The notes below the pieces were generated by a model. It was not told the DNA's origin. It saw only the letters and a list, made by a program, of their open reading frames with translations, and searched no databases. DNA of 61,406 nucleotides from an uncultured Gammaproteobacteria bacterium (GTDB lineage Bacteria > Pseudomonadota > Gammaproteobacteria > SZUA-140), in the NCBI GenBank assembly GCA_945787155.1, contig CALZHD010000034.1, positions 1 through 61,406 on the forward strand. Direction: 5' to 3'. How positions within the stretch are numbered: the first letter of the stretch is position 1; every line of letters begins with the position of its first letter. Shown here piece after piece: positions 1 through 61,406 of the stretch. The position numbers were made by a program, and so were the translations under genes.

Positions 1-1045
1 TGCAACATCATAAGGCATTATATGAGTTATGACTACGTACCATCACCTAAGCCCGGAAGAAAGGGCAATCATTATGCTTGAGTACCAACACGGCTCCAGC
101 GTACGTTCGATAGCGCAACGATTACATCGAAGTCCATCAACGATATCCAGAGAGCTGCAACGCAATCAACCCCGTCAAGGTGGTTACTGTGCAACACGCG
201 CAGCCAACGCCTACCATTCACGGCGAAAACAGAGTGTCAGGCCAAGAAAACTCGTTAACAATACAGGCTTATGCGATATTGTCGAATCTCACTTAATCCA
301 GAAAAAATGGTCTCCAGAGCAAATTTCAGCTACTTTAAAAAACCAGTTTCCCGGTCAAAGCGCCATGCAAGTGAGTCCTGAAACAATCTATGCTCATATT
401 TACGCTTACCCAAAAGGTGAGCTGCGAAAGCTGATCGTACAATCGTTGCGCCGAGCCAAGTCGAAGCGTGGCCCACGTAGATCAAAAGATAGCTGCTATA
501 GCAGTTTAAAGGTTACAAACGAGCAATTGTTTGCGAATCGTCCAGCATCAGTCAACACCCGAGAGATTGCCGGTCATTGGGAAGGCGACTTAATTGTGGG
601 CGCGATGAACAAGTCGTGTGTCGGCACAATAGTCGAGCGCAAAACGGGCTATCTGCTATTGAGAAAAATGCAAAGCAAGACGGCGCAACATGTTCGTGAA
701 GGCTTTGAAGCTCGCATGGAGACGTTACCCGATTTTTTGCGTTTATCCATGACCTATGACCGAGGTGCAGAAATGGCACAACATCCCCTGCTGACGAAAC
801 ACCTTAACCTCAAAATATATTTTGCTGATCGCCATGCGCCCTGGCAACGCGGGATTAACGAGAACATTAACGGACTCATCCGCCAGTTTTTACCTAAGGG
901 CCATGATCTGTCAGTCTATACACAAGCTCAGCTTGATCATATTGCATGGCTACTCAATACTCGGATTTAAATCATCCCAACTCATGATGGAAGGTGAAGT
1001 AGGTGGGGGGCTTGTTAATGTTGCACTTGATTCTTGAATCCAAGC
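1..1045 (+). mobile_element. IS30-family insertion sequence; the left end is cut by the window start
   Basis: The window opens with TGCAACAT (1-8), the inverted complement of ATGTTGCA at 1018-1025. That octamer lies in an IS30-type right end, ATGTTGCACTTGATTCTTGAATCCAAGC (to ~1045). The two ends enclose an IS30 transposase. Confidence 0.85.
29..1037 (+). pseudogene. IS30 transposase with a frameshift near the C-terminus
   Basis: HTH (YHHLSPEER...RSPSTISRELQRN) and DDE motifs GHWEGD, TYDRG, PWQRGINEN are present. The ORF stops at 970 (WLLNTRI*), while the typical tail LGFKS...VALDS* continues in another frame to 1037. Confidence 0.85.
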
Positions 1046-1181
1046 AGAGCCTGTTCCGAAAGAAGGCGATGTGAATCAGCTTGGTGACTAGGTATCGATA
1101 CTGGATGGTTGTAGTCTTGTCGAGGATCAGAGGCTATTCATTCAGGTAAGGATGTTCTACGGCATTGAGAGTAATGCTTAG

Positions 1182-1847
1182 CTAACGGCTCAAACCGAAG
1201 GCGTCCAGGAATCTGTTCCAGATTTTCCTGTCACCTGTTACTAATAAATTTCCCTGCTCTTCAAGCGCCTCCATACTGGCATTACGAAATACAAGGTCGG
1301 CATATGTAGTAAGAGAGAGCTCGACACACGAAGTATCAGCGTGCTCTTTTCCGAAGCGTATATCTACGCCAGCAGTAGAAAAATTGACCTGATAATATTC
1401 CTGCCGATCTTTCGCGTACTCATTGTGAAAGCAAAAAGTCACAACACCTTTTTGTTTACTGCGATAGCGAGATTTAAGGGTAAGCAAAGCACGCCCGGGG
1501 TCAACCTGCTCGTCTGGCAGGGGACCGCCATGCATAAAATTGAAACCAAATTGATTCAACGCCAGCATCGCAGGCTCAAGCTCTCGTCCCAGGCTTGTCA
1601 GTTCATAGACATGTGGTGAACCAAGCGAAGAGAGTTGCGTTTTTTTAATCAATCCATTCGCTTCCATCTCTTTTAGTCGACTTGCAAGAAGGTTTGTCGT
1701 CACACCCGGCAGACGCTCAATCAGATCGGAATAGCGCCAGGGCCCCAGCAACAAGTCTCTCATTATCAAAAGCGTCCAGCGTTCACCGATCACATCCATC
1801 GCCTTTGCCAGGCCACAATATTGTTTATAACAACGCTTATTACTCAT
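1182..1847 (-). CDS. HxlR-family transcriptional regulator with SCP2-like C-terminal domain
   Basis: YKQYCGLAKAMDVIGERWTLLIMRDLL...LLASRLKEME...YELTSLGREL is the HxlR winged-helix signature. Confidence 0.9.
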   Translation of the reverse strand: MSNKRCYKQYCGLAKAMDVIGERWTLLIMRDLLLGPWRYSDLIERLPGVTTNLLASRLKEMEANGLIKKTQLSSLGSPHVYELTSLGRELEPAMLALNQFGFNFMHGGPLPDEQVDPGRALLTLKSRYRSKQKGVVTFCFHNEYAKDRQEYYQVNFSTAGVDIRFGKEHADTSCVELSLTTYADLVFRNASMEALEEQGNLLVTGDRKIWNRFLDAFGLSR

Positions 1848-1882
1848 CTATCAAATTTCCTTGACACCATACGTCATCGCCA

Positions 1883-1907
1883 ATTGCTATTATTTTTTAA
1901 TAGCAAT
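1883..1907. promoter_or_regulatory. Inverted repeat, probable operator of the adjacent HxlR regulator
   Basis: ATTGCTATTA-TTTTT-TAATAGCAAT is a perfect 10-5-10 repeat in the divergent intergenic region. TTGACA lies at 1861-1866. Confidence 0.65.
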
Positions 1908-1943
1908 AAGTTTAATTAAAAATATCATAAAAGAGGTAAAATC

Positions 1944-2726
1944 ATGGAACTAACCGTCTCCCCCTCAAATTCACTGACAATCGGTTTCATTGTATTACCA
2001 ATTACACTCGTCTGCTGGTGGACCTGGGCATCAGGGCGTGCATTTGGTGTAGAGAGCACACGCCCACCACCAGATCGTGTCACTCAAAATTCTGCCACAT
2101 CACTTTTCAACAGCAAAGCTGCCGCATGGACCGCTGCTTTACTGGTAATCTGGCTAATTTTTGGGGCCTTCGTCGGCCACCAGGATTGGGCCCACACCTT
2201 CAACACCTTTCCTCCATCCGGGGTACGCGCGTTCATTGCACTTATAGTGATAACAATCATTATCGCGCTGACCAGAGTGGGAAAGACTTTAGCTCATAAC
2301 ACGCCATTGTGGTTGCTTGTTGGTTTCCAGGCATTCCGCATTCCTGTTGAATTTCTTATACACCAGGCCTACTTAGAAAATATCACAATTATTGAGATGA
2401 CATACCTGGGACGTAATTTCGACATTATTACCGGTCTTCTCGCCTTACTGATTGCGATCTATGCATACAAAAAGAAAGTTTCAAACAAGGTGATTCTTGC
2501 ATGGAACATACTGGGGCTGGCGTTACTGGTCAATGTCGTTGCAACGGGTGTCATGTCAATGCCACATAACTTTCAGTTGATAGAGACCGATAAGCCCAAT
2601 ATATGGGTGATGTTTTTTCCGTTCATATGGCTTCCTTTTGTGCTGGTTTGCTCAGCCCTGTTTGGGCATCTATTGATATTTCGATATCTGTTGGCGCGAA
2701 AACCTAAATCTCATCACTCTATTTGA
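1944..2726 (+). CDS. Integral membrane protein of unknown function (~7 TM segments)
   Basis: RBS GAGG, repeated hydrophobic helices, motifs FQAFRIPVE and GRNFDIITG. Confidence 0.75.
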   Translation: MELTVSPSNSLTIGFIVLPITLVCWWTWASGRAFGVESTRPPPDRVTQNSATSLFNSKAAAWTAALLVIWLIFGAFVGHQDWAHTFNTFPPSGVRAFIALIVITIIIALTRVGKTLAHNTPLWLLVGFQAFRIPVEFLIHQAYLENITIIEMTYLGRNFDIITGLLALLIAIYAYKKKVSNKVILAWNILGLALLVNVVATGVMSMPHNFQLIETDKPNIWVMFFPFIWLPFVLVCSALFGHLLIFRYLLARKPKSHHSI

Positions 2727-2752
2727 TAACAACGAACAAGAGGATCAGCCAT

Positions 2753-3142
2753 ATGATTACAGCACTATATGCATCAATTTGTGCATTAATTCTTATCAGA
2801 CTGTCACTGAATGTGATTAAGTTGCGCCACAGTGAGCGAGTCAGTCTGGGCGATGGTAATGTTGAAGCATTAAGGATCGCCATTGCAGCACACTCCAACG
2901 CATCCCAATATATACCCATCGCGCAACTACTGTTATTTACCCTGGAATATAACGGTGCCTTCGCCGTACTTGTTCATCTGGGGGGCATCATGCTGATTGT
3001 TGGAAGAATCTTGCATGCGAGAGGCATGATAACAGCTTTTAAAAATAGAGTTCTGGGGATGCAAATAACAATCTGGACTATTCGCTTATTAGCCATCGCC
3101 AATATACTACTAGTCGTGTATGTGCAATACTTTGCGTTATGA
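2753..3142 (+). CDS. MAPEG-family (YecN-like) membrane protein
   Basis: MITALYAS...LSLNVIKLR...VSLGDG...AHSNASQYIP...GRILHARG. ATG 2753 follows RBS AAGAGGA. Confidence 0.85.
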   Translation: MITALYASICALILIRLSLNVIKLRHSERVSLGDGNVEALRIAIAAHSNASQYIPIAQLLLFTLEYNGAFAVLVHLGGIMLIVGRILHARGMITAFKNRVLGMQITIWTIRLLAIANILLVVYVQYFAL

Positions 3143-3399
3143 AAATAACGCTGTATTTATAAAGATACGTAATAGCACTCTCGCATTGCTAACACCTCGC
3201 CACTTGATAACGCGCCTGCATCACCTTACTCAATGAACACTGCTTAGTAACATCCGTCATTACCTCAAAACTGCTGCTCCCTGTTTTCATACAGGCCTGT
3301 AACCACGCATCCACTGACAAATCACAATAGAACACTTAAACTGCATCATCACATTTTTACGATCGTACCGATCTCGCTTCATTTTTTGCTATCAGACCA

Positions 3400-3415
3400 T
3401 GGCACTCCATTTGCA
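3400..3415 (+). promoter_or_regulatory. sigma54 (-24/-12) promoter of the acyl-CoA operon
   Basis: TGGCAC-TCCAT-TTGCA is an exact match to TGGCAC-N5-TTGC, about 135 bp upstream of the thiolase start. Confidence 0.75.
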
Positions 3416-3549
3416 TGTTTATACTAAAAACGCACTACTTATTAGGAACAATGTCGAATATCATGAATGCATTGCGAAGAGGCTTTAACTTATTGATTTC
3501 ACGATTTGAAATTGCCCTCAAGGTAAGCCCTCTTTAAAGGAGATAATCA

Positions 3550-4737
3550 GTGAAACAGCAAGAGATCGTGATCGTCGCCGCGAAACGAACCCCGATCGGG
3601 GCCTTTCTTGGTCAATTTTTAGACACTCCAGCACCTGAACTTGGCGCTGCGACAATAAGTGCAGTGCTGTCGGCATGTAATCTTATTAGTGCAGATGCGA
3701 TTGATGAAGTGCTGATGGGCTGTGTGCTTCCTGCTGGACTGGGACAGGCACCCGCACGTCAGGCTGCACTGCTCGCCGGACTATCGATCAACACCCCCTG
3801 CTCCACCATCAACAAGGTATGTGGCTCCGGCATGAAAACAGTGATGCTTGCTGCTGATGCCATTAAAGCTGGTTCAGCCAATGTTGTGGTCGCGGGCGGC
3901 ATGGAATCGATGAGCCGCGCGCCCTATCTCGACCAACAGAGGCGCCAGGGTGCCCGTTTTGGACACTCCCAACTACTCGACCACATGCTATTCGATGGCC
4001 TGCAAAATGCCGCTGATGGCGAAGCGATGGGCATGTTTGCTGAGCACTGTGCAGAACACTTCAATTTCAGTCGCAAACAGCTTGATGCTTTTGCGGCTGA
4101 ATCGGTCAACCGTGCCGTCGCCGCCTGTAACAGTGGCGCATTCAATGATGAACTCACGCCCGTCACTATTAAAACACGCAAAGGCGGGCAGCAGATTGAT
4201 GCCGACGAGACTCCATCCCGCTGTGATACCAACAAAATTTCAAAACTAAAACCGGCCTTCAAGAAAGATGGTGTTATTACCGCAGCAAATTCATCGTCAC
4301 TTTCTGATGGCGCCGCTGCCATAATATTAATGTCTGCTGATGAGGCCGAAAAACGCAATATACAACCACTCGCTCGCATCATCGCCCACAGTAGTCATGC
4401 AATGGCACCGGAAGAGTTTACCCTCGCACCCATTCATGCCATTAGAAAACTCTACCAGAAAAGCGGTTGGCGCAATGACGATATCGATCTCTACGAGATC
4501 AATGAGGCCTTCGCTGCCGTCACGATGGGCGCGATACATGAGCTAAAACTCGACCATAAAAAAGTCAACGTCAACGGAGGTGCCTGCGCCCTCGGTCATC
4601 CCATCGGCGCATCGGGCACGCGCATTATTGTCACACTATTACATGCATTAAGGGCGCGTGGCGGAAAACGTGGTATCGCCTCACTCTGCATCGGTGGCGG
4701 TGAAGCGACTGCGATTGCCATTGAGACGCTAGACTAA
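3550..4737 (+). CDS. Acetyl-CoA C-acetyltransferase (thiolase)
   Basis: Motifs NKVCGSG, EINEAFA, GHPIGASG, SLCIGGG. Confidence 0.95.
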   Translation: MKQQEIVIVAAKRTPIGAFLGQFLDTPAPELGAATISAVLSACNLISADAIDEVLMGCVLPAGLGQAPARQAALLAGLSINTPCSTINKVCGSGMKTVMLAADAIKAGSANVVVAGGMESMSRAPYLDQQRRQGARFGHSQLLDHMLFDGLQNAADGEAMGMFAEHCAEHFNFSRKQLDAFAAESVNRAVAACNSGAFNDELTPVTIKTRKGGQQIDADETPSRCDTNKISKLKPAFKKDGVITAANSSSLSDGAAAIILMSADEAEKRNIQPLARIIAHSSHAMAPEEFTLAPIHAIRKLYQKSGWRNDDIDLYEINEAFAAVTMGAIHELKLDHKKVNVNGGACALGHPIGASGTRIIVTLLHALRARGGKRGIASLCIGGGEATAIAIETLD

Positions 4738-4821
4738 CAACCGTTAACCGAAAAACCGTACATTAGGCATTCAGGGAATATTTCCAGCAAATAGCACAAC
4801 ATAGATCACGGAACTGAGACC

Positions 4822-6429
4822 ATGGCGATTATAGAGAGTAACATTGACACAAAAAGCGAAGCGTTCACCGACAACAGCGGTCATATGCAGCTGCAGGTCA
4901 ATGACCTCAATGAACGACTACGTGATGTCAAGATCGGCGGTTCCAACAAGGCGCGTGATAAACACCTGCAACGCGGCAAGCTGCTAGTCAGGGATCGCAT
5001 CCATATGTTAATTGATGAAGGGTGCCCCTTCATGGAGTTTTCGGCACTCGCGGCCAACCACATGTATGGAGACAAGGTACCCAGCGCCGGCATCATCACC
5101 GGCATCGGCATCGTGCATGGCCAGGAGATGGTGATCATCGCTAACGATGCCACCGTCAAAGGGGGTACCTACTATCCCATCACCGCCAAAAAACACCTAC
5201 GTGCGCAAGAGATAGCCGAACAGAATCGCCTCCCCTGCATATATCTGGTCGACTCTGGTGGCGCCTTCCTGCCAATGCAGGATGAAGTCTTTCCAGATCG
5301 CGATAATTTTGGGCGTGTCTTTTATAACCAGGCAAGACTCTCAGCACAGGGTATCCCACAGATTGCCGTCGTCATGGGCTCATGTACAGCAGGGGGTGCC
5401 TATGTGCCGGCGATGGCCGATGAGTGTGTCATCGTAAAATCACAGGGCACCATCTTCCTGGGTGGCCCACCGCTCGTGAAAGCAGCGACGGGTGAAGTGG
5501 TTGATACAGAAGAACTCGGTGGTGCTGATATCCACAGCCGCGTTTCAGGCGTCACTGACTACATGGCTGAAGACGATGCCGATGCACTGCGAATCACGCG
5601 CGATATCGTCGCTAATCTCAACTATCAGAAACAGGGAGTCATCAATCGTAAAGCCGTGACCAACCCACTCTACCCTGCCGAAGAACTCTACGGCATCGTG
5701 CCGTTCGATACGCGTAAACAGTATGACGTACGCGAAGTGATCGCGCGCATCGTTGACGGCTCTGAGTTTCATGAGTTTAAAAAGCTCTTTGGCCAGACGC
5801 TGGTGTGTGGTTTTTCCCATATACATGGCTATCCAGTTGGCATCATCGCCAACAACGGTATCCTCTTTTCCGATTCAGCACTTAAGGGGACCCACTTTAT
5901 CGAGCTCTGTAATCAGCGCGGCATCCCGCTGCTATTTTTACAGAATATTGCAGGGTTCATGGTCGGCAAAAAATACGAACACGAAGGGATCGCTAAACAT
6001 GGTGCCAAGATGGTCAATGCCGTTGCCTGTAGCCAGGTACCAAAATTCACCGTCATTATCGGCGGCTCCTATGGTGCCGGGAACTATGCCATGTGTGGGC
6101 GTGCCTACAGTCCTCGACAGCTATGGATGTGGCCTAATGCTCGCATCTCTGTGATGGGAGGTGAAACCGCCGCGCATCTATTAGGCTCTATCAAAAAAGA
6201 GAGTCTCGCCAGGGCAGGAAAACAGCTGAGTGAAAAGGAAGAGGAAGCCTTTGAAAATGAAATTCGTGAGCAATTTGATCGCCAAAGCCACCCCTATCAC
6301 GCCACCGCACGACTATGGGATGACGGCATCATCGACCCGATGCAGACACGTGACCTGATCGGTCAAGGCATTGCCGCCGCCATGAATGCCCCAATCAAGA
6401 AGACCGATTACGGTGTCTTCCGGATGTAA
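4822..6429 (+). CDS. liuB: 3-methylcrotonyl-CoA carboxylase beta (carboxyltransferase) subunit
   Basis: [45 protein letters not shown] and C-terminal GVFRM. Confidence 0.93.
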
Positions 6430-6468
6430 CAAGAGTACTGTAATCCGATACAATATAGAGGAGATCAC

Positions 6469-7254
6469 ATGAGCCACGACGAACTACTCACTGTCGAGAC
6501 CGATCCGCGAGGTGTTTGCACACTCGCACTGAATAATCCAGCTAAACATAACGCCTTTAACGATGAAGTGATTGCTGCGCTACGCAACAAACTCAATGAG
6601 ATAGCACAAGATGACAAAGTACGTATCCTGGTATTAACCGGCAACGGAAAGAGTTTCTCCAGTGGCGCAGACCTCGAATGGATGAAGGCAGCCGCACAAC
6701 ATGACGAGGAAACCAACCAAAAGGACTCCGAGGCGCTGGCGAAGTTAATGCGTACCCTCTACGAATATGACAAGCCAACCGTGGCGCGTATCAATGGCAG
6801 CGCCTTTGGCGGCGCACTCGGGCTGATCGCCTGTTGTGATATGGCGATTGCCACACGTTCTGCGCAGTTCTCCTTTACCGAGGTGCGCTTCGGTCTGATC
6901 CCGGCCGTGATTGCACCATATGTCATCAAAGCCATTGGTGAGCGCCAGACACGTCGCCTGTTTCTCACCGCCGAACGTTTTTCTAGTGAATTGGCCGAGA
7001 AGATCGGCCTCGTCCATCAGGTCGTTGATGACCAATCTCTCGATGACACAATAAAGATTGCCGTTGATAAACTACTCAAGGCAGGACCACTATCAGTACA
7101 AGCATGCAAATGCCTCATTCGCTCATTGAGCCCAGACTTCGATGATGAATCATCGGCACGACTGATCGCACAGCTGCGCGCTTCCGTTGAAGGGCAGGAA
7201 GGGATGAGCGCCTTTTTCGAAAAACGTCCACCCAATTGGATAAACCAGAATTGA
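6469..7254 (+). CDS. liuC: 3-methylglutaconyl-CoA hydratase (crotonase family)
   Basis: HNAFND, FSSGADLEWM, FTEVRFGLIPAVIAPYV, EGQEGMSAFFEKRPPNW; directly follows liuB. Confidence 0.88.
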   Translation: MSHDELLTVETDPRGVCTLALNNPAKHNAFNDEVIAALRNKLNEIAQDDKVRILVLTGNGKSFSSGADLEWMKAAAQHDEETNQKDSEALAKLMRTLYEYDKPTVARINGSAFGGALGLIACCDMAIATRSAQFSFTEVRFGLIPAVIAPYVIKAIGERQTRRLFLTAERFSSELAEKIGLVHQVVDDQSLDDTIKIAVDKLLKAGPLSVQACKCLIRSLSPDFDDESSARLIAQLRASVEGQEGMSAFFEKRPPNWINQN

Positions 7255-7267
7255 TTGACCGTACAGC

Positions 7268-8182
7268 ATGAAATCTCTGCATACCACAAATGCCCTGCCA
7301 TCAAAGGTCACCATCGTTGAAGTCGGTCCACGTGACGGCCTGCAAAACGAACAACAACACCTGGATACCGATAAAAAGATCAACTTCATTAATCGTCTCT
7401 CCACCTGCGGTCTCCCTGTCATCGAGTGTAGCAGCATGGTCAGTTCACAATGGATACCGCAACTGGCTGATGCCGAAGAGGTAATAAATAAAATCGACAG
7501 ACACCCTGGCGTGCGCTATCCCGTACTGGTACCCAACGAAAAAGGGATGCAACGCGCACTAGCGGCGGGTGCAACAAGTGTCGCAATATTTATCGCAGTA
7601 AGCGAAAGCTTTAATCAAAAAAACGTCAACTGTTCAATCGACGAATCGTTTACACGCTTTGAACCTGTCATGGCATTGGCAAAAGCGGCGGGGATCGAAG
7701 TACGCGGTTATCTCTCCTGTATCATGGGATGCCCCTACGAAGGGAAAATAAAACCAATGAAAGTGGCTACCATCGCCCGTCATCTGATCGAACTCGGTTG
7801 TTACGAGGTCTCTCTCGGTGACACCATCGGCGCCGGCACCCCCCTTCAAGCACAGCGCCTCGTTCAGACCATCAGTAAACAAGTGCCTGTTGAACAGCTT
7901 GCAATTCACTTCCATGACACCCGCGGACAGGCGTTGGCCAACATCTTCGCCTGTCTCGAACTCGGCATCACGACGATTGATGCTGCGGTCGCAGGGCTTG
8001 GCGGCTGTCCTTATGCCAAAGGGAGTAGCGGCAACGTGGCTACTGAAGATGTTGTCTACATGCTTGAGGGAATGGGCATTGAGACCGGTATCGACCTGCG
8101 TGCCCTGAGCGAGGCTGGTAATATGATCTGCCAGCAATTAAAACGGAGCAGCCATAGCAAGGTTGGCAGACTTTACCAATAA
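7268..8182 (+). CDS. liuE: Hydroxymethylglutaryl-CoA lyase
   Basis: EVGPRDGLQNE, HFHDTRG, GLGGCPYA, GNVATED. Confidence 0.95.
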   Translation: MKSLHTTNALPSKVTIVEVGPRDGLQNEQQHLDTDKKINFINRLSTCGLPVIECSSMVSSQWIPQLADAEEVINKIDRHPGVRYPVLVPNEKGMQRALAAGATSVAIFIAVSESFNQKNVNCSIDESFTRFEPVMALAKAAGIEVRGYLSCIMGCPYEGKIKPMKVATIARHLIELGCYEVSLGDTIGAGTPLQAQRLVQTISKQVPVEQLAIHFHDTRGQALANIFACLELGITTIDAAVAGLGGCPYAKGSSGNVATEDVVYMLEGMGIETGIDLRALSEAGNMICQQLKRSSHSKVGRLYQ

Positions 8183-8228
8183 CGATGCTATCATTGATAA
8201 TGATTAACCTGACACTCGAGGTAAGGCT

Positions 8229-8999
8229 ATGGAATTTAAACAGTGTAAGGCCATCGTTACTGGTGCTGCTTCTGGACTAGGACTGGCTGTGACACAACGC
8301 ATCATCGCCGCAGGCGGTACAGTAGTGATGCTTGACCTCGACCATGAGCGTTGTGCAGATGAGCTGATTTTACTCGGTGAACGTGCTCACTTTATCGCCA
8401 CTGACGTCACCTCCGAATCCGGAGTTGACACTGCACTGATCAAGGCACACGAGCTAATGGGTGAGATCAGACTTGTGGTCAACTGTGCCGGTATCGCGCC
8501 GAGTCGACGAGTGCTGGCACGTGACGGGCTGATCAGCAACGCAGAATTTCAACAGGTGATCGACATCAACCTCAACGGCAGCTTTAACGTCTGTCGCGCC
8601 GTCGTCAATCTGATGCAGAACAACAATCCCGCAGGTAAGGATGAAGAGCGAGGTCTGTTGATCAATACCGCCTCTATCGCCGCCTTTGAAGGACAGATCG
8701 GCCAGGCCGCCTATGCCGCGTCAAAGGGTGGCATTGCCAGTATGACACTGCCGCTGGCACGTGAGTTTGCACGCCTCGGCATCCGAGTCATGACGATTGC
8801 ACCGGGGATTTTTGAAACACCGATGTTCGATCAATTACCACAGGAGGCGCGCGAGGCACTCGCCGCCAACACCCCCTATCCCAAACGTCTTGGCCAACCC
8901 GATGAGTTTGCGGCACTGGTACAGCACATCGTCGAGAACCCCATGCTAAACGGCTCAACCATCAGGCTAGACGGTGCACTGCGCATGGGACAGAAGTAG
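8229..8999 (+). CDS. 3-hydroxyacyl-CoA dehydrogenase type 2 (HSD10-like SDR)
   Basis: TGAASGLG, NCAGI, AAFEGQIGQAAYAASKGG, IRLDGALRM. Confidence 0.92.
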   Translation: MEFKQCKAIVTGAASGLGLAVTQRIIAAGGTVVMLDLDHERCADELILLGERAHFIATDVTSESGVDTALIKAHELMGEIRLVVNCAGIAPSRRVLARDGLISNAEFQQVIDINLNGSFNVCRAVVNLMQNNNPAGKDEERGLLINTASIAAFEGQIGQAAYAASKGGIASMTLPLAREFARLGIRVMTIAPGIFETPMFDQLPQEAREALAANTPYPKRLGQPDEFAALVQHIVENPMLNGSTIRLDGALRMGQK

Positions 9000-9016
9000 C
9001 GCACATCCTGCCATTC

Positions 9017-11005
9017 ATGCCCATCGACACCAAACCGATCTGGACACCTTCACCGCAACGCATCGCTGCGGCAAACCTGACACACTTCATCCAGACAGTA
9101 CGCGACGAATATGGCTTCGACGTCGATGATTATGCTGCACTATACCAATGGTCGATTGAGGCCCCTGAACAATTCTGGCCAGCAGTATGGCGCTTCACCG
9201 ACATCAAGACGAGCCGACAGTGGGATAGCGTACTCTCCGATGCAGACAAGTTGCCTGGAGCAACATGGTTCGCGGGTGCACAGCTCAATTTTGCCGAAAA
9301 CTTGTTACGCCATTGCAAGGGTGAACTGCGCAACAAACCCGCACTGATCTTTCACGGTGAAGATAAAAACCGTTGCGAACTCAGTTATGGCGAACTCTAC
9401 AACGCTGTTGCCAAAGTTGCCGCCGCAATGCGTAACAGCAGGGTTGGCATCGGCGACAGAGTTGCCGGTTTCATTGCCAATCGACCAGAGGCGATCATCG
9501 CGATGCTTGCCACCACCAGCCTTGGGGCGATCTGGTCGTCATGTTCACCAGACTTTGGCATTGAGGGCGCAGTCGAACGCTTTGAACAGATCGAGCCAAA
9601 ATTACTCTTCTGCTGCGACGGCTACTGGTTCAAGGGAAAACAACACGACTCACTGACGCGCTTGGCACAGATCACTCAACGCATCACTTCCATTCAACAG
9701 ATAGTCGTCATCCCCTATCTCAACCAACAACCGAATCTCACACCATTAGCCAATGCAGTGCACTATGGTGACTACATGGACGCTGCCAATGTCGATAATG
9801 ACACTATCGACTTTGTGCAATTACCGTTCGACCACCCACTTTATATTCTCTATTCATCCGGCACCACTGGCAAACCAAAGTGCATCGTTCACGGCGCTGG
9901 CGGCACCCTGCTGCAACACCTCAAAGAACTGGTATTACATACCGACCTCAAGGCAGATGACGTGATCTTCTACTTCACCACCTGTGGCTGGATGATGTGG
10001 AACTGGCAGATCAGTGCGCTCGCCACAGGTGCCACGCTACTGCTCTATGACGGCTCTCCTTTTCACCCCAGCGCCAACATCCTGTTTGACATTGCACAAC
10101 AGGAAGGGATCACCCTCTTCGGTGCCAGCGCAAAATATTTCTCTGCGCTTGAAAAAGAAGGCATCAAACCAAAGCACAACCACCGACTGGATAAATTACG
10201 CACGATTCTCTCCACCGGCTCACCATTAGCGCCAGAATCCTACGACTACATCTATCGTGAAATCAAGCCAGACCTGCAGCTTTCATCCATCTCTGGTGGC
10301 ACCGACATCGTCTCCTGTTTTGCACTCGGTAATCCGCTACTGCCGGTCTATCGCGGCGAACTGCAGTGCCGTGGGCTCGGCATGAAGGTCGAAGTGTTTG
10401 ATGAAAATGGTCATGCACTACACAACCAAAAGGGAGAACTGGTCTGCACCGCCCCTGCCCCGTCGATGCCACTCTATTTTTGGGGTGATAGTAACAATGC
10501 CAAATATCACGCCGCCTATTTCGAACGCTTTCCAGATGTATGGACTCACGGCGACTACGCCGAATTGACCCATCACGACGGCCTGATCATCTATGGCCGC
10601 TCCGACGCGCTGCTCAATCCCGGTGGTGTGCGTATTGGCACTGCTGAGATCTACAGACAAGTGGAAAAACAGCCCGAGATTGCAGAAAGCATCGCTGTCG
10701 GGCAACGCTGGAAAGATGATGTGCGCATCATCCTGTTCGTCAAATTACAAACAGGCGTCGTACTTGATGAAGCGTTGATCGCCAAGCTCAAACAACGCAT
10801 TCGCGACAACACCACACCGCGACATGTGCCAGGCAAAGTGATTGCCGTCGATGATATCCCGCATACCCGAAGCGGTAAGATTGTTGAGCTTGCGGTACGC
10901 AATGTCATCCACAACGAACCCGTGCCCAACCTCAGTGCCATTGCCAATCCCGAGGCCCTCGACTGTTTTAAGCGGCTACCCGAACTAGCGCGTGACAATG
11001 AGTAA
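9017..11005 (+). CDS. Acetoacetate--CoA ligase
   Basis: LNFAENLL, YSSGTTGKPKCIVHG, FTTCGWMMWNW, SISGGTD, GRSDALLNPGGVRIGTAEIY. Confidence 0.95.
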   Translation: MPIDTKPIWTPSPQRIAAANLTHFIQTVRDEYGFDVDDYAALYQWSIEAPEQFWPAVWRFTDIKTSRQWDSVLSDADKLPGATWFAGAQLNFAENLLRHCKGELRNKPALIFHGEDKNRCELSYGELYNAVAKVAAAMRNSRVGIGDRVAGFIANRPEAIIAMLATTSLGAIWSSCSPDFGIEGAVERFEQIEPKLLFCCDGYWFKGKQHDSLTRLAQITQRITSIQQIVVIPYLNQQPNLTPLANAVHYGDYMDAANVDNDTIDFVQLPFDHPLYILYSSGTTGKPKCIVHGAGGTLLQHLKELVLHTDLKADDVIFYFTTCGWMMWNWQISALATGATLLLYDGSPFHPSANILFDIAQQEGITLFGASAKYFSALEKEGIKPKHNHRLDKLRTILSTGSPLAPESYDYIYREIKPDLQLSSISGGTDIVSCFALGNPLLPVYRGELQCRGLGMKVEVFDENGHALHNQKGELVCTAPAPSMPLYFWGDSNNAKYHAAYFERFPDVWTHGDYAELTHHDGLIIYGRSDALLNPGGVRIGTAEIYRQVEKQPEIAESIAVGQRWKDDVRIILFVKLQTGVVLDEALIAKLKQRIRDNTTPRHVPGKVIAVDDIPHTRSGKIVELAVRNVIHNEPVPNLSAIANPEALDCFKRLPELARDNE

Positions 11006-12017
11006 AGACTCTCCCACTATTCATCAACCCTTTCGCGCCTTTCGTATTCATAACGATGCAGGGGTGATTCGCGCCGGCATTGAATCGATCATGCTCGATC
11101 AACTCACCCAGGGCGAAGTGGTGATCGAGGCCCACTATTCAAGCGTAAACTATAAAGACGCACTGGCGGGCAGTGGCCAGGGAAAGATACTGAAGCAGTA
11201 CCCGCTGGTTGGCGGCATCGATGTTGCTGGCGTTGTCGTCGAATCAAAGGATGAACAGTTCGATGTCGGTGACAAGGTACTGGTGACCGGCTGCGGTCTC
11301 AGTGAGACTTATGATGGCGGCTATGCGGAATATGTCCGCACACCGAGCCACTGCGTCATCCCGTTACCTCAAGGTTTAACCTTGCAACAGGCGATGGTGA
11401 TGGGCACCCCGGCACTGACAGCAGCGCTAGCCCTGCACCGCATGGAACAAAATGGACAATCGCCCGCACAAGGGCCAATCGCCATCACCGGCGGCAGTGG
11501 CGGCGTTGGCCAACTTGCCATCGATCTGTTTTCCAGACGAGGTTATGAGGTTGTCGCGGTCAGCGGCAAAGAAGCGCTGCATCCACATCTACTAAAACTC
11601 GGTGCCACACGCGTCATCCCCCCCACTGCACTCATGACGAAGCAACGCCCACTGGAGAAGGCCGTCTGGGGTGGGGCCGTTGATACCATCGGCGGTGAAC
11701 TACTGGCAGAACTCTGTCGCACTACACGTGAATGGGGCAACATCGCCAGCATCGGCCTTGCCGGTGGCCACGAACTCAATACCACTGTAATGCCCTTTAT
11801 CCTGCGCGGAGTCAGTATCCTCGGCATCAGCTCGACCAACTGCCCGTGTGAACTGCGACGCAAACTATGGCAACGCCTGGGAGAGGAGCTGCGTCCTGCC
11901 AATCTTGATTTGATTGCAGTCGAACCCATCACGCTTGAACAACTTGGTGAGATATTTCAGCAGCTGCTGAACGGCAAGAGTCGAGGACGGATAGTCGTCA
12001 CCATCAAGGGCGCTTAA
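10998..12017 (+). CDS. AcuI/YhdH-family enoyl-CoA (acryloyl-CoA) reductase, MDR superfamily
   Basis: YSSVNYKDALA, GGYAEY, TGGSGGVG, TTVMPFILRGV. Start is ATG 10998 or GTG 10992, overlapping the upstream stop. Confidence 0.9.
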   Translation: MSKDSPTIHQPFRAFRIHNDAGVIRAGIESIMLDQLTQGEVVIEAHYSSVNYKDALAGSGQGKILKQYPLVGGIDVAGVVVESKDEQFDVGDKVLVTGCGLSETYDGGYAEYVRTPSHCVIPLPQGLTLQQAMVMGTPALTAALALHRMEQNGQSPAQGPIAITGGSGGVGQLAIDLFSRRGYEVVAVSGKEALHPHLLKLGATRVIPPTALMTKQRPLEKAVWGGAVDTIGGELLAELCRTTREWGNIASIGLAGGHELNTTVMPFILRGVSILGISSTNCPCELRRKLWQRLGEELRPANLDLIAVEPITLEQLGEIFQQLLNGKSRGRIVVTIKGA

Positions 12018-12060
12018 CTTTCCCCTCGGCTAAAGCCTTTGCCAGCCAGGTTGAGCCGAT

Positions 12061-13968
12061 TCATACCGGGTCTATGATTGGCGGCAGCGGACAACCCAGT
12101 GAATCTGCAAAAGCACGCAGCAATTCTGTTTCATTCGATGAGACATGGCCATCGGAAGTAATACAGGCGACACAGGCCTTCAGCAATAGTTGTTTACTGG
12201 AGGGTTTAATGTTCGCCAGTGTTGTAATCGCCTTATCGAGGGCACTTAGTTTGATCGCACTTTTGGGGAAAAGACTCATGCCCTGCAAACCGAGGACTAA
12301 CTGTGCGGTACTGAAGGCTGTCTGCGCATCCAGTGGCGCGGCCTTTTCGCTATGGATCAACACCGACAGCAGCAGTGCACACGCGGGCTTCTGTTGCTCC
12401 AGCGTGGTTTGACGGGCGAACATATGCTGTCCTTTGCCAAAATGGTCGCCGAGATAGTGCCAGGTGATCTTATTCAGCGACCATTCAAACAGGCTCATCT
12501 TGTCGTCGGCGGCGATCAACGCCTTGAGGATCAATTGAAAACGGAGGTACTGATCGGAAGAGAGCTGACGCAGTACCGGCAGCGCGATATCGATCAGCGG
12601 CAGACGATAGTGGGCGGGCAGATCATCGATCAACGGCAGCAGCTGTTGCACCAGCGCGTGAATGCCCACATCGCCCTGCTGTGCAATCAGCTTTAACTGC
12701 TGCTCGCGGTAGTGCTCCTGCTTGTTGATCACCAGACAATAGATGATCGCCCGTGCACCAAACGGCTCATGGACGGCTGCAGTTAACGTTTCCGGCAGTG
12801 TCTTAATGAGATCGCGCGCATAGTCGATGTGCGCCTCCCCGGGCTGACCGTAGTGATTGATCGCGTCAACCACCACCGCGGAGGCGACGGCAGTTGCGGC
12901 TGCCATCTTCTCCTGTGATCCAGCCTTCTGCGATACAGCTGCAGCCGGCTCTTCTGTTACAGGCGATGCAATCAGCGGGTAGACACCATCCCATGATGGA
13001 TCAACCCGCCTTATCCGCTCCTCAAGTGGCGGATGGGTGCTAAACATCGAGGTGAAAAAGCTGCTAATGCCGGTGGCAAAATAAGCGTGACTCATCTCCG
13101 GTGCAACAGGTGAATTGAGCGCCGAACCAAATGGCGCGGCACCGATCTTTTTCAGCGCGCCGGCAATACTCGCGGGGTTACGGGTAAACTGTACCGCCGA
13201 AGCATCGGCGAGATACTCCCGCTGTCGATTGATCGTGGCCTTGATCAGGTTGCCGAAAAAGGTACCGGCAAAGCCGACGGCCATAATGCCGAGACCGAGC
13301 ATCGCCACCGAACCTCCGTTACGGCTGCGCCCACCGCCACGCATCAGATAATAGCCGATATCCCCCAGCAGCAGGATGCCATTCAACACCCCGATCAGGC
13401 GGATATTCAGCCGCATGTCGCCATTAAGGATATGACTGAATTCGTGCGCGATGACCCCTTGCAGCTCCTCTCTGGAGAGTTTGATGGCGCTGCCCTGGGT
13501 GATACCGATGACGGCATCACTGGGCGAAAAACCGGCGGCAAAGGCGTTGATGCCGAGTTCACCCTTCAATAAATAGACGGGAGGAACGGGCGTTCCCGAG
13601 GCGACCGCCATCTCCTCCACCACGTTGAGGACACGACGCATATCGGGATCACTGCTGTTGGTATTGACCAGATTGCCCCCCAGCATCTCGGCCACCACAT
13701 GGCCACCGCCGGACAACTGCAAAATCTTGTAGAAGCTTCCGAGCAGGATCACTACGCTTACGCCGCCACCGACCATGAAGAAGATGTCCCAGTCGAACCC
13801 TTCACTCAGTTCTGCAAGGCTTGCGGTTGAACCGTGGTCGACGAACCCCAGCGTGGCGATCACCATCACATTGGTGATCACCACCAGTGCGATAATAGCG
13901 AGCATAAACAGGATGACCAGCCAGCCGGTGTTACGCCGCGCCTGATCCTGGGCCTGAAAGAAATCCAT
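12061..13968 (-). CDS. M48-family (HtpX-like) membrane zinc metalloprotease with extended C-terminal domain
   Basis: MDFFQAQDQARR start, INAFAAG, AHEFSH (HExxH), RQREYLADASA, STHPPLEERI. Confidence 0.92.
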   Translation of the reverse strand: MDFFQAQDQARRNTGWLVILFMLAIIALVVITNVMVIATLGFVDHGSTASLAELSEGFDWDIFFMVGGGVSVVILLGSFYKILQLSGGGHVVAEMLGGNLVNTNSSDPDMRRVLNVVEEMAVASGTPVPPVYLLKGELGINAFAAGFSPSDAVIGITQGSAIKLSREELQGVIAHEFSHILNGDMRLNIRLIGVLNGILLLGDIGYYLMRGGGRSRNGGSVAMLGLGIMAVGFAGTFFGNLIKATINRQREYLADASAVQFTRNPASIAGALKKIGAAPFGSALNSPVAPEMSHAYFATGISSFFTSMFSTHPPLEERIRRVDPSWDGVYPLIASPVTEEPAAAVSQKAGSQEKMAAATAVASAVVVDAINHYGQPGEAHIDYARDLIKTLPETLTAAVHEPFGARAIIYCLVINKQEHYREQQLKLIAQQGDVGIHALVQQLLPLIDDLPAHYRLPLIDIALPVLRQLSSDQYLRFQLILKALIAADDKMSLFEWSLNKITWHYLGDHFGKGQHMFARQTTLEQQKPACALLLSVLIHSEKAAPLDAQTAFSTAQLVLGLQGMSLFPKSAIKLSALDKAITTLANIKPSSKQLLLKACVACITSDGHVSSNETELLRAFADSLGCPLPPIIDPV

Positions 13969-13992
13969 GCGAGTCTGCAGTGATGCCTGACT

Positions 13993-14589
13993 TTAGAATG
14001 ACACCTTCGGCGCCTGCTGGATCTCGGCGCTATCTTCGAACTCCAGCAGTTCGGCGTCTTTGCTATGGCCGAACATGCTGGCGAAGAGCAGCTGCGGAAA
14101 GGACTGCTTATAGGTGTTATAGGCCATCACCTGATCATTAAAGGCCTGGCGTGAAAAGGCGACCTTGTTTTCAGTGCTGGTGAGTTCTTCGCTGAGCTGC
14201 ATCATGTTCTGGTTGGCCTTGAGATCTGGATAGTCTTCCATCACAATCCGGAGTTTTCCCAGTGCACTGGCCAGCACCTCTTCCGACCCGGCCAGCGCTC
14301 GGATGGCATCGCCATTAGCAGGATCTGCCGCTGCATCCGGCAGCGCATTCACCGCATCATTACGCGCGGTAATGACAGCCTCGAGCGTTTCGCGTTCATG
14401 CTTAAGATAACCCTTTGCTGTTTCGATCAGGTTGGGGATCAGATCGTAACGTCGTTTTAACTGCACCTCGATCTGTGCAAAGGCGTTCATAAAACGATTT
14501 TTCAACATCACCAGCTTGTTAAAGATCGCGATGATGTAGATCACGATCGCCGCCAGGATGACTAGAAAGACGATGGTCGAAGTGGTCAT
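13993..14589 (-). CDS. lemA: LemA family protein
   Basis: N-terminal TM segment, QLKRRYDLIPNL, HERETL, YPDLKAN, TENKVAFSRQ, PKVSF. Confidence 0.95.
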   Translation of the reverse strand: MTTSTIVFLVILAAIVIYIIAIFNKLVMLKNRFMNAFAQIEVQLKRRYDLIPNLIETAKGYLKHERETLEAVITARNDAVNALPDAAADPANGDAIRALAGSEEVLASALGKLRIVMEDYPDLKANQNMMQLSEELTSTENKVAFSRQAFNDQVMAYNTYKQSFPQLLFASMFGHSKDAELLEFEDSAEIQQAPKVSF

Positions 14590-14610
14590 TGTGACTCCTT
14601 AATTAGTAAT

Positions 14611-15690
14611 TTATATTTCGAGTTCTAGCGCTTCTTCTTCAGGCTGTTTCCTGAGCCGCGATCGTAATAATGCGGCGCCGGCAAGGGTAAATGCAATCCC
14701 TACCGTCCCCAGCAACAGCGGTGCGAACCAGTTCATCCAGCCGCTGTCGATGATGGCTTCGTGGTGATCGTCAGGGGAGTAGAGCACGGTGACTCGGTCG
14801 CCGATCTGATAAGAGGGATGACTGGAGCCGATGTCATGCTTGAAGGTGATCGAGCCTTGTATGTCGGAAGGGGTGTAGTTCACCTTCGGGTAATAGGTAG
14901 TCGTGGTTCTGCCATCAGAGGTCGACGTGGTGCGCTCAAAGGAGACTACCTTGCCGTGGGTAGTCTGCGCGCTCTGTAAAAAAGCCGCCCGCTTCTGTGC
15001 CATGTCGCCACCACCCATCGAGACACCGATGCCCAGCAGCAGGACGATCACACCGACCCAGGCCGGAACCGGCTTACCGGCCTTTCTGCGCGCCAGGGTT
15101 TTGTTGTCCGAAATAATATTGCGCCCTGTCGGTTGGCTATGGTGCGTCGAGTGCAAACGGCCCGAATCCTGTTGCGCCTGTTGGGCCGCTTTTTTCAAAT
15201 CCTGTAGCGAGCCTATCTTGTGCTGGCGTAGTCTCAGTGCAATCTGAATCATTATCATCAGAGTCACCACGCCTACGGCGACAAAAGAAAAAAGGGTCGC
15301 TTCAAAGACAAAGAAGAATCCGATACTGCACCCCATGCCAATGACAAAAAAGAGCGTACCGAGGATCGTAGTCATATTCGAATCGAGTCGTGCATCACTC
15401 GGATCTTCGGGTGAGATTAGAACGGGGACCTCCTCGCCGATCGCGTACTTTGTGCTGCTACTGCTGACACGGGCGGTAAACTCATGATCCTCTCCGCCAT
15501 AACGATATTGAATGATCGGCGCATAAGTCTCCTGTGAGCGCGAGTTCCGCGAATGTGAACGTCTCGCTTTATAGCCAGTGACAATACCGCTAATGGTAAT
15601 CGCCATCGTGCGAAACTGGCGAAAGTCCCATACTAGATAACCACCCACGACGGCAACCAGCAGCCCCACGATAAGCATTATGATTTCCAT
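14611..15690 (-). CDS. Membrane protein with two DUF3592-like domains
   Basis: Two units of TM - G.V - Y.P.(I/V).Y - Y.IG..V.VL.SP.D...A..DS - TM. Confidence 0.75.
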   Translation of the reverse strand: MEIIMLIVGLLVAVVGGYLVWDFRQFRTMAITISGIVTGYKARRSHSRNSRSQETYAPIIQYRYGGEDHEFTARVSSSSTKYAIGEEVPVLISPEDPSDARLDSNMTTILGTLFFVIGMGCSIGFFFVFEATLFSFVAVGVVTLMIMIQIALRLRQHKIGSLQDLKKAAQQAQQDSGRLHSTHHSQPTGRNIISDNKTLARRKAGKPVPAWVGVIVLLLGIGVSMGGGDMAQKRAAFLQSAQTTHGKVVSFERTTSTSDGRTTTTYYPKVNYTPSDIQGSITFKHDIGSSHPSYQIGDRVTVLYSPDDHHEAIIDSGWMNWFAPLLLGTVGIAFTLAGAALLRSRLRKQPEEEALELEI

Positions 15691-15740
15691 CTATCCTAGA
15701 AAACCCCTGATTGCATGAGATAAAAAATAGATTGCCCCTA

Positions 15741-15767
15741 TTGTCGGCAGTAATTAACACCTCTTTA
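15741..15767 (-). promoter_or_regulatory. sigma28 (FliA)-like promoter for the DUF3592-lemA-M48 operon
   Basis: Minus strand TAAA-N15-GCCGACAA (consensus TAAA-N15-GCCGATAA), 50 bp upstream of the ATG. Confidence 0.6.
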
Positions 15768-16001
15768 AGGGAGATATCGATAACACAGCGCACCTACCAG
15801 AAGTGTTACTGACATAAATGATATTTCTGCTGAATCCGCCACCTCAATTACGCTGTAACCGAGTCAATCCCAGTAAACCATAGGTCTTGATTAGCTCAGA
15901 TCACTAATCATCAGACTCACACGTAGATAGTTTTCTTATTTTTATTAATAAAATCAATGCTATTTATAATTTTAAACAGCCTTCCTCTCTTTAAATACAT
16001 T

Positions 16002-16028
16002 TAAAGTATGGTGAATAAAACCCGTTAC
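16002..16028 (+). promoter_or_regulatory. sigma28-like promoter upstream of mshE
   Basis: TAAA-GTATGGTGAATAAAA(15)-CCCGTTAC. Confidence 0.4.
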
Positions 16029-16125
16029 AAACTGTAGAGACATTAATTCAAACTAAATTTTTGCCAGCACACGCGAAATTTTACATAGGAATTAAAGGCG
16101 ATATTCGCACAGAAAGGACTTACAG

Positions 16126-17832
16126 ATGGCGATAGAACGCCCAAAAAAAATACGCTTAGGTGACTTACTCGTTGAGCAAAAAGCCATCACGGAAGAGCAG
16201 CTCATGGCAGCCCTCGACGCTCAGAAGAGTACTGGTAACAAACTCGGACGTGAACTGATTGAAAGTGGCTATCTCACCGAAGATCAGCTACTTGGCATCC
16301 TGGCAGAACAGCTCAATATTGAATTTATTGATATTCGTAACTACTCCATCGATCCTGAAACAATCAAGAGGATCCCGGAAGTTCAGGCGCGTCGCTTTCG
16401 CGTTATCGTCCTTGCGGAAGAACCCGACCATGTCCTGATCGGCATGGCCGATCCCACCAACATCTTCGCCTATGATGAACTCTCCCTATTGATCGGAAAG
16501 CCATTGAAGCTGGCAGTGGTTAAAGAAGATGATTTACTTAAGGCCATTGACTCTATATATCGCCGTACAGCAGAAATCAGCAATTTCGCAGCCGAACTGG
16601 GTCAACAGATATCAGCAGGCGAAAGTACAACCACAGATCGAACCATTAATGAAGGCGTGGCAGATGCCCCCGTTGTCAAGTTATTACAAACGATGCTGGA
16701 AGATGCGGTTCAGGTAAACGCATCAGACATTCATATTGAGCCTGATATCAGTGAGCTACGCATTCGCTTCCGCATAGATGGAACGTTACGCGTTCAAACC
16801 ACCACCGACCATCGTATCGCTGGCGCACTTATTTCACGATTGAAGCTGATGTCAGGCCTCGATATTTCAGAAAAACGGATCCCTCAGGATGGGCGCTTTC
16901 ACCTTGATGTACGGGGCCATCAAATTGATGTGCGTTTATCCACACTGCCATTGCCTGACGGCGAATCTGCGGTGATGCGCTTACTGAATCAATCTGCTGG
17001 ATTTCTAGGTGTCGATCAGCTTGGCATGCCAGTAGAGATGGCACAGAAGGTTAGAAAGGTGGCGCATAGCCCTCATGGCTTAATGTTGGTTACCGGCCCC
17101 ACTGGCAGTGGTAAAACAACAACACTCTACGCTTTACTAGGTGAATTAAATAACCCGGAAGTCAAGATCATCACTGTTGAAGACCCGGTTGAATATCGCT
17201 TAAACGGGGTAAATCAGGTTCAGGTTAACCCCAAAGTTGAATTGACTTTCAGTAAGGTGCTGCGCTCCGTACTGCGACAGGATCCAGATGTAGTACTAAT
17301 CGGCGAAATGCGCGACAAAGAGACGATAGAGATCGGCCTGCGCGCATCAATGACAGGGCACTTTGTGATGTCCACGCTACATACCAACGATGCCATCTCC
17401 AGTGCATTGCGCCTGATTGATATGGGCGCCGAGCCTTATCTGATTGCGGGTGCCTTGCGAGGAATCCTGGCCCAGCGGCTGATTCGACGAATATGCGCCA
17501 GCTGTGCTGCGACTGACACATTAGATACCGCCACAAAACTCATGCTCGAAGACATGGGAGATGAAGTGGATGGTATTACCTTCAAACGGGGCAATGGCTG
17601 CCGAAACTGTAACAACACCGGCTATCAGGGACGCATAGGCATCTACGAATTTCTTGAGATGGATGCCGAGCTGATTGAAACTCTCCACAATGGAGCGCTA
17701 ATGGATTTCTCCAGAATGGCTAAATCTCGCCCCGAATTTAAACCATTAAAACAATCCGCCTTCGAGCTTGCAGTTAAGGGGATAACCACCATCGATGAAG
17801 TGGTTAAAGTTGGCTACGGTATGGAAATGTAA
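16126..17832 (+). CDS. mshE: MSHA pilus assembly ATPase with MshEN c-di-GMP-binding domain
   Basis: RLGDLLVEQKAITEEQLMAALDAQ...LGRELIESGYLTEDQL (tandem MshEN motif), Walker A GPTGSGKT, LRQDPDVVLIGE, CxxC pairs. Confidence 0.92.
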   Translation: MAIERPKKIRLGDLLVEQKAITEEQLMAALDAQKSTGNKLGRELIESGYLTEDQLLGILAEQLNIEFIDIRNYSIDPETIKRIPEVQARRFRVIVLAEEPDHVLIGMADPTNIFAYDELSLLIGKPLKLAVVKEDDLLKAIDSIYRRTAEISNFAAELGQQISAGESTTTDRTINEGVADAPVVKLLQTMLEDAVQVNASDIHIEPDISELRIRFRIDGTLRVQTTTDHRIAGALISRLKLMSGLDISEKRIPQDGRFHLDVRGHQIDVRLSTLPLPDGESAVMRLLNQSAGFLGVDQLGMPVEMAQKVRKVAHSPHGLMLVTGPTGSGKTTTLYALLGELNNPEVKIITVEDPVEYRLNGVNQVQVNPKVELTFSKVLRSVLRQDPDVVLIGEMRDKETIEIGLRASMTGHFVMSTLHTNDAISSALRLIDMGAEPYLIAGALRGILAQRLIRRICASCAATDTLDTATKLMLEDMGDEVDGITFKRGNGCRNCNNTGYQGRIGIYEFLEMDAELIETLHNGALMDFSRMAKSRPEFKPLKQSAFELAVKGITTIDEVVKVGYGMEM

Positions 17833-17835
17833 ACC

Positions 17836-19062
17836 ATGAGTATCTTTAAATACGAGGGCCGAGACCAACAAGGCCAACTGATCACTGGGCAACTCGAGGC
17901 CGATTCAGAGGATGCCGTTGCCAGCCATCTGCTCGGCACAAACATTACCCCCGTAAGTATTTTGACGCATCATGAAAAACATCAACATGGTGCCGCGATG
18001 CAACGCCAACTGACAAAAAAAGCGGTTCCACTAGTGGATTTAATCTTTTTTTCACGACAGATGTACACCCTGATGCGTGCCGGTGTGCCGATTCTCGAAG
18101 CGTTACAGGGACTGCGCGAATCGACCCCCAGCGATAGACTGGCTGCTGTCATCGGTGAACTGCGCGAAAGCCTTGATGCAGGTGAAGATTTGAGTACAGC
18201 GATGGGGCATCACCCTGAGGTGTTTTTGAGCCTATATGTAAGTATCGTTGAAATCGGTGAAACCAGCGGCACCCTGCCAGAAAGTTTTTTGAAACTCGTT
18301 AAATACCTGGAGCTTGAACGAGAAACGCGCGAACGGATTAAATCCGCCATGCGCTACCCAATTATCGTCATTATTGCCATTGCCGCGGCGATGTTAATCA
18401 TCAACATATTTGTCATTCCAGCGTTTGCCAGTGTATTCAACAAATTCGGCGCTGATCTGCCGTTGCCAACGCAAATCCTGATTGCCACCTCCAGTTTCAC
18501 CGTCAACTACTGGTATGTGATTGTCGCATTCATTGTCGCGCTCCCCTTTGCAATACGCTTTTATCTCTCCAAAGAAGCGGGACGTTTAAAGTGGGATCGC
18601 ATCAAACTGAAACTGCCGATTATTGGTAGCATCCTCTACCGCGCCACCATGGGCCGTTTTGCACTCGCGATGGCGATTTGCGTCAAGTCCGGGGTGCCAT
18701 GGGGGCAGGCAATGTTAGTGGTCAGTAAGGCGGTCGATAACGCCTATGTCCGTGGTCATGTCCTGGAAATGCGTGATGCGATTGAGCGCGGTACGACCAT
18801 CACCCAGGCAGCAACCGTCTCCAACCTGTTCCCTTCAATCGTGTTGCAGATGATCCGGGTGGGTGAACAGACCGGTTCGCTCGACAATTTGCTCTCAGAA
18901 GTCGCTGAATATTACGAGCGCGAAGTCGAGTATCAGCTTAAAAACCTTGCTGCCTCTATTGAGCCCATCCTGTTGGCCTGTGTTGGCGTCATGGTATTGA
19001 TACTGGCATTAGGGGTATTTTTACCCATGTGGGACCTTGCTGACGCCGCACTGGGCCATTAA
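17836..19062 (+). CDS. mshG: MSHA inner-membrane platform protein (T2SSF/PilC family)
   Basis: FSRQMYTLMRAGVP, GETSGTL, IEPILL, LGVFLPMWD. Confidence 0.92.
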   Translation: MSIFKYEGRDQQGQLITGQLEADSEDAVASHLLGTNITPVSILTHHEKHQHGAAMQRQLTKKAVPLVDLIFFSRQMYTLMRAGVPILEALQGLRESTPSDRLAAVIGELRESLDAGEDLSTAMGHHPEVFLSLYVSIVEIGETSGTLPESFLKLVKYLELERETRERIKSAMRYPIIVIIAIAAAMLIINIFVIPAFASVFNKFGADLPLPTQILIATSSFTVNYWYVIVAFIVALPFAIRFYLSKEAGRLKWDRIKLKLPIIGSILYRATMGRFALAMAICVKSGVPWGQAMLVVSKAVDNAYVRGHVLEMRDAIERGTTITQAATVSNLFPSIVLQMIRVGEQTGSLDNLLSEVAEYYEREVEYQLKNLAASIEPILLACVGVMVLILALGVFLPMWDLADAALGH

Positions 19063-19091
19063 CCACATACTTAGTAAAATAATTTTTCCAC

Positions 19092-19119
19092 TAAAGTTTT
19101 ACAACAAAACAAACGATAT
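19092..19119 (+). promoter_or_regulatory. sigma28-like promoter upstream of the major pilin
   Basis: TAAAGTTT-N12-AACGATAT; the spacer is one base longer than canonical. Confidence 0.4.
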
Positions 19120-19207
19120 AGTCATTAATGAATTAGAAAGCTAAATGGCTATTACGCCTAATAAATCATAGATGCGTATCACAAATATTATTAAATGAGG
19201 ATTTAGT

Positions 19208-19615
19208 ATGAACAATCAAAAAGGTTTTACATTGATCGAGTTGGTAATGGTAATTGTAATATTAGGTCTTCTCAGCGCGGTTGCCGTACCAAAATTTGTT
19301 GACCTTTCTGATAAGGCCGAAGACGCCGCAATAAAGGGCGTGGCTGGCGGTCTCAGCTCAGCAACAACCATTAACTTTGCTAATGAAAAAACGAATGCCA
19401 ACGGCACGGGAACGACCGTAACTGATTGCCAACATGTAGCGGCATTAGTGGAAGGCGGAGACGGGGTAACGGGCGTACCTGCAGCCGGTTATACCATTGG
19501 CACCCTGACCATTGGCCTTGCAGCCGAAGGCGATTCAATCAGTAATTGCGTGCTAACGCATACAGCCTCGGGCAAAACAGAAAACTTCTCTGCAATCCGT
19601 GTGGATGCACTATAA
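19208..19615 (+). CDS. mshA: MSHA-type major pilin
   Basis: QKG^FTLIELVMVIVILGLLSAVAVPKF prepilin site, two Cys, strong RBS, own upstream intergenic region and a downstream hairpin. Confidence 0.85.
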   Translation: MNNQKGFTLIELVMVIVILGLLSAVAVPKFVDLSDKAEDAAIKGVAGGLSSATTINFANEKTNANGTGTTVTDCQHVAALVEGGDGVTGVPAAGYTIGTLTIGLAAEGDSISNCVLTHTASGKTENFSAIRVDAL

Positions 19616-19624
19616 CATAGCGAC

Positions 19625-19658
19625 AATCGATGCCTGTATCTAGATACAGGCATCGATT
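19625..19658. terminator. Perfect 34-bp palindrome after the pilin gene (mRNA stabiliser or partial terminator)
   Basis: AATCGATGCCTGTATCTAGATACAGGCATCGATT equals its own reverse complement. Confidence 0.7.
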
Positions 19659-19682
19659 TACTACCTCTCTGAGTGAACGGTT

Positions 19683-20153
19683 ATGACCAGGAAGGTTCGC
19701 GGGTTTACTCTGATAGAACTGGTTTTAGTACTGCTCATCGTATCGATTATATCCACTTATGCCATCATTCGATTTCCCGGCGACGGCATTAACCTTTCTG
19801 CACAAGCAGACCAGATCGTCTCCGATATCCGTCACACCCAGAGTCTGGCCATTAATCGTGGTCAACGCTACCGTATCAACTTCAATAGCGACCGCTACTG
19901 GATCAGCAACATAGATAACACAACCCCTTACACCCACCCTGCCAGCGGCACATCGACCATCATGTTAGATAGCGGCATTGCGCTCACCACCACTCATGGA
20001 TTTTTAGTATTTGACGGCGAAGGCACCCCCTACACCAACGGAATCATTCCCGGCACCGCACTCGCTGCGGATGCGGTGGTGACGCTGTCAGAATCTAGCG
20101 AAAGCCGTACCATTCGCATCACCGCGGAAACCGGACGGGTGATCAAGCCATGA
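19683..20153 (+). CDS. mshC: Minor pilin, MshC/FimT-like
   Basis: RG^FTLIEL, DIRHTQSLA, FDGEGTP, ITAETG. Confidence 0.75.
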   Translation: MTRKVRGFTLIELVLVLLIVSIISTYAIIRFPGDGINLSAQADQIVSDIRHTQSLAINRGQRYRINFNSDRYWISNIDNTTPYTHPASGTSTIMLDSGIALTTTHGFLVFDGEGTPYTNGIIPGTALAADAVVTLSESSESRTIRITAETGRVIKP

Positions 20154-20551
20154 ACCTATTACGTCAACAGGGTTTTTCGTTGATTGAACTGATCATCTTT
20201 ATCCTCGTGGTAAGCATCCTCTCGACCGCTCTGTTCTCGGTCTTTTCCACTGCGCTGCGCGGCCCTGCACAGGTCAGCGGTTCTATTCAGGCGATGCAGT
20301 TGGCCGTCGAACGCATGGAACTGATCCTGCCACAACGTAAAGCACTGGGCTTTGTAGCGTTTGCCACTCCTGCGGCTGATCCCTGTCAGCAGGGGTCTAC
20401 TCAACTCGTGTGTACCACTATTCCAGCTGGCTTTACTGTCACGCCAGATATCGTGCCCAACTGGGGCGGTGATAACAATTATAAAGTCGTCACCGTCAGT
20501 GTCACCGGCACAGCGACCGCCACGCTGACCGCGCTGGTGGCGGATTATTAA
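20150..20551 (+). CDS. mshD: Minor pilin, MshD-like
   Basis: QG^FSLIELIIFILVV, YKVVTVSV, C-terminal ADY; ATGA overlap with the previous gene. Confidence 0.75.
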   Translation: MNLLRQQGFSLIELIIFILVVSILSTALFSVFSTALRGPAQVSGSIQAMQLAVERMELILPQRKALGFVAFATPAADPCQQGSTQLVCTTIPAGFTVTPDIVPNWGGDNNYKVVTVSVTGTATATLTALVADY

Positions 20552-21005
20552 TGATGCTCCTCAGGCACAAACAAGGCGGCTTTTCGCTAATCGAGATGAT
20601 CCTCGTCATCACCATCCTCTCCATCATCACTGCCGTCGGTAGCCGCATGCTGAGCGGCGCATTTAATGCCTATTTTACCGGGCGCGACATCATTGATGCC
20701 GAATGGCAGGGGCGCTATGCGATGCAACGGATCAGCCGTGAACTGCGCGACGTGCGCACCGCCACCGCGGCCGACCTGAATATTGCATCAGCCAATCAGA
20801 TCACTTTCACCGACAACAGTGCCAACGTGATCACCTATGCACGCAACGGCAACACCCTGGAGCGCAATGGCCAACCGCTCGCGGACGGCGTGACTGTTCT
20901 GACATTTAACTATATTCAGTCTCATATATCACCGTGAACATCGATGTCAGTTTCAATGGCTCAAACTATAGCCGGCGCAATACACTGCATCCGAGGAACT
21001 TCTGA
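20551..21005 (+). pseudogene. mshO: Minor pilin MshO/PulJ-like, frameshifted near 20920
   Basis: GG^FSLIEM prepilin site and QRISRELR motif. The ORF ends at 20937. A second frame from 20925 reads YITVNIDVSFNGSNYSRRNTLHPRNF* and its TGA overlaps the next ATG (TGATG at 21003-21007). Confidence 0.75.
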
Positions 21006-21898
21006 TGAGGGGCTTGCCACGCCAACGCGGCTCACTAATGATTGTCGCCATCGTGATGATTATGGTGTTGGGTTTTATGGGTGTCGCCATTACCTTTCTT
21101 TCGGTTACCAGCACCCATAATGCCGTTGATGAGCTTGCAGCGAATGAGACTTTTATATTGGCGGAATCAGGACTCGAACGCGGCATCAGAGAATGGAGCC
21201 TTGCCCCGTCAACCTATACCGGGGAGGGACCAGTCAGTTTTGGCAAAGGCACATTCACTATTACCGTTGCGCTACTTTCTGCGACGCAGGCCAACATCAC
21301 CAGCAGCGCAGCCATTCCGACGATCAGTGGCAATACCACTCGCACCGTTGATACGATTGTTGAGTTGGGCGGGCCACTTTTTTCCGACCCACTGACTGAC
21401 ATGGCGAGCTGGCCAACCGAAGACCTCACTAACACTCAAGGCACAGCCTCCATTGTTGCCGGAGGATTTCGCTTCAGAACACTCAATCTCAAGGACGCCG
21501 TCTACGCAGGCTACCGGGAAACAGGTACCGCACCACCCCTCATCACACTCAACGAAGGTGAATCATTCAACCTGGACCTTGATTACAAAAAGCGCTGGGC
21601 TGGTAATGGCGCCATCCCAACCAGCATGGATATGGCTGTGGAATTGGTAAGCACCACCGGGACAAATTATGTCATCTGGTCTGAAAACACCCTTTTCAGT
21701 AACAACAACTGGATAACCGCACCCACAACAACCTGGACGGTGCCCGCTGGTGTCACCATCAACAGAATTCGCCTTTCCTTTAACCTGGCAAGAAATGGTA
21801 ATGGCCGCAGACCCTCGGTCTTCTTTCGCACTATTGTATTCACCTCATCCAGCGGCAGTGGCACCAGCACTATATCCTGGCAGGAAATCATCCCCTGA
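21005..21898 (+). CDS. MshP/PilX-like minor pilin with an inserted ~165-aa beta-rich domain
   Basis: QRG^SLMIVAI (no Glu5, typical of PilX/MshP), LAESGLERG, C-terminal ISWQE strand. Confidence 0.75.
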   Translation: MRGLPRQRGSLMIVAIVMIMVLGFMGVAITFLSVTSTHNAVDELAANETFILAESGLERGIREWSLAPSTYTGEGPVSFGKGTFTITVALLSATQANITSSAAIPTISGNTTRTVDTIVELGGPLFSDPLTDMASWPTEDLTNTQGTASIVAGGFRFRTLNLKDAVYAGYRETGTAPPLITLNEGESFNLDLDYKKRWAGNGAIPTSMDMAVELVSTTGTNYVIWSENTLFSNNNWITAPTTTWTVPAGVTINRIRLSFNLARNGNGRRPSVFFRTIVFTSSSGSGTSTISWQEIIP

Positions 21899-21960
21899 CA
21901 AATACGACATCTGTTATTTTCTTCTGTCAAATACTTTGAATTCCATTCTCTCGCTTACAA

Positions 21961-21987
21961 TCAAGTATTTAACAAGAGTGTCGATAG
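21961..21987 (+). promoter_or_regulatory. sigma28-like promoter upstream of mshI
   Basis: TCAAG-N14-GTCGATAG, 54 bp upstream of the start. Confidence 0.5.
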
Positions 21988-22041
21988 CTTTTTAGACGCT
22001 ATGGAAGATTTTAATCTACAGGATATTTCAGGGATATTAAC

Positions 22042-23088
22042 TTGTTTGGTGCACTGCTAAAAAAACGCTCACTGCCAGGATTATGTGCCATTAATTCCTA
22101 CACAGAGGGCATTGCTATTGCGAGGCTTATCCCTCATACGGACAAGCCAGAGCTTGAGCTATGTGACTTTTATCCATCTGAAGCGTCTCCCTCGCAGCAA
22201 CTAAAGGCATTAGTCGATAAACATCAGCTCGATCTGTACAGCTGTGTCAGCTTACTCAACAGGGATGACTATCAACTCTTGATGATGGAGTCTCCTCCAG
22301 TACCAAAAGATGAAATGAAACTCGCCTTGCGCTGGCGTATTAAAGATTTGATCGATACCCCTGTTACAGAGGTCACCCTGGATTCTTTCGATGTGCCAGC
22401 CCCACGAGGTGCAGAGGACTCAAAATCTGTTTATGCCGTTGTCGCCAGGAATGACGCATTACACAGTCACTGCGAAATTCTAACAAATGCGAATATCAAT
22501 CTTAAAATCATTGATATCATGGAAATGGCCCAGCGTAATATCGCCAACTTATTACCGGAGAACGGTAGCGGCGTTGCCCTGTTGTCACTCCAGCCCACGA
22601 GTGGCCTCATCACCCTAAGCAAAGCAGGTGAGTTGTACCTAAGCCGCCCCATCAATATTACGCTTGAACAAGTTGCGCCAGCTGTGCCTGCCATGGAGGA
22701 AACATCAGAGCAAAATGACAATGACCTGTCGAACCTAGAGATTGACCTGGGTTTTGATGTTGATGTTGATGTTGATGTTGACCTGGATATCGAAATGGGT
22801 AATACCGCCGCATATGACCATGTAGCGCTGGAATTACAACGTTCTCTTGATTATTACGAAAGCAACTTCCGCCAATCACCCATCAGAAAGCTGTACCTGG
22901 CACCCACCTTAAGGGAATTGCCTGGCTTCTCTAAATACATTAAAGATAATCTCAACATTCACGTTGAATTGCTCGACCTCAACGATCTGTTTGAAAGCAA
23001 GTCAACCATTCCCCTGGCAACTCAAGCTCACGTCTTTTTCGCCATTGGCGCTGCGTTACACAGGATGGCCGATGAGCCAGGAAATTAA
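22042..23088 (+). CDS. mshI: MSHA biogenesis protein MshI (PilM-like)
   Basis: YQLLMMESPPVP...ALRWRIKDLID, IDIMEMAQRN, LELQRSLDYYES. Confidence 0.88.
   Translation: MFGALLKKRSLPGLCAINSYTEGIAIARLIPHTDKPELELCDFYPSEASPSQQLKALVDKHQLDLYSCVSLLNRDDYQLLMMESPPVPKDEMKLALRWRIKDLIDTPVTEVTLDSFDVPAPRGAEDSKSVYAVVARNDALHSHCEILTNANINLKIIDIMEMAQRNIANLLPENGSGVALLSLQPTSGLITLSKAGELYLSRPINITLEQVAPAVPAMEETSEQNDNDLSNLEIDLGFDVDVDVDVDLDIEMGNTAAYDHVALELQRSLDYYESNFRQSPIRKLYLAPTLRELPGFSKYIKDNLNIHVELLDLNDLFESKSTIPLATQAHVFFAIGAALHRMADEPGN
22756..22779 (+). repeat. (GATGTT)4 in-frame microsatellite encoding DVDVDVDV in mshI
   Basis: Four exact copies read directly, within an acidic insert. Confidence 0.9.
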
Positions 23089-23698
23089 TCTCTATCAGCC
23101 TGTCAAAAAAAGACGTGAGCTGAGCTTCGGTGGCATTCACGTACTTATTGGATTACTGCTGGTAGTCGTGGGTCATTTTATTTATAGCGGCATCATGTTG
23201 GGGCAATATTATTCTCTCAAGTCTCAGGCTGAAGCGATCGAGCAACAGAAGGCTAAAATCATCAAAGATCGTGACGAGATTTCTCATAAATTAACTCAGT
23301 ATGTAGACGTTGATATCAATGAAGAAATCCACAAGATCGAGCACCTGCTTGCCAATCGAAAAGAGATTCATGAAAAGATTCAGGCGGACATGTTCAGCAC
23401 TGGGCATGGCTATTCCGGCTACTTCATTGCCTTTGCGCGACAACACATTCCAGGGTTATGGCTGACCGATATCACCATTGGCCGCGCCGGACGCGATCTG
23501 CTATTAAGAGGCCAGACCAGTGCTGCTCATCTGGTACCAAAATATCTGGAGAAACTTTCTCAGGAATCTTTACTGACGGGGACGAATTTATCTGATTTCC
23601 AGCTCGACCGGCCCATTGAAGATGAACAACACAATCTTCGCTCCGATTACATCGATTTCATGATATCAACAAAAGCGACTCCTGAGGATGTCTTATGA
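23072..23698 (+). CDS. PilN-like MSHA biogenesis protein
   Basis: MSQEINLY start (ATG 23072), TM segment, coiled coil, ARQHIPGLWLT, VPKYL. Confidence 0.82.
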   Translation: MSQEINLYQPVKKRRELSFGGIHVLIGLLLVVVGHFIYSGIMLGQYYSLKSQAEAIEQQKAKIIKDRDEISHKLTQYVDVDINEEIHKIEHLLANRKEIHEKIQADMFSTGHGYSGYFIAFARQHIPGLWLTDITIGRAGRDLLLRGQTSAAHLVPKYLEKLSQESLLTGTNLSDFQLDRPIEDEQHNLRSDYIDFMISTKATPEDVL

Positions 23699-24408
23699 GC
23701 ATGATAAGACAACTTCAATCCAGGTTTTCCCATCTGGCTGAGCGCCTGGATTCCAGGCCAGCAACTGAGCGTTCACTTATCTTCGTTACCACAAGCCTTG
23801 TAATTTTTATACTGGTGTATGTGGCCCTGGTCTCGCCTGTTGAAAAGGCCAATACTACTACCCAAAAAACAATTGAAGTTAAACAGACTGAAATGAAGCT
23901 TGCCATTGAGGAACTTCAGACATTGTCCGAGAAGCTACGCGATGCACCCAAAGAGTCAAGACTTATCCACCTGAAAGCACTAAAGAATGAGTTAAAAAAT
24001 ACCGGCGAATTCTCCAAATTAATGAAAGACTTGATTACTCCGCGCGAAATGATTCGATTTGTTGACGGTGTATTGAGTAGTAATAAGAAAATAACCGTGG
24101 TACGCGCCAGAAACATGCCTGCGGTACAGTTATGGCCAGCACCAGAAAGAACCTCGGAAGATGAAAAAGATCCCAATAGTCAGCAGCAATCCCCGCCTAA
24201 AGATGAATTCACTATCTATAAACATGGCATGTTACTGGAAGTAAAAGGCCACTACCGAGAGCTTGTTTCATTCCTCGCGACACTTGAAAAATTACCATGG
24301 AAAATACTTTGGGGTGATGTGAGCCTGTCAAGCAATGATAGCGATGACTCTATTTCCACATTGATGATTTACACCCTGAGCCCCGAGGAATCATGGTTGG
24401 GACTATGA
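23695..24408 (+). CDS. mshJ: MSHA biogenesis protein MshJ (PilO-like)
   Basis: ERSLIF, LITPREM, IYKHGM, LEKLPWKILW, YTLS...WLGL. Confidence 0.85.
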   Translation: MSMIRQLQSRFSHLAERLDSRPATERSLIFVTTSLVIFILVYVALVSPVEKANTTTQKTIEVKQTEMKLAIEELQTLSEKLRDAPKESRLIHLKALKNELKNTGEFSKLMKDLITPREMIRFVDGVLSSNKKITVVRARNMPAVQLWPAPERTSEDEKDPNSQQQSPPKDEFTIYKHGMLLEVKGHYRELVSFLATLEKLPWKILWGDVSLSSNDSDDSISTLMIYTLSPEESWLGL

Positions 24409-24761
24409 ATATGAATATGAAAACTAAACTGATATGCAGCCTAATTATGATCTGCCTGGCATACCCATTATCAGTAGGGCATGCCGCTGATCCATTCGAT
24501 AATCTGCCTGATCCAACCCGTCATCATAAGAAAATAACGAAAAAGGCAGTTAAAAAAATTAAGCAAAGGCCACCACTGATACTGCAATCAACCCTGATTT
24601 CCAAAAACAGCAGCCATGCGATTATTAACGGTAAAACTGTGGCGGTTGGGGAGCGAATTGAGGGTGCCACATTGCTGGCCATTAATCCTTTCGAGGTTGT
24701 GATTGAGCAACGAGGAAAACAGAAGAGATTACAGCTTCTGACTACGGATGTAGTTAACTAA
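24405..24761 (+). CDS. mshK: MSHA biogenesis protein MshK
   Basis: Signal peptide, LPDPTR, LQSTLIS, AIING...VGE; ATGA overlap with mshJ. Confidence 0.8.
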   Translation: MNMNMKTKLICSLIMICLAYPLSVGHAADPFDNLPDPTRHHKKITKKAVKKIKQRPPLILQSTLISKNSSHAIINGKTVAVGERIEGATLLAINPFEVVIEQRGKQKRLQLLTTDVVN

Positions 24762-24762
24762 C

Positions 24763-26505
24763 ATGGACCTACAGGCAATGATAACTGGTAAAAAGAGATG
24801 GTTGCGTTATGTGATTATTTACATAACAACACAGACATTACTATTAACAGGCTGTGAATCCCTGCCTAAAAAATGGCACGATTCAGTCAATGACAGCATC
24901 ATTACCACGCTCGAAGAAGCGCGACTCAAGCGTATCCCGGATGAGGTAAGACAGGCGATGCTGCCTGTGATAGCGGCGGACATTCCATCTCATCAACCTG
25001 AGCTAATAAAGCCTCGTTTTGACCTGACCGCCAATAAAACTCCGGCGCGCGAAGTATTTATGAGTCTGGTAAAAGGGACACCTTATAGTATGGTGGTACA
25101 TCCTGATGTCGATGGGGAAATCTCATTACACTTAAAGGATGTATCTATAGACGAAGCCCTTGATTCCCTACAACAGGTTTATGGTTACGCTTATCGCCAT
25201 GACGACAACCGTTATTACGTACTTGGAAGTGGCATTCAAACCCGTATTTTTTCCATCAATTATCTCGACCTCAACCGTAAAGGACATTCCAATACGCGGG
25301 TCTCTTCAGCGGAACTCAATGGCGCAGGCAGTAGCAGTGATAGTGGCAGTGATAGTGGCAGTGCTTCATCAACTGTCTCTCACGGCATCCAGATCAAAAC
25401 AGATTCTGAAAATGATTTCTGGAAGGAGTTGCAACTGTCACTGCAAACTATCATTGGTGATAAAGAAGAGCGCCGCGTGGTGACGCACCCTCAATCCGGC
25501 CTTGTGATCGTGCGTGCCATGCCAAATGAACTTAGCATGGTGGATGATTTCCTCGGCACCACCCAGATGGTGGTTAATCGTCAGGTCATCCTGGAAGCTA
25601 AAATAATCGAAGTCGAATTGAATAACTCGTACCAGACCGGCATTAACTGGTCTGGATTAGGCACATCAGGCAACAGTTCGATTCTTGCTAGTCAGATCGG
25701 TGGCGGTTCAGTAGTGAATTCCGGTGTCAGCGAAATCGCAGGGTTTGGTGGAAACCTGCAACCAGATGGTAGCTATTCACCTATCGGCTCGGCCAACACA
25801 TCTGCATTCGGCGGTGTTTTCAGCCTCGCACTCAAGGCACGTAAATTCTCCGCCTTTCTTGAGTTCTTACAAGGCCAGGGAGATGTTCAGGTGCTCTCCA
25901 GCCCACGCGTTTCGACGGTCAACAATCAACGCGCCGTCATCAAGGTTGGCGGTGATGAGTTTTTTGTCACTGGCATTACCAGTGCTTCCACCACCAGTGG
26001 CTCAACGACAACACAAACTCCTACGGTGGAGTTAACACCTTTTTTCTCCGGTATCGCACTGGATGTTACACCACAAATAGATAAGCTGAACAATATTATT
26101 CTGCATATCCATCCTACGGTCAGCAGTGTTACCCAACGCGACAAAACCTTCGTGGTCAGCGGCGAAGCATTTAGCCTGCCACTGGCCATCAGCAATATTC
26201 AGGAATCAGACAATGTGGTTCGCGCTGAATCTGGCCAGGTGATTGTCATTGGTGGTCTTATGAAAGAGGCTAGCAGTGCTGAGAACGTCTCCATTCCGTT
26301 GCTAGGTGATCTCCCTCTGGTCGGCCAGTTGTTCAAACACCAAAAGTTGACACGCGTTAAAAAAGAACTGGTCATTCTACTCAAACCAACCGTAGTAGAG
26401 AGTGATGACGTATGGGGTGAATCGATTCAGGCCTCGCAACGACGTACTGCGGAAATAATGAATAGTCGCGCATCAAAATCGCACTTTAAAGGATCTGAAC
26501 AGTGA
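24763..26505 (+). CDS. mshL: MSHA secretin MshL (lipoprotein)
   Basis: LLTGC lipobox, RQVILEAKIIEV, SSPRVSTVNNQRAVIKVG, ELTPFFSGIALDVTPQI, ELVILLKP. Confidence 0.93.
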   Translation: MDLQAMITGKKRWLRYVIIYITTQTLLLTGCESLPKKWHDSVNDSIITTLEEARLKRIPDEVRQAMLPVIAADIPSHQPELIKPRFDLTANKTPAREVFMSLVKGTPYSMVVHPDVDGEISLHLKDVSIDEALDSLQQVYGYAYRHDDNRYYVLGSGIQTRIFSINYLDLNRKGHSNTRVSSAELNGAGSSSDSGSDSGSASSTVSHGIQIKTDSENDFWKELQLSLQTIIGDKEERRVVTHPQSGLVIVRAMPNELSMVDDFLGTTQMVVNRQVILEAKIIEVELNNSYQTGINWSGLGTSGNSSILASQIGGGSVVNSGVSEIAGFGGNLQPDGSYSPIGSANTSAFGGVFSLALKARKFSAFLEFLQGQGDVQVLSSPRVSTVNNQRAVIKVGGDEFFVTGITSASTTSGSTTTQTPTVELTPFFSGIALDVTPQIDKLNNIILHIHPTVSSVTQRDKTFVVSGEAFSLPLAISNIQESDNVVRAESGQVIVIGGLMKEASSAENVSIPLLGDLPLVGQLFKHQKLTRVKKELVILLKPTVVESDDVWGESIQASQRRTAEIMNSRASKSHFKGSEQ

Positions 26506-27263
26506 TTCGATCAAACCAAAAATTGAGCCTTTACCTGACACTGCTCTTGTTATGCCTGCCAATGCTGACTCATGCCCAGGCCACCGATAATGGAGAAATA
26601 CAGTCACTACCACTGGACGAAGTTGCAACCCAGCGTAATGCGTTGCAGCCTGGTGAGCTGATCGTGACGCCGTATCCCCTCGACAATGCCAGCAGGGCCG
26701 AAAATAATTATCGAAGCGCCATTATATTTACTCAGCTGGGGCAATCTGTGGCAGCCGAAGCACAACTACAACAGGCCCTGTCACAACAGAGTGACCATCT
26801 TCCCGCGAGAGAATTACTGGTCTCACTACTGTTAAAACGGCATGCTACACAAGAGGCCATTGCGGCGCTTAATTCAGGCATCGAAATCGCACCGAACCAC
26901 CCCAGGTTCCCACTTTGGCTATCCCAACTGCATCTCAAACTCGACGCACCTGAACGTGCCCTGCACGTGCTCGAACAAAACCTGGCGCGGTTCGAACAAC
27001 AACCCGAATACCTGGGAGCACTTGCCAATCTCTATCTATTAAACGAGCGCCTCGCTGAGGCACATCAATATTTCTTTCAGGCCGCGAGACTTGCACCGCA
27101 GGATGGACGCTGGCAGTTAGGGGTAGGCATGGCGGCAGAAGCGCTACAGGACTGGGCAGGCGCACATGATGCCTACCGACGCGTACAACAATACAGTTTT
27201 ATCAATGGTGTCCTGCTGCAATTTGCACAACAGAGGCTAACCGCCATCAACGCCCAATTCTAG
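26502..27263 (+). CDS. mshN: TPR protein, MshN-like
   Basis: Signal peptide, TPR helices, PQDGRWQLG motif; follows mshL. Confidence 0.7.
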   Translation: MIRSNQKLSLYLTLLLLCLPMLTHAQATDNGEIQSLPLDEVATQRNALQPGELIVTPYPLDNASRAENNYRSAIIFTQLGQSVAAEAQLQQALSQQSDHLPARELLVSLLLKRHATQEAIAALNSGIEIAPNHPRFPLWLSQLHLKLDAPERALHVLEQNLARFEQQPEYLGALANLYLLNERLAEAHQYFFQAARLAPQDGRWQLGVGMAAEALQDWAGAHDAYRRVQQYSFINGVLLQFAQQRLTAINAQF

Positions 27264-27346
27264 TAACAGAATAGTTGATGAACTTCATACCTGACAAGGA
27301 AGCACTATCACGACTTAATCAGAAATTATCCAGATATAGGGTAGCT

Positions 27347-28747
27347 TTACATTCGCCAGACGCGAAACGAACGACCCTTCAATTTCCCTGCGGTTAATTT
27401 ATTCAGTGCATGATTCGCGGCCTCTCGACTCACGGCCACATAAGCCCAGTTATCAAAAATCTGAATCTTTCCAACCTGCTTGCCAGTGATGCCATTTTCA
27501 CCAGTGAGTGCGCCGAGAATATCACCTGCCCTCACCTTCTGTTTTTTGCCACCACCAATCTGCAACGTTGCCATCGGCGGCTGATAGGTAGGCTTATCCA
27601 GCAAACTCAGTGGCGGCAATGTTTCTACATCAATAGCGTGATTCAGATAGGCCTCAAGCCGCTCGATCTTATATTGCTCTTTTTCGCTATACAAAGTACA
27701 CGCGATGCCACTACTTCCCGCGCGTCCAGTGCGCCCAACACGGTGAATATGCACCTCTAAATCATTGGCGACGTGGTAGTTGATAACGGCGTCCAGCGCA
27801 TCGATATCCAGACCTCGAGCGGCGACGTCGGTGGCCACAAGGATCGATACACTCTTATTGGAAAAGCGCACCAGAATTCGATCACGCTCTTTCTGCTCCA
27901 GATCACCATGGAGTGCAAGCGCACTAAAACCTAGCGCGTCTAGCGCCTCAGCGACTTCCTGGGTTTCCTTTTTGGTATTGCAAAAGACCAGCGTCGCATC
28001 AGGACGATGCTTCAGCAGTAGCAGACGTAGCGCAGTGAACCGTGACGCACCCTCATCGACCTTGTACAGATGCTGCTTAATACTGGCGCTATCATGTGTT
28101 GCATCCACCTGGACCACGACCGGCGTGGTCATGATGCGCCGAGCAATGGATTTGATCCCTTCAGGGTAGGTTGCGCTGAATAACAACGTCTGGCGTTGTT
28201 TGGGAATACGCTCAACAATCGCATCCAGCGCGGGTTGGAACCCCATATCGAGCATGCGATCCGCCTCATCCAGTACCAACATATTCAGGCTGCCCGGCTT
28301 GAGAGTCCCTTTTCGTACATGCTCTTCCACACGCCCCGGCGTCCCCACAACAATGTGCGCGCCATGCTCCATCGAGCCACTCTGGGCGCTAAAGGGCATA
28401 CCACCACAAAGCGTTAACACCTTAATATTTTGAATGGCACGGGCCAGCCTGCGAATCTCTTTGGCAACCTGGTCGGCCAACTCGCGTGTCGGACAAAGGA
28501 CCAACGCCTGCACCTGGAAGTGATTCAGGTCAAGTTTTTCCAGAATACCCAGACTAAATGCCGCTGTCTTACCCGAGCCTGTTTTTCCCTGCGCGATCAC
28601 GTCCTTACCCACCAGGATATGAGGCAGGCTCTGCCCCTGTATCGGGGTCATTTCCAGATAATCAAGTGAAACAAGGTTCTCGATTAGCGCAGGCTGAAGC
28701 TTAAGTGATGAAAAGGCTGTTTGGTTGCTGGGTTGGTTCAAGGTCAT
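27347..28747 (-). CDS. dbpA: ATP-dependent RNA helicase DbpA
   Basis: Q motif, GKTGSGKT, DEAD, SAT, HRVGRTGR, C-terminal GGKKQKVRAGDILGALT RNA-binding domain. Start ATG 28747 follows GAGG. Confidence 0.95.
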   Translation of the reverse strand: MTLNQPSNQTAFSSLKLQPALIENLVSLDYLEMTPIQGQSLPHILVGKDVIAQGKTGSGKTAAFSLGILEKLDLNHFQVQALVLCPTRELADQVAKEIRRLARAIQNIKVLTLCGGMPFSAQSGSMEHGAHIVVGTPGRVEEHVRKGTLKPGSLNMLVLDEADRMLDMGFQPALDAIVERIPKQRQTLLFSATYPEGIKSIARRIMTTPVVVQVDATHDSASIKQHLYKVDEGASRFTALRLLLLKHRPDATLVFCNTKKETQEVAEALDALGFSALALHGDLEQKERDRILVRFSNKSVSILVATDVAARGLDIDALDAVINYHVANDLEVHIHRVGRTGRAGSSGIACTLYSEKEQYKIERLEAYLNHAIDVETLPPLSLLDKPTYQPPMATLQIGGGKKQKVRAGDILGALTGENGITGKQVGKIQIFDNWAYVAVSREAANHALNKLTAGKLKGRSFRVWRM

Positions 28748-28784
28748 TGTCCTCTGTTGGTACTGGCCCGAATAGCTGACCAAT

Positions 28785-28820
28785 AAAAAAGGGCAGGACC
28801 GCAAGGCCCCACCCTTTTTT
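28785..28820. terminator. Bidirectional intrinsic terminator-like hairpin between csp and dbpA
   Basis: AAAAAAGGG...CCCTTTTTT with a GC-rich inner stem. Confidence 0.7.
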
Positions 28821-28880
28821 GTTCCCATCCCCAGTGGGGCGTGAGAGTGGCCTGCTATGCAGGCCAGTAGCGATACTGAA

Positions 28881-29087
28881 TTAGATCGCTACGATATTTT
28901 CAGCCTGAGGGCCTTTCTGACCCTGAGTGACTGTAAATTCAACCTTCTGACCTTCAGCCAGGGTCTTGAAGCCATCGCCAGAGATCGCGCTGAAGTGAGC
29001 AAATACATCTGGGCCAGATTCCTGCTCGATGAAGCCAAAACCTTTAGATTCGTTGAACCATTTAACGGTACCGGTAGTTGTAGACAT
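28881..29087 (-). CDS. Cold-shock protein (CspA family)
   Basis: [28 protein letters not shown]. Confidence 0.97.
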
Positions 29088-29244
29088 AGTTTTATCCTAT
29101 TAATTTTTTAGTAATTTCAGCCACCTCAATTGAGAAGGCTATTTGTTGAGAAGTGTTGCTATTACTTATGTAAACAGGACGAAAACTAATACAGGACTTC
29201 GAAATGGTGTGCATAAATGTAAGACGAACTTTCAATCTATCGCA

Positions 29245-29272
29245 ATTGTACACCGTATTACCTTATTGTCAA
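29245..29272 (-). promoter_or_regulatory. sigma70 promoter of csp, implying a ~150-nt 5' UTR
   Basis: Minus strand TTGACA-N16-TACAAT. Confidence 0.65.
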
Positions 29273-29387
29273 CATGTAATATTTACTAGTCTCTCTATAT
29301 TCACCATGCATGAGCGTACTTATGTTTTGTAATACCAATAATAAGCCAGTATCTTTCGAGATTGGTCGAGATGAAGGAAAAATTGTA

Positions 29388-29831
29388 GTGGGACATTTAT
29401 TAGGCATCGCTATCAGAAAGCAGAAGCGTGGCCCCATGCTTGAATTAGCGCACGCTAACGTCACCATGGCGAGTGGTGTTGAACAGGACTTCCGCGGTAA
29501 GCCGGGTGACCGACAAATCACCCTGTTAACGCGTGAAGGCTGGCAAGCAGCCTGCGATGAAATCACAGCGGAGCTGCCGTGGCAGGCCCGACGAGCCAAC
29601 TTATACATAGCGGGCCTGAACCTGCATAAGTCCGCAGGACGGCGACTGCAAATAGGCCAACTGCAACTTTTGATTACTCGCGAAACCGACCCATGCAATC
29701 GCATGCAAGAGGTTCACAATGAACTGTTTGAGGCACTGGCAAAGGAGTGGCGTGGCGGTGTCTGCTGCCGAGTCATCCAGGATGGCGTGATTCATGTCGG
29801 TGACCGGGTGGAGATGATTGATGCCCCATAA
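29388..29831 (+). CDS. MOSC domain protein
   Basis: RQITLL, RRANL, ETDPCNRM, WRGGVCCRVIQDG. Start uncertain; GTG 29388 follows AAGGA. Confidence 0.85.
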   Translation: MGHLLGIAIRKQKRGPMLELAHANVTMASGVEQDFRGKPGDRQITLLTREGWQAACDEITAELPWQARRANLYIAGLNLHKSAGRRLQIGQLQLLITRETDPCNRMQEVHNELFEALAKEWRGGVCCRVIQDGVIHVGDRVEMIDAP

Positions 29832-30405
29832 CACTATTTCTGCAGCTCAGGTAATTGACGAGACACGTTGCTGGCTCAAACAGATCGTACTGCGCCATAA
29901 CTTCTGCCCTTTCGCCCATAAACCGTTTCAGCAAGAGACCATACACTACATCGTTTCTGAGGCAAGCGAACCACAGGCTGTCGCAGAAGATTTAATGCAG
30001 GCATTGTTGCAATTACGCGACTGCGCTTCAAATTCCGATTCCGGCGCGATGGAAACCACCCTCCTGATCACACCTCACTGCTTTGCCGATTTTGGCGATT
30101 ACAATGAATTTCTAAATGTCGTGGATTTGCTGATCGAGCAGCTGCACCTCGAGGGCGTCATCCAGGTCGCCAGCTTCCATCCGCGCTATCAGTTCGCCGA
30201 TCTTGATGCAGATGATGTGCGTAACTACACCAACCGCTCACTCTACCCCATGTTTCATTTGATTCTGGAAGAAAACATCGCACAGGCACGCATCACATAC
30301 CCTAATGTCGGTAGCATCCCTCAAACCAATATGGATCTATTGGAAAAACAGGGGCTAGCGGAAACGCTTCAACAGCTGAACGCTTGTCGTACAGAAAGCT
30401 CCTGA
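29818..30405 (+). CDS. DUF1415 family protein
   Basis: NFCPFA, ETTLLI, QVASFHP, NYTNRSLYPMFHL. Confidence 0.88.
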   Translation: MMPHNTISAAQVIDETRCWLKQIVLRHNFCPFAHKPFQQETIHYIVSEASEPQAVAEDLMQALLQLRDCASNSDSGAMETTLLITPHCFADFGDYNEFLNVVDLLIEQLHLEGVIQVASFHPRYQFADLDADDVRNYTNRSLYPMFHLILEENIAQARITYPNVGSIPQTNMDLLEKQGLAETLQQLNACRTESS

Positions 30406-30416
30406 CCTGGCGAGTG

Positions 30417-31496
30417 CTATAAAAATGGATAGTCAGTGTAACCCACCTCATCGCCCCCATAATAGGTCGTCGGGTCCGCTGAGTTTAAGGGTGCATCTTG
30501 CTGAAAGCGTGCAACAAGATCGGGATTAGCGAGATACAATTCACCAAAAGAGATCAAATCCGCTTTGTGAGCTTTGAGCGCATCATTCGCCCTTTGTTTG
30601 TTGTAGCCTCCATTCGCGATATAAAGCCCCTCGAATTGTGCACGCAAAACAGTCATATCGAACGCTGTGTCGGGATCCACATCAGCCTGTATCGCACCCT
30701 CAACCACATGTAGATAGGCTAGTTTGCGCGGGTTCAACTGCTTCACCACATAGCTAAACAACGCCTCTGGGTTTGAGTCACACATATCATTAAAGGGGTT
30801 TAAAGGCGACAACCGCACCCCAACGCGATCACTGACCCACACCTCAGTTATTGCATCCAGCACCTCCAGTAAAAAGCGTGTACGATTTTCATATGAACCA
30901 CCATATTCATCACTACGCTGATTGCTGCCGTCGCGCAAAAACTGATCGATCAAATATCCGTTGGCCGCATGTACTTCGACACCATCAAACCCTGCCTGCA
31001 AAGCATTGATCGCTGCCGCTCTATAATCATCAACAATCCCTGCCAACTCTTCGATCTCTAAAGCGCGTGGCTCCACAAAGGGTTGAAGTCCGCTATAAGT
31101 GACGGCATCGCCTGCGGGTTTAATCGCCGATGGCGCCACCGGCAGTGCATTATCAACCTGTAAAGACGGATGAGAAATACGCCCCACATGCCACAACTGA
31201 TTAAAGATACGGCCCCCTTTTTTATGCACGGCAGCGGTAATTTTCTGCCACCCGACCACCTGCTCATCATTATGAATGCCGGGGGTCAGCGGGTAACCAA
31301 CTCCCTGTGGAGAAATTTGTGTCGCCTCTGTAATGATCAATCCAGCGCTGGCGCGTTGCGCGTAATAGATCGCATTCATCGCCTGCGGTACGTTTTTATC
31401 CGTTGCACGATTGCGTGTTAATGGGGCCATTACCAAACGATTTGGCAACGCATAGGGACCCAGTTTCAGCGGCGTAAAAAGATCGATGTCAGACAT
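30417..31496 (-). CDS. Old yellow enzyme / alkene reductase (NemA-like)
   Basis: MAPLTRNRA, QLWHVGR, HAANGYL, GYTDYP. Confidence 0.95.
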   Translation of the reverse strand: MSDIDLFTPLKLGPYALPNRLVMAPLTRNRATDKNVPQAMNAIYYAQRASAGLIITEATQISPQGVGYPLTPGIHNDEQVVGWQKITAAVHKKGGRIFNQLWHVGRISHPSLQVDNALPVAPSAIKPAGDAVTYSGLQPFVEPRALEIEELAGIVDDYRAAAINALQAGFDGVEVHAANGYLIDQFLRDGSNQRSDEYGGSYENRTRFLLEVLDAITEVWVSDRVGVRLSPLNPFNDMCDSNPEALFSYVVKQLNPRKLAYLHVVEGAIQADVDPDTAFDMTVLRAQFEGLYIANGGYNKQRANDALKAHKADLISFGELYLANPDLVARFQQDAPLNSADPTTYYGGDEVGYTDYPFL

Positions 31497-31633
31497 TTCG
31501 CTTACCCCTTTTAGTTTGTGCTGATTAACTCATTGAGGCCAAGCATAAAGCAGACATCGTCGTGTGTATATTATCGGCATTTTCAAATTTGAGTGTCTGC
31601 TATCGGGTTATAAGATGAATCAGGCAGCGGAAT

Positions 31634-33322
31634 TTAAAACGGTACCGGCGCAGTGATTTCAATGCGCCTGCCGGTCGTGGGATGATCAAAACAGAGCTTT
31701 TCAGCATGGAGTAACAGCCGCTCAAGCGGCTCACCGTAGAGCTCATCACCCATAATCGGCGCATTAAGACCCGCCAGGTGGGCGGCGTGTAGGCGCAGCT
31801 GGTGGGTACGCCCGGTGTGTGGATAGAAGTAGACGCGCGTCGTATTCTCACCACGCGCAATTACCTGCCAGCGTGTGATGGCTGGTTTGCCATGCGTATA
31901 GCAGACTATCTGGCGCGGCCGATCGTCAAGATCCACCCGTAACGGCAGTTCGATAATGCCGTTATCCATCGCGCTACCGCGCTCATTGAACGCGCTATTC
32001 ACATCATCTACCGGCAACCGTTTAGACAACACCGCCACATAACGTTTTTCAATGGAGCGCTGTAGAAACTGGCGCTGCAACGCCTTGTGTATCACGCGCT
32101 GCTTCGCAACCAACAACAGGCCGGAGGTGGACATATCAAGACGGTGCACCAACAATAGGCCAGCGGCATCAGGATAGCGATATTGTAAGCGCGTCTGCAC
32201 TGAATCAGTAATCTCTTTGCCCGGCACGGAGAGCAATCCACTCGGCTTGTTGACCACGAGTAGATCGTCGTCTTCATAGACGACTTCAGGTGCAGTGGCA
32301 TCATTAAAATTGTGGCCCGTCAGCTGCCGCGACTGCACCTCGACCCCTTTCAGCATAAAGGGCAATATAGGATTACATTTGCCTCTGCACGCAGGGTAAT
32401 AGTGGCCATGATGACGCACTCCCTCTGTAGGTGGAGCGCCCCACCAGAACTCGGCCAGGGCCAACGGCATCAAGCCGTGTCGGTGTGCATATTGAATAAG
32501 CTTCGGTGCCGCACAATCTCCGGTACCACCCGGCGGAAGTCCTTCGGTAAAAAAATCGGTAATCGTCGCTTGCTCACCCAACCGATTAGTCATGTAATAG
32601 GCCTTAAAGAGCTGGCGATGTAATCTGTTCGATAGCCTTGCTCGCGTTCGCTTAAGCTCGGCAATCTGTTGCTCAATCAGCCCCGATTTTTCCTCAACGA
32701 CGGCGAGCCTTTCACGCCAGTCGGCCTGCAATGCGCGCAGTTCACGTTTATCCTGCTGACTCTCGAAAGAGAGCCTGACCAGCAATGCTTCATCAGTCGC
32801 CGACTGGTTTAACTGCTGACGCTGTTCACGTCGTGATCGCTTACGATGCCGATGAACTAGCGTCAGCGCAGCCAGCTCAGCATCCCGCTGTTGCTGCAAT
32901 CGTTCAAGCTCAACATGTAATCTTCCTAGCGCTGCGCTATTTTGCAACGCCGATATCTGCCCTTCATACACTTTGAGTTGTGCTTCACCGGCCGGTAAAA
33001 AGTCATTTACTGCCTGCTGATCAAACAGTGGCGGCACAAAGCCAGGCACCCGACAGTTTCCGCCGAGCATGCCGGAAAATGCAGCGAGATAACCGAGCTG
33101 ATCATTGGCACCTCTCACCACCAGCACACCAAACATCTTGCCACCGTCGGGCGCATCGAAGTTATGCTGCCACGCCTGTCTGTTTTTCAGCCGCTGCTGT
33201 AACGCTAACGCAGCCTGTTTAGCAACAGGGTGCGGCGCATTACTAAAGGGACTTGGGAACCCCTGTGGCAGATCAACACTTTGCGCAGCAGCAGGGGAAG
33301 AAAAATAGATTATGTCGCTCAT
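31634..33322 (-). CDS. RluA-family pseudouridine synthase, long form with N-terminal domain and coiled coil
   Basis: NKPSGLLSVPG, HRLDMSTSG, TGRTHQLR, GDELYG. Confidence 0.92.
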   Translation of the reverse strand: MSDIIYFSSPAAAQSVDLPQGFPSPFSNAPHPVAKQAALALQQRLKNRQAWQHNFDAPDGGKMFGVLVVRGANDQLGYLAAFSGMLGGNCRVPGFVPPLFDQQAVNDFLPAGEAQLKVYEGQISALQNSAALGRLHVELERLQQQRDAELAALTLVHRHRKRSRREQRQQLNQSATDEALLVRLSFESQQDKRELRALQADWRERLAVVEEKSGLIEQQIAELKRTRARLSNRLHRQLFKAYYMTNRLGEQATITDFFTEGLPPGGTGDCAAPKLIQYAHRHGLMPLALAEFWWGAPPTEGVRHHGHYYPACRGKCNPILPFMLKGVEVQSRQLTGHNFNDATAPEVVYEDDDLLVVNKPSGLLSVPGKEITDSVQTRLQYRYPDAAGLLLVHRLDMSTSGLLLVAKQRVIHKALQRQFLQRSIEKRYVAVLSKRLPVDDVNSAFNERGSAMDNGIIELPLRVDLDDRPRQIVCYTHGKPAITRWQVIARGENTTRVYFYPHTGRTHQLRLHAAHLAGLNAPIMGDELYGEPLERLLLHAEKLCFDHPTTGRRIEITAPVPF

Positions 33323-33506
33323 ATTCAGAAGATCGTGATTTCAGCCGGTGATTCTAACACGCCCTTAACCCCGATCTCAGCTAACCTCAATTTCAGCTAA
33401 TCCCGATCACAGCGCGATCAAACTGTTTCACATCCGCCAACGACAATTCAGGTAGAATTCAACAAGCCGTCGTATATTCAGATAATTCAAAAAACAGGAG
33501 CTAAAT

Positions 33507-33953
33507 CAGACAGCGCGCCTTTCTTCAAAGCGATTCATACTGCTGCTAGTCGCCATGTTCATCTCTGGCTGCGCGGCCATACAGTCAAGCCGTGACATAG
33601 TCAAAGGAGTCAACTTTGAGCGCATCGATTCTAATGCGGCATCAATCTCCCATCTCTATCTCCATCGAACACCTGAAGGGATGGACTTGCATGGCGAATT
33701 GAAACGCAAGTTAGCGGGCCGTGGTGCAATACCGGGGCATCTGCATGTCACACTGATCGACCCCCAGGGTCAGATGCTGAAGGAAGCGGACATCGACTAC
33801 AAACGCCACAATGCGCAATCAAATCACGCTCACTTTTCGATTCCACTCCCGATGACACTCGAGACTGGCAGCTCGATACGCATTACCCACATGGCCTCTG
33901 AACGTAACGACCTCGGCGATCATCCACAGTGGATAGATCCCTCTGCCCATTAG
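33507..33953 (+). CDS. Putative lipoprotein whose start codon appears to be missing
   Basis: In-frame QTARLSSKRFILLLVAMFISG^C lipoprotein signal just after RBS AGGAG, but no ATG/GTG/TTG there. The ORF-track ATG at 33555 lies inside the signal peptide. Confidence 0.6.
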   Translation, partial: QTARLSSKRFILLLVAMFISGCAAIQSSRDIVKGVNFERIDSNAASISHLYLHRTPEGMDLHGELKRKLAGRGAIPGHLHVTLIDPQGQMLKEADIDYKRHNAQSNHAHFSIPLPMTLETGSSIRITHMASERNDLGDHPQWIDPSAH

Positions 33954-34164
33954 GAGATACCACGATCAAAAATAGCGCCGCTTGTTTTATCCCTCAACCT
34001 GCAGAAATCGCCTCTCCCACGCAAGCACGTGGCGATAGCTTCGGGGATTGTCGGCCTATGGATTAAAGCCCCGATCACGCGTATCATTCAATTTTTCGTG
34101 GGCGTTGCAGCTCAGATATAAATCAAAGCGTTACCCTCCAGATAGAGGCAACATAGAGAGAGTT

Positions 34165-35358
34165 ATGGCAGGCACAGAATTATTTGGCGACGAAGAGCGC
34201 AAAGAGGTCGCAGATGTGATGGAGACAGGCATCTTCATCCGTTACAACCAGGATGACGCGCGCAATGGACACTGGAAGGCGAAGACCTTCGAAAAAGAGT
34301 TCGCCGACTATCACAAGGTAAAATACACTCACATGTGCGCCAGCGGCACGGCAGCAGATGCGATTTCTCTCGCGGCCTGTGGTGTCGGTGCTGGCGAAGA
34401 GGTGATTGTCTCACCGTTCTCGTTTATCGCCCCCGTCGAAGCGGTGTTAGCGGCGGGCGCGATTCCGGTCTTTGCCGACATCGATGAAACACTGTGCCTC
34501 TCCCCTGAAGGAATCGAGGCGGCGATCACGCCGAAAACCAAAGCGGTATTATTGGTGCATGTGTTTGGCGCGATGGCGCGCACGCAGGAGATTGCCGACC
34601 TCTGCGCTGCAAAGGGCATTATTTTAATCGAAGACGCGGCACCGGCACTCGGCGCCTCGCAAAACGGTAAACTCGCCGGCACCTTTGGCAAGGTCGGCTG
34701 TTACTCATTTGATTTCTACAAGATCATCACCGCCGGTGAAGGGGGCGCGATGATCACCAACGATGAAGCGGCCTACAACACCGCTCACATGTTTGGCGAT
34801 CACGGCCACGACCATATCGGTGATAATCGTGGCATGGAAGAACACCCCATCCTCGGCTTCAATTATCGCGTCAGTGAACTGCATGCTGCGGTTGGACTGG
34901 CGCAGTTCAGAAAGCTCGACACGATTATTGCTGCACTGCGTAAAAACAAAACCATCGTCAAAGATGGCCTGAAGACAATCCCGGAGCTGACCTTCCGCCG
35001 CATCGACGATGAACCCAATGAGTCGGCCACTTTTCTGTCATTCTTTCTCAAGGACAAGACGACTACCGAGCATGTAAAGGCAGCGCTTGATGCCGCCGGT
35101 ATCGGAACCGCCTATTGGGTTAAAAACAAATACCACTATATCCATAATTGGGATCATCTTAAAGAGATGAAGGTTGCAGCTAAGATGCCGGTATCGATGC
35201 TGGAAAACGCGCCTGACTATCGTGATATCAGACTGCCAGTCTCAGAGGCCATCATGGAACGTCTGTTGATGCTGGAGATCAAGGTCAAATGGACCAACGA
35301 AGAGGTGACTACGCTACGTGATAATTTAGCCACCACTATCCGCAACGCGCTTAAATAA
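34165..35358 (+). CDS. kdnA: 8-amino-3,8-dideoxy-D-manno-octulosonate transaminase (DegT family)
   Basis: MAGTELFGDEERKEVADVME, SFDFYKIITAGEGG (PLP lysine), DHGHDHIG..RG.E.HPILG; closely resembles Shewanella KdnA as recalled and is adjacent to kdnB. Confidence 0.85.
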   Translation: MAGTELFGDEERKEVADVMETGIFIRYNQDDARNGHWKAKTFEKEFADYHKVKYTHMCASGTAADAISLAACGVGAGEEVIVSPFSFIAPVEAVLAAGAIPVFADIDETLCLSPEGIEAAITPKTKAVLLVHVFGAMARTQEIADLCAAKGIILIEDAAPALGASQNGKLAGTFGKVGCYSFDFYKIITAGEGGAMITNDEAAYNTAHMFGDHGHDHIGDNRGMEEHPILGFNYRVSELHAAVGLAQFRKLDTIIAALRKNKTIVKDGLKTIPELTFRRIDDEPNESATFLSFFLKDKTTTEHVKAALDAAGIGTAYWVKNKYHYIHNWDHLKEMKVAAKMPVSMLENAPDYRDIRLPVSEAIMERLLMLEIKVKWTNEEVTTLRDNLATTIRNALK

Positions 35359-35375
35359 ATTATAAGATATAGATC

Positions 35376-36461
35376 ATGACCGCATTCAGAAATTTTTGTA
35401 GTGTTAACAATTTTGTCTTTGGTAAAGGCAGTTTCAATGAGCTCGGCACCATCATTGAGAAGCGCCGTGTCGAAACGCCATCGTTCTTTGTCTATCTCGT
35501 TGATGAAGTCTTCAAAGGTAAGGTACTCGAACAGCGCATTCCGTTAAGTGGCGACGACTTCATCATCTGGCTCGGCACCCAGGATGAACCGAAGACTAGC
35601 AAGGTCGATGAACTGACCCAGCAGATTCTAAATGATTATGAGGAACTGCCAGCCGGCGTAATCGGTATTGGTGGTGGCATCATGATGGATTATGCCAAGG
35701 CGATCTCGCTGACACTGACCAATCCCGGCCCATCAGAAACCTACCAGGGACTGGACCTGATCAAAAACAAGGGTGTGTGGAGTGCCTGTATCCCAACCAT
35801 CGCCGGTACCGGTGCCGAGGTCTCGATGACCGCGGTACTGAGTGGCCCCGAAAAGAAACTCGGTATCAAGTGTGACTACACGGTGGCAAACCAGATCATC
35901 CTCGATCCTGAATTGTGCGAAGGTGTGCCCGCGCCACAACGTTTTTACACCGGCATGGATTCCTACATCCATGCAGTTGAGGCGCTGACCGGCCACTGTC
36001 GCAACACCTTTGGCGACGCCTATGGCGAGAAGTCGCTCGAGATGTGCCAGGATGTCTTCCTCAATTACGAAAACATCTATCACCCCGAGGCCGATGAGAA
36101 GTTGATGGTCGCCTCTTATCTCGGCGGCCTGAGCCTCACCTATTCACAGGTCGGTGTCTGCCATGCCCTCTCTTACGGACTGGCGCATGTGCTCGGCACC
36201 CATCACGGCATCGCCAACTGCATCTGCTTCAATCATCTTGAAGACTTCTACGGCGAATATGTGGGTGAATTCCACAAGATGCTCGAGCTGCATAACATCG
36301 AACTGCCGCAGGGCATCACCAAAGACCTGCCACGTGAGAAACTGACCGAGATGGCCAACGTCGCCTATGCGCTCGACCACATGTGGCTTCACGCCCTGGG
36401 GGATGACTGGCAACAGAAGATCGATATCGAAATGCTCGAAGCGCTCTTTGCGCGTCTATGA
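35376..36461 (+). CDS. kdnB: Kdo 8-oxidase (iron-containing alcohol dehydrogenase family)
   Basis: FRNF..V...FGKGSF, TNPGPS..YQG.DLIK, GPEKKLG, FYTGMDSYIH, CHALSYGL, HHGIANC. Confidence 0.85.
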   Translation: MTAFRNFCSVNNFVFGKGSFNELGTIIEKRRVETPSFFVYLVDEVFKGKVLEQRIPLSGDDFIIWLGTQDEPKTSKVDELTQQILNDYEELPAGVIGIGGGIMMDYAKAISLTLTNPGPSETYQGLDLIKNKGVWSACIPTIAGTGAEVSMTAVLSGPEKKLGIKCDYTVANQIILDPELCEGVPAPQRFYTGMDSYIHAVEALTGHCRNTFGDAYGEKSLEMCQDVFLNYENIYHPEADEKLMVASYLGGLSLTYSQVGVCHALSYGLAHVLGTHHGIANCICFNHLEDFYGEYVGEFHKMLELHNIELPQGITKDLPREKLTEMANVAYALDHMWLHALGDDWQQKIDIEMLEALFARL

Positions 36462-36699
36462 TCAAATTACCATCAGGAAAATGATCCTTCGTGTAAATTG
36501 TGGCGTTGAGATCGGCATTTAATAGAGATCACAAAACCGCATCAAGGATGATCAAGCCGGTGACTGTGACATAGCATCGAGTCTGAATTTAAGAGATGCT
36601 TTAGTTAGCGGTGCGATTGTCACCTTCGCCCCCTCTTTATTAGTCCAACAACACGTCAAACCATTGATTTAAAAAACCTTTTCCATCAAAAAATTAGCG

Positions 36700-36757
36700 A
36701 TACTACATTTATTTACATCGTAACACCATAGTGCTACTATTTTTCCTATCGTGTTAT
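36700..36757. promoter_or_regulatory. Two tandem NikR-type operators
   Basis: ATACTAC-N13-GTAACAC (36700-36726) and GTGCTAC-N13-GTGTTAT (36731-36757). Confidence 0.7.
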
Positions 36758-36801
36758 TGCGTTCTGCCGCTAAAAAACAGAGCATACATTCAATTGAGGA
36801 A

Positions 36802-37854
36802 ATGACATTGGCTAATGATAGCCCCACCTTGCGCACCACGTTTATAGTAGTAGCAGCGATTTCAGGCTTATGCGCACTCTCGTCGAGCGCCGGTGCTAAT
36901 GATGCCTATGAAATTGAGATCAGTGGTGTCGTCGAAATCGAAGCGACGGGCGGACGCACGACAGATGGCGCGGCCAACAGCGATATCTCTGTGGCCACGA
37001 TCGAGATCGGCATCGATACCACCATCACTGATAACGTTTCAGCCCATCTTCTGCTGCTGCATGAAGAAAATGACACCGACCTGGAGATCGATGAAGGCAC
37101 CATTACCCTTTCTGAACTCGGCAGCTTGCCGATCGCAATCTCCGCAGGCCAGATGTACGTCCCTTTTGGACACTTTGAAAGTCACATGATTTCAGACCCG
37201 CTGACCCTTGAATTAGGCGAAACGCGCGAGAGCGTGGTTCAATTTGGTGCAGTAGCCGACAATATCCACGCTGCCATCTATACCTTTAAGGGAGCAACGC
37301 GTCAGGCGAATGATAGCGACCGGGTTAAAAGCATTGGAGCCAACATCGGGTTTACCATTGAAAATAACGGTTTCAATCTTGATAGCGGTATCAGCTATCT
37401 CAGCAACATGGCCGAGACCGATACCATCGAAGGGATTATCAGCAACTCAACGACACTCACTGACACCCCCGCGGGTATCGGTTTGCACGCGATCGTGCGC
37501 CGCGGACCGCTCACGATGATCGCCGAATATACTGGTGCCAATGACAGTTTTGATACTGCCGATCTGGCATTCAATGGTAACGGGGCTAAACCTGGTGCAT
37601 ACAACATCGAAGCGGGATTTGAGCTATCGATGTTTGGTAAAGAGGCCACTTTGGCACTGGCAGCCCAGGGGAGCCGTGATGCTCAGGTACTGAGCTTGCC
37701 TGAGTCTCGCCTCCTCGGCAGTATCAATGTCGCGCTGCGCGAACAGACCTCGCTCGGCTTCGAATGGGCCAAAAGCGATGATTATGGTACAAACGAAGGT
37801 GGCACAGGACGCGCTACCAACATGTACACTGCACAGATTGCGGTCGAATTTTAA
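36802..37854 (+). CDS. LbtU-family outer-membrane porin
   Basis: Signal peptide, ISGVVEIEA, GQMYVPFG..ESHMISDPLTLELGETRE, C-terminal AQIAVEF. ATG 36802 follows GAGG. Confidence 0.8.
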   Translation: MTLANDSPTLRTTFIVVAAISGLCALSSSAGANDAYEIEISGVVEIEATGGRTTDGAANSDISVATIEIGIDTTITDNVSAHLLLLHEENDTDLEIDEGTITLSELGSLPIAISAGQMYVPFGHFESHMISDPLTLELGETRESVVQFGAVADNIHAAIYTFKGATRQANDSDRVKSIGANIGFTIENNGFNLDSGISYLSNMAETDTIEGIISNSTTLTDTPAGIGLHAIVRRGPLTMIAEYTGANDSFDTADLAFNGNGAKPGAYNIEAGFELSMFGKEATLALAAQGSRDAQVLSLPESRLLGSINVALREQTSLGFEWAKSDDYGTNEGGTGRATNMYTAQIAVEF

Positions 37855-37884
37855 TCCAGTTAACACCAATATGAGATCACGACA

Positions 37885-38670
37885 ATGAAAAAAAATAGCA
37901 TCAGCCTTCTAAGTGGCGCAGCACTGCTAGCGGTCAGCATGAGTGCATCGGCCCACTTTCAGATGATCATCCCATCCGATGATATGGTTAAGCAAAATGA
38001 GAAACGCACCTTGAATCTGGACCTGATGTTTTGGCACCCATTTGAAGGCGGTGGCATGCACATGGTCAAACCGGTGCAGTTTGGTGTGATGGCGGGTGGC
38101 AAAAAACGCGATTTGTTGGATACCATCAAGGCACACAAGTTCACTGATATTAACGGTGAAAAGTTTGATGGCTATCGGGTTAATTACAAACTCAAACGTC
38201 CGGGTGATAACACCTTTTACATCGAGCCACAGCCGTACTGGGAACCCGCTGAAGAGTCATTCATCATCCATTACACTAAGGTGATCGTGAACTCATTTGG
38301 TCTCGAAGAAGGCTGGGATTCACCTGTCGGCCTGAAGACCGAAATCACCCCACTGACCCGTCCCTACGGACTCTATAGCGGCAATGTCTTCCAGGGCATC
38401 GTTACCGTCAACGGTAAACCGGTGCCATTCAGTGAAGTAGAGGTTGAGTATTTCAACCGGGATGGCAAGCTCAAGGCCGAAGCGGACCCGATGATCACTC
38501 AGGTGGTTAAGGCCGATGCGAATGGTGTGTTTACTTATGCGATGCCAAAAGCAGGCTGGTGGGGCTTTGCCGCACTCAACGAAGATGAAAATACGATGAA
38601 ACACGAAGGCACAGAATACCCGGTTGAGATCGGTGCGGTATTGTGGGTCAAGACACACGACATGAAGTAG
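37885..38670 (+). CDS. DUF4198 periplasmic Ni/Co-associated protein
   Basis: Signal peptide ASA^HFQM (N-terminal His), [29 protein letters not shown]. Confidence 0.88.
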
Positions 38671-38742
38671 GCCGCTTTTCTCTGGTGGCGTTTAACATGA
38701 CTCAGAATAAAAGCATGCCAAAGACCATTTGCGCGCTATCTG

Positions 38743-39225
38743 TTAATCGTGCGAATGGCCATGATGATGCCCTTCATCTGAATGCGCATGACTATGATCT
38801 CCTGATCCGGCCGGCATCGCTTCACCCGTGGTCGTCATCGTGAGCTTGCCATGTTTGACGCCGCGCACACTCACTAGCTTGTCAGCCAGTGCCTGCAGTA
38901 ATTGCGCCTTACCTTTTAACACCAGCACTTCAAGGCAGTTATTATGATCGAGATGGACATGCAGCACCGAGCAGATCTCACCGGTAAAGGAGTGCTGCAG
39001 ATGAGTCAGTCTGGAAGAGAGCTCCCGGGTGTGATGATCGTAGACCATCGTAAAGGTACCCACCGTCTCAGCGTCCTCCTCCCACTCCTGCTCCACCATG
39101 TGGTCACGAATCAGGTCACGGATCGCCTCAGAACGGTTTTTATACCCCTTGCGGGCGATCAGTTCATCAAACTTATCCAGCAGACTATTATCGATAGAGA
39201 CGCCAAACCTTACCAACTCAGACAT
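38743..39225 (-). CDS. nikR: Nickel-responsive regulator NikR with His-rich tail
   Basis: RFGVSI ribbon-helix-helix, [34 protein letters not shown]. Confidence 0.96.
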
Positions 39226-39293
39226 ATCAATTACCTCTAAATGCTATATCTCGGCACCCACCAGACAACATCGCTACATCGATTGACTTCAGG

Positions 39294-39320
39294 GTGCCAC
39301 ATATTTAATATTTGTACCAC
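39294..39320. promoter_or_regulatory. NikR-type operator in the nikR/nikL divergent region
   Basis: GTGCCAC-N13-GTACCAC. Confidence 0.6.
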
Positions 39321-39338
39321 GAAATCGGAGCGCAGTCA

Positions 39339-39998
39339 GTGAGAGCATATCATATTAAAAATAAAGAAATTATTCCCAGCAGCTGCCGCTCAAACCGAGG
39401 GTTCCTGGCAACAATAACGACAATTTTGCTACTCATCACCCCGCCTGCCTTTGCTCATAAACTCAATATGTTCGCCTATGTGGAGGGCAATGAGATCTTT
39501 GTTGAAGGCTATTTTACCGACGGCAAAAAGGCCAAAAACAGCGAAATAATCGTCTTTGACGCATCGAACAGTGAGCTGTTGCGCGGCATCTCAGATGCCG
39601 ATGGCCAGTTCAGTTTTGCGATTCCACAGCAGAGTGATATGCGCATCACCGTCAATGCCGGCATGGGGCATCAGACCGAATATTCACTGCTGAAGAATGA
39701 ATTGCATGAGGAAGTCGAAGACCCTTCAAGCGAGCCCACTACGACAGCCACTGTTGCAGACGAAAACAGCACTCAGTCAGCCGATGGGCCATTAACCCCC
39801 ATCACTGCGGTCAGCCTCGATAATAGTGCGCTTCGCACCGAAGTTGAACGCGCCGTCGGCAAGGCGATCAAACCACTGATGCGGGAACTCTCCGCCATGC
39901 GTGCCGAAAAATCCCTTGCCGATATCATCGGTGGCATTGGCTTCATCTTTGGCCTGTTCGGCATCGCGATGTACTTCAAGGTACGCAAGACGTCGTGA
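39339..39998 (+). CDS. NikL/CbiL-like accessory component of a Ni/Co ECF transporter
   Basis: AFA^HKLNMFAY, GYFTDG, NAGMGH, C-terminal TM DIIGGIGFIFGL. GTG 39339 follows GGAG. Confidence 0.8.
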   Translation: MRAYHIKNKEIIPSSCRSNRGFLATITTILLLITPPAFAHKLNMFAYVEGNEIFVEGYFTDGKKAKNSEIIVFDASNSELLRGISDADGQFSFAIPQQSDMRITVNAGMGHQTEYSLLKNELHEEVEDPSSEPTTTATVADENSTQSADGPLTPITAVSLDNSALRTEVERAVGKAIKPLMRELSAMRAEKSLADIIGGIGFIFGLFGIAMYFKVRKTS

Positions 39999-40046
39999 TT
40001 TCCAGCGAAATTAGCAGGCAGACTATGAGATGGCTCAACCTTGCTC

Positions 40047-40073
40047 GTAATACGTCGATACCATTTGTAACAC
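40047..40073. promoter_or_regulatory. NikR-type operator upstream of nikM/cbiM
   Basis: GTAATAC-N13-GTAACAC. Confidence 0.7.
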
Positions 40074-40100
40074 CCCAAACCACATTGAGACCCACACAAC

Positions 40101-40784
40101 ATGCATATCTCTGACGGGATTCTATCAGCGCCAGTACTCACCGCCGGTTTTATCGGTACCGTTGCGGTCGCCGCCTACACGCTGCGTAAACTGGATCTCG
40201 ACGATATCCCCAAGGTTTCAGTCATTACCTCGGTCTTTTTTGTGGCGTCTCTGATTCATGTCCCGATCGGTCCTAGCAGCGTTCACCTGATTCTTAACGG
40301 GCTTGTTGGAGTCGTGCTGGGGGTGCGCGCCTTTCCGGCGATCTTGCTTGGTATCATTCTACAGACCATTCTGTTTGGCCATGGCGGCGTCACCGTGATC
40401 GGCGTTAACACCATGATGCTGGGTGGTGGCGGACTAATCGCCTATGCCGTGTGGCAACTGCGCCATCATTTTAATATCAAGAAAAAAGAGATGATCTTTG
40501 GCGGACTGGCCGGGGCAACCGGTATCTTCAGCTCAGGTATCGTACTGGCACTGTCACTGGTAACGACCGGTGAAGAGTTCATCGCCACCGCAGGCTATAC
40601 ACTGGTCGCCCACATCCCGGTGATGATTATCGAGGCACTCGTCGTCGGTGCCTGCGCCGCCTTTCTGGTTAAAGTCAAACCCGACGCACTGGCTGGACAG
40701 CTCCCCCCCATTCCGCTGACCACTCCCGCAGCAGAACCGATTAAAGAAGCGCCACAAGCGACAGATGAGGAAACACCCAAATGA
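40101..40784 (+). CDS. cbiM: ECF transporter substrate component NikM/CbiM
   Basis: MHISDG N-terminus, SSVHLILNG, FGHGGVTVIGVN. Confidence 0.93.
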   Translation: MHISDGILSAPVLTAGFIGTVAVAAYTLRKLDLDDIPKVSVITSVFFVASLIHVPIGPSSVHLILNGLVGVVLGVRAFPAILLGIILQTILFGHGGVTVIGVNTMMLGGGGLIAYAVWQLRHHFNIKKKEMIFGGLAGATGIFSSGIVLALSLVTTGEEFIATAGYTLVAHIPVMIIEALVVGACAAFLVKVKPDALAGQLPPIPLTTPAAEPIKEAPQATDEETPK

Positions 40785-40832
40785 AGCATCGCTGTATGAT
40801 GCCACATCACAACCGCTACGGATGTCGCTGCA

Positions 40833-41621
40833 ATGCCTCTTGATATTGATCGCTTTGCCAAACTCGCGTCACCACTGCAACGCTGGGATCCACGCGTCAA
40901 GCTCTTCACGCTCGGCATTTTTGTCTTCAGTGTCGCGCTGCTTAAGACACTGCCTGTCGCGATCCTCGCATTTTTCCTCGCCGTCTGCATCCTGCGACTG
41001 AGCAGCCTCCCTTATGACTTTGTCGCCAGCAGCGTCAAGTGGATCATCTTTTTTCTGCTGCCCTTCTTCATCATTATGCCGCTGAGTTATCCGGGTGAAA
41101 CCGCCTTTAAAGTGATCGGACTAGGATTCGCGTGGGAAGGACTACAGATCGCAACACTCATATTTATCAAGGCAGTTGCGATCATATTGACCACTTTTTC
41201 GATGTTTGGCACGGCACGCTTTGATGTCTCGATGATCGCACTGCAACATCTGAAATGTCCGAAGATCCTGGTACAGATGCTGCTATTCACTTATCGCTAC
41301 ACCTTTGTCTTCATAGAAGAGATGCGCCGTATGCAGATTGCGATGCGCGCCAGAGGTTTTGTGATGAAGACGGATATGAAGACGATGCATGTGATGGGCA
41401 ACTTTGTTGGCACACTGCTAGTACGCAGCTTTGAACGCTCTGAACGTGTCTATAAGGCGATGTTATCCAAAGGCTATCAGGGCGAGCTGCACAGCATGGT
41501 CAGGTTCCAGTCTGAACGACAGGACTACATCAAGTCCGCTCTGATACTCACAGCAGCCAGCCTCATTCTGGCGCTGGACTTTTCCGGACTCTTCTTACCG
41601 GCCAAACAGGCCTGGTTTTAA
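40833..41621 (+). CDS. cbiQ: ECF transporter T component NikQ/CbiQ
   Basis: SPLQRWDPRVK, FTYRY, AMRARGF, RSFERSERVYKAMLSKGY. Confidence 0.93.
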   Translation: MPLDIDRFAKLASPLQRWDPRVKLFTLGIFVFSVALLKTLPVAILAFFLAVCILRLSSLPYDFVASSVKWIIFFLLPFFIIMPLSYPGETAFKVIGLGFAWEGLQIATLIFIKAVAIILTTFSMFGTARFDVSMIALQHLKCPKILVQMLLFTYRYTFVFIEEMRRMQIAMRARGFVMKTDMKTMHVMGNFVGTLLVRSFERSERVYKAMLSKGYQGELHSMVRFQSERQDYIKSALILTAASLILALDFSGLFLPAKQAWF

Positions 41622-41642
41622 TTCGCACTTCAGGAGTGCCTT

Positions 41643-42659
<1,017 letters not shown>

Positions 42660-42731
42660 ATAAGCGTCACGGGGGAATCCGTAGCGTCTCTTAAAAGATA
42701 AAATCGAAAGGGAATTCGTCGTCCAGGAATT

Positions 42732-42808
<77 letters not shown>

Positions 42809-42865
42809 CCTGCATTTACGACGAGGTGAAGGAAAAACAGGAATAAACTTAAAAAAAATAATCAT

Positions 42866-43846
42866 TTACGAGGGTGACGCCATTACAAATGGATCCGCAT
42901 GAATATTCTTCAATGATGCTCCCACTAAAAAAGCCTTCCTTTTGGTGTTATTTACCATCTCAGGGTTCCCACAGAGAAAAACCTGCCACTTCGCCAACGA
43001 TGGCTGCTGTGCAAATGCAATATCATTTGGAAAACCCAATGACATCCCCGCTGGCAAATCACCCTCTGCTACGTCTGAGAGACATGGAAAATAACTGACA
43101 TTCTCATGAGTCTCGACAAGCTGACGCAGCTCATCGACATAATAGAGATTCTCAGGCTTCATTGCACCATGGCAAACGATAATTGGCCGATCATAACCAC
43201 GACCCAGGGCATCACGTACAATCCCCCACAGCGGCGCTAGACCTGAACCAGTGCCAACAGCAAGTAACCCATCCCCATTGGTCTCATGATAAAAACATTC
43301 GCCCATTGGGCCGGTGATTGTGAGCCGATCACCTGTCTGAACATCGTCACATAACCAGTTACTCACCACCCCGCCAGGGACACGTTTGATATGCAATTCA
43401 AGCATTTCATCCACATCCGGCACTGAGGCCAGTGAATAACTTCGGATCAAGTCGCCCTTGAAGATATTGATGAACTGTCCGGCGCGATACTCAAAGGATT
43501 CGCTACATTTCAGACGCAGGCGCAAAATCTCATCATTAAGAAATGAACGTTCTACCACCTCCATCTGATACTTGTGATTGTGAGCATCATCAAGCAAGGC
43601 AACCTCAAGATCTTCATCTGGCCTGCAGACACAGGCCTTAAAATAGCCCAGTGATTTCTGAGTCTCCTTGAGGTCATCCTGAGAACCAGGTGGTGGCGTG
43701 CCTTTAATCGCTTGCATGGTACAGGCCTGACATGCGCCACTCTCACATGAATACGGTACGCGGATCTCATTTCTCAACAGACACCGCAACACCGACTCAT
43801 CGTCCAGCCGTTCATATGAGCGACCTTGATAGACGACTTTTGACAT
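42866..43846 (-). CDS. 2Fe-2S ferredoxin / FAD / NAD(P)H oxidoreductase
   Basis: YSCESGACQAC, RSYSLAS, GGVVS, GTGSGLAP, LCGNPEMV. Confidence 0.92.
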   Translation of the reverse strand: MSKVVYQGRSYERLDDESVLRCLLRNEIRVPYSCESGACQACTMQAIKGTPPPGSQDDLKETQKSLGYFKACVCRPDEDLEVALLDDAHNHKYQMEVVERSFLNDEILRLRLKCSESFEYRAGQFINIFKGDLIRSYSLASVPDVDEMLELHIKRVPGGVVSNWLCDDVQTGDRLTITGPMGECFYHETNGDGLLAVGTGSGLAPLWGIVRDALGRGYDRPIIVCHGAMKPENLYYVDELRQLVETHENVSYFPCLSDVAEGDLPAGMSLGFPNDIAFAQQPSLAKWQVFLCGNPEMVNNTKRKAFLVGASLKNIHADPFVMASPS

Positions 43847-43874
43847 AATAATTTCCCTTAACTTTGCAGGATTA

Positions 43875-44243
43875 TTACTTACCTAACACATCGTTACGCG
43901 TGCTTTCTGCAATGGCCGCAGCTTCACCGATTAGATCATCCGGCACACCTAGCTCCTGTAATGTTGCACCAAGGTGTTCCATCACGGCATCGAAATGGGA
44001 GTCATTCAAACCACGCTCAACCAGGTGGGCGTGTCCTTTACGCATGTCCTCACCGGTGTAATTATTTGGACCGCCCATCACCATTGTCAGAAAGGCCTTC
44101 TGCTTGGCGGCCTGCTTATCCATATCGACATCACTAAAAAAACCACTGATTCGATCATCAGCAAGCACTTTGCGATAAAAAAGATCAACTGCTGCATTTA
44201 CCGCCGCTTCACCACCAATTTTTTCATAAAGACTTTGACTCAT
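43875..44243 (-). CDS. Group I truncated haemoglobin (GlbN-like)
   Basis: SLYEKIGG, FYRKVLAD, GGPNNYTG..MRKGH, HFDAV..HLGATL. Start ATG 44243. Confidence 0.95.
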   Translation of the reverse strand: MSQSLYEKIGGEAAVNAAVDLFYRKVLADDRISGFFSDVDMDKQAAKQKAFLTMVMGGPNNYTGEDMRKGHAHLVERGLNDSHFDAVMEHLGATLQELGVPDDLIGEAAAIAESTRNDVLGK

Positions 44244-44305
44244 AATCTTGATCCTTCTAATTAATTGATGTTGCACCTTGAACGATACCGCTGCGCCATC
44301 AATGT

Positions 44306-44359
44306 AATTGCATCCTATATACACCTTCTAGTGTAGTTAGTTGTATCACAGATAAAACT
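44306..44359. promoter_or_regulatory. Two NsrR/Rrf2-like sites upstream of the globin
   Basis: AATTGCAT-N5-ATACACCT (44306-44326) and AGTTGTAT-N5-ATAAAACT (44339-44359), compared with consensus AGATGYAT-N5-ATRCATCT. Confidence 0.5.
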
Positions 44360-44447
44360 TATAAATCAACATTAACTCTGGCGATCGGTCACCAGCAGGC
44401 CAAATGTAGCGCAATCACGATCTAGAGTTACAAAGGTTATAGATTAC

Positions 44448-44476
44448 AAAAAAAAAGGGCGCCGATTATGGCACCC
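44448..44476 (-). terminator. Rho-independent terminator
   Basis: 7-bp stem with one G-U pair, 6-nt loop and nine U residues. Confidence 0.85.
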
Positions 44477-44530
44477 AATATCGAGGGAGGGAGAAAAGTA
44501 AAAAAGCAGATGCTTCTTTACTCTTTTCAC
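44448..44530 (-). ncRNA. Candidate sigma54-dependent small RNA (~83 nt)
   Basis: 5' hairpin, unpaired CUCCCUCCCUC, then terminator GGGUGCC-AUAAUC-GGCGCCC-U9. No ORF inside. Confidence 0.6.
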
Positions 44531-44539
44531 TTACATACA

Positions 44540-44557
44540 AAGCACCAAGCATGCCAA
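44540..44557 (-). promoter_or_regulatory. sigma54 promoter
   Basis: Minus strand TTGGCATGCTTGGTGCTT (GG-N10-GC). IHF-like AAACAATAACTTA at 44576-44588. Confidence 0.6.
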
Positions 44558-44734
44558 GAACAATATCAAAAGAAAAAACAATAACTTAATAATTCACATT
44601 TTCATACGGCGCCAAAATTAGCAATAGAATGTGTGCTAAATGAGCAGATACTTAAGGATTTGCGTCAAATTCCCCTCTCCATTGGCAACAAAATGACGAT
44701 AAATCTTATGCAGTAAATCAGCTAAGAGGACATC

Positions 44735-45256
44735 ATGAAAATATTTGTGAAATTGCTAATGGCACTGGTCGTTCTGGCAGTGATCGCCCCGTTCTACCTC
44801 AAAGACAAACAGGGAATGTCCCTGATGTCTGTTAACAATATCAAAATGCCCAATCTCAGTATGCCCAAAATCCCTCAGGAGATGCAGTCGGCTGTCACTG
44901 GGATGACATCTCAAGCGCCTGTATCACCAGAAGCGCTAGACGCCTCACAAACAAAACAACAAATTAAGATTCACAAGTGGAAAGACGAAAATGGGGTCTG
45001 GCACTTTTCCAGCACTGATGATTCAGCCAGCGGAATCAAGAGCAAAGTCATCTTGCTTGAACCAGCTAAAAACACATTCGTCGCCACACCACCAAAACAG
45101 CCCGTGAAAGAGGACGTAGACCCAACAGATCCCACTAACATTACACCAAGTCCCCTGCTGCCTTTCACCCATGGCAAGGTCGCGATGGATCAGGCAAAAC
45201 AGGTGAAGGCACTGCTAGAACAACGTCAGAAACTCCAACAACAGATGACACCATAG
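44735..45256 (+). CDS. DUF4124-domain protein, membrane anchored
   Basis: N-terminal TM segment and IHKWKDENGVWHFS. Confidence 0.8.
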   Translation: MKIFVKLLMALVVLAVIAPFYLKDKQGMSLMSVNNIKMPNLSMPKIPQEMQSAVTGMTSQAPVSPEALDASQTKQQIKIHKWKDENGVWHFSSTDDSASGIKSKVILLEPAKNTFVATPPKQPVKEDVDPTDPTNITPSPLLPFTHGKVAMDQAKQVKALLEQRQKLQQQMTP

Positions 45257-45370
45257 TAGTGATCTAATTTTACTGACAATGGCACTTGCATGACCAGAGA
45301 TGAGTTGCTCTAATCAACCATGACCAAATAACAGGTGCTCAAGGCGCTGCTCTGCAATCATAATGGCGTC

Positions 45371-46141
45371 ATGTTTCTATTCAAAAAAATAATTGCCGCA
45401 CTGCTCGCACCACTGCCTTTGTGTATTCTGGCGATGCTACTAGGGCTGTGGCTACTGTGCTACACAAAAAGAGCGCGAAGCGGAAAGCTTTTGATCGTTG
45501 TCGGCGTCGTTACATTGACCTTATTCAGCCTGACACCAGTCAGTAACGCCCTGCTCGCCTCACTCGAAAACCAGTATCCAGGCTATCTCCATCACCCATC
45601 AGAAAACACACGCCAGATAAAACATATTGTGGTACTTGGCGGCGGACACATCTCCGATCCAGCGGTGCCAGTGACAAGCCAGATAAATGCGACCACATTG
45701 GCCCGCCTCACCGAAGGTGTCAGATTACACAGGGTAACAGCCAACAGCAGGCTAATCCTCTCCGGTGGCAATGTCTTTGATGACAAACCCGAAGCCGAAA
45801 CGATGCAGACCATTGCCAGGTTAATGAGTATCGATGACAGCGCCATGATGCTCGATACCCACTCGCTGGACACTAAAGACCAGGTGCTCAACATCAAGAC
45901 TATGGTAGGTCGCGATGACTTTATCCTGGTGACCTCAGCATCTCACATGCCGCGCGCTATGGCCCTGTTCAACAAGCAGGGTATGTCACCCATTGCAGCA
46001 CCCACCAACCATGCCGTCAGGCAGAAAGATGTATTGAGCCCTGACGATTTTTTCCCCAACGCCCATGCACTACGAAAATCAGAAAAGATGATTCATGAAT
46101 ATCTGGGAATCCTTTGGGCACAACTAAGCGGCCAGATTTGA
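45371..46141 (+). CDS. ElyC/YdcF (DUF218) envelope protein
   Basis: IVVLGGG, RLTEG, ILSGG, LVTSASHMPRA, HEYLG. Confidence 0.9.
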   Translation: MFLFKKIIAALLAPLPLCILAMLLGLWLLCYTKRARSGKLLIVVGVVTLTLFSLTPVSNALLASLENQYPGYLHHPSENTRQIKHIVVLGGGHISDPAVPVTSQINATTLARLTEGVRLHRVTANSRLILSGGNVFDDKPEAETMQTIARLMSIDDSAMMLDTHSLDTKDQVLNIKTMVGRDDFILVTSASHMPRAMALFNKQGMSPIAAPTNHAVRQKDVLSPDDFFPNAHALRKSEKMIHEYLGILWAQLSGQI

Positions 46142-47607
46142 ACAAACCAGCCACCATCAATACTACCCCCCTCTACCTCGTCATCGACCAGGGAGGCCAT
46201 GCCAGCCGCGCCTTTATCTTTAATGCGCAAGGGCAAGAGCTGTCACGCGGCACAGCGCCGATTGAAGCACAGATAAGCGTGGATGATCGCGTTGAATATG
46301 AAGCTGAGACACTGCTGCAATCCATTCAGACTGCGATTCATGAAGCCGTTTCAGCACCTAACATCAAACTGACAGAGATCGTCGCGGCAGGCATGGCAAC
46401 ACAACGTTCCAACGTCGTCTGCTGGGACAAAACCTGCGGCAAGCCTCTATCTCCCATCATCAGCTGGCAGGATCGACGTGCCGCTGACTGGATCGAAAAA
46501 TTCCAGCCCAATGCAGCTCAGATACATCAATCGACCGGTCTTTTCTTATCACCCCACTATGGCGTCGGCAAACTCCAGTGGTGCATTAATAACCTGTCAG
46601 CAGTCCACGAAGCCCATCAACAACAACGCCTCTGCTGGGGACCGATGAGCAGTTTTTTGCTGCACCAACTGCTGGATGAGCAACCGTATCTGGTTGATCG
46701 CGTCAACGCATCGCGCACGCTACTGTTGAACATCAACACGCTCGAATGGGACCGCTCATTGGCACAACTGTTTAAGCTACCTCACAATCCGCTACCGCGT
46801 TGCGTTCCAAACCATTACCCATTTGGCACACTAACGATTGCAGGCCACGCTGTTCCGATGACAACGGTGATAGGTGATCAGTCCGCGTCACTATTTGCAT
46901 GGCAACAGCTACAGCATGACGCCCTCTACATCAACATCGGCACGGGCGCTTTTATTCAACGTGTGACTGGTGATGATTGCGTTATCGTGCCGCAACTACT
47001 GACCAGCCTGTTGCAACAACAAAATGGGAATTCAAATTCAGCTTACGCATTAGAGGGCACCGTCAACGGCGCAGGTAGCGCACTCAGCTGGATCGAGCAG
47101 CGCCTGCAGCCCGACAGGCTTTATCAGAAACTGCCACAATGGCTGGAAAACAACGACCTTTCTATACTGTTTCTTAACGGCGTCTCCGGCATTGGCTCTC
47201 CTTATTGGCAAGCGGACTTCGAGTCGAAGTTTATTGGTGCGGGAAGTGTCGAACAACAGATCACCGCCGTCATCGAGAGCATCGCCTTTCTGTTACAGCT
47301 CAATATTGAGCAACTACAACATCACCGACCGGGGGCAAAAAAGATATTAATCAGCGGCGGTCTGGCGCAACTCGATGGGCTCTGTCAACGCATTGCAGAT
47401 CTCAGCGGCCTAATCGTTCACCGCATGGCCGAGTGTGAAGCAACTGCCAGCGGGCTTGCCTGGCTGTTGGTGCACTCACAACCAGCAACGATAGAATCAA
47501 CATGGCATCGTCACGACCAGCAACAGATCCAGCCACAGGAGAATCCAATGCTCATAAAACGCTATCAACGCTGGCACATAGCGATGGATGAGGCCACCGA
47601 CTCATGA
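46138..47607 (+). CDS. FGGY-family kinase, divergent glycerol kinase-like
   Basis: IDQGGHASRA, TQRS, ISWQDRR, NASRTLL, GDQSA, LEGTVNGAG, PYW. TTG start overlaps the upstream stop. Confidence 0.85.
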   Translation: MNKPATINTTPLYLVIDQGGHASRAFIFNAQGQELSRGTAPIEAQISVDDRVEYEAETLLQSIQTAIHEAVSAPNIKLTEIVAAGMATQRSNVVCWDKTCGKPLSPIISWQDRRAADWIEKFQPNAAQIHQSTGLFLSPHYGVGKLQWCINNLSAVHEAHQQQRLCWGPMSSFLLHQLLDEQPYLVDRVNASRTLLLNINTLEWDRSLAQLFKLPHNPLPRCVPNHYPFGTLTIAGHAVPMTTVIGDQSASLFAWQQLQHDALYINIGTGAFIQRVTGDDCVIVPQLLTSLLQQQNGNSNSAYALEGTVNGAGSALSWIEQRLQPDRLYQKLPQWLENNDLSILFLNGVSGIGSPYWQADFESKFIGAGSVEQQITAVIESIAFLLQLNIEQLQHHRPGAKKILISGGLAQLDGLCQRIADLSGLIVHRMAECEATASGLAWLLVHSQPATIESTWHRHDQQQIQPQENPMLIKRYQRWHIAMDEATDS

Positions 47608-47643
47608 TAGATTTAACGTACGACTTTGATACAAGATTAAATC

Positions 47644-48402
47644 ATGAACATACCTGAACTCGTTGCCCATCGCGGCCATGCTGAGTACTATCCGGAAAAC
47701 ACCCTGCCCGCGATCGAGTCGGCACTTAAGGCGGGGGCCTGTTACGTAGAGGTCGATATTCAGTTGACGGCCGATGGCATCCCAGTGCTGTTTCATGATG
47801 ATGATATGCAGCGTATTACTGGCCAGTCACAACGCATTACACAACTCAACGCAGACCAGTTATCTCATTATTCAGCCTGCGAAGCACAACGTTTTGGATC
47901 AAAATTCTCCGGCACACCCATCCCAGCCCTGGCTGATCTACTCACCCTGCTGCGTGCCTGGCCCACTCGCCGGGCCTTTATTGAGATCAAAGAAGAGAGC
48001 ACTAAGATCTTTGGTACCGAATTTGTCGCCGGAAAAATCATGCAGCAACTGACACCCCTTGGCTCGCAGTGCATACCGATCTCATATGAGGTCGCGGCAC
48101 TTGAAGCAGCGCGTGCTTTAGGTGCAGAGGCCATCGGTTGGGTCGCGGCCAGATGGGATGAGGCGTCGCACCAGACGGCAGACCAACTCGCGCCGGACTA
48201 CCTCTTCACCAACCATACCCGGCTACCCGATAATCCTGATGATATCTGGCGCGGTCCGTGGCGATGGGCGTTGTATGAAGTGACCGATCCGGCGTTAGCG
48301 CTCACCCTCGCAGCAAAGGGGATAGCGATGATCGAGACGATGGCGATTGAGTCAATGCTGGCCCATCCGACACTAAGAGAAAGGGCCTGTGTTGGCTCAT
48401 AA
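47644..48402 (+). CDS. Glycerophosphodiester phosphodiesterase
   Basis: AHRG, PENTL, EVDIQLTADG.PVLFHD, IEIK. Confidence 0.9.
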   Translation: MNIPELVAHRGHAEYYPENTLPAIESALKAGACYVEVDIQLTADGIPVLFHDDDMQRITGQSQRITQLNADQLSHYSACEAQRFGSKFSGTPIPALADLLTLLRAWPTRRAFIEIKEESTKIFGTEFVAGKIMQQLTPLGSQCIPISYEVAALEAARALGAEAIGWVAARWDEASHQTADQLAPDYLFTNHTRLPDNPDDIWRGPWRWALYEVTDPALALTLAAKGIAMIETMAIESMLAHPTLRERACVGS

Positions 48403-49609
48403 ATATTATGATGTCATCGTCATCGGTGGCGGCATTCACGGCACAGGCGTCGCGCAAGCGGCCGCGGCGGCCGGTCATTCGGTGTTAGTGCTGGAACAGG
48501 CCACGCTCGCCAGCGGCACCTCAAGCCGCTCCAGCAAGCTGATCCACGGCGGCCTGCGCTACCTTGAAGGGATGCACTTTTCACTGGTACGTGAATGCCT
48601 GTGCGAACGGGCGCTGCTGCTAAAAAACGCCCCCTCACTGGTCAAGCTACAACCGTTTCATATCCCGGTCTACAAAGATACCAGCCGTCGTCCATGGCTC
48701 ATCAGAAGCGGCCTCACGCTCTACGCCCTGCTGGGTGGATTTAGCCGGACAAGCCTCTTTCGCACGCTCAAGCGGCAAGCATGGAACGACCTCGATGGTC
48801 TCGACACCATCGGGCTGGAAGCGGTATTTCGCTACTATGATGCACAGACCGATGATGCAGCACTGACACGTGCGGTGATGCACTCCGCCATCTCACTTGG
48901 GGCCGAGCTGGAGAGCGGCGCGCAATTCGTCGCTGGGCAGCTCAACGAAAATGGTGCGCTCGTTCAATATAAAACAGGCTCACAGACCATCACCTGCGAG
49001 GCTCGCGTGGTGGTCAACGCGGCAGGCCCGTGGGCGAATCAGGTAGTGGAAAAATTCACCCCTACGCAAGCCCCCGATGCAGTCGATCTGGTCCAGGGGA
49101 CGCACATCATCATCGAGGGAACGCTCACCAAAGGAATCTATTATATGGAGGCCCCCAAAGACCGGCGTGCCATCTTTGCGATACCGTGGCACGGTAAGAT
49201 CCTAGTTGGCACCACTGAGACCGCATTCGATGCCGCAGCCGATCCGGATAGTGTCGCGCCGCTAGAGCAGGAGGCACGTTACCTGCTGGATACCATGGCC
49301 AGCTACTTCCCGGCCTACCGTAACCTGCAGACGAACCCTATCTGCAGCGCCTTTGCCGGACTGCGTGTCTTACCACGGGGTGATCAACATGCGAAAGATG
49401 GCCGCTCAGCCTTCACACGCCCACGTGAAACGGTGCTACGTTTAGATCGTGAGACCGCTCCCCGCCTGCTCACCATCTATGGGGGCAAACTCACGGCCTA
49501 CCGCGCCACCGCCGAAAAGTGCCTCAAACAGCTACGACCCGCCCTACCGATACGCGATGCCATTGCCAACACCCGCCGACTGACGCTGCAGGACCCTGGA
49601 GAGCCGTGA
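48389..49609 (+). CDS. FAD-dependent glycerol-3-phosphate dehydrogenase/oxidase (short GlpD-like)
   Basis: GGGIHGTG, GTSSRSSKLIHGGLRYLE, NAAGPW, GTTE, GGKLTAYR. Confidence 0.88.
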   Translation: MLAHKYYDVIVIGGGIHGTGVAQAAAAAGHSVLVLEQATLASGTSSRSSKLIHGGLRYLEGMHFSLVRECLCERALLLKNAPSLVKLQPFHIPVYKDTSRRPWLIRSGLTLYALLGGFSRTSLFRTLKRQAWNDLDGLDTIGLEAVFRYYDAQTDDAALTRAVMHSAISLGAELESGAQFVAGQLNENGALVQYKTGSQTITCEARVVVNAAGPWANQVVEKFTPTQAPDAVDLVQGTHIIIEGTLTKGIYYMEAPKDRRAIFAIPWHGKILVGTTETAFDAAADPDSVAPLEQEARYLLDTMASYFPAYRNLQTNPICSAFAGLRVLPRGDQHAKDGRSAFTRPRETVLRLDRETAPRLLTIYGGKLTAYRATAEKCLKQLRPALPIRDAIANTRRLTLQDPGEP

Positions 49610-49802
49610 GCTTTTCTCCTCACAAAGTTATATCGTCAACTCATCAAGCCACTAACGCCATTAATCCATTAGTCAATGGAGGGACATCAACCACGATAAA
49701 TCACCTAATAGCCGTTTTTCAGTTAAAATAGCGAGATCCTTTCAACAAATCAACAAAGCGCTACCCAATAGAACAACCCCATCAGCAAAACCAAATAGAA
49801 AC

Positions 49803-50939
49803 ATGCAGAAATATCAATACAATCTACCCGCTTCCAGCGCCCTTTGCTTAACCGTTTTCAAAGCGCTGCTGCTGTTCATGGTCATCACGCTCGGTGGTTG
49901 TTCTATGCTGGGTAAACCGGTGGAACCTCCAGCACCTGAAGTGATCACCATCAAAGTGCCACCAGCACCCGTCGAACCAGCGGTAGTTGAACCTGAGCCT
50001 GAGCCAGTGACTAAGCCAGTGCCGTTACCTATACCGGTGCCAGAGATCGTCATCGAGAAACCCGTGTCACTGGATGTCGCCATCATCATCAGTCGTGATA
50101 TCGAAAATTATCACCACCTCAGCAATGAAATAGGTCGCCTCATCACTCTCAAAGGGGGAACGTTCGAACCCCTTTACCTATACCAACAAGGCGCGGCAGA
50201 GATCATCCAGCAGATCAAACATGAACAACGGCAACAGGTCGTCGCGATAGGGCTGGAGGCAGCGAAGGCAGCCAAAATGCTGCAACAGATCCCGGTGGTA
50301 TTCTGTCAGATATACAATTATCAGGATTACAATCTCGTTACTGAGCATCTAAAAGGGGTCAGCCTGATCCCTTCTGTTGATCAACAATTCAAGGCATGGA
50401 AGGAGATCGTTCCCGAACTAAAGCAGGTCGGCGTCATCGTGGGTGATGGCAAGCAGCCTATTATCGAACAGGCGACTCAAAGTGCGGCGGCACACGGTAT
50501 CGCCCTGATCAGTCGTGCAGTAAAAAATGATAAGGAGATGTGGGAGGAATTCCGACGCCTGATCCCCCAGGTGGATGGCTTCTGGCTGCTGCCTGATAAT
50601 CGTATCCTTAGCAAACGGACACTACGAAATATAGTGCCCTATAGCGTAAAACACACCACACCACTCTTCACTGTCAACGGCCTGCTGTTACAGGACGGCG
50701 CAATGATCAGCGCCGCCCAGGTTGACAGCGATATTGCAGAAAAGGTTGTAACGCGCCTACTCGCAACCGCTCCCGACAACACCATCCCTGGCGCCGACAT
50801 AGTGCCACTCGAACTGGCTCATATCATCATCAACACCCACACAGCGAAACGCTTTAATCTTTTGATTCCAAACGATAATACGGAAATTAACATTGAAAGA
50901 TGGCCGTCCAGCGAGGATAGCGCTACACTGACGCAGTGA
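49803..50939 (+). CDS. Lipoprotein with ABC substrate-binding-like domain and Pro-rich linker
   Basis: LGGC lipobox, (EP)-rich linker, VVAIG..AA, PVVFC, GVS, WLLPD, INTHTAKRFNLLIP. Confidence 0.75.
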   Translation: MQKYQYNLPASSALCLTVFKALLLFMVITLGGCSMLGKPVEPPAPEVITIKVPPAPVEPAVVEPEPEPVTKPVPLPIPVPEIVIEKPVSLDVAIIISRDIENYHHLSNEIGRLITLKGGTFEPLYLYQQGAAEIIQQIKHEQRQQVVAIGLEAAKAAKMLQQIPVVFCQIYNYQDYNLVTEHLKGVSLIPSVDQQFKAWKEIVPELKQVGVIVGDGKQPIIEQATQSAAAHGIALISRAVKNDKEMWEEFRRLIPQVDGFWLLPDNRILSKRTLRNIVPYSVKHTTPLFTVNGLLLQDGAMISAAQVDSDIAEKVVTRLLATAPDNTIPGADIVPLELAHIIINTHTAKRFNLLIPNDNTEINIERWPSSEDSATLTQ

Positions 50940-51046
50940 TCACTATAGAGCATGCTCTGGTTAAACGCGATGCAGCCAGACAAACGCCAATAACACGCTG
51001 CCCACTGGGAGTAAATCACCCCTCCTGGCCAGCATAAACAAACAAG

Positions 51047-53131
51047 ATGAAAAATAAAACCAAACACCGTAGCCTGGTCGGCGATATCCTGCTAGTCCAT
51101 ATCGTCTATGCCGTTATCGTTTATTTAGCGGCGGCCGCATGCCTGTGGCTAACCACCAGCTGGATCATCGACAATAACCTTGAAAAGTGGGCCGTTCGCT
51201 GGACTCAGGAACTCAACAAACTCGGTACCCCGCTCTATGATGGCGAGGCTAAAAACGACCGTTTCATCCATATCGAAGATTATATCGCCAACTTTCCCGA
51301 CATCGCTTACGTCACTTATTATTCGCTCGATGGCACACCGATCTTCAGTGAAGGAAGGGCTGACGTCGACACCGCCTCGCTACCTCCAAGGCTCAGTTCA
51401 AAACAGATGGCTCAGCTTGGCAATACAACGAGCGTCATGAAACCTCAAATCATTAAGCACGACGTGGATAATTCACCCTATGTCAAAACCTATACGCCGA
51501 TATGGATCGAGTCGATCCCTGATGATGGCCTGCTGAACTTTAACCTCGCTGATGCGACAAATGATGATGTCAGCCTTGCAGGCTTTGTCGAACTCGGCCT
51601 TGACTTCACCCCATATGAAAAACAGTTCATCAAAAACCTGCTGGCTGGCAGCGCTCTCATTATGTTTATTTTCATGATCATCTTTATCATCAGTAAAACC
51701 ATCATCAAGCATGCAATAAGGCCTCTGTCAGAATTAAGTAAGCCATTAAAAAATCTTGCTGAGGGCAATACTGACATCTACGTGCCACCATCAAAACATC
51801 GTGAAATCAACAGTATCAGCCAGGCGCTCAATACCACCATCAGTGCACTGCGCGAACGCGATGCAACGCTGCTTCGACTGGCCAATCACGATTCACTCAC
51901 AGGGCTCTACAATCGCAACTTCTTCACTGAAAAACTTGAACAACTCGCCGCCACCAACAGTACCAGCGCATTGCTCTTTATCGACCTGGATCACTTCAAA
52001 TATATCAATGACACATTAGGACACGAGGCTGGTGATCGTATGTTGGTGCAGGCCGCACGCTGGCTAAAACATCACCTCAGAGAGCGCGATACACTATGTC
52101 GCTTTGGTGGTGACGAATTCACCATCCTGATTGAGGAGACCACTCAGGAAAAGACCCTCCAGCTCGCCAGTAACATGGTCTCGATGATGAACAAGCATCT
52201 TGTATTTATCGAAAACAACCAGAAATTTCAGGTCAGTTGTAGTATCGGCGTCACCATGATCGACTCAGACCTCTACACCCCTGACGAATTTCTCTCTCAG
52301 GCCGATCTCGCATGCCACGAAGCAAAAAGAGGTGGCCGTAATCGTCACTACTTCTACGAAAAACTCAAAAATGAAACAGGTAAGATGGAGGAAGATATCG
52401 GTTGGTCACGTCGCATTGAGACCGCACTCAAACATAACCAGTTTGTGCTGGAATATCAGCCCATCGTCAACGTGCACACCGGCAACTCCGATATCTACGA
52501 GGTCCTGTTACGCTTGCCCAGCGAGGGTGACAAACTTATCCCACCCTCGGCCTTTCTACCTGCCGCACAACGTTTTGGCCTGATGGTCGATGTTGATCAC
52601 TGGGTGATCGAGCATGCACTCAAGGCACTCGCCAGCCATCGAAAATCTAATCCTGCCATCAAGTTTGCGATTAACCTCTCAGGGCATGCCTTCGAAGACG
52701 TCAACCTCGTCAAAATCGTACAGGAGAACATCGAAAGATACGAGATCCCACCCGAGTCACTCATTTTCGAGGTCACCGAACAGGTGGCGGTACAACACAT
52801 TGCAGAGGCTAATCTGCTGATCAAAAAGCTGATCACACTTGGTTGTGAGTTTGCACTCGATGACTTTGGCTCAGGCTTTAGTTCATTTAACTACCTCAAA
52901 CACTTGCCGATTCACTACATCAAGATCGATGGTAACTTCATTGAAAACATGACCAACGACAAGACCGATCAAGCGATGGTTCAATCGATGATCCAGGTCG
53001 CCAAGACAGTCGGAAAATTCACCATTGCCGAATACGTACTGGATGAAGACACCATGACGCTGCTCAAGCGGCTCGGCATCGACTATGCTCAGGGACATTA
53101 CCTCGGCAGGCCGCAACAACAGCTGGCTTAA
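51047..53131 (+). CDS. Membrane sensor with periplasmic domain, HAMP, GGDEF and EAL domains
   Basis: Two TM segments, HAMP, HDSLTGL, RFGGDEF, YEVLLR, LDDFGSG, KID, QG. Confidence 0.93.
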   Translation: MKNKTKHRSLVGDILLVHIVYAVIVYLAAAACLWLTTSWIIDNNLEKWAVRWTQELNKLGTPLYDGEAKNDRFIHIEDYIANFPDIAYVTYYSLDGTPIFSEGRADVDTASLPPRLSSKQMAQLGNTTSVMKPQIIKHDVDNSPYVKTYTPIWIESIPDDGLLNFNLADATNDDVSLAGFVELGLDFTPYEKQFIKNLLAGSALIMFIFMIIFIISKTIIKHAIRPLSELSKPLKNLAEGNTDIYVPPSKHREINSISQALNTTISALRERDATLLRLANHDSLTGLYNRNFFTEKLEQLAATNSTSALLFIDLDHFKYINDTLGHEAGDRMLVQAARWLKHHLRERDTLCRFGGDEFTILIEETTQEKTLQLASNMVSMMNKHLVFIENNQKFQVSCSIGVTMIDSDLYTPDEFLSQADLACHEAKRGGRNRHYFYEKLKNETGKMEEDIGWSRRIETALKHNQFVLEYQPIVNVHTGNSDIYEVLLRLPSEGDKLIPPSAFLPAAQRFGLMVDVDHWVIEHALKALASHRKSNPAIKFAINLSGHAFEDVNLVKIVQENIERYEIPPESLIFEVTEQVAVQHIAEANLLIKKLITLGCEFALDDFGSGFSSFNYLKHLPIHYIKIDGNFIENMTNDKTDQAMVQSMIQVAKTVGKFTIAEYVLDEDTMTLLKRLGIDYAQGHYLGRPQQQLA

Positions 53132-53616
53132 GAAACGATATCATAGTCACGTCGCACCCGCTGCAACGTGCTGCACGATAACGTATACGACTTGCCAAAA
53201 CCGGCTACAAATCGCACCTGCTCAACAGTCAACTTGAACAGAACAAAATCAGCAAAACCAAACAGCTGCTCTGCATCCGGTAACGCCTGGAGATATTCGC
53301 CCTGTGCAACCTCATAATCTGCGCTACCACGCGCTACTTCAGTCACACTCCCCTGCAGAGTCACCCGCGCAAGGGTCTGTGGGTCACCAGTTCCATTATC
53401 TGCTTCACTGATCGCAAGGGACGCCTGCAGGTTTGCCAACAAATTAGTGGTGTGCCTGGCAAGCCGACTAACGTGAATTAAGAATCCATCACCCTCTACC
53501 TGCGCCACATAGGCAACATAAGAGGCGAGCGGTCGATTGTCATGAGTCGTCGCCAACGCACCCCAGCGATGACCAAACACCAGCTGGGCGAGTCTCTGCT
53601 CTTCAGTAGACTCCAC
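53128..53616 (-). CDS. Pyridoxamine 5'-phosphate oxidase-like / HugZ-family protein
   Basis: PLASYV, SRLARHTTNL, RVTLQG, FADF, RFVAGFG. Start is probably GTG 53616, since the longer ORF overlaps the HIT gene. Confidence 0.82.
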   Translation of the reverse strand: MESTEEQRLAQLVFGHRWGALATTHDNRPLASYVAYVAQVEGDGFLIHVSRLARHTTNLLANLQASLAISEADNGTGDPQTLARVTLQGSVTEVARGSADYEVAQGEYLQALPDAEQLFGFADFVLFKLTVEQVRFVAGFGKSYTLSCSTLQRVRRDYDIVS

Positions 53617-53629
53617 TCTCAGTACCGAG

Positions 53630-53974
53630 CTAACCTGGAGGCCACTGCAGGCCACGCCCAGCGAGCATATGAAGATGAATGTGAAAGACCGTCTGACCAC
53701 CATCGCGATTACAGTTCACCACGGTGCGAAAGCCACCCTCTGCAACCCCTTCCTGTGTCGCGATTGCTTTCACCGCAAGATACATCTTGCCCAATAACGA
53801 AGCATTAGCCTCATCAAGCTCATTGAGCGTTGAAATATGCACCTTTGGGATCACCAGCACATGCAACGGCGCCTGGGGATTGATGTCACGAAAAGCTAGC
53901 ACATCATCATCCTCATAGACCTTATCCGGGGCAATCTCACCACTCACCATTTTACAAAATAGACAGTCACTCAT
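53630..53974 (-). CDS. hinT: Histidine triad nucleotide-binding protein
   Basis: DCLFCK, DINPQAP, GQTVFHIHLH, WPPG. Confidence 0.93.
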   Translation of the reverse strand: MSDCLFCKMVSGEIAPDKVYEDDDVLAFRDINPQAPLHVLVIPKVHISTLNELDEANASLLGKMYLAVKAIATQEGVAEGGFRTVVNCNRDGGQTVFHIHLHMLAGRGLQWPPG

Positions 53975-54101
53975 TTCGCTCAACTCCTTTCCGGGATGAC
54001 AATCTCATTCGTTATCGTTCACCCATGTTACAATCATGCTATCAAACTTATGACCCCATCATCTTACATAACGTAGCGATCCCAGCCAAACAGTAAACAC
54101 C

Positions 54102-54938
54102 GTGAATCCCAGAAGCCTGATCACTTCCATTTTGTTACTCATCATCGTGCTGCCCACAGCCCATGGACAACCGCTGCCCCGTTGGGAGCTAGGTATCGCT
54201 ATCGGTGGGTTAAACCTCCCCTACTATCGCGGCTCGGATATTTACCGTAATTACGTCACCCCCTTCCCCTACATTACCTATCGTGGCGAACGGCTGAATA
54301 TCGATCGAAGCGGTATTCAGGGCCATCTATTTCAGTCAGATCGCATCAAGCTAGACTTGAGTCTTGCAGCCGGAATCCCGGTCTCCAGCGATGGCGACAG
54401 CCCACGTGCAGGCATGCCAGACCTCGACCCCACCGTCGAACTCGGGCCATCACTCGAATTGAACCTGTGGCAACTCAGCCACAAGCGCCAGTCACTATGG
54501 CTCAAACTGCCGCTGCGCTCCGCCCACTCAATCGGCGGCGACGGCATCTTCAAACACCGCGGCTGGACCTTTTCACCCTTCCTCGAATACACCGCGAAGA
54601 GTGCTATACATGACGACTGGAAGGGCAGCCTCTCCGTCGGACCACTCTACGCAGACCGTGACTATCACAACTACTTCTACGAAGTCATGCCAGCATATGT
54701 CACTACCGCACGCAGTGAATATCATGCCAGTAGCGGCTACAGTGGCGCACGCACCACACTGAGCTTCAGAAAGAGCATCACAAAAAAATTACGCCTCGGT
54801 CTATTTGCACGCTTTGATACATTGAAGAATACTACCTTCGAAAATAGCCCATTGGTTTCAACAAAACACTACCGGGCGCTAGGATTTGCTCTGATCTGGA
54901 TGTTCTCGCAATCGAAGGAGATGGTAGAGGTACCGTAA
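54102..54938 (+). CDS. MipA/OmpV family outer-membrane protein
   Basis: Signal peptide, WELG, PYYRGSD, RAGMPDLDPTVELGP, ENSPLV. Confidence 0.85.
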   Translation: MNPRSLITSILLLIIVLPTAHGQPLPRWELGIAIGGLNLPYYRGSDIYRNYVTPFPYITYRGERLNIDRSGIQGHLFQSDRIKLDLSLAAGIPVSSDGDSPRAGMPDLDPTVELGPSLELNLWQLSHKRQSLWLKLPLRSAHSIGGDGIFKHRGWTFSPFLEYTAKSAIHDDWKGSLSVGPLYADRDYHNYFYEVMPAYVTTARSEYHASSGYSGARTTLSFRKSITKKLRLGLFARFDTLKNTTFENSPLVSTKHYRALGFALIWMFSQSKEMVEVP

Positions 54939-55010
54939 ATTACTATGCGTTGACCTCGGAACACGACAAAGCAGTTTTGCACTGCCCCAATGAACGCTCC
55001 AAGCACTTCG

Positions 55011-55589
55011 TTAGCCATTCAGTTTCCCCACCGTCAACGCCAGTTTTTGGCCAAGACTCATCACCGCATTTTGTTTTCGCTCATCCACAAGCGAACCATC
55101 CTCATTGAATGCGTTAAATGCTTGTGGAATGGCTTGCTGCTCGGGTAACACCGTGACCCCAATATTGGCAAGTAACATTCTTAAAAAAACTAACCCACGA
55201 AGCCCACCCAAAGCACCCGGTGATGCAGCCAGAATAGCCGCCATTTTTCCCTGGTATGCCGCCAATGGAGGCTCATTATCTGACTCGGCCCGCGATGCCC
55301 AATCAATGACATTTTTTAGTAATGGACTAAAAGCACTATTATATTCAGGTGAAGCGATGATGAATGCGTCATGGTCGATCAAAAGTTTTTTAAATTTACG
55401 AGCATTCTCCGGCATCCCCTCTTCATCCTCCAGATCCTGATTGAAGAGTGGCATTGGATAATCCGCTAAATCAATCAGTGTGACATCTGCCCCAGCTTCC
55501 TCGGCACCCAATACCGCAATAGCTAATAGCTTTTTATTGAAGGAATCTTTTCTGCTACTACCCGCAAAAGCAAGAATTCTTGGTACCAT
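55011..55589 (-). CDS. NADPH-dependent FMN reductase (ChrR-like)
   Basis: GSSRKDSFN, SPEYN, LKNVIDWASR, SPGALGG. Confidence 0.93.
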   Translation of the reverse strand: MVPRILAFAGSSRKDSFNKKLLAIAVLGAEEAGADVTLIDLADYPMPLFNQDLEDEEGMPENARKFKKLLIDHDAFIIASPEYNSAFSPLLKNVIDWASRAESDNEPPLAAYQGKMAAILAASPGALGGLRGLVFLRMLLANIGVTVLPEQQAIPQAFNAFNEDGSLVDERKQNAVMSLGQKLALTVGKLNG

Positions 55590-55681
55590 TTACTTCCCCT
55601 TATATGATCAATAAGCCTGTAAAACCCCCAATCAGCGCTGACCGCAACATCCATTTTTAGGAGGATTCATTTGAAAGTGAC

Positions 55682-55969
55682 TCAGCCGAGCATAAATTTT
55701 AGCCGCTCATCGGCCTGTGATGGCGTAATCTCAAGAATTTCCGCGCTCACCACATTTTCCGCCACAAATGGATCGTCGTTTATTCTAATTTGAAGATCTG
55801 ACAGTGACGTATTATGTGCCACAATCCCACCCCCCAAATTCGGTTGAAGAGTGCCGACAAATAAAAACAGGCCGTCATCAATCCCGCGTTTGATCCATTC
55901 TTTGTGACCTTCCATCAACTGGCTGGCCTGGACTTTGTTGTTAGAAAATTTAAGCAATACGATAAACAT
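55682..55969 (-). CDS. YciI-family protein
   Basis: H..WI..G, GGG, DPFV. Confidence 0.8.
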   Translation of the reverse strand: MFIVLLKFSNNKVQASQLMEGHKEWIKRGIDDGLFLFVGTLQPNLGGGIVAHNTSLSDLQIRINDDPFVAENVVSAEILEITPSQADERLKFMLG

Positions 55970-56067
55970 CGGGGTTGTTCTCCTATCAACCTGGTTGGAT
56001 AAATAAATTCAGTATGGCTAATAATCTCTTACCCACTAATGTTCCTTTATTGCGTATAACTATAGAT

Positions 56068-56099
56068 AGCCCCAATCGCATTCACATGGGGGCTTTTTT
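56068..56099 (+). terminator. Plus-strand intrinsic terminator-like hairpin
   Basis: AGCCCC...GGGGCT followed by a T run. Confidence 0.55.
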
Positions 56100-56125
56100 C
56101 CAAACCGAGTTAAACGAACCACCGT

Positions 56126-56608
56126 TCAGTCATCATCAACACCGTCCAACGGTTCTACCATGAGTAACTCACGATTGATCCCATCGATGCTGACCACTCT
56201 CACCTTCTCACCCGCCTCACAGTCTCTACCGCGTATGCGCAGTGTCACGCCCTGAATTTCGAACTGGCCATTGCCGTTCACAATCGGGGTTTCAAGCGTA
56301 ATCACATATCCGATTAAGCGCTCGACACGCATCACCCGCTGCGGCGCTTCGTCATCGGCCTCTTCTGCATCTCTCTTCCGGCCGCTCATTAACAATGTGG
56401 TTAACACGGTTCCGAGTGCGGCGACGGCAAAAAAGATGCCGAGCTGGTAGATCACGGGGAAGTGCGGTTTAAACCAGAGAATCCCGCCCACTACCGTCGA
56501 GGCAATCGCCACCCATGCCGGTTTGCTATTTGAGAAGTAAAAGGCAAACGTGCACGCTAGCAGTGTGACGGTCCACCAGTGCCATTGTTCCAACATAAAT
56601 CCAGTCAT
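56126..56608 (-). CDS. NfeD-like (YbbJ-type) membrane protein
   Basis: WHWW, TM helices, LIG...L..PI.NG.G...G.D...G.KVRVV OB-fold. Confidence 0.75.
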   Translation of the reverse strand: MTGFMLEQWHWWTVTLLACTFAFYFSNSKPAWVAIASTVVGGILWFKPHFPVIYQLGIFFAVAALGTVLTTLLMSGRKRDAEEADDEAPQRVMRVERLIGYVITLETPIVNGNGQFEIQGVTLRIRGRDCEAGEKVRVVSIDGINRELLMVEPLDGVDDD

Positions 56609-56831
56609 GATCTCCCCGCTATTAATCGCTAATTCAGCCTGACAAGCATTAAGTCTATGAATGGCATAGTCTATCGAGCCGCGCTGCGCTTTGCTATCAA
56701 AAAACAACAGATCAACAAACGCGAACAAAACTGAAGATAACAGGGATTTTTTTCGCCATTTCCTCTAAAATGTGGCTCTTTTTTTCGGTCGGAGCCTTAT
56801 TCTCCGACCCGCTTCAAGGGTATTTAAAAAC

Positions 56832-59816
56832 GTGCAAGATTTTCTCCCCGGCCAACGCTGGATCAGTAACGCCGAGATTCAAATGGGGCTGGGCACCGTC
56901 CTCAGTTGCGATCACCGCACTGTCACCATCCTTTTTATGGCCACTGGTGATACACGTACCTACGCCAAATTGACTGCGCCACTGACCCGCGTGGTCTTCT
57001 CAGCAGGCGACAAAGTTAAGGCGCACGACGGCTGGCTGCTGAAAATTTCACAGGTGGAAGAACAGGACGGCCTGATCCTCTACCATGGCACCGATGAAGA
57101 TGGCGGCACGCGCCAACTACCCGAGGGTGCGCTGGATAACTTCATCAAACTCAATCGCCCCACCGAACGCCTCTTCAGCGGACAGGTCGATAAAAACAAG
57201 TGGTTTGAACTGCGCCAACAGAGCCACCTGCACGCCAATCGTCAGGCACGCGGTGAATTGCTCGGCTTGACCGGTGTACGCACCAGCCTGATCCCACATC
57301 AGCTCTACATCGCCCACGAGGTGGCCAACCGTTACGCGCCACGTGTACTGCTTGCCGATGAGGTGGGCCTGGGCAAAACCATCGAAGCGGGCATGATCAT
57401 CCATCAACAGCTGCTCACTGAACGTGCCAGACGTGTATTGATTGTGGTGCCGGAGAGTTTGATCCATCAGTGGCTGGTCGAGATGCTGCGCCGTTTCAAT
57501 CTCCATTTCAGTATCTTCGATGAGGCGCGCTGCCAGGCGCTTGCCGGTCACCACTCTGAGGAGGAGGCGCATCTTGAAGATGAAATCGACGATCCGACGG
57601 GCGCTGACGATCATTTCGACACTAACCCTTTTAACAGCGAGCAGCTGATTCTCTGTAGCCTGGAGTTCCTCAGTGGACAACCTGACCATTTCCAGGAAGC
57701 ACTGGGGGCTGAGTGGGATATGCTGGTGGTCGATGAGGCACACCACCTTGAATGGAGCCCACAGCAGTCGAGTATTGAGTATCGCTGTATCGAACAGCTG
57801 GCGGCAATCACCAAAGGCGTGCTCCTGCTGACTGCGACACCCGAACAGCTTGGCAAGGCGAGCCACTTTGCGCGCCTGCGCCTGCTCGACCCCGACCGCT
57901 TCCCTGACCTTGAGCGCTTCATCGATGAAGAACAGCATTATGCACCGATTGCCGAAGCGGTCGAGGCGCTGTTAAGCCAGCAGCCGTTAAATGAACACGT
58001 ACGCGCCACGCTTGAGACAACACTCAACGAAGGCGACAACCAGCCCCTGCTGGATAAACTCAACCTGCTTGACGAGAGCAGTGCTGAAGATGAAATCGCG
58101 GCCAGGAATGAATTGACCGAACACCTGCTCGATCGTCACGGTACTGGACGTGTATTATTCCGCAACACTCGCGCCGCGATCAAAGGCTTCCCAGAGCGCC
58201 GTGTCAGCGGCTACCCACTGCCACAACCGGAAGCCTATCGTGACGCCCTGCTACAGCTAATGCTGGACCAGGCGGTCGAGACGCGCCAACTGCTCTGCCC
58301 CGAACTCGCCTATCAGGCAGTGGCGAGTGGCATGTCATGGGAATCAGTCGACCCACGGGTCGAGTGGCTCAGTCATAAACTGAAAGCACTGAAACCGGCC
58401 AAGGTGCTGGTGATCGCGGCCGATGCCATCACTGCAATGGATCTCGCCGATGCACTACGCAAAAAAGATGGCATCTACCCCGCGCTGTTCCATGAACATC
58501 TCTCGATTGTCGAGCGCGACCGTGCCGCGGCCTATTTCTCAGATCCCGAATACGGCAGCCCGGTATTGATCTGCTCCGAAATCGGCAGTGAAGGACGCAA
58601 CTTCCAGTTCGCCCATCACCTGATTCTGTTTGATCTGCCACTCAACCCCGACCTGCTGGAACAGCGCATCGGCCGACTCGACCGTATCGGCCAGCAAAAC
58701 ACTATCGACATTCATGTGCCGTACATAGAGAAGACAGCGCAAGAGGTGATGTATCGCTGGTATCACCAAGGGCTCAACGCCTTTGAGCAGACCTGTCCGG
58801 CAGGCCATAACGTCTTCACCAGGCTCATGCCAACATTGATCGAGACACTGTATCAAATAGATGCCAGCGACAATAATGATGACGAAAATGGCGATGATGA
58901 CCTCACATCACTGATCACCACCACCGCAAAAATCCACCACGAGTTAAACGAAGCGTTGCACAACGGTCGTGATCAACTGCTGGAATACAACTCCTGTCGA
59001 CCGCACATCGCTAACCAGTTAAAAACAGCTGCAAGTCAAAATGAACACAGCGCGCTACTGGCCGATTACCTCACACAGGTCTTTGATTGTTACGGCATAG
59101 AGAGCGAGCATCATAGCGATGCGTGCCAGATCATCCGCCCGGGAGATCATATGCAGAACAGCAGCTTTCCCGGCCTGCACAGTGAAGGGATGACCATCAC
59201 CTATGAACGTGACACCGCGCTCACCAATGAAGATGTGCACTACATCAGCTGGGAGCATCCGCTCACAACCGGCGCAATGGAGATGTTACTCAACAACGAA
59301 CAAGGTAACACCGCAATCGCAGCAATCAAACACCCGGCCATTAAAGCGGGAACGCTGCTACTCGAGTGCCTTTTTGTACTGGAGAGTAGTGCAAACAGCG
59401 CCCTGCAATCCAGACGCTATCTACCACCGACATTGATCCGCGTGATGATCGACCCACAGGGACGGGACTACAGCAGTCAACTCGCCAGCGAAGCACTGCA
59501 ACAGATTCGCGCCAAAGTTGATCGTGAGACGACACGCAAGATTATCCGCGCCTTTGGAAAAAAACTACGAGAGATGGTACCCCTCGCCGAACAACAGGCA
59601 GAAAAACTGGCGCCCGCATTTTTACAGGAGGCGCAGGCACGCGCTCAGTCGATGCTTAATCGCGAGATCAATCGCCTCAAGGCGCTACAGCAGATCAACC
59701 CTAATGTACGGGACGATGAGATACAGTTTTTTGAAGACCAACAAACAGCACTCACACAGGCAATCAAAGCGGCACATCTACGGCTTGATGCAGTGCGTGT
59801 GATTATTAGTACCTGA
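56832..59816 (+). CDS. rapA: RNA polymerase-associated protein RapA
   Basis: GQRWIS..E..MGLG, LADEVGLGKT, DEAHH, TATPEQ, SEIGSEGRNFQ, EQRIGRLDRIGQ. Start GTG 56832. Confidence 0.96.
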   Translation: MQDFLPGQRWISNAEIQMGLGTVLSCDHRTVTILFMATGDTRTYAKLTAPLTRVVFSAGDKVKAHDGWLLKISQVEEQDGLILYHGTDEDGGTRQLPEGALDNFIKLNRPTERLFSGQVDKNKWFELRQQSHLHANRQARGELLGLTGVRTSLIPHQLYIAHEVANRYAPRVLLADEVGLGKTIEAGMIIHQQLLTERARRVLIVVPESLIHQWLVEMLRRFNLHFSIFDEARCQALAGHHSEEEAHLEDEIDDPTGADDHFDTNPFNSEQLILCSLEFLSGQPDHFQEALGAEWDMLVVDEAHHLEWSPQQSSIEYRCIEQLAAITKGVLLLTATPEQLGKASHFARLRLLDPDRFPDLERFIDEEQHYAPIAEAVEALLSQQPLNEHVRATLETTLNEGDNQPLLDKLNLLDESSAEDEIAARNELTEHLLDRHGTGRVLFRNTRAAIKGFPERRVSGYPLPQPEAYRDALLQLMLDQAVETRQLLCPELAYQAVASGMSWESVDPRVEWLSHKLKALKPAKVLVIAADAITAMDLADALRKKDGIYPALFHEHLSIVERDRAAAYFSDPEYGSPVLICSEIGSEGRNFQFAHHLILFDLPLNPDLLEQRIGRLDRIGQQNTIDIHVPYIEKTAQEVMYRWYHQGLNAFEQTCPAGHNVFTRLMPTLIETLYQIDASDNNDDENGDDDLTSLITTTAKIHHELNEALHNGRDQLLEYNSCRPHIANQLKTAASQNEHSALLADYLTQVFDCYGIESEHHSDACQIIRPGDHMQNSSFPGLHSEGMTITYERDTALTNEDVHYISWEHPLTTGAMEMLLNNEQGNTAIAAIKHPAIKAGTLLLECLFVLESSANSALQSRRYLPPTLIRVMIDPQGRDYSSQLASEALQQIRAKVDRETTRKIIRAFGKKLREMVPLAEQQAEKLAPAFLQEAQARAQSMLNREINRLKALQQINPNVRDDEIQFFEDQQTALTQAIKAAHLRLDAVRVIIST

Positions 59817-60345
59817 TGGCACTCAAGGCAACTATTTTCAAACTTGACCTTCAGGTTGACAATATTGATCGTCACTACTATCAGACACACACGCTGACGA
59901 TTGCCCGCCATCCGTCGGAAAACAATGAGCGCATGCTATATCGGATCATTGCATTCGCCCTGAATGCACATTGCTCTTTACCAAAGGGATTAGCAGCATC
60001 GATGAGCCTGATCTGTGGCGTCATTCGGCCAGCGGCGAGATCGAACAGTGGATTGAACTTGGGCAGCCGGATGAAAAACGGCTGCGCAAGGCGTGTGGCC
60101 TGGCACGTCAGGTGCTAGCCTACAGTTACAGCGCGAGAAGTGGTCCAGTATGGTGGCAACAGCTCTCCGAACGCACAAAAAACAGCCGTAATCTCTCCGT
60201 TGCCCAGCTCTCCATCAATAGTGACTGTCCCATCGACTCGCTGGTAACGCGCCAGATGCAGCTCAACTGCACGATTCAGGATGGCACGATTTGGCTGACC
60301 AACAGTACTGAGACCCTGGAGGCTTCTATCCAATCTTTTACGTAG
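59816..60345 (+). pseudogene. yaeQ: YaeQ family protein, frameshifted near 59970
   Basis: MALKATIFK...ARHPSE..ERM..R..AFALNAH in one frame; LFTKG.S..DEPDLW...WIELGQPD...CTIQDG in another (59971-60345). Confidence 0.88.
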
Positions 60346-60396
60346 GTTTCTGTGCATGCGCCCGTGAAACTTATCTACACCAGCCTCGTAATAGAG

Positions 60397-60486
60397 CGGT
60401 TGGTCCCTATCCAGGTGAAAAGCACACTGATTGACCTCGCGTGGCCTGTTGTCATTCCGATTCATCCCCACCCACGTGGGGAACAC
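60397..60486 (-). CRISPR. Orphan type I-E-like mini-array: intact repeat, 32-bp spacer, degenerate repeat
   Basis: 60458-60486 reads GTGTTCCCCACGTGGGTGGGGATGAATCG on the minus strand. A copy with 19/29 identity lies exactly 61 bp away (60397-60425). Confidence 0.75.
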
Positions 60487-60578
60487 GTTTGATTCGGTAA
60501 AATCTTCGGTCATTAATAACGCACGGCGCGTTTGCCAACACCAACTTCACCTATGAAAAAGCCGGAAACGGTCAGTGA

Positions 60579-61187
60579 TTAACTCGACATTTTTCGCCAA
60601 CATAGCAGACGATTGTTAGCAGGCATTGGATAATCCTGTTGCAACATCATCCCAGCCTGCTGCGCCAGTAGGTCCACCGCCTCGAAGTCACGAATACCAC
60701 TATGCGGATCACGCTGTTTCAGATGCTGATCAAAATAGCGGTTACTTTCACTTGAATATTGATGGTTGTAGTTGAACGGCCCATAGAGCAGAAATAACCC
60801 ATCGACTGGAAGCAAGCGACCCACCCCGGAGAAAAGCATCTCCACCGCTTCCCAACTCATAATATGTACAGTATTGGCGGAGAAAACGGCATCGACCGCG
60901 AGCGGCGGCCAGACCTGTTTCGTCACATCAAGTGACAGTGGCGGGCGCGTATTGGCAAGCGCCGCCTCATCCAGCCAGGCGTGGATATCGGCATGGTTAA
61001 GCGCTCGATCACTGGTGTGCCACACCAGATGCGGCATCTTCGCAGCAAAGTAGATGGCATGCTGGCCCGTACCACTGCCAATTTCAAGCACGGCATTACA
61101 ATGACCCAACAACGGGCGAATGACCTCAAGAATCGGATCTCTGTTTTTGTCGCACGCGGCTGCATAGCCGCGGGGTTTATTAATCAT
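60579..61187 (-). CDS. DUF938 SAM-dependent methyltransferase
   Basis: AACDKNRDPIL, LEIGSGTGQH, YGPF, SN..FD..L, MPANN. Confidence 0.92.
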   Translation of the reverse strand: MINKPRGYAAACDKNRDPILEVIRPLLGHCNAVLEIGSGTGQHAIYFAAKMPHLVWHTSDRALNHADIHAWLDEAALANTRPPLSLDVTKQVWPPLAVDAVFSANTVHIMSWEAVEMLFSGVGRLLPVDGLFLLYGPFNYNHQYSSESNRYFDQHLKQRDPHSGIRDFEAVDLLAQQAGMMLQQDYPMPANNRLLCWRKMSS

Positions 61188-61406
61188 TAAAGTTGTATTC
61201 ACAATCAAATTTACTCTGCGTCCATTCTAACGTGGATGAGCAAGCGACGACACAAACACGATAATCAGATGACTTAATCCTATTTTCACAGCCTCTCATA
61301 CTGCGCTAGCGATTAAAAATGACGATAAAATGGCGTTCTAAAACAATAACAGTTGACATTTCACAGAACCCTACCATTTTCATATCAGGTTAGTGTACAC
61401 TCGAGC

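Follow-up and report, generated by a model that had tools for sequence, protein, structure and literature searches.

A predicted small RNA gene with a sigma-54 type promoter and an anti-Shine-Dalgarno seed is conserved in a lineage of uncultured Gammaproteobacteria

Small RNAs (sRNAs) under the control of the alternative sigma factor sigma-54 (RpoN) have been described from several groups of bacteria. The Qrr sRNAs are free-standing genes with upstream activator sites, and their RNAs have a structure of four hairpins. Qrr sRNAs of Vibrionaceae are described as having sigma-54 promoters (PMC10162802), as are GlmY and GlmZ of Enterobacteriaceae and NcS25 of Burkholderia (PMC3045617, PMC10117139). 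For Campylobacter jejuni, an RpoN-linked sRNA, CJnc230 (FlmE), is reported (PMC11187230). MmgR (alpha-r8) of Sinorhizobium and its relatives is described as an alphaproteobacterial RNA of 77 nt that is Hfq-dependent, NtrC-induced and carries an anti-Shine-Dalgarno (anti-SD) motif, and RpoN as well as RpoD promoters are listed for it (PMC7143759). Here we compare with these systems a locus in a 61,406-nt stretch of DNA from an uncultured gammaproteobacterium (hereafter, the window), for which a sigma-54-dependent sRNA had been proposed.

The original prediction described an IHF-like site, a -24/-12 promoter, a 5' hairpin, a C-rich single strand and a terminator with nine U residues, and direct reading of the minus strand found each of them in its place. 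The promoter (TGGCATGCTTGGTGCT, 44541-44556; TGGCAT-N5-GTGCT) was recovered by pattern search. Taking the C of its GC doublet (44542) as -12 places the predicted transcription start at G44530 (± 2 nt), and the predicted transcript would thus span about 83 nt (44448-44530). The IHF-like site (TAAGTTATTGTTT, 44576-44588) lies at -32 to -20 from the first base of the -24 element and has one mismatch to the reverse complement of what we take to be the IHF consensus. In the minimum-energy fold the RNA begins with a hairpin (44491-44528) with a 14-bp core and the loop AUCU, followed by a C-rich seed (CUCCCUCCCUCGAUAUU, 44477-44493) that is unpaired in both the minimum-energy and the centroid folds except for two weak closing pairs. 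The seed core, CUCCCUC, is complementary to G-rich Shine-Dalgarno sequences. A G+C-rich terminator hairpin of seven pairs, six of them G-C (44457-44476; terminator scan), and the U tract (44448-44456; direct reading and terminator scan) complete the RNA. The predicted 83-nt RNA has a folding energy of -30.2 kcal/mol, compared with -13.6 ± 2.7 kcal/mol for shuffled sequences (z = -6.13), and none of 200 shuffles was as stable. A covariance model of the family, in which the 5' hairpin is helix 1 and the terminator helix 2, matches 44449-44529 with 82.7 bits.

A comparison with Rfam, proposed as a check in the original prediction, covered the window and 16 homologous loci, and no family reached its gathering score in any of them. 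At a relaxed threshold the best match was RF00519 (suhB/MmgR), with 24.8 bits in the window against a gathering score of 41 and with 25.5-33.0 bits, all sub-threshold, in 7 of the 16 homologues. The aligned part comprises UUUC..CUCCCU..GA..UU, the terminator hairpin and the U tract, i.e., the anti-SD motif precedes the terminator in both families, and the 5' hairpin lies outside the match. On paper the RNA therefore resembles MmgR, with which it shares a similar size, the anti-SD CUCCCU stretch, a Rho-independent terminator and a link to RpoN, but at these sub-threshold scores it falls outside RF00519. The two differ in that MmgR is alphaproteobacterial and NtrC-induced, whereas the RNA of the window occurs in gammaproteobacterial metagenome-assembled genomes (MAGs) and NtrC sites were not found at its promoters.

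The other systems are more distant. Like the Qrr sRNAs, the RNA is specified by a free-standing gene with a sigma-54 promoter, but it has two hairpins and one copy in its own genome. The Rfam model for Qrr (RF00378) had no match in the window even at E up to 10, and none of the nine sigma-54 activators of the genome reaches the cut-off for LuxO (the best with 367 bits against 800). GlmY, GlmZ and NcS25 likewise share transcription from a sigma-54 promoter and, as far as they are described in the sources cited above, differ in sequence, activator and targets; the RNA of the window has no Rfam match. CJnc230 would be a parallel in regulatory logic if the flagellar regulator FleQ drives the RNA studied here. 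It arises by processing of the flgE mRNA and has a flagellar gene beside it, whereas the RNA of the window has its own promoter away from flagellar clusters; the two have no sequence relation, and any flagellar link of the latter is presumptive.

An initial DNA search of 41 related genomes detected the region in ten, including its own, with the seed and terminator as the best-conserved part. All 11 copies retrieved by this search carry a -24/-12 element at the same distance. The covariance model, built from an alignment of the transcripts only, then gave a total of 19 copies, spread over 18 of the family's 36 genomes and 6 of its 11 genera (labelled g1 to g11); the taxonomic order comprises the same 36 genomes. 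There is exactly one match in the own genome. With that genome excluded, matches were found in 8/9 genomes of g1, 1/1 of g6, 3/3 of g7, 1/1 of g8, 1/1 of g10 and 3/3 of g11, and none in g2 (0/4), g3 (0/3), g4 (0/8), g5 (0/1) or g9 (0/1). The sole g1 genome without a match is 74% complete, and its contig with the neighbouring kinase gene begins inside the gene next to it. In eight genomes of the sRNA-less genera the syntenic region upstream of the kinase was found without the promoter-seed unit. What is known of the wider distribution rests on 150 further families sampled from the class, in which the model had no match. A pattern scan of a named genome collection (at least 119 stretches) included, among the 80 matches listed, eight true ones, all in MAGs labelled Chromatiales, Chromatiaceae or Gammaproteobacteria and with scores equal to those of family genomes already found, as well as one further marginal match (E = 0.92). 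One genome, G006, has two nearly identical copies on separate contigs (L015 and L030, on C311 and C58), one of which is only 1.6 kb long; these may be a duplication or strain variants within the bin.

The structure is maintained across these copies. RNAalifold, applied to the transcript alignment, predicted 20 pairs, of which six have compensatory changes, and this free prediction gave the same two helices as the model. In the 19-sequence model alignment, used for all pair counts and biased towards the structure by its fit to the covariance model, 91.8% of cells are paired, compared with 45.8-58.8% when the partners are slid. Thirteen of the 20 pairs have changed on both sides, and none of 500 shuffles reaches the covariation score. 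The changes fall in both helices, with 8 of 13 pairs changed on both sides in the 5' hairpin and 5 of 7 in the terminator, where 100% of cells are paired. At least 17 of the 19 copies retain the seed core CTCCCTC.A, and all 19 end with a run of at least six T. In its 3' half the seed has CGAUAUU in g1 and CAAGAUU in g7 and g11. The apical loop of the 5' hairpin is C-rich too in seven of the nine g1 genomes, a feature that has been lost in the copy of the window and in that of G001. The proposal of an unannotated sRNA gene is supported in the relatives, where the comparison that had been suggested for a conserved promoter, a conserved seed and stem covariation found all three, in 19 copies from 18 genomes of six genera.

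Conservation of the promoter, on which the prediction had staked itself, extends beyond the close relatives. The -24/-12 element, with its GG and GC doublets and canonical spacing, lies at a fixed distance in 18 of 18 homologous loci. The T of the -24 element is 24-28 nt from the start of the covariance model in 17 of them, and in the remaining locus the element lies 17 nt before the model start and the model match extends further 5'. All nine matches outside g1 (eight new from the model, and G014) have TGGCAT-N5-NTGC(A/T) about 10 nt before the model start. Because the covariance model contained no promoter sequence, the presence of the element upstream of its matches is independent support for the promoter. 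The call relies on what we take to be the sigma-54 -24/-12 consensus. In the window, the pattern TGGCAY-N5-KTGCW occurs four times, once at the sRNA, compared with 0.49 expected, and one of 100 shuffles reaches four. Perfect matches to the IHF consensus occupy the same promoter position in G023, G018 and G014. The own genome encodes rpoN (Sigma54_DBD match, 234.9 bits) and ihfA (above cut-off). A sigma-70 promoter with TTGGCG as the -35 element was considered and rejected, as on visual reading the -10 candidates were poor and variable.

Comparison of the available genomes shows a conserved gene, the type of its promoter and its structure, and we regard the locus as a real, conserved and previously undescribed non-coding gene with a sigma-54 promoter, i.e., a new family of a known type of regulator. 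We infer that it is transcribed. As an explanation of the whole locus, a free-standing, sigma-54-driven anti-SD sRNA of about 83 nt is the probable one. Sigma-54 RNA polymerase would transcribe the non-coding RNA from the -24/-12 promoter on the minus strand (44530-44448), which would require IHF to bend the DNA and an enhancer-binding protein to bind some 60-110 bp upstream. Three parts would follow one another in the product, namely the 5' hairpin, the unpaired C-rich seed and a Rho-independent terminator ending in a long U tail. This layout matches that of Hfq-associated base-pairing sRNAs: the terminator with its U tail and the unpaired seed are present and hfq is found in the genome, and the RNA presumably depends on Hfq. 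Its most likely mode of action would be pairing of the C-rich stretch in trans with the ribosome-binding sites of target mRNAs, which would block their translation; repression would then act by masking of the Shine-Dalgarno sequence.

Any G-rich Shine-Dalgarno sequence could be a pairing partner of the seed, and a search of the own genome for targets brought up no specific candidate. Its top-ranked target, a Porin_7 gene (-30.1 kcal/mol), was rejected as specific, since 5 of 37 composition-preserving shuffles of the seed match or beat this energy, and as conserved, since the gene occurs in 2 of the 36 genomes without a conserved orthologue. Motifs complementary to the seed occur before ATG codons in 34 of the 36 genomes, with or without the sRNA alike. 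As a conserved target flhF was also set aside, since its G-rich Shine-Dalgarno sequences are found only in g1; the energies of its cognate duplexes lie between -8.9 and -22.2 kcal/mol (g7, g10 and g11 left out). Among the matches listed, published occurrences of the seed string were in papers on eukaryotic miRNAs or lncRNAs.

Two motifs upstream of the promoter had been put forward as possible activator sites, and both are present on the minus strand. One of them (TGCTAATTTTGGCGCC, 44608-44623) contains a T-rich run followed by TG(A/G)C (TTTTGGCGCC, 44608-44617), with TGGC at -58. This proximal element is the more widely conserved, being found at -58 to -60 in all nine g1 promoters, in g6 and in G050 (11/18). 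The other is a PilR-type palindrome (TGCTCATTTAGCACA, 44632-44646), which scores 16.0 with a matrix of pilA sites (0.2% of random windows score as high); a site of this type is kept in only 4 of the 18 promoters. Farther upstream, a distal block (GGGGAATTTGACGCA, 44661-44675) has TTGACG at -112 and is kept at -110 to -125 in all nine g1 promoters and in g6. No other upstream hexamer is shared as widely as TTGACG, which 13 of 18 promoters have, compared with a shuffle maximum of 10; in g1 and g6 it lies at -59 and at -110 to -125. No shared palindromic dyad upstream of the sRNA spans more than two genera among the 18 promoters.

The own genome, whose assembly is 94.5% complete, encodes nine enhancer-binding proteins, whose genes each score more than 150 bits. 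NtrC and RtcR exceed their own cut-offs; the others are one NtrX-like, one FleQ-like and one FleR-like protein, two proteins with PAS domains and two that are PilR-like. Among the nine, FleQ is the best lead, because the geometry of the sRNA promoter matches that of the fleS promoter, just downstream of fleQ. In every one of the 16 genomes compared, the fleS promoter combines TGAC at about -58 with an IHF-like site at -32 to -20, and in the own genome the promoter of the fleS-like kinase gene next to fleQ has a single TTTGAC at -59. The same arrangement, TG(A/G)C at -58 to -60 with an IHF-like site at -32 to -20, is found at 11 of the 18 sRNA promoters (all of g1, g6 and G050). Four further sRNA promoters (g7 and g10) have TG(G/A)C 9-10 bp, or one helical turn, farther upstream, where in g7 it overlaps the start codon of the kinase gene; those of G024, G019 and G016 are without TG(A/G)C at that position. 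In Pseudomonas, fleSR is described as dependent on FleQ and sigma-54 (10.1101/2021.08.29.457346). The element common to the fleS and sRNA promoters is only 4-6 bases long, and FleQ as the activator is our best guess from the promoter comparison, put forward tentatively.

Also in favour of FleQ, inverted repeats of the form GTCAA(W)..(W)TTGAC, which resemble the FleQ consensus proposed for P. aeruginosa (PMC6120874), occur at only two of 23 sigma-54-like promoters of the own genome, those of fliL and of a GGDEF gene. The published consensus is itself described as unreliable genome-wide (PMC6120874). The GGDEF gene (G000:C111:2913-3899) encodes a diguanylate cyclase and has the FleQ-box-like repeat at -108 of its sigma-54-like promoter. 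Phyletic correlation was rejected as a test of the activator, as the FleQ domain occurs in 34 of the 36 genomes, including genera without the sRNA, and PilR orthologues occur in 29; both are too widespread to discriminate.

The same sRNA might instead be driven by another enhancer-binding protein, which we regard as possible but unlikely. Candidates are the type IV pilus regulator PilR, NtrC (in analogy to MmgR) and a protein that the assembly lacks. For PilR, palindromes at about -90, at the same position in G000, G001, G002 and G007, score 12.0-18.1 (values reached by at most 1.1% of random windows), and the wide occurrence of PilR orthologues in the family fits as well. Such a site is absent from 13 of the 18 promoters and weak (5.1) in G003. 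Moreover, the sRNA promoters have a single site, whereas pilA promoters across the family have two 15-bp TGC-N9-GCA palindromes exactly 20 bp apart; the matrix was built from 26 such sites upstream of pilA in 16 promoters. NtrC is encoded in the own genome and MmgR is described as NtrC-induced (PMC7143759), but 17 of the 18 sRNA promoters do not rise above background when scanned with the NtrC consensus as we assume it to be (no more than 8 of 12 bases match), compared with 10 of 12 at the glnK control. The repeats flanking the genes of the two PAS-domain activators are absent upstream of the sRNA. NorR, suggested by a neighbouring globin gene, was rejected, since no activator reaches the NorR cut-off.

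The survey of these promoters also brought up several further features. The pilA promoters carry a TGTGAC..GTCACA-like element nearer the promoter, and there are two pilR-pilA loci, on G000:C172 and G000:C3 (L199 and L228), whose PilR proteins are 81% identical. Sigma-54-like promoters precede two paralogous NMT1-like genes (G000:C41:8157 and G000:C110:1419), one of them divergent from a PAS-domain activator gene, with three TACGAA..TCGTA-type repeats ahead of each. Another lies before a type III glutamine synthetase gene (G000:C2:61705).

Returning to FleQ, membership of the sRNA in a FleQ-activated flagellar class II regulon, through which the motile or c-di-GMP state would be passed on to the translation of mRNAs with G-rich Shine-Dalgarno sequences, is a doubtful reading that we mention for its consequences. 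To our knowledge, few post-transcriptional regulators are known in the sigma-54 flagellar cascade of polar flagellates. If the reading is true, Gammaproteobacteria would have in this RNA their first flagellar riboregulator that depends on sigma-54 and FleQ and has its own promoter, and the RNA might share a deep ancestry with the RpoN-linked MmgR of Alphaproteobacteria. The FleQ link, if true, would also offer a testable case of post-transcriptional control within that cascade. If it is false, the RNA is one more sigma-54-dependent anti-SD sRNA, useful for annotation and unsurprising. With this gene, a lineage for which MAGs are the only source, and in which transcripts could so far not be used to discover sRNAs, gains a well-supported sRNA family that had escaped annotation, and the covariance model with its 19-sequence alignment could seed a new Rfam family.

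The genomic context bears on a second alternative, raised in the original prediction, in which the RNA is a terminated leader or attenuator, i.e., the sigma-54 promoter serves a downstream operon of globin and reductase genes and the hairpin-terminator controls read-through. On the same strand of the window, a truncated globin gene (Bac_globin) begins some 200 nt downstream of the RNA, and a consensus scan found no other promoter for it. A truncated globin gene and a ferredoxin-reductase-like gene also follow the sRNA in G001, G004, G005 and G016. The globin gene lies 3' of the sRNA only in part of g1 and in g8, and the downstream gene is HDOD-like in G009, G003 and G002, VanZ-like in g7, g10 and g11, and another gene again in G007. 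The conserved neighbour is on the other side, a divergent gene for an FGGY-family kinase, which directly adjoins the sRNA in g7, g10 and g11; in g1 and g6, one or two inserted genes lie between them. That the downstream gene differs between genera argues against a globin leader. The strong terminator, paired and followed by at least six U in every copy, also speaks against control of read-through, as do the lack of an alternative anti-terminator pairing in the window sequence when inspected by eye and the fact that the most conserved part is an unpaired stretch, and not a fold resembling a ligand pocket. We consider the leader very unlikely. The globin gene and the gene after it (42866-44243, minus strand), which has 2Fe-2S, FAD-binding and NAD-binding domains, look like a two-gene counterpart of flavohaemoglobin.

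A tiny protein-coding or dual-function transcript is the least credible alternative and can be given next to no weight: contrary to the original statement that no ORF fits in the ~83 nt, visual reading found a 28-codon frame on the sRNA strand, from GUG at +1 to UAA just past the U tract and below the 30-aa limit of the ORF listing, and a 38-codon frame is open on the opposite strand (44468-44584), but the 28-codon frame is not conserved in the 18 homologues, where stops and frame-shifting indels interrupt all three frames. The longest antisense ORFs of the homologues measure 0 to 50 aa, with sequence in common only among close relatives, and no reading frame on either strand is conserved among the 19 copies.

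Elsewhere in the window, the other three matches to the promoter pattern, all on the plus strand, are at 3400-3415, 25971-25986 and 60101-60116, the first of them 134 nt ahead of an ORF of 395 aa. An ORF for an ABC-type ATPase on the plus strand (41643-42659) has a long, His- and Asp-rich C-terminal tail (HDHDHD...), which suggests a metal-related transporter.
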